In this document: one piece after another, positions 1 to 64,000 of the stretch
Position numbering within the stretch: the stretch's first letter is position 1
How the letters are laid out: each line of letters starts with the position of its first letter
Source of the DNA: Thelocarpon superellum
Taxonomy: Eukaryota
Assembly (NCBI GenBank): GCA_026025795.1
Contig: JAPEUG010000054.1
Coordinates: forward strand, 1-64,000
Direction: 5' to 3'
DNA: 64,000 nt
Translations under genes and position numbers: made by a program
The notes under the pieces: generated by a model
The model's database searches: none
Told to the model about the DNA's origin: nothing
The model's input: the letters and a program-made list of their open reading frames with translations, nothing else

Positions 1-1210
1 AGGCACTTGCCTCTACTGATGAACAACTTCATCATTGAAGGGCCGAACGGATCTCACCTGTGCGTTGTGCTGCCGCCCATGAGACCGGATCTACATGCAC
101 TCAAAAGCTTGAAGACAGTGGGATCAAGTAGAGAGAGCAAACGCTACCTTTTTCCTATTTCAATGTCGAAAAGAATATCTAGGCAGTCATTGCTTGCTTT
201 GGATTGCCTGCATCGCAACGATACTCTTCATGGCGGTTCGTGGTACCATTTTCGAATGTTGGCGTGTTTGAAACTAAGGAGACGACTTAGATCTGTATCC
301 TGGAAACGTCCTGTTATTCCCTGATCTAGATCACGTCGATCCAGCCAGAATCGAGATAGCCAATCTTACCTCGGGCTCGCTGAGCTCACCCGGAGATGTG
401 AATGGATCCTTGCCGGACTATGTGCTCCCTGGCGACTCCCTTCGAGAGTTTGTCTTCTAGACTCGGACGTCGAGAATGGACTCTCGGACATGGGCGCAGG
501 TGAGAGCTATGAAGGAAGGATTTACGAAGCCAGCTCCAGCGAACCACTCGACAGCGTTTTCTCTTTCCAGCCCTCCAGAATTTCCCATCACTTGTCGGCC
601 TTACCGGGCGCCCGAACTCGTGCTCCGTTTGGAGTGGGATGCAAGCGTTGATTTTTGGAGCTTCGGTTGTGTCGTAGGTTGCTCAAACCCGGCTCGATCT
701 AAGGATGAAGAAGCCGATGGCCTTTTCGAAAGCTCTATGAGCTTGTTACAGGTCATGACATATTCCAGACACATGTTCATGACCGATGAAGATCAAATGT
801 CAATGGTAGAAGACATCATTGAAGACTACCCTTCCATCTGGCCCGGAAGAGAGAAATATGTTCAAGATGATGGTACGTTGAGCATTTTGACTTTCACGTA
901 TACGGCACAAGTACATTACATGTTTGATGAACACAAATCAGGTACGCGAGTTGATGATGACGGTCTTTGCGCTGAACCGGACGATTCATTCGAAGATCGC
1001 CTTGCGAAGGAGAAGTCAGATGACATGTCGGATGACATGTCGCATGAAGATGCGAAAGATCTTCTCTCGGTTCTACGCGCCGTCTTGGTGTACGATTCCA
1101 AAAAGCGACCTACGGCGTCTGTGAGGGATGTGAAGACCCGTAGGGTCACGTGGCATCCACGTGACCCTGCAACATCCACATATATGTTGCGCAGTGGGAA
1201 CACAGTGTAG
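1..1210 (+). pseudogene. SRPK/Sky1-like protein kinase, probably a pseudogene (5' part outside the window)
   Basis: Kinase motifs: 'FIIEGPNGSHLCVVL', 'LHG|DLYPGNVLL' after splicing intron 236-290, 'LSDMGA' (DFG-equivalent), 'YRAPEL...DFWSFGC', 'YDSKKRPTA'. The spliced frame hits TAG at 458-460 and the LSDMGA motif lies in a different frame. Confidence 0.7.
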
Positions 1211-2226
1211 ATAGTCTTAAGGCTAGCTATTAAACCTCTGCTTGGGTCTTCCCATACTAATTACATGGGAACCGACAAAGTGGCATTTCCCGTTCTGCCT
1301 TCCATGACCAACTGCTGATTATGTCATCTTCCGACAATATAGCAGCCGTAGCTTAGCCTAGCTAGGAGGACAATCAACCAATCTGCTTCTAGAGACAAGA
1401 GGCCACGAGCCTGACAGCGTCTCAACTTCTGCACTTTGACTGATTCCAACGAACATCGCATAGTCGTCAGACCTCCCCATTCCCAAGTCCTGTCTTTCTT
1501 GGACTCAGTGGAACGGCCTGATCAATACTTACCAAACCTGAGTCAAAAAACCGAGAACGTCATGCAAAGTACCGCGTAGAGATACACTCATCTGCTCATT
1601 TGTTGGAACCGATCAAGAAAGATCAGAGGAGGAAGGCTCGACAATCCGGGCAACACCCTGAAAGTTACAATGTCAGTTGTGGCACACGCTCACCTTCCCA
1701 TTTGTGGGGCTGGTGGCACAGAGCGCGTGTCAGAGTCTTGCAGTTACTGGAGTGTGGGTATGTATTAAGTGTCGGAAGACAATCGCCATATACGGGCGGG
1801 CGTCCAATTCTGGCTCCTGCACCCGATTCTGGCTCCTGCGCGCAGGCAAAGATAGGACGAGGGGTCTCGCAAGGTACTGACGCTCTGCCTCTCACGCCTC
1901 CACAGCCGAATGCGGTCCCTAAAAATTGCTGAGATCGACTTACGATGGAAGTCATGGTGCGTGATAAACGCCGCTGGGTGGCAAACCCCGCCCGGATGAC
2001 GGATGTGAATTGCAACGGACGAGGAATCGCTTCTCTGCCATATATAATCCAGGAGCCCCTGCACATAAGAGCGAGCCACGTTCAATCTCAACGGCTTATG
2101 GATGACTGAAGCTTGAAGCTTGAAGCTTGAAACTTTGAATTCATCAGGCCACGTTCTAGAGACCAACAACAACTGACCCCTCACCGTCTCCCACCCATTG
2201 ACTCATTCACTTGTCTCGAACGTACT

Positions 2227-3234
2227 ATGACCGTGTCCAAGCCCACCATTGTCTTCGTTCATGGCGCATGGGGCGGCTCCGCACAATGGGCGACCTTGAT
2301 TTCCATCCTGCAAGCCGCTGGCTCCAAATGCGTCGCCGTCGATCTGCCCTCGTCCGGCGCCGTCCCCGCCCACGCCAACTTCGACCAGGACGTCGAGAAG
2401 GTGCGCGCTACGGTGCTGGCCGTCCTGGACGACGCGGGCGAGGATTGCGTCGTCGTCACGCATTCGTACGGCGGGATGGTGGGCACGCAGGCGCTGCACG
2501 GCCTGGGCAAGGCGACGAGGAGCCACGCGGCTGATGGCAACGGCAACGGCAAAGCCGTGCTACGCCTGCTCTACCTCACCGCTCTCGTTTTCCCCGAGGA
2601 AAGCTCGTACCTGAATTATGAGCGGCCGAACTCGCTGCCGTCGGAAACCGGGCTGGAGATGGATGTGGTGGTGAGCAACGCGCATGTGGTGGTCATATGC
2701 AGATGATGCAATGACGGAGGGAGAAAGCCCACTGACGCTGCCCTCTAGGACGGCAATGCCACGCTTCTTAACGCAGTAGAGTGCTTCTTCAATGATCTAC
2801 CCGCCGAGGAAGCACGGTATTGGAACTCTCAGCTGAAGACTCAATCGATCGCGTTTGTTGTTTCCCTTTCCATTCCACTCTCAACATCCATACTGACACG
2901 AGTTGAACGCACCAGATGTCTAGAATCACCAATCAAGCACGCCGCGTGGCGCGAAATACCAGCCTCGTACCTCTTCTGTGAGAACGACGCCATCATTCCC
3001 CTCGTGATGCAGGAGAAGATGGTGGCGGAGGCGAATGCCGAGCTGCAGCTGCAGCGGGAGCTGGAGCTGGGGGGTGAGGCTCGCAAGAGCGAGAGTGGTG
3101 GCGAGAGAGCGGCGCAGAAGAGAAGCCGGCCGTTTCGGACCGAAACGATCAACGCCGCGCATTTCCCGCAGCTCTCAAAGCCCGCGGAAGTCGCGGAGTT
3201 TGTGCAGAGGCATGTCCGCGTTGCATTGGAGTGA
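2227..3234 (+). CDS. Alpha/beta-hydrolase fold protein (Abhydrolase_6 / methylesterase-like)
   Basis: 'VFVHGAW' oxyanion motif, nucleophile 'HSYGG', acid 'ENDAIIP', His 'AAHFPQLS'. Introns at ~2671-2748 and 2853-2915 restore one continuous frame. Confidence 0.88.
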
Positions 3235-3404
3235 AGAAAAACAATCTTGTTTTGGTCTGAAGAAGGAGTGAGAAGGGACGAGGCGGGATTTATGATGCAA
3301 TTTACGATACATATAACCACGGGGGAAGGAAAAGAATGCCGTGTTCAACAGCGAAGACTCAAGATCTGACAGAACTTACTCCCATCCTGTTGACGTGGCG
3401 CATT

Positions 3405-3479
3405 CACATTTCACATTTCACATTTCACATTTCACATTTCACATTTCACATTTCACATTTCACATTTCACATTTCACAT
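3405..3479. repeat. Heptanucleotide microsatellite (CACATTT)10
   Basis: Ten perfect tandem copies plus a partial copy, read directly from the sequence. Confidence 0.97.
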
Positions 3480-3881
3480 CTCAAATCTCATGCCCCACAT
3501 GATCATTTGTTCTTTCTTCGTTCTCCATCTATTTCTTCTGCGCTGCGTATCTGACTGTCCTTCACACGCTGTGCACACGACCCATCCATCCATCTATCCA
3601 GCCAGCCAAATGCCCACACATGCACGTGAAGGAAAGGTGAAGGGACCTTCGGGTACCCTAGCCGAGGAACAAGGAACAAACGGTCGACGCTCCCTATCCT
3701 CTTGACACTGAGGAAGCCATGCACTGCGAGGCAACGGGATGAAGACGAACACAAAATTGTGCGCACACATCTCTCATGTGAGTGTGAGGTCCATCGTGAT
3801 GCCTCCTTCGGGTCCGGTCGCTAAAAGACAATGGTGGCAGACAAGAAGCGGCGGCAAGAGCAAGCAGATCGACAGCCCACG

Positions 3882-6800
3882 TCACTGTTTCCATTTGGCC
3901 AATTGCTCCATTATGCTTTGCACTTGCTGTGCTGGCTGGGGCTGGGTGGCTTGTGACGGGCCTTGTGGTTGGTGAGGTTGATGCTGCTGGAGTTGATGCG
4001 AGTGTGGCGCTTGATGGGGCGGTGCAGGGAGATTTGCTTGCTGCGGTGGCATTTGTCCATGGCTTCCCGCTCCTGCAAATAACGAGGATAATCCCGCGGT
4101 GCTGCTGAACGCGAGATTGGATGTCAGAGACGCATAGGGATTTGGGGCTTGCTGTTGCAGAGGTGTTTGTTGTGGTGGAAGAGGCACCCCCTGGCGAGGT
4201 AGATTGGCCACACCACCAAGAAGGCGAGCCAGGTCAGGAGGGAGAGCGGCCGGGTTGGAGGGATGGGCTGCAGCTTGAGCTACATGCGCATGTTGTTGAG
4301 ATTGTGCCGCGCCAGGGCCCTGTTGCTGCAAGGCTCCCAGCAACTTCTGAAGGGTAGGCCCGTCTAGCGCTGTGATAAGATTGGCAATGTTGGGTGCGGT
4401 AGCAGCTGAGGGAGCTCGCTCAAGAGAATTTGGTCCGACCGGCGCGGCAGGCTGCGACGGTGCGGCAAAGGTCGGACCATACTGCGAAGAATGGAATGGC
4501 GGCGCCGTGGTCCCATACGGATTCAGACTCGGCGCGCCGTGCGTCTGCTTTGCTCGCACCACCAGCTCCGCAGCGATGTGAGGCTCGAGATCCTCGTATT
4601 CTACCAAATCGTCAGTCCTGTGTTCTGGCTCAAGCCCGTGGACACATACCTTCAAATCGAACATTATCCACGCCCCCTCGTCGGTCAAACACTTGCAGCG
4701 GTATCTTGACGCTCATTTGAGATTCTCTCGTGAGCCTCGACACCGCTTGCACTCCTTCCAAGATCTGTCGGCGGATGACTGCTCCAAGCGGCAAGCGAGG
4801 GTTGAGAAAAAGGACGTCTGTTTGGATGCCTCGGTCACGAAACGTCTTGTCGACAAACGAGACAAAGGCACGATCAAGCTCGTCCATGACGATGAACTGC
4901 GTTTCCGGAATATCTCGAGCTGCCCGTCGTGGCAATGGCAGATTTGCATCCTCATCCTGTTCTCGCGTGGGAGGCGTCCGACTTCGGTATCGCCCGCCAC
5001 GGCTGTACGGTGATCGTGATCGGCTTCGTCGCTCGTACCGATCTCGTTCTCGATTCCGCTCCCTCCCACCACGATACTCGTCGCGACCGCGATATCCTCG
5101 TGGTGACGGGGATCGCGGGGGCCGATAGTCATCTCGCCCGCGGGCTGGCTCGGCAAAGCCACGGTCTCGTCCACTCCGCTTATCAAAGGCGCGGTCGGTC
5201 CGATCACCTCCAAAGCGGCCCGACGGCCCAGCACCGGCCCGTGGCGAGCCTGTGCTGGTGCCGGCGCCGCGGGAGTAGTCGGGAGACCGCGAACGGCGAC
5301 TGACACCGGCCCGTGCGCCTCCTCCTTCCGCGTGGCTCGCGTTGCGCGTGTTCTTCTGTGGCTTCGAGATTTCAAGATCTATACGGCATTCGTTAGCTCC
5401 GTCCTCAATGCAGATGTGCGATATCTAGCACTAACGCATCTTGCGACCGCGGATCGTCTGCCCTTGCTCGGCTACAAGGGCACGATGACAGGCGCTCGCA
5501 TCCAGAAATTGTATGAAGCCATACGCCTGTTTGATCGAGACCTGCGCCAGCTTTCCGTGCTTGTAGAATACCTGAAAGAGATCGCGTTTGGTCACCTTCT
5601 CCGTCGGTAGATTTCCTATCAACGCCGTTAATCGCCCCTTCTCAACCGCGACATAGTGTGATGGCACGCGCACGCGCACATGCGCACATGCACACGCGTC
5701 AACAGAGGTGAATGCGCTTACCGATGAAAAGTCTCGAGTTGGGTGGAAAGCGATCCCACTGTCCGTCACTGACATACACTCGCTCTTCTTGTAGGAAGTC
5801 ATCATAAATTCTCTGAATCTCCGGGCCCCACGTCTCTAGACCGTCATCATCCTCGGCCGAGGCAGTGGCTTGTGCATTCTTCCCGTCCCCCTTGTCGGAA
5901 GGGGCAATGCTAGGAGAAGAACCGGCCGGCACCGCGGACAAGGAAGAGGCCAGCGGCTGCTGAAAGGTGGCCACAGGAGGTGGCGGTAAGCTCGCCCCGA
6001 GCTGATTGGTCGTACCGGGGGCCCCTGTAGAAAGTGCCGGGGTCAAACCTCCAGGCGCTGGGGCACGCAGCGCAGCAGGTGCGGAGGGAGCATTGCTAGG
6101 AGGTCCTGCGGGACTCTGGGGACGACCGGGGTACGAAGGGAGGTCATTTTGTGCAAGGAGGCCGGGATGGAGCGAGGATTTCTCTGAAGGTGGTGGGCGC
6201 GGCGGAAGCGGGGCAAGAGTAGGAAAGCTCTTTGTGGGTGATGTTGAGCCTCTGGCTTGGGCTCCGCCGTTGGCAGTGGCCAGAGATGACGTAGTCGCCG
6301 CCGTCAGGCCGCCCGCCGTTGGCAGGATGGCAGTCGTAGGGGAAAGCGACTCCAGAAGCGCTTCAATGTTCACCCCCTGCTTTGCTACGCCGGAAGAATC
6401 GGCAAGGGCTATCCCGCTGAGATTCGTCTCACTGGGCGGGTGGGTGGATCCAACAACTGGCGGCGAAACCTCGAGAGAGTCACGGAGATGTGCAATCGGT
6501 GTGGCAAGGTCCGGGGGGATATGGACGACACCGGTGGCGTTCGCGGAATCTCCCAGATGATGGGTCACGTCGGGTGCCGTGAGCGTGTGGATTGGGGTGG
6601 GAGAAACATCATCCTGACCATAGACAGGGACCGAGGGATCGCCTGGCAGTCCGGGGGGAGCAGGAATCGTGGCATAGCCGACCTCGGCCGCGACTTCCTC
6701 GTCATCATCGAGGTCCAATGACATGGCGTAGTCATCGTTCAAATTCTCGTCGCCTACCTTAGCGGGCACAGCATGCTCACCATCGGGCCGAGAGGTCGTA

Positions 6801-7051
6801 TTCTCATACGTTGAGGATACAGACGAGGTCTCACCGGGCGGAGGGATGACGGCGTCGGGGATGGGGAGGATGGGAGGGGCCGTGGTCTCCGGGCCAGAAG
6901 GCAAATGGGTTGCGGTATTGTTGAACGTCTGGTCCATCTGTTTCTCCAACACCGGGATGGAAGAGGGGTCCGGAACGTAGCGTGGTCGCGGGGAAACAGG
7001 CGTTAACGTCTTCCCCCGAAATTCCGGTTCGGGAGACGGAGTGAAAGTCAT
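3882..7051 (-). CDS. NAB3: Nab3-like nuclear RNA-binding protein (RRM, RS/RD-rich region, NCOA5-like domain, Q/P-rich tail)
   Basis: RRM split by introns: 'SRLFIG|NLPTEKVTKRDLFQVFYKHGKLAQVSIKQAYGFIQF'. Followed by RSRSP repeats, 'QFIVMDELDRAFVSFVDKTF...AVIRRQILEGVQAV' and C-terminal 'VQSIMEQLAKWKQ'. Introns at ~5721-5611, 5435-5381 and 4649-4600. Confidence 0.75.
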
Positions 7052-7079
7052 CTATGCAACGCGGTTGGGATGGCGATGT

Positions 7080-7147
7080 GGCAGATGACAGATGGCAGAT
7101 GGCAGATGGCAGATGGCAGATGGCAGATGGCAGATGGCAGATGGCAA
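7080..7147. repeat. Heptanucleotide microsatellite (GGCAGAT)9 in the probable 5' UTR of the NAB3-like gene
   Basis: Nine tandem copies (one variant, GACAGAT) plus a partial copy, starting about 30 nt upstream of the minus-strand ATG at 7051. Confidence 0.95.
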
Positions 7148-7648
7148 AAGGGTTGGAGAAGGGAGGGTTTTGACCTCGGATCATCTACAAAGCAGAGGGA
7201 GAGCCTGTCTATAAACTCGAGGGGAGAGTTGGGCACATCCAATAATCGAGATGACACTGGAGCTGCACCACTACCATCGAACGACCACCGATCAGAAAGG
7301 TCACGGAGGGGAGAACCACGGGCTTAGGCACATGGTGATTTGTCTGAAGACTCTTGTTGAAGACAGGAGTTCGTGTTGGGTCAAGTATGGACCGCGAGGC
7401 TCTCGGCCCGAACGCGAGTGATGGACCCTGACGAAGTGAGGTGGCATGAAAATGTGAAAATCGGTAGGCCCTCGGGCGGTGCACGTCACAAGGCACCCGC
7501 CAGCCGACGCTAAACTGAGCGCGGTAGAACTCCCCAGTTCAACGTCTGATTATGTCATATCTTCCACGTTCAACCGAGAGCCTCCATGTCGCTTCACGCA
7601 AGATCATAGCTGCCACAGCTTTCACGAGATAGCCCAGCTTGGTCGGCC

Positions 7649-8389
7649 ATGTTCCCATATCATACAACCGGCTCAAGGATACTGCAACATGCACAGCCTG
7701 GGAGCGCTTTGCTGGCTCGTACGTGGCCTCGTCGGGCCTTAGCTTCAGGCTCGAAGGCAGATGAGGCAGAGATAGAGGTCGCCCGGAGATGGCTGAGCGA
7801 CTTCAGTTCCCAGTCGATCCCAAGACATCTTTGTGACGTCTCCTTCAGTAGATCGTCCGGTCCCGGTGGGCAGAATGTCAACAAGTACGCAGGAGACGTA
7901 GCCCTCCGTTCCCATCTTGACCCCCTCGTCACTACCTACTGCGGTCCAGGCTTACGCTGTACCATGGTCAAAGGGTCAATTCCAAAGCCACGTTACGCAT
8001 TGCCATGGCCTCCTTGCAACCCTTGGTCCCCTGCCTACTCCACCGATCTATTCGCGAGTCTCGTTTCCACGCCAGTAATGCAGACGCCATCGTCATCCAG
8101 TCGGACGGAAGTCGAAAACAGGCCGAGAATGTGACAGAATGCTTTCGGAAGCTCCACCAAATGCTCGTCGAGGTCGGCCGAAGCGTGGTTCCCGGGGAGA
8201 CTTCCCAAGAGCAGCGAGAGAGGGTCGCAAAGCTGTCAGTCAATGATGCTCTGGGGCATGGCTGATGGAGTACTGATCGCAGATTGGGACATTAGGCAGC
8301 GAGAAGAGAATGCCGCTCGGCTTCGTGCGAAGAAAAGCCGTAGTAGCAAGAAAGCGGCGCGGAGATCCAGCGGTGGATCGGACGCGTGA
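7649..8389 (+). CDS. PTH4: Mitochondrial peptidyl-tRNA hydrolase / ribosome rescue factor, ICT1/Pth4 type (RF-1 domain)
   Basis: 'FSRSSGPGGQNVNK|VNSKATL' GGQ motif across intron 7885-7973, 'IQSDGSRKQAENVTEC', basic C-terminal tail 'RLRAKKSRSSKKAARR', and an Arg-rich N-terminal presequence. Confidence 0.88.
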
Positions 8390-8426
8390 AGCTGCAAAGC
8401 TTGAGTTCACGTTCTCACGTCGCTAC

Positions 8427-9794
8427 TCAGGGTTCGCCCAAGAGCCCCCCAGCTCCCAACCATGTGAGCAGCCGTTGGGCGTCCGTGTCACGACCCGCGC
8501 TCTTCAATCTTTCGGCCAGACTGGCAACGCCCGGGGGCTCCGCTCCTCGGTCTTGCGGGGTAGTGCCCTGAAGATCGCGAATGGTTGTTCCAAGGACCGA
8601 CGACAAAACCTGCCGGACACCGTGATCCATCCCTTCGATCTGAAGGAGTGCCAACAACCATTCGGAAATGTGGATCACCAGGTCTTCTTTGCGCGCAGCC
8701 TGGTTAAGTGCTGGCTGGAGCCTGTCCACGCATTGTCCAAAAGCTGCAGGAAAATCGGCCGAGGTCTCGGCTACGCCGAGCAAGGGCTGTTGTACTAAGC
8801 ACGTCAAGGTGGACGCCGCTGTGGGAGCGGTGCGGATCATCGATTGCACGACATGCTCCATCACGGTTGAGAAACATGGCACAGCGGGAAATTGGGCGAA
8901 AAGCTCGAAGAAGCGTTGGTGCAGTGCTTCATCAGCCGGAAATTGCGTCACGGCTTGGTCAAAGACGGCGAGAGGTATGGCGCCTGATAGGGCGGGTGCT
9001 TCGGGAAAATGGTCGGGATGTCCGCCCGAAACCAGGCCCTGATCTACTTCTTCGGCGGTGACGTCGGGGAGGGCGAGGAGATCCTCCCCCGGGCTCAATG
9101 AGCTCTCTCGCGCAGTGCGTGCGGGCCGGGCCTTGTCCAGCCCCAGCACCTGGTGACGGGCCACAATCTTGGCGAGGTAGATCATCTCAAGCTTGGCATA
9201 CTCAAGCCACAAGGATCGAGAGGACTTGCAGAATCGGAGACCCCGCAGCATGTAACTTCGTGCGGCCGTCATGTCGGCATCATGCTCGACTGCGTGACGA
9301 GCGGCATAGATCCACAGCTCGGGCTTAGTCGGGTGCATGCGCAACACACTGGTCAAAATCTGGGCGAGCTTCTTGTTGGCGTCCTCCTGGCGCGCGTATT
9401 CGAGGTACTGCACCCAGAGGGCAACATTGCCGTGAAATTTGCGCGTCGCCCGATCCAACACAAAGAAGATGCGGCGTTGACCCGCATGTCGGCTGGCCTT
9501 GATCCCCAGTCGTTTGACCCTTTTTCGTCGCAGCGACTCTAGATTCATCTCATACTCGGCATATCTTGCATAATCCGACGGGTGCGAACCACGGGCGTTG
9601 AGTTTGTGCTCGAAATCCGAACGCCTCTTTGCAATGGAGCTGATTTCGTCCTGCTCGGGCCATCATCAGCCCCGCCATGATTCGTTCAGTCGCGAGTTGC
9701 TTGCCTTGGTGAAAATCTTCTTGCGTTCGTATTCCTGTAGCTCCGGAACAGACTGTTCCAGGTAGAAACGGGCCTTGTCACTCGCGGCGGCCAT
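8427..9794 (-). CDS. UTP6: U3 snoRNA-associated protein 6 (HAT repeats)
   Basis: N-terminus 'MAAASDKARFYLEQSVPELQEYERKKIFTK|DEISSIAKRRSDFEHKL...YAEYEMNLESLRRKR'. HAT repeats 'ALWVQYLEYA', 'ELWIYAA', 'RGLRF...LWLEYAKLE'. Confidence 0.93.
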
Positions 9795-10118
9795 GGTGGA
9801 ATCCTTCCGCCGGACTTTCTCACCACCTCCGTCACAGAATCCGCTGTCGGCAAAATTTCACATTCGGTTGGTGTTGAGATTTGCACAAGCTGTTGGTTCG
9901 GCGACCGTAGAAAATCCACGTCGCGACTGCTAACGGCTTCCACTTTCCCGGGGGAGCTTCGCAGTGGTACGAGTACGAGTACGAGACCTGTCCTGACAGT
10001 CCATGCCGCCGACATTTCTTCACCTCTCCACGCTCTCCCTGGCCCAACGCGAGAAGGCGTCGGCCCGTAGGCGAGTGCTGGTCTGCGCATACCACGCATA
10101 TCATCGGTTTCTGGCACG

Positions 10119-13100
10119 ATGGCTCCACATCTTCGAGAAGGAGAGACTATCGCAACGGTCGGTCCCTCACGCGTCGCGTCTTTGACCTCCTTGATGCTGA
10201 CCGCGTCCTTGCCACAGCTCTCCGGGCGGTGGATCTCCTTGGCACACACCGCCGCTGCCTATGGTAACGTGCCCAATGGACCCGAGAACGCCATCAACTG
10301 ACAGGCTGTAGCGGCCTTTATTGGAGCTTTGATAGTGGGCATGTACGTCTTCCCCATGCAATTGATCCGGTCCCTCCCGGCCATGAGCTGACCCGTCGAC
10401 AGACAGCTCCACTATCACAAGATTGTCGAAAACGAATACTATGTACGAGCTCCCCGGTAGGAAGTTGCTCCTTACTGAACCTGTGGTTACACAGGGTTAT
10501 CCTCAAGAATGGATTCCCTCCGTGTCTGCCACGATTGGCGACCGATTTCCAGAACGATCGGTCTTTCAATTTTTCATCGCCTTAACATCAGGTACGTAGC
10601 TGTGTGTCCGATGGAATGGAGGATCGTGCTGATGCTCGACCAAAGGCCCGAGATTCGCGCTCATCCTCCTCTGGTATATCATGACGGCGCGGCCCAACTC
10701 CACCCTCCCACTGTTCGTTGCCGGCATGGGCATCTTTCGGACCTTGACCTGTGGCGGGTGGACGTACGTGACGTCCACGGATGACCATCATTGGCATGAT
10801 GTATACATGATCTCCTACCTCGTGGCCACACTGCCCTGGAGTCTGGGATGCCTGGCGTTGAGCCCGCCCAATCGTCGGGCGATTCGCTATCGGAAGGTCT
10901 TGGCCGCCGCGTTCTTCGGCAACCTGGTCCCTCTTGTCTACTTCTTTATCCAGCACAAGGTGCACCGAGTGGCCGGAGGTGCGTGCGATAAGCGCATGAC
11001 GCCCCCCCTTCCGTGATTAGCGGCTAATGCGTATGCCGTCGTGACAGCCTACACCATCTACGCCGTCTTTGAGTGGAACGCCGTGCTTCTCGATGTCGCG
11101 TTTGATGCCGTCACGTATCTAGACTTTGACGGATTTGAAGTCATTGTCCGGGATCTTAAGGGAGTCAGCAAAGGGTACGTTCGACGGCTTCCGAAATAGC
11201 TAGATGTATATCACCCCGTCAGCGGAGCCATGCATCTCGTGTGGAATGAGTCTGAGTGTGCCCGTGGCATTGCAGAGCGGCGCGACCAGTCGCCGATGCC
11301 GTCTTGGAAAAGGAGTATGGCAACTGCCTCCATGTCTCGTGCACCGGGGAATAACCGAGGCATAGGAAGGACAAGCCCATCGGACAAACCTTTGGTGGAA
11401 TCTTCTCCTGGGACGATGCGATTGATGCCGCGGCAGATGCTTACACCGGCGTAAGTGATGGCTCGTCTCCTTGGGACATTGGATCGGTATGGCTGACGGC
11501 AGGGAAGTTTGTGTTCTGGTCGATCTTGACCTCTCTAGGCCTGACCATCTGGTGTAAGCCCCCCGGTCCCTGTCTCGCGCGTCAATGACTGATGAAGTAG
11601 ACTTTCCGCTGTGGCACATGGGCATTTCAGGATATGAGGCCTTCGTGATGTCGACTGTCTCGCCCTTTCTATTGGGCGTGCCGGCAATCCGCTCACTGGT
11701 GGTCCGGAACCTTCGGACCGTTCATTTACTGTCACTCTCCGGTCTCGCCGCGTACTTAGTCAAGTCGCCCGAGTACCGGCTGTTTACGGTGGCGTGGGCA
11801 ACGGCGATGACATGCCTCGCCTGGACAGCGACCTGGTATGCCGAGCGATCGCAGCCAGGACGACTCGAGGCCAAGATATCGGGGTGGAGTATCGGTCTGA
11901 TCGCATCGAGCATCGCCAAGTTTGCCTTCTGGACCAACAACCCTGTGTGGCCGATCGTCAATGCCGTGAATGGCGGCTGGAACAAGGTTGGCTTGGCGCT
12001 CGCCGTCCTAGCCGTCCTTCGCTCCACTCGCACCCGACCGGCCGGCGGCCGTGAGATGCCCTTACTGGGCAAAGCCGGGAACGGTGGTTCGTCGACCCTC
12101 GCGGCGTGTGGCCTGGCGGGGCTCTTCTTTGGACTGCATTCGCTGCTGTCGGACTCAAGCACCATGATCCTTTGGGTCTGGGAGGGATACCCGGTCACCG
12201 GACCGCTTGCCTCGCCGCATGGGGCTTACACCATCTTTGCCATGGGTCTGGGCTTGCTCATCGGCCTCTTCTTCGAAGACCTCGCCCGAAGCTGGACCTT
12301 TTATGGCCTCGGCTCGATCGGGGCGGCAGTGCTCACGCTACGAGGAAATTGGTTCGGATTCTCGGGGGCGCTCGTGATGACGGTCTATCTCTTGGCGGTG
12401 ACGCCGACACTGATCGCATCGGCCACTCGACACGCTCCCGCTCGGACGTTTGGCCTCGCCTTTCTCTTTTATAACATCCTCGTGCTCGCGCACGTGTGGG
12501 TGGTCGCGTATGCCTTTGTGCCCGGTGGGCCGGTGATGCGCGAACATACGGACTGGGTGATGACGGCGATGATGCTCGGCGTCGGCGCCGGTATCTTCTC
12601 CGCCACGGCATCGGTGACGTCGCGCGTGACGCATCGCCCGAAGAGCCCTGTGGCGCCAGGACGGAAGCTCCGGTCGTACTACCTCTACGTGCTTCTCGGG
12701 CTGCAGCTTCTGTCCATTTCAGTGGCGTACGTGCGCTTCCCCACGTACGACTACAAGGCCTACCACGAGGATGAGAAGCTCTTGACGGCCGGCATCTGGA
12801 CCATCCACTTTTCCTTGGACAACGACATGTGGTCGTCGGAGCGACGCATGCGGGATGCCATCAAGGAGCTCGAGATCGATGTGATGGGCCTGCTGGAGTC
12901 GGATCTGCAACGGATCATCATGGGCAATCGGGACACGACGCAGTTCTTGGCGGATGATCTGGGTATGTACGTGGATTACGGCCCCGGACCGAACAAGCAT
13001 ACGTGGGGCGCGGCGCTGCTGTCCAAGTTCCCTATCGTCAACTCGACGCATCACCTGCTCCCCTCGCCGGTGGGCGAACTGGCGCCAGCTATCCACGCCA

Positions 13101-13690
13101 CGCTCGACGTGTATGGAGAACTAGTGGACGTCTTCGTCTTCCACTCCGGCCAGGAGGAAGACCCAGAAGATCGGCGTCTGCAGAGCGAGTACCTTGCTAG
13201 GTTGATGGGCACCTCGCCGCGGCCGTCGATCCTCCTCAGCTATCTGGTGACGAAGCCCAAGGAAGGGAACTATCACACCTACGTGAGCGAGACGAGCGGA
13301 ATGAAAGACATTGACGCAAGTGACTGGGATCGGTGGTGTGAGTATATCCTATACAAAGGCCTCAAGCGGGTGGGCTACGCGCGTGTCAGTCGCGGAACCA
13401 TCACGGATACCGAGATCCAGGTAAGCTGTGCCTCAATTTGTGCAGCGACAGAACACCATGGCTCATGGTGGAATGCCTAGGTCGGGAAGTTCCTCGTGGG
13501 TCAACCGGAGGGATCGGACGAGAGGATCGGCGAAGACCAGGTGCCACCCGGGCAGCGCTTCCCCGCGATATTTCGCGGTGAAGGAGTGCGAGGGCACCGA
13601 TACCATGTCTTTGACGAGCCACGGTAAGATCGACCCCCGATCCTGATCCGAAAGTTGTCAGTGGCTGATATATCTAGGTATTTTCAATAA
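10119..13690 (+). CDS. CWH43: GPI lipid remodelling protein Cwh43 (Frag1/PGAP2-like N-terminus, multipass membrane region, EEP-fold C-terminus)
   Basis: Motifs '[21 protein letters not shown]', '[13 protein letters not shown]', '[20 protein letters not shown]', 'LESDLQR', '[14 protein letters not shown]', 'DRWCEYILY'. Multi-intron gene; last micro-exon reads RYFQ* with TAA at 13688-13690. Confidence 0.95.
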
Positions 13691-14403
13691 GCCGTCTTGA
13701 TCACGTGCGACGTAGTCGACTGTGCCAAGGCGACGGGCGGTAGATTGTTCGGAAATCCAGTGAAGCAATGCGACATACTCCACCTGTCGAATTCTTGGCC
13801 TGTCACGACTTATGTATATACCGATGCACATCGGCCATTTGGAGTGGAGCACACCTCGATTCGTAGCCTCTTACGCTGCTGTACTTGTAAGATAGAGGGG
13901 GTTTGACGGGGGCGGGGACCTGCATATAATACGGGTAGGGTAAGAACGAGTGCCGAGAGACTCGCACCCTTGGCCGATCCTTTCTTGATTCGAGGTTTTA
14001 GCCCGCCCGGCCAACCAACGGTCTCCCTTACGTGTGCTTGGTGCTAAGCCACACGACCGCGGCGTGGGAGCGTCTCTGTTCAGGGTCGAGCTCTACGTAG
14101 GGCGCGCGGTCAGCGGTACGGAGGGCGACAAGAGGGAGGGGAGGGATCGACCAAACGTCACTCATCAAACGTCACCCTCTGACTTGCGCCGAGTTGGCGC
14201 CGTAGCAGGCGTAGTTGGCGTAGGTTGTCACCCCACAACGTGATCCTTCTCACGCTCCGCCCTCCTTCACTCGTCCACTCGACTCGTGTGATGACCGACA
14301 CATGATCTTGTTCCACCACCTTATGCGTCCCCTCGTCACCCGTCCATTTCACCTATAGTTACACCTCATCTCCCGTCTCCCCTCGTTTCCTTCCGCCTCC
14401 GCC

Positions 14404-15666
14404 ATGGCTTCCACACATCCAACGATGGAATTGGATCCGAAGTACGATCACTACGACTACCCCACCACCAGCCCCGACGTGCGTCCGGGGCATCCTGGCC
14501 ACACCACCAAGGAGCAAGATGCACAGGTTCATCAACTGCGCATGTTGCTCGAGGCGTCGGATGTCACCGAACGGTTAGATACTTTGACCTTGGTTCGCCC
14601 GCCGGCCTCTCGAAGGGCAAGGACGCCCCGCTGACCACGCGCGTAGCTTCGTTTCTTGCGGGCACGAAAGTTCAACGTGGAACTCGCCAAGCAGATGTGA
14701 GTGGCATGTGCTGGACCAGGGCCGACGGCCGACGGACGACGTGTAGCTGACACGGGCGCGGTAGGTTCCTCGACTGCGAAAAGTGGCGAAGGGAGTTTGA
14801 GGTCGACAAACTGGTGCGCACCTTCGACTACGTCGAGAAGCCGGAAGTGTTTGAGTTTTATCCACAGTACTACCACAAGACCGACAAAGTGAGCGGCCCG
14901 AGTGGGCGGTGGCGGGCGTCGCTGACATGATGTCCAGGATGGTCGACCCGTGTACATTGAGCAACTCGGCAAGATCGATCTGCCAGCCATGTACAAGATC
15001 ACGACGGGCGAGCGGATGCTGCAGAACTTGGTGGTGGAGTATGAGAAGCTGTCCGATCCGCGCCTACCGGCGTGCTCACGGAAAGCCGGACAGCTGCTCG
15101 AGACGTGCTGCACCATCATGGACCTCAAGGGCGTCGGCTTGAACCGCGTGAGCTCGGTTTACAACTACGTCCGGCAGGCGTCGGCCATCTCGCAGAATTA
15201 CTATCCCGAACGACTGGGCAAGCTGTATCTGATCAACGCGCCGTGGGGCTTCTCTTCGGTGTTTAGCATCATCAAGGGTTTCCTCGATCCGGTGACGGTG
15301 CAAAAGATCCACATCCTTGGGGCCACCTACCAAACCGAACTCCTGGAGCAAGTCCCGGCAGAGAACCTCCCCAAAACCTTTGGCGGCCAATGCGATTGTG
15401 ACGGCGGATGTGCCCTCAGCGACATGGGCCCGTGGCAGGAGGCGGAATGGACCAAGACTCCCAAATGGGCCAAGCACCAACCGGGCAAGGGCAAAGACGA
15501 GACGATTGAAAACGCTTCCTCGGATATCACCAAGACCACCGATGGTGAAGGCTCTGCTCCCGCGAGAGCCTCGGGCTCGACCTCGGAACCCCCAGTATAT
15601 GACGACCACACCGCCGACGGATCGTTTCACACGGCGCCCCTCGACCAGAAAAAGGTGGCGGAGTAA
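14404..15666 (+). CDS. SEC14: Sec14 phosphatidylinositol/phosphatidylcholine transfer protein
   Basis: '[19 protein letters not shown]', '[25 protein letters not shown]', '[23 protein letters not shown]', '[20 protein letters not shown]'. Three introns. Confidence 0.96.
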
Positions 15667-16183
15667 TGCCAATATGCCATCCCCTCCTTCCGTCTTGTCT
15701 ACCAACTGGTATAGTAGCTATTGGCTAAATCGGCAGGGAGGCCTAAAAGAACTCATATGTGGGCGTGTGTTTTTCCTAGTCGGGATGGGACGAGACAAGA
15801 CGAAAGGTGACGAGACCAGACGAAAGGGAGAAGACACAGTAGTGGAGCCAAACAGCCGACCAGCCGGCCAGCCAGCCAGAGAGCCAGCCAGCGGGCACAG
15901 ACGCAAAGCGAGCGAGCAAAGGAATAGCAGTCGGAGTCAGGAGAATAGAACTCCTCAACGAAAAGGGTAGAGATGAGATACGATGCGTGCATGTAACTGC
16001 GCCGGTGTTCTTTGACCCAGGCCATCCCGCTCGATGCTCCATCATACAAGTGAGGAAAGGTGCAATCGAATGCGCATCGTCCGTATACGCCGTGTCCCCA
16101 AGTTCAACTTCAACGCCTCGTTGACCCATCCATCGCACCAATGCATCCATCGTATCCATCGTATCAACGACATGAGAAACAAA

Positions 16184-17185
16184 TCATGAACCCTCCGCGC
16201 CGCCCAGATACTCAACAGCCCTCTCAGCGCGCTCGAGTTTCGCCACCGTGCCGGGCAGCGTATCCTTCAGCGCCACGAGGCCCGTGACGGCGCCGGCCCA
16301 GGTCTGCTCCATCTCGCGCTGGCGCGGTAGCGCGGCTTGTATCTTCTCCACCGCCATATCCACCTCCACCTCCATCTCCGTCCCGTGTCCTTTGTCCTTC
16401 CTTGCGCCGGCCTCGGTCGCGATCCTGGTGGACGAGGGTGCAGCTGATGACGAAAGGGCGGAAGTGGAGGGGGGGCGCATGGCGGCAACGATCGCCTCAT
16501 CCTCCTCGAGCAATGTCGCAAAGCGCTCTTTGAAGGCCGCCGCTGCATCCGCGGGTGCCGTGCGTCGCAGGCTGGTGGTGCTGAGGGTGAGAGACTCGAT
16601 GGAGGCGTGCAGGCCCTGGACGCGCGTCGCGAGCTCGGTGTCAAACGGCTCGTATTCGATCTCGACCTCGTCGTCTACTTCGCTCCCTTTCCCTGCCGTT
16701 CCATCGCGTGTGCTCGCTTTGCTGGGGAAGAGGGAGGGCGCGGGCAAGCCGTTCACGGTTATGTTCGCGTAGGCGTACTCGAATGTTTGGCGCACGTACT
16801 GGTTGCGTCTCCTGTCAGCGGGACTTGACATTGGTCCTTCCTTCTCTGTTCGAGTAGGGTCCATGGAGGTAGAGGTGGAGGTATATCAGACGTATAAGAG
16901 GAGGTGGGGACGAGAGTGGATGCGTACATCGAGAACTAGATCCTCTACGCGTCGTCTCAGCGCGTCTTCCTTTCCTTTGACGTTCCCATTCCCTCTCCCT
17001 CTCTTTCCTGCATCTGCGACCCCTTCATCGTCATCCAATACAGCAGCGGAGGGCGGGAAATTCAGGTCCAATTTCTGGTACGCGGCGCGCTTGACGTTCG
17101 CGATCAGGAAGCGCAGATCCTCTGCTGATTGAAGCTCGATTTTGCGGTAGCTTTGGGCCTGTGATAGAGCCTGCATTGTCGTCAT
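16184..17185 (-). CDS. NSL1: Kinetochore MIND complex subunit, Mis14/Nsl1-like
   Basis: 'YRKIELQSAEDLRFLIANV...KLDLNFPP', 'NITVNGL', 'EYEPFDTELATRV...LRRTAP', 'LPGTVAKLERA'. One intron at ~16927-16800. Confidence 0.75.
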
Positions 17186-17754
17186 GACTGTGTTTGTCTC
17201 ACAGCTCTCGTTCAGGTCTGGGATGATTAGCTTGTGTGTGAATCGTGGGAAGTGGGTCGTGGGATTCGCGATGGTGTTGGCGTTGTCTTTCGTGTTTACA
17301 TTGCGTGCACTTTCTCGCCATTCGATGTTCGTTTCATTTTCGCTACGAGTGGTTACGGCATATTACTGCAAGCCTTCCGCCATGGCACGTGCAGCTCTTG
17401 GCTGATAAGACGGACAGCCTGCCTCGCCAATGGCTGCTTGGGCGCGCGACCGAAACGACTCTTCGCCCCTCAATTCCCCGCCCCTCAGTGGCGTGGCAGG
17501 TCGTCATCCAACCCGTAACTACGAGCGTTAACCCCCACCTCGTCAGTCTTCCTACTCGTCTTCGTACTCGTACCATGAATACGTCCTCGATTTTCGTACA
17601 TTACTCGTACAAGCCGCCTAGCAGTAACGATCAGACCCAAGGTCGTGGAAAAGAATCGCTCTGGAAAGTGCTATCGCCATCCAAAACCCCATTTCTCGCC
17701 CCTTGATGATCTCCGATTTCCATACAGTCATTGCGTCATCAACAAATCTACCTC

Positions 17755-18404
17755 TTATTGAGGGAAAAGCTCTTGAACCTCGGCCTCGGTCAATACAATC
17801 TCATGGACCGGGTCTTGTTTCCGTTCCAATTCTGATGAGTCGTATTCGCCGTACGAAGGGAGGAAGATATCTGTCCATTTACATCAGAACCCAGTTCTCA
17901 TATCTTATATATCAGAATATTCCGTAAAGCATACCTTGGTTCCAGTCGAAGCCTTGGGACGCTTTGACGCAAGTAATCTAACCAGACAGTGAGCAACGAG
18001 GCTACGTGCACGACAAGAATCAAGCCTGAGGGTGACAAACGTAACTTACCAGCCGCGGCGGTCCGTCAGGATGTCCAACGTTGATGACGGTGTGTTCTTG
18101 ATGCGAGATGGTGGAGCCTGGGGTTTGACGCCGTCTCAGTGACCATGCCACCCAGCTGCGGACATGACTCACCAAGCAACGACGGTCGGCCTTGGTGGTG
18201 AGATCGTCGGAAGGGCAGGGGAGAGGCAGACGCGGCTCCGCATGATGGGTCATGCGCGGATGAGGGAGAGGAAGAGGAGGAGGAAGAGAGAGTAGGCGAT
18301 GCGGACGAGGACGCGAAAGAAGCCGAGGACGGAGAGCTTGTTGCCTGGCTCATCTGGGCCCTCCGCAGACCCTCTCCACTTGGAATGTCGATGTACTCCG
18401 TCAT
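17755..18404 (-). CDS. Small 4-exon hypothetical protein (152 aa), Ser-rich N-terminus and 'CVKASQGFDWNQDIFLPSY' C-terminal block
   Basis: Exons 18404-18173, 18117-18050, 17977-17935 and 17870-17755 join through GT-AG introns into one 459-nt frame ending 'DPVHEIVLTEAEVQELFPQ*'. Confidence 0.78.
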
Positions 18405-20181
18405 GACGATAGAACGAATGTGAATAGGCGGCAGAGAAATCGGATTCTGTTCTGATTTAACGCTCACGGTTGCCTTGGGGAGACTTATGGGAATGGATCA
18501 TGGGCAATGGTGAATTCAATCGACGGGGGTACTCTGCGTAGGTATCTGAACTTCGTACCAAGTACGAAGAATCCACCCATACGGAGGACTGGGACCTCGT
18601 AACTTGGACCTCATACCGAGGACTCTCTGACTACTCGTACATAACGGAACTGGAGCTCCGCGTGAGCTCAAAACCGCGCACGGCCTACATGAGTAAGGAG
18701 AACGCCTGTGACTCAGCCTTGGTCGGCCCTTACTGGCACTCCAACGAACTGCCACTAGGGAGAGCCAAGTTACTCTCGCGCACGCCGCGCCTAAGGGCAA
18801 CGATTGGATCTTGATGCGTCTCGAGTGTAAGATGTTGTTGAACCTTCCTCTATGCGTGTTTGCATTGATGATGTCTTGCAATCTCTTAGATCTTGACGGT
18901 TTGTTACGACACAATTACCTACCGTGAAAATAAATAACCCAGGTTTGCAGTGACTAGAGTGTGACAAAGACCTCTCTACCGCTGCGGGCGAGTATGGCCA
19001 CGGATCAGAGGGTATAGAAGTCTCCTTAGATCCTGATTAATCTTCTCCTACTCCTCTCAATTGCCCTATATACTCTCGAGAAGCCAGGAGAGACACTTCT
19101 AACCTCCAACACCCTACACTCCCCCGCGACGCTCCATAAACACCACTGATATCTCGATCACCTCACAACGATGCCTGCAGGACAGGCAAACGCCAAGCAG
19201 TCGAGAGCACTGCAGCAGAGCGACAGCTCTGCTCTAGATAGCTTCGTGCAGGTTCCTCCCAGCTGTCGAGCCGCATCTACCTTGCGGACCCTTGCTCGTC
19301 AAGGTATTGCTCTGTCGTCAATCCTCATCCGGACCCATCAGTCGCTGTTGAGGACGCGGCGAGCTGCCTTCTCCTTTGCTGCTGCGTGGCTGGGCCTTCC
19401 CATACGTACAAGGTCGTACATCTGGATTTCTTCCACCACGACTGCCCACCTTCCATGATCCTCGACGGAGGGGCTCGGGGAAAACTCGACTCCGATCTCA
19501 AGAGCCAATACTTCTCCGTCTGAATCACTACTTCCAGTGCCTTCAATATCTAGAAGACCTTGAGAACGTCCCAGCAGCCAGCGAGTCCGAATCTGCCCTG
19601 TCTTTCTCCCCTGCCACCACGATATGCTAGAATAGGTCCTTTGTCAAGGTGGACCGGACGAGTGGACGTGTGACCTGGTGCGAATCAATCGCAGCCTGCG
19701 ATGCAGCGCTAGGGTGGAACCTTGAACGGTGTGGAGTAGTTTACGACCAATTGCCATCCCTGACTTACCCCATCAAAGCTAGCTAAAAGATAGTCGATCG
19801 CGGAGGCCTCCTCGACGTGATATGATCAGAAGCAGATGAAGCCCAAGATTAGCGAGTGTGAGACGGGGGTGATGATGATGCAGATGCAGACCAGAGCAAA
19901 GCATGGAAACGCGCGAGTGAGCGCAGCTCACCCGCGCCCCAAGAGACAAGAAAATGAAATAAACGACTCCTCTGTGTGTCCGAGTGTCCGAGTGTCCGAG
20001 TGCCTGAGATCTGAACGTGTCTTGCCAAGGCGATCGTCCGCCAAGTCATCCAAATTCCCTTCCCATCCCATGCCCCTGCTGCATCGCATCCCGGACCGGA
20101 CCCATGAGACGCCAGATGCCCGGAACCTCCTGACCCTGCCAGACGAGCCCCTCGCCAGCCCAACGCTCGTCGCGCTCCCGC

Positions 20182-22929
20182 TCACCACCCCTTCTTTCGC
20201 GCGAATCGTTTGTTGAGAAGGGCCAGCACCTTGGGTACATTGAACTGGACGTACTCCAGGTCGAGGTCTTCTTGGTTATCCTTCTGCATCTCCAGAAGGT
20301 CATCCAACTTGAGGTCAAGCTCTAGCAGACCGCGACTGCGTCCTAAGAGTTGCAACGCCCGTTAGCTGGGTTCCCCGCGAGGATTGGAGCAGCGTCCAAC
20401 GCCTTACCCTTGTAATGCAACGAGATCACAAACGTCCCCGGCAAGGGCGAGGTGAAGTTGAAGTAGATGTTGGCCCGCCGATTATCCGGCACATTGCTCT
20501 TCTGAATCACCCCTTCCTTCTCCAGCTGCTGGTGGGTGAACTTGTAGGGCCCGAGGATCTGATGTTTCTGTTGCTTGCGTTGCTTGCCCTCGGACTGGCT
20601 GCGCACGTTGTGCAGATAGGACTTGTACGTCTCCAGCTGCCCCACCAGGTAGCTGTTGTGGTCGCGAATCGTGCGGAAGACCTCATCAAGCTTCCGGCTC
20701 TCGTCCACCACCTTGTCTTTCAACGAGCCGAGATGTACCAGCTCCTGCTCGACCTCGTCGCGAAGCAGCGAGAAGTCATCGGCCTTGTCAATCACGTCGA
20801 GTTCTTGCAGCTGGCTGAGCAGCTCCATCGCCCGGATCCCCTTGCGTACCATGACGGCATCGTTGCGCAACGTCGCCGCTGCATCCGCCACCTTGGCTAA
20901 CCGCAGCGGCCGCTTCGTCACGGCGGTGTTCGAAGGAAGCGCACGCATGATCTGCACAAAGGTCGACTTGGCCTCCATGAAGTAGACCTCTTCTTGCGTG
21001 ATGTCCAGCGCCGCCGTGAGATCATCGATCGCCGTCTCCCACCGGCTGTACAAGGGAAGGCTGATGGTACGATTCTCCTTGCGCGGCAGCTGTGCCGGTG
21101 CCGGTCCCAAGTCCTTGAGCAACGTATTGAGGTGCGAGTTCTCGTCCTTGGCCTGAATCAAGGGGGATCAGCGGTCTTTCTCGCTTCGTGCAGCCTGCGT
21201 TTGGCACCTACCAATGCAGTCGCATGCTTCTCGAGCAGGGCATGCGTGGCATACACCTCGTTGAGGGTGATGGAAAGTTCGAGGTCTTTCTTGGAAAGGG
21301 CCACGTAATTGTCCATCTCCAGGCTCTCGTAAAAGTCCTGCACTTCGCAGAGGTCGAGCAGGAACTTGTTGACGCGCTCCTTGTTCTGTTCGATGAAGGG
21401 TTGCAGTTTGGCCATGTACGGCTCCTTAGCATACGATGGCTTATTGGCCAGATTTTGCAACATCTTGGCAATCTGTTTGCGCGTGGTGAGATGGGTCTTA
21501 TCACAAGTGGATCGGTCCGACTTACGAGGGTCAGGGTTCGTCGTGGATGGTCAGCCGGTGTGCCGTCGATGAGCATGTAGGACCGTGGAGTGACGATGGC
21601 GGGGTTGATGAACCGCAGGAAAAAGAAGCCGCCGATCAATGTGCAGATGACCTGATCTGGGACATCCGGGTATTTACGCTAGCTTGGCATCAGTTCCCGC
21701 TCAGGCCGGTCCGCGCTCGGGGATCACGTACGCGCGAGAGACTCCGAATCTGCTTGCATATCCATCGAATGCCCGTTGGCGTCTCCTCCAAGCCGTCGAT
21801 GATGGTGTTGAGGAAGGAGTTGGCAATGTCCATGAGGAGAGTAAGACGCGGCTCGATGATCGCCTGCACCTGCGCGTTCTCCGCCGCCTGCTCGGCCGTG
21901 ACTCCTTTGGGCAGTGAGGCCGGCACACTCCCCGTATCTTCCTCTATTTTGGCGACCATGCGCTCATATACTTTGAGCGGGTTGATCTCGAGGTCCATGT
22001 CCTTGAGCTCGATGAGCGAATTGATGCGCTCGGCCAACACCACCTTCAAGTATCGCTGACCGGGGCCACGGCGCGTATAGGTGGTCATCATCCGCGACAC
22101 GGGGGTGTTAGCGCGCAGTAATGAGGAGTACTCGGGGGTGTTGTCGAATTGATAGGTCAACACCGACTGCGCTCCATGTCAGACACATGCCGTTGGATGC
22201 CGAGCGGCAAGGGGGACCAACCTGGAACATGGTCAAGAGTAGATGCTCCTCGCGACTCTCGTACTGGTTCCCGTAGATGGTGAACATGACCGTCTGCAAT
22301 AGCGAGTCGATTTCCGCCATGGTCACGAGACGACACAGGTGTGCGATGTGACGGGGCTCGGATTGGAGGAGGAAGAGCAGATTACCATATTTCTGCGTCT
22401 TGTCGTCATTGGGAAAGAAGCCTTCCTGGACGTCGGTGGCGTCGTCTAGGTGGCTGGCGATTTCGTTTTGCTACAAGAGGTCAGCCCGGGGCCACGCATA
22501 CGCGAGGTGTGGGCGTGCACACCTCCTCCAAGGCAATCCGATTCTGGATCAGGAGCGCTATTCGCGAGTCGAGGTATCGCACATCCTTTTCGAGCACGAA
22601 GTTCTTCTTGGACTGCGAAGAGATTTTGGACTTGAGATCCCGTAAGGTCTTCTGGGCTGGTGGATCGTCAGCCCCTCGACATCTCCCTATCTGCAGCGGC
22701 AGGCACCCGGCCTCGTTGGCTTACCCTTGGCTAGGTCATCGTCAATTTCTCCGTCTTTTTCGTTTGCGGACATAGACATGTACAAGGCGGTGACGGAATA
22801 CCGCTTGGATTGCCGGATGGATCGGCCATCTTGGGAACCCATGGTGCTCTGGCGGGTGATGGGGATAAATGACGAAGACGAGGACGTGGAGGCTCGTGAG
22901 GGGCTCTGCAGCATAGTCGCCACCGACAT
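20182..22929 (-). CDS. Ras GTPase-activating protein, Gap1/Sar1 type (RasGAP + RasGAP_C)
   Basis: '[27 protein letters not shown]', '[16 protein letters not shown]', '[11 protein letters not shown]', '[16 protein letters not shown]', 'LQNLANKP', C-terminus 'FARKKGW*'. Multiple introns. Confidence 0.93.
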
Positions 22930-25900
22930 GTTCTGTCGGCGGGACAATAGGCACGACTGCCCAGAGGATGCGAGGGCCCAGCCGGCTCACTCACTCGGAG
23001 GCCTCCACGATCCGACCGACCGGTGACGATCACCCCGTCTCAAATCACCTCGCCAGGCTGTCCAGCTGCAGGGGCCGTGGTGGATCGACTTCGCCTAGGC
23101 GTAAGGAGAGGCGAATGTGGGGGCGCTTGGGGGTGGGAAGAGAGCGACGATGAGGCGGGGGGAGCGGATGCGAGCGGACAATGATACGGACGTGCCGTGG
23201 TCGTTTCGGCGCCGATGAAGACGATGGTAAGCGAGGCGGGCGTGGTCGCACGCGGGGGAAGGCAGCGCCGATGGGGGACGATTGAAGGCGTGGGGATCAA
23301 TACGGAGGCATCAATTGTATGCGCGAGGAGATGGGTGAAGGAAAGGATGATGATGGCAGCGGTTTGCGCCGTTGGGTGGACGTTGTGGGTGCGGACACAC
23401 GTTGATTCGTGCGAGAAGTGAAACGGGCGAGAGTGGGCAAGGGCGGTGGTGTCTGTCTGTGTCTCGGCTGTAGGAAGCGACCAGGACGGGGACCTAGGGA
23501 TGTCTTAGGCGCGTAGGCGCAGCACCGGGGGGTTGGAAGGAGGATGGCGTTGTGACGGCGCACGGTGCACGGAGCACGGCTGCCTTGGCCAGACCGATGG
23601 ATTCCACTGACTTCGTAGGTTCGGTGTCGACCTGTGCCCTATTTTCCGGCCTCCTACTAATCGTCGCTACGGTGGAACGAGAGGGAGAAGCGCCGGCGTC
23701 GGTCGTGGTCGCGGCGAAAAGCGTAGAGGAGTTGCTGAAGTGGCGTGGGTCCCGATACGAACGTCCCCGGACTACTTCTCACCCATCGTCCGATCGAACA
23801 GGGAGGTACGGGAAAAACGCTCGAGGCCGAGGGTCCCTACCTTTCGCTCTCTTACCTGCTGGTGCTGCAGTACGAGGTAACATACCAATAGGAGGGTGCG
23901 GATACGAGTCATTCACCGGGATGATGACGAAGGTCCTTGGACTGTGCGCGATACGAATAGCGTAGGTCGCGGACATATACGACGCCAGCTTCGGCAGTCC
24001 CACGACCATACGATCTGCGATCCTCCTTGGCCTGGTACCTCACGGTCAAGCTGTCAATGTCCAATCAGCCGCCAGTTTTCTTGTCTAGCACTCGAGACAT
24101 GATGCGTGGTCATGAGGAACGGGATCGTCGCGCAAGCAGTATAAAATGACAGTTATCGGCGCCGTGTCGGCCTCGATCCTGCCTGCCCGCCTCAGCTGCG
24201 CGTATCCCGTAGTCGAGGACAGCTTCCTGCCCCACCGCCACGGAGCGTTGCAGGCGCCCGTCGTCCATCGGCTACGGCACATCGAATAGTCGTCTGCCTG
24301 GCGTGACTAGGGCCCACTGGTGATCGGCACAACGCAAAAACATTGCCCTCACCCGATATCATTATTACTGCAGCGCTAGTTTCAGATTTGCCATCGCGAC
24401 GAGACGTCGGCATGTCCATTGCGCATGACGGTGTTGGTGCAACCGCTGGTCTGGCACGCGGGCGGACTCTCCTCCGAGCGAGGCAGTCACGGCGGTGTCG
24501 AAGGTTTGCGTTGACTCCTTGATGGCGAGGCCTAGCTCGGCTTGCTGGACCCGGAAACTCACCGTGTGGTAACGATTTGGAGAAGAATCTTATCGGTGAT
24601 GGACCGGTTCCGCGTTGACGGCGTCCAACCCGCCACGTTACTTGTCCTGACTTGCGCCGCCGCGTTGTCAGTCTGGGGAAGAATGCGAGGCACGATGCCA
24701 GGCGTCGGCGGCGACGGCGCAGGATAGGGGCGGCGCTAAGCCTGAGCCAAGCAAGGGCCTCAGGTCATGAGACCTGAAACTTTCCCGCCAAACGTCCAGC
24801 CCGGTACAGGTACGGGCGGCCAAGGTACGGAATACCACCGGACCTGGCGCCCGCGACGTGTCGTGCACGGAAAGGAATGAGCTACGTCTGCTCGCCCCTG
24901 TCATCTTCGCCGCTCCACGGCATTCATCTCGATTGGGTAGATCATGCTGCATGCCAATTTGGAGGCCTGGACCTGCACTAGGCGGAGCGAATGTGACCCA
25001 GCGCCAGCGTACTCCAGACTTGTCTCATACGTCACAGGTACAGCACGAGCATCACCTACACCCATCTGGGAGCGCTGCCGTGGTACCGGGACTCGGGGCA
25101 TGTACGCCACAGGGACCCTGTTTGGAACAAGCCATGCTGGCGGGTCGACTTGCAGCGCTTGCTATCATGTTTGGAACCGGAATACCAACATCTCGAACCA
25201 AGCCTCCGAGCAGTATATACTTCCGCACCAGATCCCATGGACTCTTAGTTAGAAAGCGGCCATTGTTCGCGATGCACGCAACTCATTCTGAAGAGGGAAG
25301 GGATGAGGAGGGGGGCGATACAGGCTCCTGCCGTTTCTGCAATTGGCGGAGCGGTATTAGATTTTGCTGATTATTGGATCGCCGTGTCGTACAGTAGCAA
25401 TTACGTGACGTTACAAGCAACAGGTGCGGTACAACCACGGCATACTATGCCAGCTGCGGAGGACTATGGAGGGTGCCACACCGCCGTACTTGGCCACTGA
25501 TAGAGAAGTACTTCGTACTACTTCTCATAGTTTGCCCTTTGGCCCGCTCGCCCACGGTACCAGCAGGCAGCAGAGGATGAGAGATTGGAGCGAGGATCTT
25601 TCCAACTCAGGTATGCTTTCGTTCTTGGTCCAGAGAGCTCTATCTCTCAATCAGTTAGAGTCTTGGGATACAACGGGATTGCCGGGCCTTACATTTGCGC
25701 CGCAGATGCTCCATATCATTGGCGTCATTCTCCTTTCGGGCTTCTTCGATCATGGACTCGAGCCCTTTTTCCTTCAGAGCGGTCTAGGTCAAGAGTCAGA
25801 GACGTGACGAGCATCAGGACGAGCGCAGTGACAGACGGTCAGACAGGCTTGGTACCGTTTGAATAACGGAGCGCAGTCGTCGCTGGAGGCGTGGCCTTTT

Positions 25901-26529
25901 AGGTATTCTGCAGTCGTTAAGACTGAGCGTAGCTCACTTCAGCTCGAGGCTGCATACTCTCACTGTACCACTTCAGGAAACACGTATCATATCGCCTGGA
26001 ATGCCGATTAGAGGTCAAGTGCCAGTAGGACCAAGTCCCTCGACCTCACTCTTTGCTTTCATTGCACTCGGTCGCGAGTGAGGCGGACATGGCGTGAGGG
26101 CCACCCTCGCCAATTCCCCGTGTCACTGATCGGTTCACAGTCGGGACCTATCACCGCCGAAGGCCAGCATGATTGGGTGTATCGAAAAGGATGGTTCCAA
26201 AGTAGCTGAGCGAGCGGGTGACTTCTTTGACGACAGCCTAGGATCGAGCTGCCTTAGCTGCACAGCTGTGACGCAGTGCAGAAGGCTGGAAGGCGAAGGT
26301 TTCGCCTATGCCCAACCCCGGACGTGACCCTTCGAAACTCACCACGCTTTTTTGTTAGTCGTACGCACGCAGCACAGGCTGTACAGGTCAACATCATCGC
26401 TTCAATCGTAGCTGTTGTTCCTCCAGCACCGGTCATGTGTCCGCCTGGTCAAGCAACCAGAACTTGACTTGGCGCTGCAGAATCTGCTGGTTGAGCGCGA
26501 CCGAGGGGGACCGAACACCCCCACCCGGC

Positions 26530-29052
26530 ATGAGTTCTCCCCAAGATCTGGGCCCGCTGCAGGACCGTATCACCGCCGCGCTGGTGGCCAGCACCAAGGG
26601 CGCCGCCCAACTTGCGGCCGAGGACCTTCCCTTTCAACGCTCCCTGGACCCCACATTTGGCCAAGCGCTCGACCGCCAGACGTCAAGGCTGTTGAATATC
26701 GCCCAAGGCCTGATTCGCACCGCTGTGACGGGCTCGGACATCACCATCCCACAGCTGCATGACGTCGATGATGTGGACAATCACTGGCGGGGCGTTGTCG
26801 ATGTGGTGGATACGCTGCTCGAACAGGCGGACGTCTGTCTAGATGAGTATACCGGAGTGATCAAACGAGCCACGGCCGAAGCCAAAGATAGCAGCGAATC
26901 AGTAGGTTGACCTACCGATGCCGACGCTTCCTCGCTGAATGGTCTAGTCTTCCCACTCCAAGCCGGCCAAGGGACGGCCCGTCAACAGCTTTCGAAATCA
27001 AAATCTCGTCAAGCCGCAACTGTTGTTCAAGTCCAGCACCACCAATCACGAAACCACGCCATGGAAGCCCTTACTCCGATCGAAGCCCCACGCCATCGTA
27101 CCGCTCGATCAGAGCATCGTCAGCTTCCGCAATGCGGACGGGGTCGAGCTGTACTGCGGCGCATCCCCATTCCCGCAGACTTGCGCTGATTGTTGGGTAG
27201 GTATCGAAATCCTTACGAGGCCGAGATCATGCAGTCGCGATATACCGCGACTGTGTATCAAGAAGCGGAGGCACAGCCATATCAGCAATTCGAGACGACA
27301 TCCGCGACCTTTGTCGACACACCCGAGGCCGTGCACAGCATGCTGGCTGAGCTAAAGCAGGCCAAAGAGATTGCAATCGACTTGGAACATCATGATGCTC
27401 GATCCTACGTGGGTTTGGTCTCGTTGATGCAGATCAGCACCCGGGAGAAGGATTGGATCGTCGACACGTTGAAGCCTTGGCGAGAGGATCTGCAGATCCT
27501 GAATGAGGTCTTTGCCGACCCGGCGATCCTGAAGGTCTTCCATGGCGCGTTCATGGACATGGTCTGGCTGCAGCGAGACCTGGGCATATACGTCGTCGGC
27601 CTTTTCGACACCTATCACGCCGCCCGAGCGCTGGGGTATCCTTCCGCTAGTCTGGCCTCGCTGCTCTCCCGTTTCATCCACATCCAAGCCGACAAGCAAT
27701 ACCAGATGGCCGACTGGCGCATTCGGCCGCTGCCCAAGGAACTCTTCAATTACGCCCGCTCGGATACGCACTACCTCCTCTACATCTACGATAACATGCG
27801 CAACGAATTGATTGGGCGATCCAAGTCCCTCCCACCCCAGGAACACTTGGTGGAGCGTGTGTTGCAAAGCTCGAAAGAGACCGCTCTGCAGATTTATGAG
27901 CGCCAGATCTACGATGCCACGAATGGAAGAGGACCAGGAGGGTGGTACAACATGCTCCAGAAAACCCCTGGTCTTCTCCCCAAAGAGCAGTTCGCCGTCT
28001 TCAAAGCCGTACACCAATGGCGTGATACTGTCGCCCGACAAAACGACGACAGCCTGAATTACGTCATGCCCAGGCCTGTGCTCTTTAGCATCGCGAGGAT
28101 GATGCCCTCGGACACGGCCACCTTGCTCAGCATCGCGCACCCAGTCTCTCAACCGATGCGTGCGAAGGCCAGTGAGCTGCTGGGTGTAATCAATCGTGCC
28201 AAAGAGGCCGGAGCGCATGGTCCCGAGATGATGGATATCTTCCGCCCGCGAGTGGAGGCGTCTACGGCTGACACTGGCGTCCCACGGAGCCACACCACTC
28301 CGATACCTGAGATTCAGCTGCAGCGCGGGCACGATCTCAGGGCCAGGCTTTCTCGCTTTTGGGGTCCTACGTCATCGCCGCCCTTGTCGTCGAATGGAGG
28401 CTTGACCAGCGCCGTCGGCCAGGACCTTCGCTTGGCGCTTCCACTCCCTCCCTTGACGGCCGAGATCTTTGAGAGTCAGGTCAAGGACAGAGAGACTGCG
28501 ACGCAAGCATCGACTGCCCCTGATCCGGGAGCTCACGCTGAACATGCATACGTCAAGGAGCGCCCGAGGCAAGAGGTAGAAAATGACGGCGTTTTCGTCG
28601 TGAAACGGCTTGGTGGCGGGCGGAAGCGGAAGAACAGCCGTGTGGAGGAGACGGCCGATGTGCTGGGCGGAGACCGCGAAGACAACACCGCGGCCGCCGA
28701 TGAGCGTACAGAAGATGTCTTACCGATCGAGAGGGACAATGAGTCGGTCCAACAAAAGAAGAAAGTGAAGAAGGAGCGCAAACGACTTGCGAAACAACAA
28801 AGGGCACAAGCACACTTGCCTTCGGACGACTCATCGAATCAGCACACGCCAGGACATTTGGAGGAAGGCGAGCACGAGCCATTTGATTATGCCAACGCCG
28901 AATCAGTCCTGCATGCGAAAAGGGGAGATGCCCCGGGCAAGAGCGGTCCCAAGGCTGCCTTCAATCCCTATGCCAAGTTGAACGATGCACCGCAGGGCAT
29001 GCGACGATCGAGAAAGGAGAAGGTGGGAAAAAGCATGACGTATAGAAGTTAG
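26530..29052 (+). CDS. RRP6: Nuclear exosome 3'-5' exonuclease Rrp6 (PMC2NT, DEDD exonuclease, HRDC)
   Basis: 'EIAIDLEHHDARSYVGLVSLMQISTR', 'VFHGAFMDMVWLQRD', 'QMADWRIRPL', 'YARSDTHYLLYIYD', HRDC 'WRDTVARQNDDSLNYVMP'. Two 5' introns. Confidence 0.96.
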
Positions 29053-29951
29053 AATGAAGAGGAGGGTCCTTGTAAGAGAGGTGGTACCTCTTTCACTGAC
29101 CACCGAATCAAAGTGAGCGAAAGCCACCTTAGAAGCTACCATGGCACCAGTCCCACTCGCCGTACCTAGTTGGTAGTCGCACAACCTGGCAGCTTTATGG
29201 AGCCCTTACGCAAAGAGGGCTTGAGGATAGACCCGAAACGATCACGAAAGCAGACGCGATCAGGGGAGTATCTAGAGACCAAGGACTCAAAGCATGGATT
29301 ACCAGTTAGGCCCCATCTTCCTTTTCCGCTTATCGTGCCATCGCGCGCCTCAGGGAAGTAGGAACCCGACCAGCTGACAGTGTTTGGTCGTAGGCAGGAT
29401 TCCTCAGAAGCACCACAATGGCCATGACAGAATCCACCACCGACGCCAGCATCTCCGAGATTCGTCCCTTCTGCGGCACATCGTAGTTGAGAGAGGTTGA
29501 CGACATGGGATATGGTCAACGGTTGAGGTAGGGCGTGCGAGCCGAGCCGGCTCCTGATCCCTGCGCAATTTTCCATCAGTGATTGGATGATGCTTCCGCG
29601 ATGCAGGACACGTCCGACTAACTAGAAAAGCAGCCGAATGGGATCGTCGCCATTCGTGACGCCGTGCCCGCGCACCTCAGCTCCAAGGTGTCCCTGCCAT
29701 TGATCGTGCACCGTTTCTGAACCCGGCGTCTCGATTACCTTCTCCCTGTCCTCGCGCTCAAGCATCTTCTATCCAAGCAACCGCCCGTTCAAGCACCGTC
29801 TCTCGACCGGATCGACGCTTCTCGGCTCTCATCGCGCGCTCCAAGTCAAAATCGACGTGTCAGACAACGGCCCGGTGACCGGCCGAGTCTCACGCCGTTC
29901 ATCACCCTCGCTCCTCAGAATGAGACATGCTACACGGATAGATTCTGATTA

Positions 29952-30294
29952 ATGCACCCCTTCTCTGTCCTCACCCTTTCCATCTTCGTCGCCGGCTACA
30001 TCACCGCCAGGTGGGATCTGGTCACTCGGCTCTATGAGCTTTCCAAGTTCGCCTGGGAACACGGCGTGGTGGTGAGGAACGCTTGGGGTCCCGCGAGGCA
30101 TACCATGCTTCTCAACTCGACTGATCATCACGCAGACCCGCGCCGCCAAAGGCTTCGCCATCCTCTCCCTCTTTTTCTTCCTCTTCATCCTGCCTTTCGA
30201 ACGCGTCGCGTCTCGTGAAACGTCGCTACATCCTCGATCCTCCGGCGGTGGCATTTCGGCCCGAGAACAGCTTCGGCGTCGAGGGTCCTTTTGA
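29952..30294 (+). CDS. Small two-exon membrane protein (92 aa) directly upstream of GPI1
   Basis: Exons 29952-30071 and 30136-30294 (intron GTGAGG...CTGAT...CGCAG) give MHPFSVLTLSIFVAGYITARWDLVTRLYELSKFAWEHGVV/TRAAKGFAILSLFFFLFILPFERVASRETSLHPRSSGGGISAREQLRRRGSF*, with two hydrophobic segments. Confidence 0.75.
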
Positions 30295-30320
30295 GCTCGG
30301 GCGGGCATGCCGACGCTGTA

Positions 30321-32670
30321 ATGGTCGGGGCCACGCCGCTGATGAGAATCTTCTGGCCTCTAGATACCCCGCGGTCCGAATCAAGTGGTGTCATCGTGGG
30401 CTGGAGGAACTCCGATCTTGATCTCTTCGTCGTCACCATCCTCGAGCATGTCGAGCCGCAAAGCGTGGAGGTTGCCTTGCGTGCGGGGTCGCTGTACCGC
30501 AACACCCAACATTCCATCGGCCGCATCTTCAATCTCTGTGGCGTCTCGACGACACACATCCTCGGCCGGAGCAACCCCCGCGGTCCCGACACCGCCCGGC
30601 TCTCCCCCCTTCAGATCCACGCCTACGTCAGACCCTCGTCGCCTGTTCCCGTCGTCACCTGTCCTAGTGCAGCAGCGATGAACATCCAGATCATCATGTT
30701 CCACCGGCCGGATCCCACGCGAATGCAGTACATGTCCTTGGACCCAATCTCGCTGGCGCTCGGAGATAAGATTGATGAATTGGAACAGACCAAACAACTG
30801 GCCGAGGTGGACGATGTGGAAGAAGAGAAGGAACGCCAACGGAAGCTTCGACTGATTGAGAAGATCCAGCTTCATTCCGTCACCCGACATCCGCCGTCAC
30901 AGAAGGAATCGTCGCTCCCGGTGATCATTCATCAGGTGAACAGCTCCTCCGAGATGGGAAGGCTGCTGCAGAAGAACGTGGGCTTGGTGGGACCTCGTCC
31001 GAAGAGAAGTCTTAGCGTGGGAGAGCGCGTGGTAGAGTCGGCGTCGAGCCTCTGGGACTACGCCGTGTTGGGCCTGTGGAACGTCATCACGGAATGGCTC
31101 TATCCGTTCTTTCGACGCATCTTCGTCATCGGACTGACGTGTCATCGCGTGGTGGCGGAGATGATCCTTCGCATCTTGGAATGGCGTCTCCGACCGGGTC
31201 ACGCGGCGTTGAAGGATGTATCGGCGACGGCCCAGCAAATCGACATCCGACTACAGCAGTTTTGCTACTGGCCCATCCAGTACCTGACCCTGCGAAAGCG
31301 GAAGGAAGATTGGCAGAGTGTGACGGACAGCCATCCCGACTACATCCGATTCTATAACAGCTTGTGGCTGGTGGCGAACGACGTGATTATGGGCATCGCC
31401 CTTGGTTCGTACATTGTGGATAACGCGCCGTGGGTCGCGTACCAGATCAACACCATCGTCAGCGCCTACACCATCGAGGGCTTGCAACGGATGATCGCAT
31501 GGCTGATGGACTGGCCGGCCGGGTTGAAGCTGAACAACGAGCTCGCGGCCTTTTTGGGAGACTTATTCCTCTGGGTGATTGACTACTGGGCCGGTGAGTA
31601 TCTCCTGCACGGGTGGTCGGAGGTGCGCCAACATTGAATAGGGTGTGTGGGAAGTTTACGACCGGTGCTCCCACACGTCATCTACTTCATCGGCTTCTCC
31701 AGCTTCGCTGGTGCGAGCATGCCCATTTCGATGTTCTCCGACTTGCTGTCCATCCTCACCCTCCACATCTATTCCTTTTACGTGGCCTCGGCGCGGATCT
31801 ACAATTGGCAGCTCTCCATCATCATTTCCTTATTCCACCTGTTCCGGGGGAAGAAACGAAACGTTCTCCGCAACCGAATCGACTCGTGCGACTATGATCT
31901 CGACCAACTACTCCTCGGCACGATCCTGTTCACGTTACTATTCTTCTTGCTTCCAACCGTGGTCGTATTTTACCTCACTTTTGCATCGGCCCGGATGGTG
32001 ATCATCTCGTTGAAAGCGGCGTTAGACACGTTACTGGCATGCTTGAATCATTTCCCCTTGTTTGCATTGATGCTTCGGATCAAGGATTCCCGGCGTTTAC
32101 CTGGCGGGATCCGGTTCGAGCTCCACGATACCCTGACTCCCACCACTTCTCCCCTCTCACCCGACTCGACTGTTCCACAAACGGCATACATTCATCTGGA
32201 GGTAAGCCTACACCATCTTCACCTCACTCTCAATCCAACACTAACGATCCTCCCACCAGCCTGTCCCGCTCCCCTTTCGCGAGATGTTCCACCAATACTT
32301 CCAGCTGGGCCACCGGCTGCGGAAGCATTATCTCTCGCCACGGGTACTCTTCTGCCTCGCCACAGGGCGCTTCGTGCCGCCGATCCACCGGAAAAACCTG
32401 TACAGCCTGCAATACAGCATGTTGCCCGCGCGCCGGGCCGGGATCTTGGAGATGTGGACACGCCTGACGCAGGATTCCCCGCCCACGAACTCGCCCTTTT
32501 CACCCACCACCACCAGCACCCCTTCTCCTCTATCGCCCTTGTCACCCTTGATGGAGAGTATGAGCATGTCCTGGAACGGGACAGCGCGAGAGCATGGAAA
32601 TGGGAACGGGAACGGGAATGGAGGTGGACGGGGAAGCGTACGGAAGAGGACCAAGGGAAGGGGATGGTGA
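30321..32670 (+). CDS. GPI1: GPI-GlcNAc transferase subunit Gpi1 (PIG-Q)
   Basis: 'MRIFWP', 'QQIDIRLQQFCYWP', 'YIRFYNSLWLVAND', 'WLMDWPAGLKLNNELAAFLG', 'LFRGKKRNVLRNRIDSCDYDLDQLLLGTILFT'. Introns at ~31594-31641 and 32202-32259. Confidence 0.95.
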
Positions 32671-32900
32671 ATCCATGACATCGGTAAAAGAGCGCAGGTG
32701 AGTGAGTGGGATGAAAGTCATCTCGGCGGACATGGCCCAACGCTCTCTGCGAGCTCTAGCAGCGGAGAAATATGTATCCATAATTTATCGGATGTGAGAA
32801 AGTCGAATATATGGCAGTCGCTTTCGTACTTCCTGTGGCAGCATCAAAGAAACTCGTGGTTCCCTCCATCGTTCCACGCAACGCAACGCATGGCACCGCA

Positions 32901-35878
32901 TCACAGCGCCAGCACGCTCTGGAAGAAAGGATTGTCACGCAGGGCCTGGTTCTCGTTGACCAAGTCGCGCAGACGCTGTGTCTTCTGCGCCGCGGACATT
33001 CCGCCCTCCTTCGCCCCTTCCCGTCCTTCGACCTCGGCCTTCCATCGTGCCAACACCTCCTTCAGCATCGCAGAGCCCGCTTCAATGTCCGCTTTGGAGT
33101 GCTTGGCGTGGCTTCCGTCGTCTGGATGCGCGCCGCTGCCCGCGCCCGTGCCGCCCGTGAAATCTTCGAGCTCGTCCGCTTTTCGTCTCGCCATTTGCAC
33201 CACCTTGGGCGGAAACCGCACCAGTTCCGCCACGTGGATCCCGAAGCTTTGGTCGCATACGCCCGGGGCTACTTTGTACAGCAGTGTGACTTCGCGCTTG
33301 GCTGGCGTGGCCGCGGGCGTGGCTGCTGGACTGGACGAGTCGTCAATGTGCGCCACGACGTGCAGGTTCTTGACTGCCGCGTAGGTGTCGCTGAGCGCCG
33401 TCAACTCGTGGAAGTGCGTGGCGAACATGGAGAAGCAGCTGATCTCCTTGATGATGTGTTCCGAGATGGCCCACGCCAGGCCGAAGCCGTCGTACGTGCT
33501 CGTGCCGCGGCCTAGCTCGTCGATGATGATCAGGGACTCGGACGTGGCGGATTTGAGAATGTTGGCTGTTTCCAGCATCTCCGCCATGAATGTTGATACC
33601 CCCTTCAGCTGCGAGTCGCTGGCCCCAACCCGCGCCAGGATGCAGTCGAAGAGTGTGAGCTCGGCCTCGGAACATGGCACAAAGCACCCGACTTGCGCCA
33701 TCAGCGCAATCACGCCGATCTGCCGGATGTACGTCGACTTGCCGCCCATGTTGGGCCCTGTGATGATTAGGAATTCGGAGGATCCTCGTCGCAGCTCTAC
33801 ATCGTTCGTGATGAATTGGATGTCGTCCTGCATTTCCATGCATGGGTGTCGCGCTTCCTTCAGGACCGTGTTGCCTTCGCCACGCGGATGGATTGTTGGT
33901 CGGACGTAGGAGGTCGGGGCGTGAACCGAGACATGGGCAAAGCTGACGATCACGTCGAGATGGGCCAAGACGCCCGCGAGCTGTTCGATGACCGGGCAAT
34001 AGGAGGCTGCATCGCCGGTCAGCGCGTGCCTTCATCCTCCGTTGCCAACCGCACGCACCTGCTACATTGACCACTTCGCTCACAAGCCCCGTCTGTGTCC
34101 GGTTGTAGTTGGCCGACAACTGATCAAATTCCCGTCGCATGCTCAGCATGGCATCGTTGGTGAAGTAGACCCCATTCTTCTGCGTCGAGCACTCCTTGAA
34201 CTGCTTCTTGTTGCGGATACACCCCGCCTCCTGTCATCGGTCAGTGACTCCATACGATGCCGGTCAACAAAGCCTGATTCACGTACGTTTCGTGTCAATC
34301 GAAAGCACCATCCATGTACTTTGTGCGTGTCCAGGAACAGCTTCTTCTCCGTGTCCTGATTTAATTCGCGCCCCACGCGTCGGTGCTCAACCTCCATGTC
34401 GTATTTGAGCTTGTCCAGCTTCTGTCGGATCGTGCGGAGAGCATCATCGAACTCGGGCTTGATGATGAATTCATGATTGTCGAGCGCATCCAGATCGACC
34501 GTCGTCTCCACCATCTCTTGTAACTTAGCCAGGCTGTTGAGGTGCTCCTGCGAAGGTCAGCTCGGGTCAGAGGGGTGGAAGGGAAACCACCCACATTGAG
34601 CTTGGACGTGTAGGCCGCGTACAGCGGATCCCGGTATTGCTCATCCATGACGCCGTCCAGGGTCGAGATGAAGCCTGGGACGCGAATCACCACCTGATAT
34701 GCCCGCACCACATCCTCCAGATTGGCCATCTTCCGCTGGAAGCGCTTGGCCAGCCGATACAGGTCCGGAATTGAGCGAAGATGCTCTTCCTGCATCGTCT
34801 GTCGGAGTTCCGTGTCCGTGACAAAGGCTTCGACGAGCTGTTGCCGGTTCTCAATCTCCTCGCGGCTCATCAGCGGCTGCTTGAGCCACTGCGCCAGGAG
34901 CCGACTGCCGACGGGAGTCTTGCAGTGGTTCAGCAAGCCATAGAGGCTCATGTTTTTCGCCCCGTCCCGTGGTCCCGGCATCAGATTCAGTGCCTTTAGA
35001 GCCGACGCGTCCAGCTTCATGTACTGTGACAGGTCGTGTTGGTACAGGCGATACTGGCCAAAGTTGGATGGATCGCTCAAGACGCCGAGGTATTTAACCA
35101 GCGCGGCGGCGGCGCCCATGGCCAGCTTCAGATCGGTCTGGGGCAAGGCGGTCATGCCGCGATCGTCGCGCAGCAGCCGGCTCAGATCTTGTTCGATGTC
35201 GCTAGTGCCAAAGTCGGCCACGGTCCGCTCGGCATAGGCGATACCGCAGCTGTCCATGATCGCCTTGAGCTTGGACAGCTCCACGTCTTTCTGGGAGATG
35301 TTGGCCTGGAGGAGACACTCCTTGACCCCCAATTGGATGAGAAGCGACTCAAAGTTGGAATAGAGGTCGTTATCGAGGAATTCGCTGACTCCCAGCTCGC
35401 GCACGCTGGCGTCGGCAAAGCAGACGCCGACCTTGCGGGCCTCGGAGGCCTTGGCCGAGACCTTGACGGCCAGGATGATTGGGGCCGACTCGATATGTCC
35501 ACCCAGTTCTTCCTCGACGTCCTGCAAGTTCCCGGGTGAGGCTTGCTTGGCGACCTTCCAGTTCATCCGCCCCGTCGACTCCCACACCTCGACGCGCTTG
35601 CCTAGGCGGAATAGCACGTCACGGAGAAAGTTGCGATAGACCGTGATGGTCATCGTCACCGACGGCAGCCCCCCGCCATCGCTGCGGCCTAGCTGTCGCA
35701 GGACGGCGGTAGACTTGTAGACGGTGCGTGCGACGAAGACGGCATCTTCGCCGTGGGCCGTGTACCAGTCGCCGCGGTCGAAGATCCGGATGGTGTCGTC
35801 CCCAACATCGGGAAGACCGCGGAAGAAGCGAATGAAGCCGCCCTCATCATCGATCTTGAGCTCTGGGCGGGACGCCAT
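32901..35878 (-). CDS. MSH2: DNA mismatch repair protein Msh2
   Basis: '[19 protein letters not shown]', '[15 protein letters not shown]', '[11 protein letters not shown]', P-loop '[15 protein letters not shown]', 'STFMAEM', '[12 protein letters not shown]', 'FATHFHEL'. Confidence 0.97.
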
Positions 35879-36436
35879 GACGCCTCCGGAATTGAAACAG
35901 GGCACGTCGATGCGATTGAGCCTAGGGGAAGTGGTGGCGGACGAGGTGAGATACGGCCACGGCCAGTACGTGGGGCAGACGCGTTGATGGGCGACGCGTA
36001 GCATACCTGGCACGTGACCCCAAGTTGTTCGCCCAGCTGCCCGCACCATGGCGCACAGCTCCAAATTCATACGCATACGGGTGCTGGAGCGCACGACCTG
36101 GTGATTGGACGGGCTCGCCTCAGAACCTCCCCTCGTCTCAAGAAGCGATCCACAGTTCCATTAATTGATGACTGTGGATTCGCTCCTGCGGAAGACTATT
36201 GGTACCGAATGTTGACGTCACGGCGTGCCTGTCGATGGTAAGGGAAGCGACGCAGAGGCGCAGAGATGAGCTCCAAAACACCCACCCACCCAGGCAACAG
36301 ACCGGGCCCGGCGCAGGGTCCGTCCAACACAGAAAAACTCCACGCCACGCCACGCTCCGCTCATGATGCACGCCAAGATGAACCAATGCATGATGCCGAC
36401 CTCCCACGCTGACTAGACTGAGCGCTTCTCTTTTCC

Positions 36437-39200
36437 TCAGGCCTCATCCACGTCGGCGCTGAGCTCTCGTTCAATCTCCGCCGCCAGCTCCTGTTCAAGA
36501 TCAAAGTCATCCAGCCCCATCTCTGCCAGCTCCTCCTCTTCTGCCGCCAGCTCCGCCTCCGCCTCCGCCTCTGCGTCGGCGCGCTCCTCGGCCGTCGTGT
36601 CCGGACTCGGCAGACTCGACCCGTTCAATGCCGACGACTCGACGGCCTTCAAGGTCGTCGTCCGCGCGCGGGCCACTTGCTGCCGTTTCGCCAATGGCGA
36701 CCCATTCTCTTGCGGTCCTCCCTCTGAAGCTCGAGAGGCGTCATCGGTCGCGCTCAGTTGAGAGGATTGCGATCGTTTGCGCTTCATCACCACTCCACCT
36801 GGCTGGCTCGAGTCTGACGCGCCGCTCTCGCCCTCGCTGTCCTCTCCATCGGACCCGAGAAAGTCGGCCAGGTCGTCCTCCACCTCCTTCCAGTTGTACC
36901 CCTCGAAGCCGTCGACAGGTGAGTGATTCTCGTCCAACTCAGCGGGCATAACCCCGTCTGGATCGTCCGTGTCGGCATTGGTATTCTCACCGTCCTCATC
37001 CAGATGGTCGGGCATGTCGTTCTCTGATGATAGGAGGATGTCCTCGTCGTCATCAGTAAGATCCAGGTCGACGTCAACGTCCATCGCATGCTTTCCGCGA
37101 CCACCCTCGCGATCATCGGGGTGCAGAGGGATGAGGAAGTCATCCTCAGGCAGGCGTTGCCACTGCGAGATGGAGTCTAGGAGCCACTGGGTCGCCACAA
37201 TCTTGATCCGCTGGATCCGTGCGGCTTGACGAACCTTGGCCGTCCGATTCCGCGCCGCGACCACATGCGTCGTGTGCTTGTTGACGTGCAACGCAACGCG
37301 TGCGCCAAAGCTCGTTGCCCAGAGCGCAATGTCGGATCTGTGGGACGTGTTAGTCCATGTGATGGAAGGCGGTCGAGCCTAAGTACCGTTGGATGTCCGT
37401 CCCAAGCGGCACAACGCCAGAGAGCACCAGGACCACGCCTTCGAGCACGCGGAGCTTCATGAGGGGCAGGATACACTTGACGTCTGGCACGGCGTCCAGG
37501 TCGGCACTACCTTCTTGCACGGGCACCTTCCTCACGCTGCGATCGCCGCGAAGTTCAGCGATCCGGTTGGTCGGAGCCTTGTCCAGCTTGTGGTCGTATT
37601 CCTCGAAAAAGGCGCGATGGACCTCGCGAAGATTCTGCTCCAGGTACCGAAGCTCGGTATCGCTGTCGCGCAGTAGATGGTGTCGAGGTGGGGCGGAGGG
37701 TGGATCCGCGTCCGCTACCATATCCTCGGCCATGGCCGCCGCTGCACTGTCGGCCGCGTCTAAGCGCCGCTGCTGCTGCAACAAGGGCCGATCTTGAAGC
37801 TGCGCCGTCAGCGTCTCGTCCTGCTTCGTGGCCTGTTGTCGTAGCACCGTCGGATCATCTCCCCCGCCCATGGACACCAGTTGATCTAGCGCCGACACGT
37901 CGTGCTTGGTTGGGAGATCGGCGCCTGCCGGGAGAACGTCATCATCTGCGGCCCCGGAAGTCTGCTCGTGGGGGTTGGTGTCCGCCTCGACGAGCGGGGC
38001 TTCGACTTGCGGCGCAGGAAGCACGGCTGGCGAAGGCGTGGACTGCAACTCGGCCTTTTTGGGCAGAAAACTCGAGTTGATGTCGCCGATACCGACGAAG
38101 AAGTCGTAGGGCGTCACCTTGATCAGATTGTCGCTCCATTTCCACACGTCCCCACGATCGTCGATGATGACGACCATCTTGGTGTCAACAGGAAACAGTC
38201 GCTGAAGATTCTTGGCGGTCAAGCTGCCACTCTCGTCGCGGCTCAAGATGCGATCTCCGAAGATTTTGCGCTCCGGGTCGACGATGTTGGCGATGTGACG
38301 GGCGTACGCACGCGTACCCATGGTGTAGATGTGCAGCTCATACAGCTTCGACACATTCTCTAAGAAGGCAGCGAGACCCGGCCGAAGCTTGATGTAGTAC
38401 CAGCAGCCGCGCACGCCCGGCCCATCGGTGGCCAGCTGAAAGGCCTGGACGTCCTTGACCGCACCGTGGTTGGGATTGTCCTGGTCGCGCTGCCACTCAG
38501 CCACGGTGGGATCGACGGTGGCGTGGATGATGGTCTGATCAAGGTCGACGACCAGGGAGAGCTTCTTGGATTGCAGCAGACGCCGCTTGGCCGCCTCTTC
38601 CACGCGCGTCGCCTCGTCCTGGCTGACGGTCAGGGCGTTGTTGTCGTGAGTCATGCTGATGGTCGCGCGATCGGCATTGCTGATATCGGTGTTGTATGAG
38701 ACTCTGGCGCGCGACACGACAGCACAGCGTCAGCTAGATCGACCGCGGTAGGCGCGAGGACGAAAGGAGGCAACGTACTCGGTCATATCCTTGCCACAGA
38801 TGGTGCACATGCCACCGAATTGGACCGAGTGGGAGCATGGCTCCTCGATGTCAGCCACCCCAACACTGAGGGTGCGTGAGCATAGGACGCTGCAAGGGTG
38901 GGGAAGCGGGCAGGGAGGAGGGGGAGGGGAAGAAGGGGGTGGGACGTACTGGTCGGCTGCTATGACAGTCCCTTCCTCGATGGCCCATGCGCGGAGAACC
39001 CCCTCGACGGGAGACTCGTAGCGGGAGGGAAAGGTTTTGACGACTTCATGCTCCTCGCCGAAGCGATTGCCCTCGGTGACGGTTGTGCTGTAGTAGTAGG
39101 CAAACAAGGCTTCGGATCGGTCGACATGGTCATTGGGCTGTTTGAGGAGTTCTGTGACGGTGATTGGGTAATGGAGGGAGGACGGGAGCTGTAATCGCAT
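36437..39200 (-). CDS. FCP1: RNA polymerase II CTD phosphatase Fcp1
   Basis: 'CSHSVQFGGMCTICGKD', catalytic 'LVVDLDQTIIHA', 'YYIKLRPG', 'FGDRILSRDE', 'IIDDRGDVW', BRCT 'TTHVVA...WLLDSISQWQR'. Confidence 0.96.
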
Positions 39201-40930
39201 GCCGTGAGGACGAAAGTCGCGCGCCTGATGCAGGGCTTATCGCGGGAATGGCGGGTCAGGCAAGAGGGGACGTTGGAGTCGGGTGTTGGTGTTGATGTTG
39301 ACGGTCGCGTGGCCGTGGACGGGGCGTGGAGGAGACAATGCGAGCGATGCGCGATTGGCGGAGCGAGGCGATGTGTGTGTGGATGGGCCGATGCAGCTGC
39401 CGTCGCATTGATTCGACCTCGTCGGGGAACGGGGCTGGTCGAGATGTGCTGGCCGCGGTTGACTGCTGATGCTGAGAAGCCCCTCGTGCGTCGAACACCT
39501 GAATTGCCGTGGCGTAAACGATGAGCGACCGTTTGCGAGATGAAAGTTGTGAAGAAGGCCGATCAGCTCGCCATGGCGGAGAGATGGCTGTGCTTTGATC
39601 TTCAAGCTCTCTGTTCCCGTTATCCATCCACCGGTAGAATCATGTTGGTCCGCTCGCTTGGGGCGACTAGTGCCCTAGCTGCCAGGGCTGCCGTTCTGGC
39701 GTACTCGTATGCGGAGGGTGTTTCCAACAAGGCAGCCTTTCCATCCTGAGCTACTACTACGTTAGCAGAAGCTCAGCTTCTGGCAGGAAGAAACCAACAC
39801 TCCTATGATGAAAGGGCTCAAGAGCAAGCAAGGCCTTTGTACAATGCCCGGCCTCCCCTCACACGGAAGCTTCCTCGATGTTGAAGCAGAGGCATCCTCG
39901 CGAAGAGGGTGAAGAGCGTGACTCGAATGAAGCTAGGTCATGGCAGCTGCTCTACGAGTCAGCCCAGCCTGCCTATGACATCAGGCGGCACCACCAGAAT
40001 AAGACTTCTATACGTTCTTCGACCTGGCAATGTACATTCCGGGAATAACGTTCCCCACGGAGAAGAGGCTCCTGATAGAACGCCGTGTCGCAGACCAGAA
40101 TTGCTCGCATGAAGACCGTGAGCGTGTCGGGGCATCCGTGAGCAATTTCCGCAATATTGAGTGTCACGGAGCGCATGTGTCCACTGAGCGTCTGCCGAAG
40201 CATCTCGACATCCCTATTCAAGCTATCACAGTGTCCATGCAGAGAGGCCCAATCATCTCATCCTAAAATCTTGACATGGTTGGTCCCCCATCACACGCGA
40301 GACAGACGTACAGAGGGAGCACGCCTCGCACAAGCTCACTGACGGGCGGATTCTCCTTGGCTTGAGACACAACTTATCGAGATTCCTGGCCATCGTCTCC
40401 TGCAGACAGCCCATGTGCAGGATGAAAGCATTCGTTCGACAAATTGTGTCTTCAGATTCTGGGAATGGGATGATGAAGAAGTTCGGGTACGAGCCGTTGT
40501 GACAGAGGCGGAATCTGCCGAGTCCGTCACGAATTGGTCATCAACAGTAGGCTGGAGGTTACCCGGAGCCCTGCGTAAATTTAGTCGAGGTGATCGACCT
40601 ACCTCCCACCTCAACTCCAAGACTGCCTCCTCTGGATGCGAGATGGGCGACACCGGATGTGATTGCCATCCCTGAGGACAGAAACTGAGCTGTGCGAGAG
40701 CATGCTTACGCTTTTCATACATGCACACTGATGCACCACATGCAAGCCGGTAAGGCGCCACTGTCGGACAGAAGGGCAGGACGAGAGCAGCTGGGCCTAC
40801 GAATCGTACATGGAAAGTACATGTGACTCCCTCTTGAACCTCGCACAGAGGACACGTCTGTCGCAATCTGAAAACAAGGATACAGCGACGTATGGGACGG
40901 CGACATTGAAGTAGCGAGTATGCGGTGGAA

Positions 40931-40979
40931 GACGCACGCGCAGGGGACACACGCGCAGGGGACGCACGCGCAGGGGACG
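40931..40979. repeat. 15-bp tandem repeat (GACGCACGCGCAGGG) x3
   Basis: Three copies (one mismatch) plus a partial copy. Confidence 0.9.
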
Positions 40980-41194
40980 TCAAAGTCAGGGATCGGTCCA
41001 AAACCTGCATTGTGTCACACTCTTCTAGCCAAATGAAAACATCTACAGCTTCCGCCTAGCTGTCCGCTTTTCGTCACGTGTAGTATCTGGAAGCAACAGC
41101 AAATTGGTCTCTTACCCCGTGTGGCGCAATCCTTGCCATTGCTGAGCTCCTTCCACACTCCGCCAAGTGAAGGCGCATTGGTCATTCGCCAGCA

Positions 41195-41953
41195 TCAAAT
41201 CCAATCCTGGTCCTCCTGCGCAAAGGCCGATTGGTTTGCAGCAGGAATCTGGTCCGGAGAAAGCAGATACGACGAAGCGTTGCTGCAAGTCAGGTCCGGG
41301 TTGTAGCTAGGCTGCCGTTCCCCCGTTGCGTTGTTAAGAATGTTGAGATGTGTCCAGATGTATTCGTATGGTGCATCTCCGAATTTCTGAAGATCCCCGT
41401 CCAAGTCAATGCCATCTGGGGCGGTGCCTTGCGTACAATGGAGAGAGGTGAAGTTCAGCCAGGTGGCGGTCCCATTACAGGTGCCCTGGAGGGTAAAGGT
41501 CACGTGGGATCTCGTGATGTTATAGGATGAGTAGCTGATGTTTGCACTCTGGGAGTACACCTCGTACACACCATCAGTCTCAGTGGCTTGCTGGTGCAGC
41601 TGCTGGACGGGGTCGTAGGCGTAATAGGACAGAATCTCGTGACGGAGGAACTCATCACGTAGCATAGTCCGGTTCGAGGGAGCCGAGCGACCGTCGCCGC
41701 TGTTGGGGTGGCTTTGGATGCTGATCCATCTCGTGTCGAAGTAATATCCCATAATGTCATAGAGCTCCTCGAAAGGCCGGGGGACCAGGTGGCCCTTCGG
41801 AGGCGGGGTGATCGGCGTGTCACCCTGACAGAAGGATTTGTCGACTGGCGTCTCCAATGTTGTTTTCACTGCGTTACATTGCTGCAGGGCCGGCCAGTCT
41901 GCCTTGCTTGCAGCGATGAGAGAGAGCATCGCCAAAGAGTTCGCGAAAAGCAT
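41195..41953 (-). CDS. Secreted protein of unknown function (252 aa, intronless)
   Basis: Signal peptide 'MLFANSLAMLSLIAASKA', five Cys, several N-x-S/T sequons, coding-like codon usage. Confidence 0.8.
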   Translation of the reverse strand: MLFANSLAMLSLIAASKADWPALQQCNAVKTTLETPVDKSFCQGDTPITPPPKGHLVPRPFEELYDIMGYYFDTRWISIQSHPNSGDGRSAPSNRTMLRDEFLRHEILSYYAYDPVQQLHQQATETDGVYEVYSQSANISYSSYNITRSHVTFTLQGTCNGTATWLNFTSLHCTQGTAPDGIDLDGDLQKFGDAPYEYIWTHLNILNNATGERQPSYNPDLTCSNASSYLLSPDQIPAANQSAFAQEDQDWI

Positions 41954-44900
41954 CTTGATCGTGAGGTGGGTGGAGAAATGGGCAGGACAGCGGGACTTTG
42001 CAGTTGCGAGAGGACGAGGTCGCTCGGATGTAGACCTGGAAGTAGACAAATCCTGTTCGATGTAGAGCTAGAGAAGAACGTGAGATGACCGGAGTTGCTC
42101 GCCCCCTTATGTACTTCTGCTCACTTCACTTCTCAAGCCAAGGGCGTCTTTGCATGAAACAAAGAAGGCATGGCATGATTCTCTCCCGAAAGTCGGCTTG
42201 GTGCATGAGAGGAGAAAGCATGCCACAGCTGCCTTGATCAAACATGTTGCTGCATGAAACAATCCGTAGAGTGTTATTGGGTAGAGAAGGTAGGTGTGCT
42301 ACAAACACTTGCAACAAGCTTGTCATTGCATGAAACCAAAGTGCAATGCCATGGTGCAATGCCATACTTACCTCTGAGAAGGCCAGTCCATTTGTCCATT
42401 TCGCATTATGCCAGCATCCTCCTGCATTGGGAACAGACCAGGAGTCCTAGCGAGCCATGGCAATGGCTCGCTTGGTCTGGATCATCCGAATCAAGGCGCT
42501 TTTCAAAAGCCGTTTGAGAATTGGAGCTGCGGGCAACGTCTATGGCCGAAAATGATAGGACTGAACGCCATCCTGGCACAGCAATGGAAATTACAACCAA
42601 AATGCCTTTGCGTGTCCAACAACTGAAGACGTCGCTTCGTGGGCTGTCAGGCTCGCGACCCTTGCAGCAGCACAGAGAAGCGAAGATGCTGGGCTATGAG
42701 CAGCTTGGGCAGGTGGACGTTCACGGCAGGACGGTGGGAAATTGAATACTCGGGGTATGCGAGTGGAATATGCATTGAATTCATCCGTGTCATGCACAAG
42801 ATGTCAAAGCGGGAGGATTTTGGTTACGCGTCGTGTTGGAAGATGACATAATTAGCGGTTGATGATGTACGAGGTCACGGCAAATGCCGCTTGAAGGGCC
42901 CGTCACCCCGTGCGAAAAGAGAGTGGAGAACATAGACACGCACTCTCAAGATGATCGCCCGTACTAGTGGGCGCCAGCACTTCGACAATTCACTCGAGCT
43001 CTAGGCCCCTTTGACGGAATACTTGAATAAGAGCTGTCTTCCAGCCCCTTGCTTCACCAAGTAATATGCCTAGTAGGACAAGTAGCTACTGACCGGAGCC
43101 AATGCGCTCAACTCAATATCTTTCAACCACGGTTGAGAGCTGGACACTTACAACCACGTGACGGCCTGAGCCAGAGCTCTTTCTACTAGCCTCTCACTTC
43201 CGCCGGGCGGAATGCCTCCTCACCACAGCGCTCTCGCACGGCACTTGGCTGCACCACCGACGTCCCGCTTGGCTCTTGGACGACATCACCAAACAATGCA
43301 CGAAGTACCTGGACGGCCTGCGACTGGGCGACTTTACGTCTGAGATGAGAAGGGAGGCACATCTTCTGAGTCTCGAGTCTTGTCAAAGGCTCCATGAGTT
43401 CTCCGTCTGCTCCCTTCCGATCTCGGCTTTAGCGATCGCGATTGCCCAGGAGGTGCATTACTTGCCCCGGACATGTCGGCGAAATCTGTCCAACCGCCGT
43501 GTTGAAGCGGACGGACAATGGCATACTTGGTGGAACGGTACGATGAATCATGCGAGGGTGAGAGGGTGAAGAGGCGGGGGGATCGCAGCGTCGAAGTGCT
43601 TCCTACCTCCCGTGCTACATGCCTTGGCCCTTGGTACTCGCACCGATCGCGGCGGGCGGCTTCGAAACGCTACGCTACCTCCCGGATAGCGTCGTGTTCG
43701 AGCTGCGATGTGGTCACGCTAGCGGATGGCGTGCGTCCTTGCGCCACATCCTGTCGTGCGGCGCAGTGCTCCCTACTTTTGACGGCTCGATGTCCGTAAG
43801 CCCCGGAACTTTTGCCCACCGTCCCCGCCGGAGTCTTACTGTAAGAAATCGTCGCCGGGCCGATCTCGTTTACGTTCTCATCGACGATCCCGTCCGCATG
43901 CTGGCCTCGGCCGTGCTGCAGTCCCTCAGCTCTCCTCAAGTCCCGATCACCACCCGCCCACGTCGAGGGCCGAAAGCGAAGGGCGCGAGCGGGAAGGCTT
44001 ATTGCAGCCGTGGATGCCCTCCCGCCAGTCGCACTGAGTCTTGGCCTCCGGCTGCGGCGAAGTGCCGACGCCCCATGGACTGCTTCAAAAACGTCATCTC
44101 CTCACTCTTGCCACGCGCCGAGTGTACTGCGGACGGGGCCCAGCTGTGTCCTCACCCTTGGCTGCATAGGGAGGGGGAATGGAAGACCCACGCGGCGAAT
44201 TGTTGGCCAAGCGCCGAGTCATTGCAGCTGCTCGCTGGATCTGACAACACGATCCTTATGATCAGGAATAGGCCAAGGCCAGAACAATAGGCCCGCGAGA
44301 CAGGATCGTCGTTGTCACGCTGCCGTGCATCGCCGCCCAGTACTTTTGGGCGTGCAGGCGTGATGTCGCTCGCCATCAACAACCAGTCAGAATGACCACC
44401 GAGGGGAGTGGGCGCGAGGAGGGCGGTGTGATGCGGGGGCGGCGAGAGCCGTGGGGCCGGGGGGTAGGGGGAGGGGGAGGGGGCACCGGCCGGCGGGGGC
44501 AAGGAGAGGGTAGAATGGAGGGAAATGAGATTAGGATCACACGTAAAGGGGGCATGCTCGTAGTGGGCCAAGGCGATGTGTGGACGACTGTTCGGCTCCG
44601 AAGCGACGGCAGCGGTCCGGGTCCTACGCATCTGGAATTACTTGGACGATCCGGCTCGTTCTAGCGTTGCTCCGATGACACTAGAAGCGCTGCAGGAACG
44701 ATTGAGTAAGAAGATGACGGGCGGTCGTCCCCGTGGGAAGGGACAGAGCTTAAATGGTTCTAACGGCGGTTGTCGCTGGTCCTTCCCGTGCCCGCTGGCC
44801 GGGATGGGCACCTACGGTCGCCGCTCCGTGCGGTTGGCGATGACCTTGAACCCCAGAGGGCTGGGCTGGATGGCAACTAGCTTACGTTTGTGGATTTCTG

Positions 44901-45582
44901 GTGCACCGAGGAAGAGGGGGTCCTGGTACCGGGCCCGCAATCCCTGGGTCGGGCGGTACGTCCGTCGCCCTCGAGGGGATTTTCGACGCTGACGCGCGCG
45001 TCGACCGGGGACCCCCGGTCGCCGAACTCGCACCGCGGGCACCATCTTGGCCGCACCACGAGCGACCAACCTTAGCTATCCGAAGAATCCTCTCCAACAT
45101 CCCTTCCCCGTCCCCCAGTCCCGACGGAGGCGAAAAGGCTGTTCCGGTTCAGGGCACAACCATGTTGCGTTTGCTGCCTGCTTCCGGCATGGTGGCACAG
45201 CACCGTCTGCCTTAGCGGATCTACACGTGGGGCGTCCCTATAGCATCGCAGTCCATGCGGCGGGTCGAGGCCCACGTCCATTGCTGTGGGCCGTGACCCC
45301 TCCGCCCTTCGGCATTGGTCTGATCTCATGCGCAAGATGGACGTTGTATATAGTTCCGTCAGCTCAATTGTTCTGGTCAAAGGACAGCACCATGTCGCGA
45401 GAGCATCGCGGCGTGTTACTCCCTCTGTCATTCACTTCATGGGTGCCGGAGTCCTACGTCCTGTGGCCTTAGTCCCCGGGATCAGATCTCCCATGTCGTC
45501 CACCTCGTCCCTCTTGGCCTCCTTGTGCTGTGCGAGCTTCCCATCCTCTGTGCCTTCGTTGTCCGGAGCTATTCCCTCACTC

Positions 45583-45621
45583 TCGCCATCGCCCTCGCCC
45601 TCGCCCTCGCCCTCGCCATCG
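45583..45621. repeat. Imperfect (TCGCCC)n hexamer repeat just upstream of the NOS start
   Basis: About six copies visible in the sequence. Confidence 0.85.
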
Positions 45622-45644
45622 TCTCTACCACGCCTGTGCCTACG

Positions 45645-48600
45645 ATGCCGCATCCGCACGCGCAGCTGACAACGAGCAACATGCCCGGCCTGACCCACCT
45701 GAGTACCACCACGAAATGCCCAGCGTTGACCCCCGAGTTACAACGCATCCAGGACAGTCACGCCGTCCTTGCCTCCACCGGTTGCTCCGCGAAATTCTGT
45801 CAAGCGGGTCGTGCGGTCCACACAGATGAACCCCGCGTCGGCGAAAACCGTACCCTAGCCGCCGTGCTGCAGGAAGCCGAAGAGTTTCTACGCGACCTCC
45901 ACCGTGACGGTGTTTTACCTTCCGACGACGCCCTGACCGCGCGTCTCCAACATGTCCGCGAGGAGATATGCCTGGGTGCCATCGACGGCCTCAGTCGACA
46001 GGATCAAGTACAATGCGAGCTGGGCGGAAACTGGACGCAAACTCCCCAAGAACTCGAGTTTGGTCTCCGTCGCGCCTGGCGGAATGCGAGGAAGTGCATC
46101 ATGCGGTCCCACACAGAAGAGCTCAAGTGAGTTGCCTCGCGTCGGCGATCGTGTCCCTACCCGCATTGGCCACCGATGAGGGCGCCAGGCTGATTGCATC
46201 TCTAGGCTCTGCGACTTGCGTCACGTCAACACCAGCGCTGGCATGGCCCGGGCGTTGATCGACGGCATGGTACAGGCCTTCAATGGCGGCACCATTCAGC
46301 CCACCGGTGCGTCGGCCCTTTCAGCTCTGCATCCGGTGGGGGACAAGCGGATGATGGCTGACCTTGTCCGCTAGTTTTTGTCTTTCCGCCCCGCACCCCC
46401 AATAGCCGTGGACCTATGATCTGGAACCATCAGATCCTCGCCTTCGCCGGGGTAAGGGCCTACGTCGCTCGTGCAACCCCATATCAGAGTGCCGCTAACA
46501 GGGGTGATGCAGTATCAAACCGACGACGGCTCAGTGCTTGGTGATCCGAAGAATGTTGAGCTGACCAACTCCTTCATCGAGCTCGGCTGGCTGCCCCCGA
46601 AAAGCCGCAGCCGCTGGGACCTCTTGCCTCTCGTTACCATGGCTGAAGGGGATCTCCCCGTCATCGCCGAGCTACCTGCGAGTCTCCGCACGCTGGTCCC
46701 CATCCGCCACCCTCATTATGGCACCGCCTTCGAGGAGCTGGACCTGAAGTGGGTGCCGTTTCCGGCCTTGACCCGACTCGGCTTCGATATTGGCGGCGTG
46801 CAATACACTGCCGCTCCATTCGTCGGCTGGTATGCTTCCCTCGTCACATCTCCGCCCTGGACTGACTGAGTGCCCCGTACAGGTTCATGGACGCCGAAAT
46901 CGGAGTGCGTAACCTGGGCGACACGAGTCGCTATAACGTCTTACCAGATGTTGTCCGCGTCTTGGGCCTGACGGACGGGAAGCTCGAAGGTGGCGTCGAG
47001 GGCTTCGACGATCTGCCCGAGTATGAGCGACTCATGATGCTGTCACGGGCCCAAGCCGAGCTCAACTACGCCGTGCATTGGTCCTTTCTCCGCGCCGGCG
47101 TGAGCATGTCGGACTCGATGACAGCCTCGACCAAGTGGATTCGCTACGACGACGCCTTCCAAAAGAAGCACGGCTATCGACTGCCGTCAGATCCATACTG
47201 GCTCGCCCCCCCGCAGGGTTCGATCATCCCACTTTGGCACCGCGGCGCCGCGCCGAACTACCAGCCCAAACCTTTGATCGCGCGGCACGTCGAGGACCCG
47301 ATCAAGGCGTGGGGACGCGAGAAGGACGCCTGGTCCGTCTTCACCACACCCTGTCGCACGCTCCCGACGCGGCCGGAAGCGGGCGACGCCACGAACCGCA
47401 TGAACGGTCGCCAGTCGGCGTCGACCGGCTTGAATGTGCGTGCGACGGGCCGGTCCAGTGTTCCGACTCGGGTCGTTCCGCGACTGCAGATTGGGGTGGA
47501 GCGTCATATTACTCGCTCACAGCCGAAGCCGAAGACCAAGATCGTGGTCCGCTTCTGCAGTGAGGGCACTATGGCGGAGAATCTTGCGGGCAAGCTACAT
47601 GGTCGCGTCCAAGAAATGATCAAGGCATCGGATCATGTGGACCTCTGTCCTCGCGTCGAGCCGCTCGACAATGTCGGCGCATCAGATCTCACGGCGGACA
47701 AGATCTTCCTCCTGGTGATCAGCTCCACTGGGCAAGGTGCCATACCCGCCAATGGATTGGCTTTTGCAGCGCTTTGCGGAACTCTTGCGTCAAAAGCCGT
47801 CTCGGACGGTAGCGAGTCCTTCCGATTCGACATCTTCGGCAACGGCGATAGCCGATACTCCACGACCTATAACGGTGGAGCCAGCAAGATGGCCGCTCAT
47901 CTCCGGTCCGTTGGAGGTGTGGCGCTGGCCGGTGGCCTCTTTGAAGGCGACACGGCGGCCCAGGGACTCCCCTTATCGGCACTGAACGCGTGGTGGGACA
48001 CGCTCAAATCCAGCCTGATGGACGTCGTGGGCAAAGGACTCCAAACGCCGAGCTCGAGCGGGAGCGCGAGTAGCAGTATGGGGAGCGGAACGGAGGGGGT
48101 CCTGAGCGATAGCGACACCTCCATGCTGAGCTCCCGATCGTCGGTCACGTCCTTGGACCGCTTCTTCCTCCGTGGACCGGAGCTCCTGTCGCACTTTCGC
48201 GACGCCGTCTTGGTCAAGACTTATCCCGCCGTGCCGCTCCGAGAGCAGGGATCGGTGCGGGTAACTCTGGACATTGGGCTGGAGTCCTACAAAGAGATGA
48301 GCTGCATTCAGATACTGCCGGTGACGTCCCCGGCAAAGGTGATGCGCGCCCTTGATGCGCTGTGTGTCAAGCCTTGGACGCCGGTGGAGCTTGGCTTGGA
48401 CGCGGCCAAGAATCCATCCTATGCTAGATTCTTGAGGGAATACGTGGATCTCGAGCAGCCGTTTGTGGGGATGAAGTGGTGGGACCAGCTCGACGTGAAC
48501 GCGCGCAAGCGTCTGGATCGGCAGACACTACGCGCACGACCGGTGCTGGAGGTGCTCGAACATCTCCAGGCACAGGACGTGCTCACCTACGCGCGATTCG

Positions 48601-49352
48601 ATGACGAGTTCCAGCGGGGGCTATGTCTAGATATGGCGGTCCTCCACCCACGCACCTACTCGGTCGCATCGTCGCTCCGGTTCCTCTGCGCGAATGGGAC
48701 ACACGGCTCCAGCAACAAGGTCGATGTGGTGGTCAAGGTACATCCGCAGGGACGATTCAGCAGCGTCTTCCTAAACGAGGCGTCGACTGGTGCATGTCTC
48801 CGATATCGCTTCGTCGATGGACATTCTGGTGACCGACTTCGACAAGACACGTCGGCGGCGCTCATCATCGTGGCGACAGGTGCCGGGTTTGGCCCGGTGC
48901 GGTGCCTGCTCCAACAACGCATCGCCGTGACACGGGAGCACTTGGCAGCGGGTGGTTCCCTCCCTTCGCGCAAGTCGGCCATCTCGCTCTTTCTCGGCCT
49001 GCGACGCTCCGACGTGGCCATGACGATCCCCGTGGTGCGCGAAGCGTCGTCGTTGAACCTCATCGACATGCTTTCCATCGTGCCGAGCAACGAGAACAAG
49101 ACCCGCGTGCACGACAAGGTGATGTCGGAGAAGTTTGCGTCACACGTGCGACGAAAGTTGTTCGATGGCCTGACGATGGTGTACGTCTGCACGAACCTGG
49201 ACGCGGCCAAGGCGATCGCAGCCGCATTTGATGTCTTGGTCGGCGGCAACGAGAAAGGCATGACAACGCCGTCGACGGCAGGCACCACTACGAAGAAGAT
49301 GAACAAGACGAAGATGATGTTGGGTGAACGATACATTGAGGAGGTCTTCTAG
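45645..49352 (+). CDS. NOS: Nitric oxide synthase-like protein (oxygenase + flavodoxin + FAD/NADPH reductase), ~1148 aa
   Basis: Exons 45645-46126, 46206-46306, 46375-46451, 46513-46829 and 46883-49352 splice in frame. Motifs: 'CSAKFC' (Cx4C), heme 'AWRNARKCIMR', 'WNHQILAFAGY', 'LGDP', 'PFVGWFMDAEIGVRNL', 'DPYWLAPP', FMN 'SSTGQG..PANG' and 'FGNGDSRY', FAD 'PRTYSVASS', NADPH 'ATGAGFGP' and 'YVC', C-terminus 'RYIEEVF'. The start codon is uncertain (45645 or 45681). Confidence 0.93.
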
Positions 49353-49418
49353 GCGTTTTCTATGACCAGGGTATTTCCCGAGCGACTCCAGGAAATCCTC
49401 ATCTGGGGACGGAGCAGA

Positions 49419-49535
49419 AACGGAACGGAACGGAACGGAACGGAACGGAATGGAAAGGAAGAACATGAAGGAAGGAAGCAAAGGAGGAAAGGAGGAAAGG
49501 AGGAAAAGGAGGAACGGGATGGGAGAAAGGAGACG
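49419..49535. repeat. (AACGG)6 microsatellite followed by a purine-rich tract in the NOS 3' region
   Basis: Six perfect copies at 49419-49448, then an almost pure A/G run. Confidence 0.9.
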
Positions 49536-50135
49536 ACAGCAGCATATGACCCCGAGGAGACAAAAGTGCCCTTGCATTTGCATTCTGCATTCCGATGGTG
49601 CATGGGAGTGTACGACATGATAGCGTGCGATAAAGAGGAGAGGACAGAAAAGGAGGTGATCGAGCAGGATCGTGCAATCAATCGCTTGATTCACGGTCAC
49701 TTACGCTGATTACGATCAATTACTCGGACTTGCATTGAGTGAGGAACTGATGAAGGCAATAATTGATGTTTACTTGCCACATGAGCTGATAGGCTGACAC
49801 TGCCGATGCAGGCCGTGACGCGTGTTCCGCCTTCACAGGGGGACGCTGGAGGGTGCACCAACGGAGGATTGTTTCAGGGCCACCATTGACGCGCAATGGA
49901 TCCAGTACTCATGTAAGGACCGGCGTAGCGTGGATGTTTCGTAGGTGTGACGCGGGCATATGGTGATGCATAACAACCAATATTCTCATGCCATATACCA
50001 TGCTACTCCGCATCCTGCACGAGAGATGGGCATCCGATTTTTCTCTTTGAATCGTCTTGTCCATGCTGGGGGCGGCTTTCTAAGATTGTATGCTGGGATA
50101 TCTAACCCAGCTCCCTAAAGGTTGAGACGAGTCCG

Positions 50136-51148
50136 CTAGGATGTTCCAAGCGCCGCCATGCGCTGGAAGCAGTTGGCATAAGCCACGTGCACCTCGGGCA
50201 CCTCGAAGTGATACTCCTTCAACTTCGTCACTAGCTTGGTGGTGTCGAGCTCGCAATTGCTGCGGCCAGCCTTGAGGATCTTGCTCTGTTCCTCGAGTGA
50301 GAAGTTCTTCCACGTGAAGCTCGGTCGGACGTATTGCTTGAAAAGCGCCAGCACCTCGTTGTGCGAGATGGCGCCCGGGTTGGTGAAGTTGTACACCCCG
50401 ATCTCCTTGTGCTCGGCCATCAAGATCGAGGCCGGGAGCAGGTCGTGCAGGATCGTGTTGGAGTTGGGCACGTCCACCACGCGTTCGTACTTGGCGATCT
50501 TTGTCACAAACGAGCGCGGGTGGAGGTCGTCCGATACCGGCATGCGCAGCCTCAGGATGAGACAGTTCGAATACGTCTGCATGATCTGTTTTGCGTGTCA
50601 GGCTCGATGCTCCTGGCTGGCCACGGGCCGATGACCCCTACCTCTTCCACCTTGGATTTGGTGGCGGAGTAGTACGAGCCGGCGAAATTGGCCGGGTCCG
50701 TTTCCACGTAGCCCGGCCCTCCGATCGGATGCTTGTCGTCATAGGCATAGATGCCTGCCAGGTTCCTGTCAGCAATCGAGATGGACGTCCACGGACGGAT
50801 GGGATGGCTTCTCGACTGACAGCCCGTTGCAAAGACGGTGATGTGGATATTCTTCAGAAAACAGCAGTCCGTCAGGTTCAGCGTGCCAATGACATTGCTC
50901 CGAACCGTGGCCTCCTTGTTGTCCTCGCACCAGTCGACATTGGGCCGGCCGGTGCAGCCAGCACAGTTGAGCACATGCGTGGGCTTCACTCGCTCGAGCT
51001 CGGCCAAGACCGACTCGCGGTTCTCCATCCGCACGGTCGTCGAGTGCACCGTCTCGCCTTGTTTGGTCAAGAGCTCCTTGAGGTGGCCAGCCACCCACCC
51101 TGCACCACCCCAAATCAGGAAGATATTGCCTTTGGACGAATCGACCAT
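50136..51148 (-). CDS. Nucleotide-rhamnose synthase / UDP-4-keto-6-deoxyglucose 3,5-epimerase-4-reductase (NRS/ER)
   Basis: 'FLIWGGAGWVAGHL', 'KPTHVLNCAGCTGRPNVDWCEDNKEATVRSNVIGTLNL', 'ATGC|IYAYD', 'GSYYSATK', 'LRLRMPVSDDLHPRSFVTKI', 'YNFTNPGAISHNE', 'RSNCELDTTKL', matching the plant/fungal NRS/ER family. Two introns. Confidence 0.94.
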
Positions 51149-51667
51149 GGTGACAGCACTTCTGCGGAAATGCCCAAAAGGAGGAGACGAAAAATCGGTC
51201 GGCGGACTCGACTCTGGTGCAGGAGAGTCGTGGCAGCCCCCCCGCTACCGAGCGGGACAGCGTCGTCAGGCGAACGAGAACCCCACGCCGGTACCCCTAA
51301 CGACCCGTACCCGTGCCTGAAAGCATGGGTGAAGGCCGCCCCACGCCAGCGACCGACGCCGGACGCAGCACAGGCGCCAAGCCAAGGCTAATAATAATAA
51401 TGGCATGGGGTGCTCGCCTTCTCACCCCCGGGCTCTCACACCTCTGAAACCAGCAGCATGGCGACCGTGTTCGTACTCGTGCTACAGGCCCACGCTCCCT
51501 ACACCGGTGAGTGGATCGCATGAAATCGTCACGTATCTCTTCGCCGTTGGAAAGGCGTCCGCACTCGAGCCAGTCGTCGACATTGTCACGCCTCACTCCT
51601 CCATACCCATGTGGCGAGCGCACACTGGCACAGCGACGCGGGTGCTACACTCGAAAGGGGCCCAACT

Positions 51668-52798
51668 ATGAGCGGGCTGCCCACGACCCACGAGTCTTCA
51701 TGGCGCCAGTCCTTTCAGTCGACCCTGGCGCTGGCGTCCATGGGGATGAAGAAACCCCGCTTCTACATCGCCGCCACCGTCGGTGCGCTGCTGCTCCTCT
51801 TGTTGTATGTCGCAGCCAGGCCAGGCCCATGTCCCGCGTCTGCCGCGAGCAGCCACTGACCGCAAAGCAGTTGGACCATACACACGTCCGACACCTCTCT
51901 GGCCGAACTCGAAGTGCCATCGGTGACGCTGGACTTTCATTCGTCGCCCTTCAATAGCAGCAGGCTGGCGCTGCTGGTGGAGAACCGGAAGATGCCCAAT
52001 CTGGTGCCGCTGATGCTGCACATGATGTCGGTCGTGCCGCCAGAATGGCGGTTCAACTTCATGGGCTCGGAGGAGTCGGTGGCACAAATGAACGGCTCGG
52101 CCGCCATCCGACGGCACGTGAGCAGCGGCAAGCTCGACCTGACCCTCGTGCCATCCAACATGAGCGTCGCGAGTGCAGAGGAGATCAGCCAGTTCTTCAC
52201 CACGCTGTGGCTGTACGACACGGTGCTGGCGCCGGCCGAGCACCTCTTTGTCTTCCAGACCGACAGTGAGTGCGACCTCTCCTCCGCTCGTCCGGCCGCG
52301 AGGCAGACGCTGATCCACAATGCACCAGGTATCCTCTGCGCCAACAGCGAGCAGAGCCTGAACGACTGGATCGATTACGACTGGATCGGGGCGCCATGGA
52401 TGCCAGAAGACCGATGGGGCGGCAACGGCGGCCTCTCCCTGCGACGAGTGAGCGCGATCAAGGAGATTCTGCAGCACCAAGAACGGCGAGTCGACTCGCA
52501 GGCCGAGGACGGCTGGCTCAGCGACCGACTTGCGGCGCGACCCGGCGCGCGCGTTGCCAACGCGAGCGAATCCGGCCGCTTCTCCAGCGAAACGCTCTTC
52601 AGCGAGCGACCGATGGCCTACCACATTGGCGGCTCGGGCACGATGATGCCCGCCGCCTTGCACCCCAAGAAGAACCGGCAGCAGATCTACGAGTACTGTC
52701 CCGAGTTCAAGCTGATCTTGGAGGTCATGGATGTCGATGGCCGCATCCCCGAGGGATGCGCCCTGGGAGACACGCATTTTGATGACGGATCGTATTAG
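51668..52798 (+). CDS. DUF5672 family type II membrane protein (putative glycosyltransferase), copy 1
   Basis: N-terminal TM 'FYIAATVGALLLLLFW' across intron 51805-51870. Motifs 'ALLVENR', 'VPPEWRF', 'FVFQTDS|ILCANS', 'YDWIGAPW', 'GGNGGLSLRR', 'EDGW', 'YCPEFKLI'. Confidence 0.85.
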
Positions 52799-53095
52799 GA
52801 GCATTGGCTTAGCTTGGCTTGGTTGAGGGTGGCCGAACTTCGCGTTCTGTATGAGTGCTGTACTGAGCTGTTTGATATCTGGGTAGATGGGTAGTTGGGT
52901 ATTCTAGTGGTAGCAATACGTTTGGGGTTGATCACATCGACTCCGTCTTGGCTATGGTCCGATCGTGCCCAGGCAACCCGTGCTTCCATTTCCATTCGCA
53001 TCTACTCTATCCATGCATCCTAAAGAATACGCCTGGGTCCAATCCCTGCATTCGACGGCTCGTTGGTGGGCCGGGACTACCAGCGAACCCCCATA

Positions 53096-54567
53096 TCACT
53101 TTTTGGTATTCATCATGATGTGGGAGTAGCTGTTACGCTCGTCAGCTGTGCCTGCCAATGGGACGAGATGGAGAGCGGAGCGAGGCCGCGGGTGACGTAC
53201 GAGATCATCCCGCCTAGCGCGAGTAAAATGCCGAAGATGCCCTTGTCGTTCACCGCCCGCCCGCTCGCGATCCAGCCCAGCGCCACGATGGAACATGTCT
53301 TGAGGTGGCCCACGACCGTGCTGCTGACCGGGCCGGCGCCGGAGATGATGAAGAATTGCGAGATGTTGATGAGACATGCACAGAGCCCGCTCTGCCCTGG
53401 ATGTCAGTCGTGGGTCAAGAGCAAGACGGAGGTTGTCCCGCACGTACCATGAGCACCAGAATGCATCGACCGAGCGTCAGGTCCGACCAAGTCGGGAGCG
53501 TGTCGGTGAAGGGAATGACGTAGAGAAGGAGACAGCCTCCAACGGGCATCAGGTTGAAGAGGAGCTGCATGCTGGCTAGCTGAAGTCGCTTCAGGTATGA
53601 CGCCACCCAGACCGTGTACACGGAACTGGCCAGCACGCCGGCAAAGGCAAAGAAGACGCCTGTCGGCGAGGTCGGCTTGGCCTTGAGGTTCGGATTCCCA
53701 CGAGAGTCGTAGTATGTCACCATGGCCACCCCGAGGCATGCCGGCACAAGGGCGAGCGCGGCGGCCCGGGAGATCTTGGTGCCGTAGAGGACAAAGTTGA
53801 TGATGACGACCGTGGGCGTCAGGAGGATCCGCGAGATCTGGTAGAAGGTGACGGACGAGAAAGCGAGCGAGGTGTTGGGCAGGATGACATTGAGCGCCAG
53901 CGCCAGCGCCAGCGGGGCCATGGCCCTGATGGGCACGCGTTGTGGCACAAAGAGGCCAAACTTGGGCCGTGACACGACATAGAGCGCGGCACCGGAAAGG
54001 AAGAAATGATACGCGGCAAAGCTGGTCTGCGCGTGCCGGAAGGCCTCCAGGTCGAAGATGTGCTTGTTGATGAAAACCTGGGCCTACGTGTAAGTCCCCC
54101 TCTCGATCCAAGACGCCACACGCCGCCGGGGTTAGGGGACGTACGATGCCAATGGTCGCCAGCGTGTTCACCGTCATCCACAAGGCCAGTCGTCCTCTGG
54201 ACTGACCGTCGCCTCGATCCTGCACCTTCTCCTCGCTGACGGGTTCGTCGCGGTCCAGGGACTGAGCCAGGGCATCGTCGACGCTTTCGCCACCCTCGCT
54301 CACCGAACTCAAGGAGCTCACGTCGCTGAAATGCAGCACCTCCTCTTTGGACTCGACGTTGCCCACTTGGACCACGAACGGCTCATCCTCGTGGGTTGGG
54401 GGAGATTGAGGCATGTTTGGTGATGAGGAGGAGGAAGCGGCATCCGCAGTCGCGTCAAGTATGCCTTTGCTCTCGTCCTGGGCCAGCTGTGGCTGGAGGC
54501 TGCGAGGTGCGGACCATGGCTTCTGCTTCACACGGCCGCTCCACAGCGTACCGACAAGTTCTGGCAT
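53096..54567 (-). CDS. Nucleotide-sugar transporter (TPT family, SLC35E3/URGT-like)
   Basis: 'VNTLATIGIV|FINKHIF', 'NVILPNTSLAFSSVTFYQISRILLTP', 'SMQLLFN', 'NISQFFII...GPVSSTVVGHLKTCSIVALGW'. About ten hydrophobic segments, three introns. Start codon uncertain. Confidence 0.9.
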
Positions 54568-55349
54568 GATGAACAACGGACATGCGGCCAGGAGCAGTGT
54601 ACAGGACCGGCCCTGTCGAGACGTGAAGGGTGCCAGCGTCTGGAGAGGTGCGACGAGCCATAGGCGAGACCTACCGCTGCTATTGGGGACCTCCCTACGG
54701 GAGTGGTCGACGAGTCCTGCTGGAATTACAAAGGAGCTCGTTAGGCGCACTCGTACCGGCCGTGCATGGTGCCTGAACGCCCGAGGCGCCGCACACGGCT
54801 GCATGACACGCCACTACCGTTACTTTCCGCGCCACTGGGACGACTGGCGTTCGCAGGGTTCAGTGGCCACGGCTCGTGCGCCCGGTGGTGGCACTGACCC
54901 GCCCCAGGCCTTGTCCCACGGTGTCATCCCATCCCGGCCGACGGTGGCCGTTTTCGAACCTAACCGTGCCTGTTTCGCCGTCTGCTGCGCCTCCATGCAC
55001 TGGCCAGCACGTCGCGTCCGGTCATTGCTGCCACCTCACCATCATCCGCATTGACAGGATCAATCGCTGGAGCTCGGCTGGTTGCGGAGGCTCACCGTCT
55101 GGAGATCACCTTCGACGGGACCCGCGTCACGACGCTATTGAATCCGACTGTAGCCGTCAGGGCTTTGCACGCATGAAACGAGAGACTTGGACATTCCTTC
55201 CAGCCTTCCAGGTGGTCTCTTGAGTCCGGCTGTTGCAAAAAGGATTTTGGGTGCCATCCTGGGGATCGTCGTGCCCTATCGGTACACTTCTCCTATTCAT
55301 CGGTCTGCGCTGCCACTGAGCGGTCGTTGAATCCTCGTCGTTGGACATC

Positions 55350-56819
55350 ATGATGAGCGCGGAATATCCTGCTGGCATGTACCATCAGTCTCCTCGACGA
55401 GGCGACTTTGCGCTGACTAGCGGGCGGTTCAGCGGCGGGGCCGAATGGTGGCGGCAGCCATCTCGCGGTGGAAGGGTCGGTGCTGAAAGGCACCACCCAG
55501 TTCGAGCCGCTGCCGGAAGTTAAGAACATCATGGTCACGGGCGGCGCGGGCTTCATGTACGACACCCCCCGACCATGCTCCAGATCAGATCCAGATCCAG
55601 AATCAAATCGTCGGCGTTCCGGGCGACCTTGATCGATCGCTGCTCGGGACGGACTCGTGCTAATAGCGCTGCCTCCAATTAGTGCGAGCTGGGTGGTGAG
55701 GCACCTGGTGCTCACTTATCCCCATGCCTACAAAGTGGTTTCGTTCGACAACCTGGACTATTGCTCTTCGCTGAATAACACGCGAATGCTGGACACTCGC
55801 AAGAACTTTGCCTTCTTCCACGGGGATATCAAGCGGTCCGAGGACGTGGTGCGGTGCATCAAGATGCACGAGATCGATACCATCATGCATTTTGCGGCGC
55901 AGTCGCACGTCGACCTGAGCTTTGGCAACTCCTATCGCTTCACCAGCAACAATGTGTACGGCACGCACGTGCTGCTGGAGTGCGCCAAGGAGATGAAGAT
56001 CCGCCGATTCATCCATGTCTCTACGGATGAGGTCTACGGCGAGATCGATGACCAAGATGAGGATCCGATGGAGAGCAGCCTGCTGGCTCCCACCAACCCC
56101 TATGCCGCCAGTAAAGCGGCGGCGGAGATGCTGGTGAATGCGTACTGGAAGAGCTTCAAGCTGCCGGTGATCACGGTGCGGAGCAACAATGTATATGGGC
56201 CCCACCAGTTTCCCGAGAGTAAGCCTGTCCTTCCCTCCTTCTCTTCTGTCCCCCTCGCCTTTGCTCTTGAGCTCCCATCCTCGCCGTCGCCATGGCCTGA
56301 TGTCTGACCGGTGTGGCAGAGGTGATTCCCAAGTTTGCCTGCCTGCTACAACGGGGCTCGCCCTTGATCCTCCATGGTGATGGCAAACACACGCGGCGCT
56401 ATCTTTACGCGAGCGATGCGGCAGATGCCTTTGACACGGTCTTGCACCGCGGCTGCCTCGGCCAGATTTACAACGTGGGCTCGCGCGACGAGATCTCCAA
56501 CTTGCAGCTCTGCTCTGAAGTGCTCCGTCTCTTCCACCTGCCGCACGACACAGAGGAGGAGCGGGCCAAGTGGATCACGCACTCGCGCGATCGGCCCTTC
56601 AACGACCGACGCTACGCAGTGAACGCGACGAAGCTACATCAGCTCGGATGGGAGCAGAAGGTCTCCTTTGCCGAGGGACTCGAGACGACGGTCGCGTGGT
56701 ACCGGCTTTATGGGCAGAGTTGGTGGGGCGATATTCGGAATGTCTTGGTCCCCTTCTCCTACGTCGCAGATAAGAAGGTGGTCTCCGAGGACGAGGGCGT
56801 GGATATTCCATGTCCATGA
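55350..56819 (+). CDS. UDP-glucose 4,6-dehydratase (RmlB/RHM N-terminal type)
   Basis: 'NIMVTGGAGF|IASW', 'DNLDYCSSL', 'HFAAQSHVDLSFGNS', 'HVSTDEVYG', 'PTNPYAASKA', 'RSNNVYGPHQFPE|KVIPKF', 'DRPFNDRRY'. Confidence 0.94.
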
Positions 56820-57287
56820 CCACGGGTCCGACCACGTGCTGGGCGCGTGGCGCCTCGTGCACCCATCTCTTGCCACCCCCGCATTCCACCACGTCATTTT
56901 GTGTCATGTCTTCCTTTCACCCTCGCTTTGGTCTGAAGTCCATGTGTTCGACGATGCTCTGAGAAGTAGATGCAGAAGATGTCGTACGCATGAAGTACCG
57001 CTAGTAGATGCTTGAGATCAGGTCGAAAAGTAGATGCATCACGACGGCGTAACTACACTGATTGGAGGCGGCACGTCAGAACCAATGGCGCTTTGGTGGG
57101 CGCTATGTGACGGCACGCCACCCGTCTTGCGTGATCTGCGCGAACATGAGCAACGCCGGCGCCCCTACGCAGGTACCGTCGCTAACGCTCGCCCCAAGAG
57201 ATTCCAGGAGACTTGCTCGAAGACCCAAGCCAGGGATACCCAGCACCCCAATAACAACGGTGCAGCAAGCCAGGGCCTGGCTGTGCG

Positions 57288-57357
57288 CCCAGCACCCAGC
57301 ACCCAGCACCCAGCACCCAGCACCCAGCACCCAGCACCCAGCACCCAGCACCCAGCA
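57288..57357. repeat. Heptanucleotide microsatellite (CCCAGCA)10
   Basis: Ten perfect tandem copies. Confidence 0.97.
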
Positions 57358-58064
57358 CTTCGTACTCGCATCCTCGTGCTCTACAAGTAGAGTATTCAAC
57401 GACCGCTAGTACTACTCTTACACGGCTGCATCAACAAATGACGTAGGAGGACTCGTAGCCTGGCTCCAGACACACGATCGGTCATGCAGCTGGCAGCTTG
57501 GCTTCAGGATGAAACCCAAGCGAAGTGAGCTCGCCGGCTGTGCTCGTGGGGGTGGTGTCCGGGCTACTCGTACTCGTACTCGTACTCCTTGACCTCCTTC
57601 AAAGGAGTTCGTCCTGCTGCGACAATGACCTGGACTCGTACCCGTCTATTACCGGCCGCCGTAGTGCCGGCGCGAGGGATCAGAACACGGCCCTCGCTAC
57701 GAGCGACGAGTAGGGAGCCGCTACGGGGCGGGGCCTCGTGCTTGACGATGGACACCATTCCATTTGCGATGAACGGAGGACTTTCGGTAGGAGGGAGCGC
57801 CAAGAAATATCCTCGTCGGCGCATAAGCATTGGGCGTGAGGTGAGACTCTCTACGCCGTCCACCCAAACATTCAAAGGCCACAGCGACGCAACCGGCGAG
57901 GGGCGGCCATGGTGCCCGCAAGCACCCGAATTACGACCGACGTCTCTGCGCGCTCAGTCTTGACCCAGGCAACATCGCCAGTGGCTTCACGACGGTGAGA
58001 GCTGCCTCGCGTCGACGCAATCCTGACGACGCGCCAAGATCGGCTCCCTCTCCCTCCATCCAAG

Positions 58065-59160
58065 ATGTTGCCGGGAATCTTGTCCCGGGGCGACCAGCAC
58101 ACGCTCTGGATCTATCTATCCACTTTGGCCCTGGTGTAGGTGACCTCTGATCGAGCGTTGCCCGCGCACGAGACGAGATGGCATGGCGCTGATGCACCGA
58201 CCGCACAGATGGCTGTTTGCCGCCCTCCTCCCCTCGCCCTCGAGCACAACCCACATGATCCAGCAAATCCTCCCCTCGGTCCGGGTCGACTTCCATCCCT
58301 CGCGCTCGCCCTACAATGAATCGAAACTGGGCCTGATGGTGGACAGCCGGCCGCTGCCGCAACTGGCACCGTTGTTGTTGCACATGATGTCGGTGGCGGG
58401 CCCCGACTGGAGGTTTCTGTTCCTAGGCTCCAACGAGAGTGTGGCGCTCGTCAACACCAGCTTTGCCGTGCGCCAACAGCTCGAGGCCGGTCGACTGTCG
58501 CTGCGAGAGATGCCTGAGGAGAACGTGACAACGAGCCAGGAGCAGTACAGCCAGCTGTTCACCAACCTAGCCTTCTACGAGAGCCTTCTCCCGGCCGAGT
58601 TCTTGTGGGTCTTTCATGCCGACAGCGTCATCTGCGCCAACTCGGAGCAGAATCTCGACGATTGGCTAGAATACGACTGGGTCGGCGCGCCATGGTATGT
58701 GACGAGGACTGCGACTCGCTGTGGCCTCGCCTCTTCGATACAACGGGGAGACTGACGCACTTTCGGCAGGGACGAATCCAAAAGCGTTTCGTGGAACACG
58801 CGCAAAGGAAACATGCCAGGCGGCGATGGCGGATTCTCACTGCGGCGCATCTCGCGCGTCATGGAAGTCCTACGCTTCCAAACCCGGTACGTGGAGGACA
58901 TCGATCCAGAGGACGAGTGGCTGGCGGCGCGCATCGGCAATTTGCCCAATGCCAAGATGGCCTCGCCGAATGATGAGCGGCGGTTCTGCGTAGAGGATCA
59001 GTGGTATGAGCAGCCCATGGGCTATCACCTGGGCCGCGTGCTGGAAGCCAGCGGTGATCCTATCTGGAACGATCCCCAACGACGACGCGCCATCTTTGAC
59101 TATTGTCCCGAGGTCAAGATGGTCCTGCCCATGGTGAAAGTCAACCGCACGTGTTTCTAA
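58065..59160 (+). CDS. DUF5672 family type II membrane protein (putative glycosyltransferase), copy 2
   Basis: TM 'TLWIYLSTLALV|WLFAALL' across intron 58136-58208. Motifs 'PLLLHMMSVAGPDWRFLFLGS', 'VFHADSVICANSEQNLDDWLEYDWVGAPW', 'GGDGGFSLRR', 'EDEW', 'PMGYH', 'YCPEVKM'. Second intron 58695-58769. Extra 5' exons from ~57748 are possible. Confidence 0.85.
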
Positions 59161-59298
59161 GAAGCGTCGATCGAGGCCGGGCTTCGAACTTGGGTCATGG
59201 ATGTTGGGTGTTTGGTTGGTTGTCTCTCAGAAGAGAGCTTTGTACATAACATACTGGAAAGAAGAATTGGAAGGTATCCAAAGGAGAAAAAGGTCATA

Positions 59299-61232
59299 TC
59301 ATCTTCCGTGCCGCCAAATAGCATCAGCCATCTTAACCACCTGCGCCATGTGCGCGACGTCATGGACGCGCACGATGTCCGCGCCGCCAGCCACCGCGGC
59401 GCTGATGGCAGCCGCAGTACCCCAGATGCGATCCCTGGGCTCCGCGACGCCCGTGATCCTCCCAATGAAGGCCTTGCGACTGGGTCCCACCAGCCACGGC
59501 AAGCCCTGTAGGCCTGACCAGTCGCGCAGGAGGTGGAGGTCGCGTAGCAGCTCGAGGTTCTGCGCCTGCGTCTTGGCGAACCCGATGCCCGGATCAACGA
59601 GGATGCGCCATCGTCGTATGCCTGCCGCCTCCGCGGCTTGGACTCGTGCGGAGAGCTCGCGCGCCACGGTAGGGACGATCCCCTCGGGATATTGCGTCAG
59701 TTGCGTCATGGTGCTCGGTGTTCCCCGCATGTGCGTCAGGCATATGGACGCGCCTAGCTTGGCGACCGTCGCGAGCATCGCGCGGTCCAGCGTGCCGCCC
59801 GAGACGTCGTTGACCAGGTCCGCACCGGCGCCGACGGCCTCCGCCGCGACCCGCGCCCGGTAGGTGTCGATGCTGATGCAGAGAGGACGGGTTCGCGCTG
59901 CGGATCGCAATGCCCGAATCATGGGTACGGTGCGGCGAAGTTCTTCCTCTTCACTGACCTCCATCGCACCTGGTTTGCTCGACTGCCCGCCGACGTCGAC
60001 GATCGTGGCGCCAGTGACGTCGAGTAGCTCCATCGTGCTGCTGGCCAGGGCATCCACGTCCACGTTGAAATTATCGCCGCCGTCAGAGAAGGAGTCAGGC
60101 GTGACGTTCACAATTGCCATGACTTGCGTCGAACGGTTTTCCGCTAGAGGAGTCAGGGGTGGTAATGATGGAGAAACAGGCGTAAGTGTCGATGTAGCGG
60201 ACTCAGAACCTGGTAGAGACTGTAAAGTGGTTTGAAAGGTTGTCAATGGGTGCGGCGAGGGGTGGAAGCCGTTCGGAATAAGGCTGCCTGGTCAGTCCTA
60301 ATCCTGCCCTGCGACAAGGTGTTACTTACTCGCAGAGTGGACGAAGGACGAATTCTCGCTCCAGCATCAGCGGATGCGGGATTGTGAGCCTTGAGTGCTG
60401 CATGGAAAGGTGGTCATAGAGCAAGATATCCAAGTCGATGTTCCGAGGGCCTTTATCAACCACTTTCTGCCGACCCATATGCCGTTCGATGTCTTGAAGC
60501 TCTTCAAGCAGCTCCAGAGGGCTCAGCTCCGTTGTAATCTAATTGTCACCGCGTTAGACGCACCGCGGGCCACCGTGTACCATCGACTTCTATTTCGACT
60601 AACCTCACCAACACCATTTACAAACGGAGCTTGATCGACGACGTACATGGCCTCGGTTTCGTATAACGAGCTGGTCCGGGCCAGCGCAATTCCTCGTCGT
60701 TCCATCTCACGACATGCCCGTTCAATCATCGCAATCCGATCTCCCTCATTGCTTCCTAGGCCTATGAAGGCCCGTGCTTTTGGTGTGGATGAGGTGGTAT
60801 CATTGTTGGCGGCTGAGGTGGGCAAGGGTCTTCTCGCGGCCACCCCGGAGGATTTCCTGTCGTGTGCGACTGATTCCGTACAAATTGGCCACCTTCTAGA
60901 ATGTTGAGGGATCTGCAATAAGGGTTCATCTCGATAGAGTGCCGCGTGTCTGGAGCACAAACGTCAGCGAATTGAAACACCGCTACGCACAATGGCGGGC
61001 TAAGCAGATTGACATACGAGCAAGAGCCTTCCCCGCCGCTCTTTTCGGCTTCGCGATAGTCAGCTGTGTGTTTCAACGATGACACGCTTAGACATGATTG
61101 GCTTCCAGGCAAAGCTAAGCTACGTCCTGGTCTGAGCAGTGCGCGCCGGCGCTCTGTGTGGAAGGATGAATGTGGCCAGAGCTCGAATGAGCGACGCAGA
61201 GACCATCGCAAGAGCAGTGGAAACTCGAGCAT
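59299..61232 (-). CDS. FOL1: Folate synthesis protein, bifunctional HPPK-DHPS with probable mitochondrial presequence
   Basis: HPPK 'AFIGLGSNEGDR', 'SSLYETEAMY', 'GPRNIDLDILLY', 'IPHPLMLEREFVLRPL'. DHPS 'NVTPDSFSDGG', 'ISIDTYRA', 'NDVSGG', 'HMRGTP', 'DPGIGFAK', 'SRKAFIG', 'VRVHDV'. Intron 61017-60950 joins an Arg-rich first exon in phase. Confidence 0.93.
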
Positions 61233-63150
61233 GTTTTCTGTCTCATTTTGCCAAACTAGGATACGGGTGGCTGCATGTGGTAATGGAATGTTGAGTGGGT
61301 ATGAGGATCGTGTGGTATCGAATATGTGGCGGATGCGTCTAGAGGTGCGGCGCACAATTGAGTTGATGTCGGATATTAGTAAGCGGAGATTGGCGCGAAA
61401 GTGTGGTGGTGGGGACTCCTAGTCTCCAGGCGCTCAAAGACTCCGCCCTCTGCCCATCTCCACACTAACCGTGCTTGGAGCAGGCTATATCCAAATGCTC
61501 TACCAAGGGTGAAGAGGATCTTGTTGAAATCACTGGAAAGAAATATATCAGACGTCGATTGTGTGCGAGGTGGGTCGTTACGGACAGACAGGAGAGATCG
61601 TTATCGTAATCATCTTGAGACCGTTACGAAAAGAGATCAGATGCAGAAGCAGCAGGCCCGTGGGGGAGACTTGGGCGCATCAAGACTTTTACATCAAGAC
61701 CACCAAAAAGACTATACCAAGGTTCGTATGACAAGGTCACCTCGGCGATGTCTTCCAGCCCGCGAGACTTGTCTGCACCGTCGCCATCGACTCAAAAGAC
61801 ATCAGCATGGAGATCCATGATGTCGAAGCCCACCACCGCCGCCCACGAGAAACGCTGAGGAGCCAACGGCTTAGGGAGGAGACAAGTCCACTCTCTACCG
61901 AGGGACAACCGCCAGGGAATCTCCGGTGGACCGACGTGCGCGGTACGGCAATCCGGAGAAGAGACTGCACGCTTGGGCCTACGAGAATTGCGCGAACGTT
62001 CGACAAGCCTGGAGCACAATCCGTTCCACTGCTGGACGTCCGCGGGTGCATAAGTCGTCACAGATGGGATACTTGAAGGAAGAGGTTTGCCACGATAGGA
62101 GCATCACATGCGTCATGTTCTGCGCGTGGGGGGCCATTGCAGATTTCGCAGAAGTGCGGAATACCATACCTAGGCTATGGGCGCAGGCGGGGTCGTGCAC
62201 TGCCCGTACTCGTTGTGGGCCACGCACGAACGACTCACGAGTAGGGATGGCTCGCAATATAAGTTGCGGCTCTGCGGTTCGGGTCCTTCGGTCGGCTCCC
62301 CTCGGCTCCCTCGATCATCACCTTGCCTTGGTGCGACCTTTCTCACCGGCTTCGCGAGCAAGCTCCCCACACTCGGCGCGTGCCGCCCATGGTCTGTATT
62401 GGTAGTGCCACCAGGGCAATGAATGCTTGAGCCGGTGCTCACTGGGTATGGTCCGTCTAGATCAGGTCTTCATTCGTCCTAGCATCTCTAGATCTAGCCC
62501 GCTTCAGGCGTGAGTCGCTAGTCTCGTAACGTTGGAGACGCGCCCTGCCCGGGGCTAAGGGACGGCCTGGCGGGCGTTCGCCCTGACCTCAGCCGGTCCC
62601 GACGCGAAAGCGCCTTGCACACGCGACCTCCCTCGTCCAGGAGCGGCGACGCGGCCTCCATCGTACCGTGGTGCATGGTCAAGTCACTCTGGCCCATGTC
62701 TCGCTTCACTCCCCCGGTCACATCCGCCATGCTGGCGCCGGTGGAAGGCTCGACAGCAAAGACGACTTGCCTGCCGTTGTACCACCATCTCATAGGTCCT
62801 TTCCATCTGGCCCCCTTCGGATGAGAGATCACCGCACCTGGGTCCCACCTAAACCCTAGCGCAGCGGCATGTCTCCCGGCGCGCACCTCGTCGGCCTCCA
62901 AGGCCTCCACGGCCATGCCCGATTCGACCCACGCCGCTCGGGATACGAAATACCCACGGCAGAGGAGGCTTAGCTGTCAGCCTCGTCTCCCCTTGCTGTC
63001 GCCCCCGTCACACGACCCTTTAAAGACCCATGTGTAGCCCTTGCCTGGCCAAATGCACCCATCGCGCAACCCCGTCATCAATCATCATTGTTCGTATGCT
63101 GATGTCGAACGATGGGTCGACGCCTCGCGCCGCCGGTCTCGTTCAGCATC

Positions 63151-64000
63151 ATGCATCTTCTCTCGTGGCTCACCACCTGGCCCGCCTTGGTCTTGCTCCC
63201 CTCCCTCCCCACGGTGCGTGCTCAGCAAAATACCACACACTTCACGACGCTCGTCGACGCCTTTCCCGACCTCTACACTCTGCAAAAGCCCTTGACCAGG
63301 CCCACATACTTGGGCGGCCAAGACTTCGACCGTTGCTGCCGCGTCGCCGTGAGCGAGATGTTCTATATCGGCGACGATGGCTTGCTGCAGAAGCGTCCTT
63401 CAACGGCCGACATCACCATCGACGCGGGCCCTGACGCATTCCTCAACTCGTTCCCATGCAACGCCAGCTATTCGCAAAATCCAAATGGTAGCCCGACGGT
63501 GGCCGTGAGCTTCAATTGGTGCTCGTCGAACTGCGGCGGTTGGGAGCTCTCCAGTGGCTCGAATCTGAAGCAGTGGGTGCAACCGCTGGTGGGCTTCATC
63601 CTGCCCGCCGTCGTCTTCTGTCTGGCGATACCTCGCCGCCGCCGGCTGTACATCCCCGACAGTCTGTTCCCCAGCGACGTCACCAATTGGATGAAGCTTT
63701 TCAAAGCCATGTTCTTTGCCATAACCGCTGCCCTGATCGTCACGGTCGACACCATCGTCTGGCTGTGCGTCGTCTTCGCCTTCTCCGGGCCTTTGCTGCT
63801 GAGTGGGCTCTACGAAGCCCTGCTGGACAAGCGTGTGATCGACCACATGCAGGAGAAGCTCGACAATCGGAGGCTCAGTGTCCAAATGCGGGCGCGCATC
63901 TATTATACCGTGCTCGTGGGCAACCTCGACGTCGATCAAGCCTGGAATTCCACCATGGACCTGACCTCGCGTCTTCCCAACACTATCCCAGATACGGACA
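63151..64000 (+). CDS. Secreted/membrane protein of unknown function, truncated by the window end
   Basis: Stop-free frame from ATG 63151 to the end of the window (absent from the ORF track). Signal peptide 'MHLLSWLTTWPALVLLPSLPTVRA', Cys-containing ectodomain 'CC...PC...WCSSNCGGW', then TM segments 'QWVQPLVGFILPAVVFCLAIPRRRR' and 'TIVWLCVVFAFSGPLLLSGLYEA'. Confidence 0.85.
   Translation, partial: MHLLSWLTTWPALVLLPSLPTVRAQQNTTHFTTLVDAFPDLYTLQKPLTRPTYLGGQDFDRCCRVAVSEMFYIGDDGLLQKRPSTADITIDAGPDAFLNSFPCNASYSQNPNGSPTVAVSFNWCSSNCGGWELSSGSNLKQWVQPLVGFILPAVVFCLAIPRRRRLYIPDSLFPSDVTNWMKLFKAMFFAITAALIVTVDTIVWLCVVFAFSGPLLLSGLYEALLDKRVIDHMQEKLDNRRLSVQMRARIYYTVLVGNLDVDQAWNSTMDLTSRLPNTIPDTD

Follow-up and report, generated by a model that had tools for sequence, protein, structure and literature searches.

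A putative self-sufficient nitric oxide synthase of the ascomycete type-A family in Thelocarpon superellum

Introduction

The mammalian nitric oxide synthases (nNOS, iNOS and eNOS) place an oxygenase domain, an FMN domain and an FAD/NADPH module in one chain, and have a calmodulin helix. Bacterial NOS oxygenases are described, in passages of PMC4948021, as stand-alone proteins with no fused reductase. The cyanobacterial enzyme syNOS has a globin domain, according to passages of PMC7400543. In fungi the picture is less settled. Extracts of a 2024 review (PMC10889981) still describe the arginine route to NO as unresolved and cite cloned 'iNOSL' genes of Inonotus and Shiraia; in passages of PMC4948021, knockouts of 'NOS-like' genes in model fungi either involved no true oxygenase-domain NOS or gave no phenotype.

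One group of fungal sequences, here called type A, was listed in a 2014 paper (PMC4160249) and appears in passages of one from 2020 (PMC7400543). NCBI and UniRef name this family 'nitric-oxide synthase (NADPH)' in dozens of ascomycetes, with members in Colletotrichum/Glomerella, Aspergillus sections Flavi and Nigri, Neofusicoccum, Zymoseptoria, Cercospora, Ophiocordyceps and many Lecanoromycetes. Our search of the open-access literature found no purified type-A enzyme, type-A knockout or family biochemistry, and no paper on a NOS gene in lichen fungi. A first-pass annotation of the DNA studied here had called fungal NOS-like genes patchy and poorly characterised, in agreement with the extracts of the 2024 review.

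Here we describe a type-A gene of Thelocarpon superellum (Ascomycota, Thelocarpales), from a lichen-rich group. It lies in a stretch of 64,000 nucleotides, referred to as the window. The locus adds no new kind of gene; its family is known and has hardly been studied biochemically. The novelty claimed in the first-pass annotation was overstated, as the family is already named in dozens of ascomycetes and listed in both earlier papers, and the protein itself has been deposited.

Results

Gene structure

In the spliced model built from the window sequence, the gene is an intact five-exon frame on the + strand, with its ATG at 45645 and its stop at 49350-49352 (Table 1). The spliced coding sequence of 3447 nt encodes 1148 residues plus the stop, with no internal stops. 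All four introns are of fungal size and none has a length divisible by 3. A GenBank protein of T. superellum (P0001, 1136 residues), deposited as 'hypothetical protein', equals our model minus its first 12 residues and is otherwise identical, so an independent annotation has the same four introns. The spliced frame of about 1148 residues proposed at first pass is thereby upheld apart from the start Met, and its three motifs were recovered, with CSAKFC, WRNARKC and WFMDAEIG beginning at residues 47, 145 and 326, respectively.

Table 1 Features of the T. superellum NOS gene (positions in the window)
Feature	Position	Strand	Details
Exon 1	45645..46126	+	codons 1-160 + 2 nt; N-terminal region, Cx4C, start of oxygenase, heme-thiolate Cys; Pfam profile 5-72
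Alternative start Met	45681	+	start chosen in GenBank annotation
Cx4C motif C47-S-A-K-F-C52 (zinc tetrathiolate-type)	45783..45800	+	both Cys in 30/30 family members
NOS oxygenase (heme) domain	45978..47291	+	model residues ~112-462, four introns inside; phmmer 211 bits to PDB NOS; Foldseek TM ~0.8
Cys151 codon, putative proximal heme thiolate ligand, W-R-N-A-R-K-C	46095..46097	+	aligned to B. subtilis NOS heme Cys motif
Intron 1	46127..46205	+	79 nt, GTGAGT..TAG, phase 2
Exon 2	46206..46306	+	Pfam NO_synthase profile 77-108
Intron 2	46307..46374	+	68 nt, GTGCGT..TAG, phase 1
Exon 3	46375..46451	+	25 aa; occupies Pfam profile ~109-134 between exons 2 and 4; continuous with bsNOS
Intron 3	46452..46512	+	61 nt, GTAAGG..CAG, CTAAC branch-like site, phase 0
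Exon 4	46513..46829	+	oxygenase core; NO_synthase profile 135-236, E 5.8e-28
Intron 4	46830..46882	+	53 nt, GTATGC..CAG, phase 2; splits Trp326 codon
Exon 5	46883..49352	+	822 codons + stop; end of oxygenase, linker, FMN domain, hinge, FAD/NADPH module
Glu331 codon, putative guanidinium-binding Glu, G-W-F-M-D-A-E-I-G	46896..46898	+	alignment with NOS
Linker	47292..47534	+	poorly conserved, predicted disordered
Flavodoxin-like FMN domain	47535..48035	+	model residues ~544-710; Flavodoxin_1; profile match to CPR FMN domain; AF2 secondary structure
Connecting + FAD + NADPH (FNR-type) module	48150..49349	+	family profile, fold, motifs; Pfam sub-threshold

Related loci bear on the individual junctions. 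At intron 1, L001, L006 and L008 are continuous and ungapped; L002 and L005 are interrupted at or near this point, with overlapping tblastn pieces. At intron 2, L001, L006 and L008 are interrupted (by a stop in L001 and L006) and the pieces of L002 and L005 break at residues 194/195. L001 and L006 run across the intron 3 junction uninterrupted and with no gap, and the position of intron 4 is also interrupted in L012, L013, L014, L018 and L019. Relatives either lack introns 1, 3 and 4 or share breaks that fall on or close to introns 1, 2 and 4; type-A relatives have from none to three of the four introns, and one has an extra intron. Aligned with intron-free bacterial NOS, the spliced product shows no gap at any of the four junctions.

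Genomic context

DNA reads of the likely source run cover the gene evenly, at a depth of ~150-230. Short genomic fragments of near-identical sequence also came from three runs labelled moss metagenome in a second study, and two of these span introns 1 and 3. The GenBank record is a metagenome-assembled genome. Among 20 neighbouring ORFs in the window, Pfam identified MutS, BRCT, an NIF phosphatase, epimerases, DUF5672 and a pterin-binding enzyme, and found no PKS, NRPS or P450. The flanks gave 0 tblastx matches at E 1e-8 against 29 related loci, some of which alone have long flanks. A conserved biosynthetic cluster is not indicated, because no flank is common to the 29 loci. Placement of the NOS within a secondary-metabolite gene cluster was considered and is unsupported, there being neither PKS, NRPS or P450 neighbours nor a common flank.

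Oxygenase domain

The NO_synthase profile (PF02898) is colinear over the exons, continuing from those listed in Table 1 to profile positions 238-352 in exon 5. Scores for exons 1, 4 and 5 are 33, 98.3 and 56.8 bits (cut-off 22.7 bits); exon 3 alone gave no Pfam match. The best PDB sequence match by phmmer is B. subtilis NOS (211 bits, E 2e-61), colinear with P0001 residues 111-435, and nNOS and iNOS score ~205 bits. Identity to mammalian heme domains is only ~30%, and the TM to those of nNOS is ~0.8 (target-normalised, Foldseek). The full-length AF2 model has a pLDDT of 75.3; three stretches of P0001 fall below 50, namely residues 35-48 (Cx4C), 318-329 (the loop carrying Glu331) and 418-445 (pterin segment).

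We call near-universal those columns whose conservation among 74 other NOS reaches 90% or more. There are 62, and the type-A clade (54 members) keeps the consensus at 52 of them, including the heme Cys, Trp145, Gln214, Glu331, Arg335, Arg342/Tyr343 and Trp432. The heme Cys, with Trp145 six residues ahead, occurs in 54/54 type-A and 74/74 other NOS oxygenase domains; Glu331 is kept in 53/54 and 74/74, respectively. Mammalian NOS share with the T. superellum protein the Cx4C, the heme Cys, the Trp, the Glu and the pterin-stacking Trp.

The Cx4C is aligned with a C-x4-C in seven further representatives of eukaryote-type NOS. By this alignment it is homologous to theirs, with a putative role in a zinc site and dimerisation. 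Bacterial NOS alignments begin at about residue 105-111 of P0001, downstream of this segment; the T. superellum protein, unlike bacterial NOS, has both the Cx4C segment and a fused reductase. A complex prediction (two copies of residues 20-455, two hemes and Zn) scored 0.00 with partner fold uncertain and the alignment not used, and is neutral on dimerisation.

Substrate channel and pterin site

The type-A clade departs from the consensus at ten near-universal columns out of 62, one of them a Trp of the pterin site. The substrate channel has clade-specific changes: L306 in place of V/I (53/54), R308 at the equivalent of Asn/Asp (50/54), I/V/M/L324 in place of N/S, F327 in place of Y (50/54, with Phe also in 13/74 other NOS), D329 in place of G (52/54) and A330 in place of T (53/54). 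Gln214 is kept in 50/54. We take the equivalents of the nNOS Gln, Tyr and Asn to be contacts to the amino-acid end of L-arginine. The residue above the heme is Leu here, and Val (42/74) or Ile (26/74) in other NOS, a bulky aliphatic as in bacterial NOS. At the pterin site, Pro430, two residues upstream of Trp432, occupies in 52/54 members a position that is W in 68/74 others (W kept in 0/54), and the putative pterin-stacking Trp432 is kept in 54/54 and Arg335 in 52/54. Arginine specificity and the NO product are not secure, because L306, R308, I/V324, F327, D329 and A330 are clade-specific channel residues.

Linker and reductase

The linker has no majority residue in a 30-sequence alignment (A2 consensus), and its pLDDT is below 50 at P0001 residues 465-472 and 477-528. 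Unlike mammalian NOS, the protein has no conserved calmodulin-type helix in this linker, judged from the 30-sequence alignment and AF2, a result with which a degenerate site is still compatible at the sequence level. It also differs from mammalian NOS in having no PDZ domain.

Of the Pfam families named at first pass, NO_synthase and Flavodoxin_1 (33.5 bits, cut-off 25 bits) came out above cut-off; NAD_binding_1 stayed sub-threshold (E 0.009-0.02, 16-17 bits, cut-off 22 bits), and FAD_binding_1 had no match in the protein. In the FMN domain the loop G-N-G-D-S-R-Y is conserved. A Thr aligns with the aromatic of the second FMN loop of CPR, which we take to stack on FMN.

A family profile (A1, 32 reductase parts) matched PDB entries for CPR (E 8e-22), the syNOS reductase (7.8e-18), the P450-BM3 reductase (4e-17) and the nNOS reductase (3e-15). 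The AF2 model of the reductase (pLDDT 78.7, pTM 0.67) matched the nNOS reductase 1tll_A by Foldseek (E 7.9e-24, ~680 columns), a fold likeness to the mammalian enzymes; the reductase sequence is too divergent for phmmer. The module carries R916-T-Y-S919, G992-A-G-F-G-P997, G-L-R-R-S-D1036 and C1095, with S919, G992, G994, D1036 and C1095 each conserved in 30/30. By profile and predicted fold, the FAD/NADPH module is divergent but complete, and of cytochrome-P450-reductase type. Reports that fungal NOS have lost their FAD/NAD domains therefore seem to reflect the limited sensitivity of Pfam.

The protein ends in ...R-Y-I-E-E-V-F1148, and 21/30 members end exactly at the ...V-F/Y aromatic, with no C-terminal regulatory tail. 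In contrast, the nNOS-like protein P0186 continues for 34 residues after RYHEDIF. From the absence of a conserved linker helix and the end at the FAD-stacking aromatic, we infer an enzyme that is independent of calmodulin and not regulated by Ca2+.

The order of domains is that of mammalian NOS. The oxygenase-flavodoxin-FNR fusion proposed at first pass is borne out by Pfam, PDB sequence and profile searches, predicted folds and phylogeny. Over its full length the protein has its best structural match in syNOS (PDB 9q05, E 6.8e-48, ~1140 columns), whose reductase the family profile matches in a single stretch. The syNOS chain is longer (1468 aa) and lies on the opposite side of the tree from type A; Pfam found no globin domain in the T. 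superellum protein.

Phylogeny

By sequence comparison, the gene is a member of the monophyletic ascomycete type-A family, a kind already annotated. The clade holds 54 of 128 rows with support 100 (FastTree) and 26 of 89 rows with SH-aLRT 100 (IQ-TREE). It does not nest within the animal or bacterial anchors, which were named through PDB and homology searches. Full-length identity to type-A members is 38-56% across several classes of fungi, a conservation that we read as a sign of selection; a Xylariomycetidae NOS, for example, shows 39% over 98% (E 3.7e-219). Relatives share the architecture, the Cx4C, the heme and substrate residues, the divergent reductase and the ...EEVF C-terminus, and the T. 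superellum copy differs only in species and intron pattern. A very long stem leads to the clade (0.86 changes per site by FastTree, 1.41 by IQ-TREE), and a type-A protein scores ~210 bits against solved NOS, compared with ~360 between bacterial and animal NOS.

Type-B NOS (Rhizoctonia solani, Ceratobasidium, Dendrothele) are also fungal and full-length and form a separate clade with support 99. They share with type A the motif C-I-M-R-S after the heme Cys, and at the N-terminus they are the best match to the type-A profile. Unlike in type A, their FAD_binding_1 and NAD_binding_1 domains are recognisable by Pfam, and their identity to animal iNOS is ~33% across 96% of their length. A topology uniting types A and B was not rejected (p-AU 0.765, log-likelihood 12.95 above the free quick tree), in a test weakened by the definition of this group after the first tree had been seen. 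An origin by transfer from animals or bacteria was set aside: type A falls outside both sets of anchors, and union with fungal type B is not rejected.

Discussion

We propose, with a probability of about 0.58, that this is a functional, single-copy-looking gene for a self-sufficient, calmodulin-independent, NADPH-dependent type-A NOS acting on arginine. In this proposal, drawn from sequence and predicted structure, electrons would enter from NADPH through FAD to FMN, and the mobile FMN domain would pass them to the Cys151-ligated heme, probably that of the partner subunit in a homodimer joined through a Zn(Cys)4 site. This heme would activate O2 for oxidation of a guanidino substrate bound by Glu331, with a reduced pterin stacked on Trp432. 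The substrate would most likely be L-arginine, converted by way of N-hydroxy-arginine to citrulline and NO. Control would be exerted by expression or substrate supply and not by Ca2+.

The same fold and electron chain could serve other chemistry, with another guanidino or amidine substrate or with the release, instead of free NO, of nitroxyl, nitrite/nitrate, or nitrating or nitrosating species for metabolite biosynthesis, as with bacterial NOS in thaxtomin. We regard this as rather unlikely, though a serious rival. The very long clade stem, the low score to solved NOS, the six channel changes and the replacement of the pterin-site W by P430 all point towards it; but every residue holding the guanidinium or the heme is retained, Phe at the Y327 position occurs in other NOS too, and the window has neither a PKS, NRPS or P450 beside the gene nor a flank common to the 29 related loci. 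A degenerate reductase half, with the FAD and/or NADPH domain lost, would leave an enzyme needing an external reductase, or a heme/FMN protein only. The Pfam results for NAD_binding_1 and FAD_binding_1, and the loss inferred from Pfam for fungal NOS, are consistent with this, yet by profile and by fold the diflavin reductase is complete and colinear with those of CPR, nNOS and syNOS, and conservation extends to the motifs R-x-Y-S, G-x-G-x-x-P, G-L-R-R-S-D and V-C and to the terminal aromatic; we consider such a loss very improbable. Least probable of all is a non-working locus, whether pseudogene, unexpressed relic or assembly contaminant. Its origin in a metagenome-assembled genome speaks for such a reading, but the 1148-codon frame is intact once four canonical fungal-size introns are removed, and the catalytic residues are conserved. 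The first-pass annotation had cited the four introns and fungal neighbours against contamination; the analysis adds exclusively fungal nearest relatives, eukaryote-type neighbouring genes such as MutS and BRCT, and the even read depth.

Going beyond the proposed arginine-dependent NOS, we tentatively raise the possibility, well short of even odds, that type A is a distinct, constitutively coupled, calmodulin-independent and tail-less NOS class. Its reductase would have moved beyond Pfam recognition and been wrongly scored as lost, and its pocket would have been remodelled by an Arg308/Asp329 pair, Phe327, Leu306 and Pro430.

The family of true fungal NOS has a wide membership and is well conserved. 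Tractable fungi such as Colletotrichum, Zymoseptoria and Aspergillus niger carry it, and the fungal NOS question is therefore directly testable there. The pocket changes, together with the missing animal regulatory elements, predict different regulation and perhaps a different handling of substrate. If type A is indeed a distinct class, it would supply the long-sought enzyme by which filamentous ascomycetes make NO from arginine and, in lichen-forming fungi, would account for the NO released by the fungal partner.

Gene structure and genomic setting

The first-pass annotation had proposed an intact frame of about 1148 amino acids interrupted by four introns, and this is confirmed. The peptide resembling nitric oxide synthase (NOS) is spread over four different frame pieces (stop-to-stop ORFs, + strand, 45.3-49.4 kb), and canonical donor and acceptor sites lie between these pieces in the window sequence. 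Joining the exons (see table) gives 3447 nt, that is 1148 codons and a stop, with no internal stops. None of the four intron lengths is divisible by 3 and three of the four introns have CTGAC/CTAAC-like branch sites. The deposited protein P0001 ('MAG: hypothetical protein M1838_004689 [Thelocarpon superellum]', 1136 aa), whose gene is carried on a 64,946-nt contig, is our model minus its first 12 residues, the second Met being taken as the start. Since P0001 matches the model apart from the start, all four introns are shared with an annotation made independently. The phmmer alignment of the spliced protein with the intron-free B. subtilis NOS is ungapped at all four junctions. Directly upstream of the start codon sits a short hexamer repeat that reads P-S-P-S or A-L-A-L depending on frame.

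T. superellum belongs to Ascomycota, Pezizomycotina, Thelocarpales (NCBI taxonomy), and the gene has ordinary eukaryotic neighbours in Pfam: MutS, BRCT, NIF phosphatase, two epimerase/dehydratases and two DUF5672 genes. The last two pairs may form a small sugar-modification neighbourhood. No biosynthetic core gene was found by Pfam among the neighbouring ORFs, and the flanks have nothing in common with those of related loci. The presence of a Pterin_bind ORF near the gene for a pterin-dependent enzyme is probably coincidental and a matter of folate metabolism.

Coordinates of the NOS gene and of selected features in its vicinity
Feature	Position	Strand	Details
Hexamer repeat (GCCCTC-like)	45575-45625	+	
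NOS exon 1	45645-46126	+	
NOS intron 1		+	79 nt, GT..AG
NOS exon 2	46206-46306	+	
NOS intron 2		+	68 nt, GT..AG
NOS exon 3	46375-46451	+	
NOS intron 3		+	61 nt, GT..AG
NOS exon 4	46513-46829	+	
NOS intron 4		+	53 nt, GT..AG
NOS exon 5	46883-49352	+	
NAD-dependent epimerase/dehydratase-like ORF	50552-51244	-	interleaved with DUF5672 ORFs
DUF5672 ORF	51860-52798	+	E 2.5e-28
NAD-dependent epimerase/dehydratase-like ORF	55633-56307	+	interleaved with DUF5672 ORFs
DUF5672 ORF	58144-58755	+	E 1.4e-16
Pterin_bind ORF (dihydropteroate-synthase type)	59299-60291	-	E 2.5e-76; 10 kb downstream of NOS gene

A metagenome scan with a 30-sequence family alignment yielded 29 related loci, on 11 of which the gene model was placed by tblastn. 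Three (L001, L006, L008) cross junctions 1, 3 and 4 with neither interruption nor gap over 13 residues, and all three are broken at junction 2; the insertion in L001 and L006 at the intron 2 position contains a stop, and tblastn reports each of these two loci as a single unbroken match. For L002 and L005, tblastn gives pieces that part at residues 194/195, which is intron 2, and overlap at 155-167, placing a first interruption at or near intron 1. The pieces of five others (L012, L013, L014, L018, L019) part at residues 324-328, the intron 4 position, with an additional break at residue 453 in L012. Intron 3 is absent from all 11 mapped loci and was seen in the window only; it must be spliced out because its 61 nt would shift the frame. 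Interruptions at or near introns 1, 2 and 4 thus recur in differing subsets of relatives and intron presence varies.

Short low-depth contigs matching 45698-49174 also occur in three runs (X2-X4) that are labelled as moss metagenome and belong to a different study from the one likely to have supplied the assembly. Most differ from the window by 0-2 letters and one by 7, indicating that these runs contain this fungus or a very close one. Genomic pieces in this second study cross introns 1 and 3 unchanged, as DNA should.

Oxygenase domain

Pfam NO_synthase matches are colinear over the exons (profile positions 5-72, 77-108, 135-236 and 238-352); exon 3 alone, at 25 aa, has no match to this family. 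A phmmer search of PDB sequences with P0001 returned 83 distinct NOS chains at E <= 1e-3, led by B. subtilis NOS (2.1e-61, 211 bits, residues 111-435), with nNOS and iNOS next at ~205 bits. The zinc-site-like, heme-thiolate and substrate-Glu motifs read by the first-pass annotation were located at residues 47, 145 and 326 of the spliced model. The Cx4C pair, C47 and C52, is present without exception in a diverse set of 30 family members, and a profile search aligns it with the C-x4-C found in seven further representatives of eukaryote-type NOS.

Scanning 1.84 billion representatives gave 1601 proteins at E <= 1e-3 and 370 at E <= 1e-30. Of a set of 261 proteins, 250 match the oxygenase query and 130 have a near-complete domain; two domains shorter than 290 aa were left out and 128 were aligned, 54 from the clade that holds the window gene (type A) and 74 from other NOS. 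Sixty-two columns reach 90% conservation or more in the other 74, and the clade keeps the consensus at 52 of them. Heme Cys151 and Trp432 are kept in all 54 clade rows, Glu331 in 53 and Gln214 in 50; Trp145, Arg146, Asn147, Arg335, Arg342 and Tyr343 are among the near-universal positions that the clade retains. The 10 changed columns are Y->W130, W->C/T157, H->G181, R->M209, W->M378, D->S380, H->S404, F->W411, E->F418 and W->P430. Around the substrate channel the clade also has Leu306 in place of the Val (42) or Ile (26) of the 74 others, Arg308 in place of Asn, Asp, Ser or Gly, Ile/Val324 for Asn (65) or Ser (9), Phe327 for Tyr (61) or Phe (13), Asp329 for what is mostly Gly, and Ala330 for Thr. 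In mammalian NOS, positions of the substrate channel and the pterin site serve in contacts with the amino-acid end of arginine, in NO release and in pterin stacking.

The full-length AF2 model (mean pLDDT 75.3, pTM 0.52) matches nNOS heme domains with a target-normalised TM of ~0.8 at 29-32% identity and cyanobacterial multidomain NOS (syNOS) over ~1140 columns (E 6.8e-48). Its confidence is low in the Cx4C and pterin segments and in the Glu331 loop, and it is thus uninformative on pocket geometry; the low confidence of the prediction may be due to the absent heme, pterin and partner subunit.

Reductase half and linker

Of the four HMMs named as a check, NO_synthase matches and so does Flavodoxin_1, which is above cut-off in exon 5. 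The rest of the reductase half is almost out of reach of single-sequence methods: NAD_binding_1 is sub-threshold (16-17 bits vs a cut-off of 22) and FAD_binding_1 has no Pfam match there; FAD_binding_6 appears at E 0.09-0.24. With P0001 as phmmer query, full-length nNOS is matched through the oxygenase domain only. The FNR module that the first reading had assigned is nevertheless borne out by profile, fold and conserved motifs. A profile of 32 reductase parts finds NADPH-cytochrome P450 reductase (CPR) in the PDB at E 8e-22, in two stretches, one running from the FMN domain as far as R-x-Y-S and the other over the NADPH part, as well as the syNOS reductase in a single stretch (7.8e-18), P450-BM3 reductase (4e-17) and nNOS reductase (3e-15). 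An AF2 model of 47490-49349 (pLDDT 78.7, pTM 0.67) matches the rat nNOS reductase 1tll_A (E 7.9e-24, TM 0.51) and likewise CPR, BM3 and syNOS, over 660-690 columns.

In the family alignment S919 of R-T-Y-S, G992 and G994 of T-G-A-G-F-G-P, D1036 (where the window protein reads G-L-R-R-S-D) and C1095 are each present in 30 of 30 members, and the G-N-G-D-S-R-Y loop of the FMN domain is conserved. A caveat for the FMN domain is that its first loop is C-S-x-G-T vs S-Q-T-G-T in CPR, and that Thr occupies the position aligned to an aromatic of CPR's second FMN loop, a residue that stacks on FMN. Proteins end exactly at ...E-E-V-F/Y in 21 of 30 members, whereas the nNOS-like P0186 has RYYSISS, GTGIAPF, YVCGD and RYHEDIF and then 34 further residues.

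The linker between the oxygenase and FMN domains spans ~75 columns without a majority residue in the 30-sequence consensus and is disordered in the AF2 model (P0001 residues 465-472 and 477-528). A calmodulin-binding amphipathic helix is a feature of animal NOS, but no conserved equivalent is evident in the type A linker in either the alignment or the model, and the window protein has no C-terminal tail. From the absence of helix and tail we infer calmodulin independence, although a lineage-specific site is possible.

Family and phylogeny

Of 8000 candidates scored against an exon 5 query, 314 had E <= 1e-3. Within the best 120 of the 314, the proteins that carry a species name are nearly all from lichen-forming fungi (Candelaria, Lignoscripta, Candelina, many Teloschistaceae, Cladonia, Lecanora, Icmadophila), together with Lepidopterella and the basidiomycetes Collybia nuda and C. 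sordida, a ranking that mirrors similarity and database content and is not a test of enrichment. With P0126, a deeper member, as query, the family carries the name 'nitric oxide synthase' in Colletotrichum, Apiospora, Aspergillus, Neofusicoccum, Zymoseptoria, Cercospora, Dothistroma, Venturia and Ophiocordyceps, and P0001 covers 98% of this query at 39% identity (E 3.7e-219).

FastTree placed the 54 rows of the 128 domains in a single clade (support 100, stem 0.86). A quick IQ-TREE search (LG+C20) of 89 chosen rows (26 type A, 6 type B, 6 animal, 2 bacterial anchors and 49 others) gave type A an SH-aLRT of 100 and a stem of 1.41, with animals (98) and bacterial-type sequences placed away from it. 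Outside type A, the N-terminal profile matches P0172 best; this protein belongs to a second fungal lineage, type B (P0172, P0340, P0342-P0346; Rhizoctonia, Ceratobasidium, Dendrothele), whose FAD/NAD domains are canonical in Pfam, whose identity to animal iNOS is ~33% and which stands apart from type A in the tree. Forcing types A and B together gives a tree that is not rejected (p-AU 0.765; log-likelihood 12.95 above the free quick search), a result that is permissive only, since the group was named after viewing the first tree. It is compatible, in an unrooted tree, with vertical fungal descent and a rapid later divergence of type A.

The Collybia nuda and C. sordida type A genes lie on long contigs of 282-486 kb (P0008, P0012, P0120). 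They cluster with Thelocarpon, Candelaria and Lignoscripta and not outside the ascomycetes (support only 81%, IQ-TREE), and this grouping may reflect transfer between phyla. The window oxygenase domain is 74% identical to that of C. sordida, the maximum within the IQ-TREE set.

Discussion

The feature singled out in the first-pass annotation is real and was correctly interpreted as a gene with NOS-type oxygenase, FMN and FAD/NADPH parts. It is a new member of an already known, database-annotated fungal NOS family. A review reports NOS genes in Shiraia, Macrophomina and Inonotus, with a cloned 'iNOSL' reported active (PMC10889981). A paper of 2014 lists NOS sequences from Macrophomina (one sequence divided between two ORFs), Neofusicoccum, Colletotrichum gloeosporioides, Glomerella graminicola and Aspergillus oryzae, and mentions A. 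flavus and A. niger (PMC4160249). Fungal NOS was part of a domain comparison in 2020 (PMC7400543), and PMC4948021 describes Neurospora knockouts of 'NOS-like' genes that left NO unchanged. In the open-access literature we found neither a purified type A enzyme nor a type A knockout, and no report of a NOS gene in lichen fungi.

The likeliest function, to which we would give a probability of roughly 0.6, is that of an NADPH-dependent NOS that is self-sufficient, acts on arginine and needs no calmodulin. The main rival supposes the same predicted machine with an altered substrate or product. We regard it as rather unlikely; the clade-specific replacements speak for it, the retained heme Cys151 and Glu331 against it.

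These data recognise two fungal NOS lineages and provide evidence that the FAD/NADPH module is retained in fungal NOS. For type A NOS, the clade-specific pocket changes are now set out as a defined list.

Follow-up and report, generated by a model that had tools for sequence, protein, structure and literature searches.

A clade-wide active-site signature in a fungal-type NOS of the lichen fungus Thelocarpon superellum

Fungal NOS-like proteins are named in the literature for Aspergillus, Colletotrichum/Glomerella, Macrophomina, Dendrothele and Lepista/Collybia sordida, of which the sordida protein was compared here for its pocket residues. For Lepista/Collybia sordida, an excerpt of PMC10831120 cites fungal NOS as a contributor to the formation of the triazine in 2-azahypoxanthine biosynthesis. 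That the FAD domain of fungal NOS is highly derived was already noted in published phylogenies, as stated in the accessible part of PMC10073611. A residue-level description of the pocket signature presented below was not found in the searchable literature on fungal NOS.

At the carboxylate end of the substrate site of nNOS, Tyr588 was described to hydrogen-bond the alpha-carboxyl group of L-arginine, and mutations of this residue to have strong effects on both the binding and the oxidation of the substrate (PMC6120233, in excerpt). In iNOS numbering this residue is Tyr367. Judged by their titles, studies on Tyr588 reportedly deal with its role in substrate specificity. A docking paper, in the part of it that is accessible, lists nNOS Arg481 and Asn569 together among the residues expected to bind (PMC10343299). 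These correspond to iNOS positions 260 and 348.

In Thelocarpon superellum, a lichen-forming ascomycete, a NOS gene lies in a stretch of 64 kb, referred to as the window. The original prediction had proposed that its pocket is altered in a way that suggests a substrate other than free L-arginine, or a biosynthetic role. The span on which it was based, 46375-47270, reaches from exon 3 over exon 4 into the beginning of exon 5 and codes for residues about 183-443.

The NOS gene and the domains of its product

The gene is located on the + strand at 45681-49352 of the window and has five exons coding for a full-length product of 1136 aa; all four introns are of the GT..AG type and the reading frame is intact (Table 1). 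The spliced product is identical over its 1136 aa to the database protein P0001, which carries the NCBI label Thelocarpon superellum.

Table 1. Features of the NOS gene in window coordinates; equivalent residues are given in iNOS numbering.
Feature	Position	Strand	Remarks
Exon 1	45681..46126	+	Residues 1-149; Pfam NO_synthase match in exon
Cys-x4-Cys motif, exon 1	45780-45800	+	GCSAKFC
Trp133, exon 1	46077-46079	+	iNOS Trp188
Haem-thiolate Cys139, exon 1	46095-46097	+	iNOS Cys194; motif RKCIMR
Met141, exon 1		+	In place of iNOS Gly196
Intron 1	46127..46205	+	GT..AG; spliced product equals P0001
Exon 2	46206..46306	+	
Intron 2	46307..46374	+	GT..AG
Exon 3	46375..46451	+	
Gln202, exon 3	46431-46433	+	iNOS Gln257 (kept)
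Ala205, exon 3	46440-46442	+	iNOS Arg260 position (arginine lost)
Intron 3	46452..46512	+	GT..AG
Exon 4	46513..46829	+	Aligned to nNOS, E 7.8e-23; column tallies
Val289, exon 4	46753-46755	+	iNOS Tyr341
Leu294, exon 4	46768-46770	+	iNOS Val346
Arg296, exon 4	46774-46776	+	iNOS Asn348
Val312, exon 4	46822-46824	+	iNOS Asn364
Intron 4	46830..46882	+	GT..AG; splits Trp366-equivalent codon
Trp314, exons 4/5	46828-46829 + 46883	+	iNOS Trp366; divided codon, GWFM spans intron 4
Exon 5	46883-49352	+	Stop codon included
Oxygenase domain end, first part of exon 5	46883..47273	+	Mouse iNOS chain alignment, tallies, Pfam
Phe315, exon 5	46884-46886	+	iNOS Tyr367
Asp317, Ala318, Arg323, exon 5		+	iNOS Gly369, Thr370, Arg375
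Glu319, exon 5	46896-46898	+	iNOS Glu371
Asn324, Arg330, exon 5		+	iNOS Asp376, Arg382
Pro418, exon 5	47193-47195	+	iNOS Trp455
Tyr419, Trp420, Trp432, Gly435, exon 5		+	iNOS Ile456, Trp457, Phe470, Glu473
Low-complexity linker, oxygenase to FMN domain	47274..47573	+	About residues 445-544; no Pfam match there
FMN (flavodoxin-like) domain	47574..47981	+	Flavodoxin_1; yeast NADPH-cytochrome P450 reductase 2bf4
Divergent FAD/NADPH reductase part + stop	47982..49352	+	Weak profile/structure matches; protein end ...YIEEVF
PRTYSVAS string	48648-48671	+	FAD/NADPH part
TGAGFGP string	48876-48896	+	FAD/NADPH part

The Pfam family NO_synthase (PF02898) matches residues 63-444 of P0001 (E 9.6e-87; 291.7 bits, cut-off 22.7), and the closest solved structures are those of bsNOS (E 2.1e-61), nNOS (1.6e-60) and iNOS (about 3e-59). 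An AlphaFold2 model of residues 1-467 reached a mean pLDDT of 90.1 and a pTM of 0.88, and Foldseek aligned it to the haem domains of nNOS, iNOS and eNOS with E of about 2e-37, TM of 0.86-0.89 and 30-32% identity; the model bears on the fold only and not on the pocket geometry. No usable hit came from the ESM Atlas. Further downstream, Flavodoxin_1 was found at 33.1 bits (cut-off 25), and the FMN domain matches yeast NADPH-cytochrome P450 reductase 2bf4 with E 1.1e-10. NAD_binding_1 stays below its cut-off of 22 in P0001 (14.6 bits) and reaches 24.7 bits in the relative P0057, while FAD_binding_1 was not found by the Pfam scan of P0001. The C-terminal part of the reductase weakly matches a sulfite reductase flavoprotein (E 3.5e-4), next to a second 2bf4 stretch with an i-Evalue of 0.048. 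The strings PRTYSVAS and TGAGFGP are putative flavin and NADPH motifs. Electrons would be supplied by an FAD domain which is probably too divergent for Pfam, and this agrees with the derived FAD domain published for fungal NOS. Taken from its sequence, the gene is an intact, full-length fungal-type NOS gene of five exons. In its product, an N-terminal Cys-x4-Cys motif is followed by the haem-thiolate oxygenase domain, then by the linker and the FMN domain, and lastly by a putative, divergent FAD/NADPH domain.

Pocket residues and the fungal NOS clade

Residue equivalences were obtained from HMMER alignments to solved NOS structures, which are ungapped over the segments quoted here, the mouse iNOS number being the chain index +76 (1nod family). 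The segment KWVPFPALTRL aligns with KWYGLPAVSNM of nNOS and KWYGVPIISDM of bsNOS, and the mapping of position 341 rests on these two printed strings, not on the mouse iNOS string; FMDAEIGVRN aligns with YMGTEIGVRD of mouse iNOS and SDPYWLAPP with ADWIWLVPP. The replacements that had been read from a hand alignment, i.e., Tyr341 to Val (Val289), Tyr367 to Phe (Phe315), Val346 to Leu (Leu294) and Trp455 to Pro (Pro418), are real, and the retention of Gln257, Trp366, Glu371, Arg375 and Trp457 (Gln202, Trp314, Glu319, Arg323 and Trp420) was likewise borne out. Moreover, the haem ligand Cys194 (Cys139), Trp188 (Trp133) and Arg382 (Arg330) are kept, as is Asp/Asn376 in the form of Asn324. These alignments show that the core predicted to bind and oxidise the guanidinium group is intact, with equivalents of the haem Cys, the proximal Trp, Glu371 and Trp366 as well as of Arg375 and Trp457 at the pterin/propionate site.

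Homologues were collected with phmmer against 1.84 billion representatives, and residues were tallied by column for fungal rows versus other NOS rows, the row numbers differing by column. An identity gap separates the two sets, fungal NOS being at least 49% and all other NOS at most 46% identical to the query. A tree built from 148 rows unites the 52 fungal ones, without exception, as a monophyletic group on a long stem (support 1.0). The clade spans lichen fungi, Lepidopterella and Collybia/Lepista; its members from Ascomycota and Basidiomycota are 50-70% identical and the new residues are near-invariant among them.

Val occupies position 341 in 85/106 fungal rows (Tyr in 61/105 other NOS rows), Leu position 346 in 105/106 (V/I in 99/105), Phe position 367 in 100/110 (Tyr in 88/105) and Pro position 455 in 141/145 (Trp in 94/101). 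Position 364 is I/V/M in 96/106 fungal rows, and Asn364 to Ile/Val, Gly369 to Asp and Thr370 to Ala also belong to the signature of the clade. An arginine at position 348 is present in 99/106 fungal rows and in 0/105 others, whereas Arg260 is present in 72/105 other rows and in 0/94 fungal ones. The fungal rows furthermore carry Tyr456 (142/145), Trp470 (145/145) and Gly473 (145/145), and Gly196 to Met and the loss of W200 are seen in the tallies as well. Across the core, the haem Cys194 is found in 63/64 fungal and 105/105 other rows, and the fungal rows keep Gln257 (88/93), Trp366 (104/107), Glu371 (116/118), Arg375 (116/118), Arg382 (116/118), Asp/Asn376 (117/118) and Trp457 (142/144). Over positions 341/346/348/364/366/367/455/457, P0001 reads V-L-R-V-W-F-P-W and the mode of the clade V-L-R-I-W-F-P-W.

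The substitutions, for which an alignment of fungal homologues had been suggested as a check, are thereby near-invariant across fungal NOS and not private to the Thelocarpon gene. As tallies and tree show, the flagged residues belong to a signature that is fixed in a single, monophyletic clade of fungal NOS; in iNOS numbering this signature consists of Val341, Leu346, Arg348, Ile/Val364, Phe367, Asp369, Ala370, Pro455, Tyr456, Trp470 and Gly473 together with the absence of Arg260. The tree places its apparent origin on the long stem of the clade, along with many other changes: 19 of 89 otherwise conserved NOS columns changed in this clade. Because the flagged residues are near-invariant within the clade, the signature is evidently more than chance. 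The alteration of the pocket, which was claimed before from a single gene and is substantiated by the alignments and tallies, is clade-wide and held under selection.

An arginine newly placed at the substrate channel, Arg296 (Asn348 in iNOS), was considered as a carboxylate clamp compensating for the tyrosines and was rejected as the simplest reading, Arg260 being lost in exactly the same clade. Position 348 rather seems to have taken over the channel arginine of position 260 than to form a new clamp, so that a compensation for the tyrosines is hypothetical.

Outside the fungi, both tyrosines are absent in 15/105 NOS rows. To our knowledge, none of these 15 is a characterised enzyme. An acidic residue at position 369 occurs in 6/17 non-fungal rows with Phe367 and in 10/88 with Tyr367; since these rows are related, the association is suggestive at most.

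The fungal clade has lost the two tyrosine hydroxyls that contact the substrate carboxylate in the NOS of animals and bacteria, which runs counter to a reading with L-arginine as substrate. Furthermore, position 364 has turned from Asn to hydrophobic and a new Asp369 is placed between 367 and 371; together with the hydroxyl losses this could disfavour a carboxylate.

Substrate, pterin and gene neighbourhood

From the residues kept and replaced, we lean towards an active NOS that oxidises a guanidine, most likely still L-arginine, and in which the carboxylate end and the pterin/dimer site are rebuilt. L-arginine would still be taken up into the pocket and NO be made. The amino-acid end would be held by Gln257, Arg382, Asp/Asn376 and Glu371 and by the relocated channel arginine (260 to 348), which would replace the two tyrosine hydroxyls. 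L-arginine binding is probably weaker or differently tuned, and gas-ligand kinetics may be affected by the larger Leu side chain above the haem. Eight fungal rows carry Lys at position 341, six of which form one subclade in the tree, and a lysine there is consistent with an anionic group at this position.

The neighbourhood of the gene was scanned over the 64-kb window by means of 39 stop-to-stop ORFs of at least 150 aa, a length at which genes with short exons could escape. A Pfam family was matched by 23/39 ORFs, all of housekeeping, sugar-nucleotide or hydrolase types, and by none of the remaining 16/39. Near the NOS gene an Rrp6-type exonuclease, Gpi1, MutS, an FCP1/BRCT phosphatase and sugar-nucleotide enzymes are encoded. 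No match to a PKS, NRPS, P450, terpene synthase or methyltransferase family was obtained among the 39 ORFs of the window.

It seems unlikely to us that the fungal clade switched to a guanidine without or with a modified alpha-carboxylate, such as agmatine, N-/C-derivatised arginine or peptidyl-arginine, or that its role lies in a dedicated biosynthetic pathway instead of signalling. The clade-wide loss of the hydroxyls of Tyr341 and Tyr367, accompanied by Asn364 to Ile/Val and Gly369 to Asp, would agree with a switch, in particular as the nNOS equivalent Tyr588 contacts the alpha-carboxyl group and affects binding and oxidation when mutated (PMC6120233, in excerpt). However, the further ligands of the amino-acid end, Gln257, Arg382, Asp/Asn376 and Glu371, stay conserved, the Lys341 rows favour an anion at this place, and the 15 non-fungal rows lack both tyrosines too. 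Moreover, the changes in conserved columns are spread over the domain and not focused on the carboxylate site; with 19/89 columns changed, the pocket changes are therefore part of a general divergence. The pocket residues are common to the whole fungal branch and therefore mark this branch, being no proof of a new substrate, so that the claim of a substrate other than free L-arginine is left unsupported. A biosynthetic role could be argued from NOS feeding natural-product pathways in bacteria and Lepista sordida (PMC10831120, in excerpt) and from seven NOS gene candidates in L. sordida (PMC6458111), seemingly more than signalling needs; for the Thelocarpon gene, the 39 ORFs of the window held no biosynthetic cluster around it, which speaks against the dedicated role that had been proposed. 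Equally doubtful appears a broader version, in which free L-arginine and/or tetrahydrobiopterin would have been abandoned by the whole clade; its pocket would then suit a guanidine whose carboxylate end is absent or modified, or only half of the NOS reaction, and its pterin wall would take a different reduced pterin. If it were true, 'fungal NOS' would be a distinct enzyme activity.

Compatible with the other readings, and possible without being our expectation, is the use of a pterin other than tetrahydrobiopterin (e.g., tetrahydrofolate) or a different dimer packing. The original prediction had noted a change at Trp455, and the column tallies extend the alteration to the pterin/dimer wall as a whole (W455P, I456Y, F470W, E473G), in which the four new residues are near-invariant, while position 455 is Trp in most other NOS rows and Trp457 and Arg375 are kept. 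W455, F470 and E473 presumably line the pterin site from the partner subunit, as in iNOS structures. Because this partner-subunit wall is rebuilt, a pterin other than tetrahydrobiopterin or an altered dimer packing is suggested. Tetrahydrofolate use was reported for bacterial NOS. Yet bsNOS, unlike the fungal clade, keeps its W-x-W (GDWTWLIPP), and known folate users show no such change. A NOS relic, either in decay or without catalytic function, is a very improbable reading of the gene. The changes at 19/89 otherwise conserved positions and an FAD domain that Pfam does not recognise could be taken for decay, but the four introns are canonical and leave an intact frame, the new residues are near-invariant across Ascomycota and Basidiomycota at 50-70% identity, neither the haem Cys nor the guanidinium-binding residues were lost, and the structure model is confident (pLDDT 90.1).

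Significance and comparison with known systems

The favoured reading, an L-arginine-using NOS with a rebuilt carboxylate end, bears on how fungi, including lichen mycobionts, make NO, and an intact full-length NOS is carried by many lichen-forming fungi. With one fixed and unusual active-site signature, the fungal NOS clade offers enzymologists a concrete set of residues, namely Val341, Phe367, Ile364 and Asp369, the 260/348 arginine swap, and Pro455, Trp470 and Gly473. It also calls for caution: when only one gene is viewed, a signature of its lineage may be mistaken for an adaptation peculiar to it.

Mammalian NOS (nNOS, iNOS, eNOS; PDB 1nod, 5vv0, 1nse) shares with P0001 the fold, the haem Cys, Glu371, Trp366, Gln257, Arg375, Arg382 and Trp457. 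Common to both are also the Cys-x4-Cys motif in an N-terminal extension and a fused reductase, which in P0001 is predicted to be of the diflavin type. At about 30-32% identity, P0001 differs from it by Tyr341 to Val, Val346 to Leu, Asn364 to Val, Tyr367 to Phe, Gly369 to Asp, Asn348 to Arg with the loss of Arg260, Trp455 to Pro, Phe470 to Trp, Glu473 to Gly and Gly196 to Met, by a 14-residue insertion after P0001 residue 344 and by its divergent FAD domain. NOS of Bacillus subtilis (bsNOS, PDB 1m7v/4d3v family) is the best whole-sequence match of P0001 among solved structures, and both have Asn at the Asp376 position; unlike P0001, bsNOS has both tyrosines, Ile346 and the W-x-W and is without an N-terminal extension and a fused reductase. 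P0184, a relative of the solved cyanobacterial NOS of the Synechococcus multidomain type (PDB 9q05/9q15), naturally carries Cys341 and Phe367, and both tyrosine hydroxyls are absent as in the fungal clade, whereas the solved enzyme itself has Tyr at both positions. The architecture of the solved enzyme also differs from that of P0001: within its 1468 aa, the NOS domain takes up about 510-825, and additional domains lie N-terminally. Biosynthetic NOS of the TxtD/RufN/PtnF type is encoded in clusters with P450 or other tailoring genes, while the Thelocarpon NOS is without such neighbours in the window scan. The NOS-like protein of Collybia (= Lepista) sordida, P0008, is 50% identical to P0001 over the full length, belongs to the same clade with the same architecture, and is identical to it at residues 341, 346, 348, 366-371 and 455-457; unlike this relative, the Thelocarpon copy comes from a lichen-forming ascomycete.

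Gene structure, protein fold and pocket residues

The NOS gene of the window is intact and encodes a protein with a confident NOS fold, in which the haem-thiolate and guanidinium-binding core are preserved. All four introns, which are 53-79 nt in length, are bounded by GT..AG, and the spliced product of 1136 amino acids is identical to a database protein (P0001) labelled by NCBI as a hypothetical protein of a metagenome-assembled genome of Thelocarpon superellum, Thelocarpon being a pezizomycotine ascomycete. Pfam assigns residues 63-444 to the NO_synthase oxygenase domain (E 9.6e-87) and residues 545-680 to flavodoxin (33.1 bits vs a cut-off of 25); NAD_binding_1 was matched below threshold only and FAD_binding_1 was not found in the product. 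The C-terminal 614 residues match the FMN part of yeast NADPH-cytochrome P450 reductase (E 1.1e-10), and weakly its NADPH part and sulfite reductase flavoprotein. The AlphaFold2 model of residues 1-467, with a 43-row alignment as input, reached a mean pLDDT of 90.1 and a pTM of 0.88, and Foldseek matched it to the haem domains of nNOS, iNOS and eNOS (E about 2e-37, TM 0.86-0.89, identity 30-32%). Simple repeats lie on both sides of the gene. Compared to iNOS and bsNOS, P0001 carries a 14-residue insertion (LEGGVEGFDDLPEY region) between two oxygenase-domain helices; LP..ERL is kept across this region in the consensus of an alignment (A1).

Features of the NOS gene and its neighbourhood (window coordinates)
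Feature	Position	Strand	Remark
NOS gene	45681-49352	+	5 exons
Exon 1	45681-46126	+	
Exon 2	46206-46306	+	
Exon 3	46375-46451	+	
Exon 4	46513-46829	+	
Exon 5	46883-49352	+	
(GCCCTC)n	45590-45625		5' of start codon
(GGAAC)n	49420-49450		just 3' of stop codon
Position 260	46440-46442		P0001 residue 205
Position 348	46774-46776		P0001 residue 296
Insertion	about 46974-47015		P0001 residues 345-358
Sugar-nucleotide run	50136-58755		
RmlD/epimerase-like ORF	50552-51244	-	
DUF5672 ORF	51860-52798	+	
GDP-mannose/dTDP-glucose 4,6-dehydratase-like ORF	55633-56307	+	
DUF5672 ORF	58144-58755	+	
Pterin_bind ORF	59299-60291	-	dihydropteroate synthase type, E 2.5e-76

Residues were mapped by HMMER alignments to solved NOS chains, which contain no gaps through the motifs examined, and are given in mouse iNOS numbering (1nod-type chain index +76). 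KWVPFPALTRL of exon 4 pairs with KWYGLPAVSNM of nNOS and KWYGVPIISDM of bsNOS; in exon 5, FMDAEIGVRN and SDPYWLAPP pair with YMGTEIGVRD and ADWIWLVPP of mouse iNOS. The altered pocket listed in the original prediction is thereby confirmed residue by residue: Tyr341 and Tyr367 are both replaced (Val289 and Phe315 of the query), Val346 is changed to Leu294 and Trp455 to Pro418, and Gln257, Trp366, Glu371, Arg375 and Trp457 are retained. The haem cysteine (C139) is also retained, and the query carries Asn at the position of Asp376, as does bsNOS.

A residue set conserved across the fungal clade

The substitutions are clade-wide and not private to the window gene. Residues 1-467 were searched against 1.84 billion cluster representatives. 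There were 1601 matches at E<=1e-3, of which 337 also reached E<=1e-30; the best 150 went into the analysis. Among the homologues including these best 150 of 1601, identity to the query shows a clean gap between fungal-type sequences (at least 49%) and all other NOS (at most 46%). Alignment of 263 proteins to the query by phmmer yielded 273 rows, which were split at 47% identity, a threshold set post hoc once the gap was visible, into 164 fungal-type and 109 other rows, with two proteins giving one fragment each to both groups. In the best 120 homologues, every sequence spanning the motifs has the same pocket pattern.

Residues at selected alignment positions; counts are rows, many of them closely related, and not independent events, and many rows are truncated gene models, hence the fewer letters per column
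iNOS position	Fungal clade	Other NOS
260	R 0/94	R 72/105
341	V 85, K 8, A 3, Y 3 /106	Y 61, H 23, F 11, C 5 /105
346	L 105/106	V 61, I 38, L 5 /105
348	R 99/106	R 0/105 (N, D, S, G or E)
364	I 83, M 7, V 6 /106	N 91, S 13 /105
367	F 100, Y 7 /110	Y 88, F 17 /105
369	D 116/121 (Gly in iNOS)	
370	A 113/118 (Thr in iNOS)	
455	P 141/145	W 94/101
456	Y 142/145	mixed
470	W 145/145	F 65/96
473	G 145/145	E 46, D 10

The clade thus conserves an alternative set of residues around the carboxylate end and in the pterin wall contributed by the partner subunit, and Cys194, Gln257, Trp366, Glu371, Arg375, Arg382 and Trp457 are kept in fungal and other rows alike. Moreover, 19 of the 89 columns conserved to at least 80% in other NOS differ in the fungal-clade consensus, showing that the pocket changes belong to a divergence of the whole domain along the clade stem. 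These columns include Gly196 to Met beside the haem cysteine, a tryptophan lost six residues past this cysteine, Arg252 to Met and the D-H-H motif.

A FastTree phylogeny was built from the 148 rows with 300 or more of the 341 core columns. In it, all 52 fungal rows group together in a single clade (support 1.0) with a long stem, and the V-L-R-I-W-F-P-W signature is present on almost every fungal tip. Its named members are mostly lichen-forming Lecanoromycetes, joined by Lepidopterella and by two basidiomycetes, Collybia nuda and Collybia sordida, the latter being the current name for Lepista sordida. The Collybia proteins (P0008, P0012, P0120) are nested within the ascomycete (lichen-fungus) rows and not outside them, which a transfer across fungal phyla could explain, as could ancient paralogy.

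Probable retuned arginine use and possible alternative functions

The nNOS residues Arg481 and Asn569, corresponding to positions 260 and 348, are listed together among the residues expected in binding in a docking paper (PMC10343299). The simplest reading of this clade-wide charge swap is that one channel arginine has been relocated from 260 to 348. Arg348 as a new carboxylate clamp was set aside, since Arg260 is missing in the same clade.

The guanidine would be bound above the haem, as in other NOS, and L-arginine would most likely still be the substrate, with its amino-acid end held by Gln257, Arg382, Asn/Asp376 and Glu371 together with the relocated arginine. In nNOS, Tyr588 hydrogen-bonds the α-COOH of L-Arg and N-hydroxy-arginine and its mutation strongly alters substrate binding and oxidation (PMC6120233), and docking to mouse iNOS groups Tyr341, Tyr367, Asp376 and a fourth residue, given in print as Gln275, about a single oxygen acceptor (PMC8158245). 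As the tyrosines matter in animal NOS, substrate binding is expected to be weaker or retuned rather than unchanged. Leu at position 346 occurs in 5 of the 105 other rows; the exchange of Val in animal NOS for Ile in bacterial NOS has been described together with its effect on ligand binding (FEBS Open Bio).

A substrate other than free L-arginine, as originally proposed, would fit the altered pocket with the loss of both tyrosine hydroxyls, the change of Asn364 to a hydrophobic residue and the new Asp at 369. However, the remaining amino-acid-end ligands are conserved, Lys341, which is found in six of its eight rows within one subclade (P0058, P0049, P0051, P0045, P0026, P0054), is compatible with an anionic group there, and both tyrosines are also missing in 15 of the 105 non-fungal rows. 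One of these is P0184, a multidomain NOS of cyanobacterial type with Cys341 and Phe367; its close relative, a solved cyanobacterial NOS (PDB 9q15/9q05), has Tyr at both positions. The tyrosine pair therefore varies even inside one conventional NOS lineage. A recombinant L. sordida NOS has reportedly been assayed with arginine. Also speaking against another substrate, fungal NOS is cited for L. sordida, which has seven NOS gene candidates (PMC6458111), as a contributor to triazine formation in 2-azahypoxanthine biosynthesis (PMC10831120). The idea that the clade uses another substrate is unproven, and retuned use of arginine is somewhat more likely.

The dedicated biosynthetic role that was also suggested is unsupported by gene clustering, since a Pfam scan of 39 stop-to-stop ORFs across the window turned up no P450, PKS, NRPS or comparable gene. 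Housekeeping neighbours include an Rrp6-type exonuclease, Gpi1, a MutS homologue, an FCP1/BRCT phosphatase, U3-associated protein 6 and a PGAP2IP-type protein. The NOS gene is closely followed by a run of sugar-nucleotide enzymes and DUF5672 proteins that may be a deoxy-sugar (rhamnose-type) module and, about 10 kb off, by the pterin-binding gene, which is most likely a housekeeping folate-synthesis gene whose closeness to a pterin-dependent enzyme is coincidental.

Relation to known fungal NOS

In the freely available main texts searched, no description of the pocket signature or of a lichen mycobiont NOS gene was found, and a lichen paper states that gene orthologues were not found to date (PMC6681199). 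Fungal NOS-like genes are already known from sequence (PMC4160249, PMC10073611, PMC10889981), and a review among these papers mentions that their substrate specificity may differ but gives no residues. The window gene is an ordinary member of this known, poorly characterised clade, and the clade signature is a worthwhile target for biochemistry. The NOS-like protein of Collybia sordida has 50% identity to the query over its full length and is identical at positions 341, 346, 348, 366-371 and 455-457.
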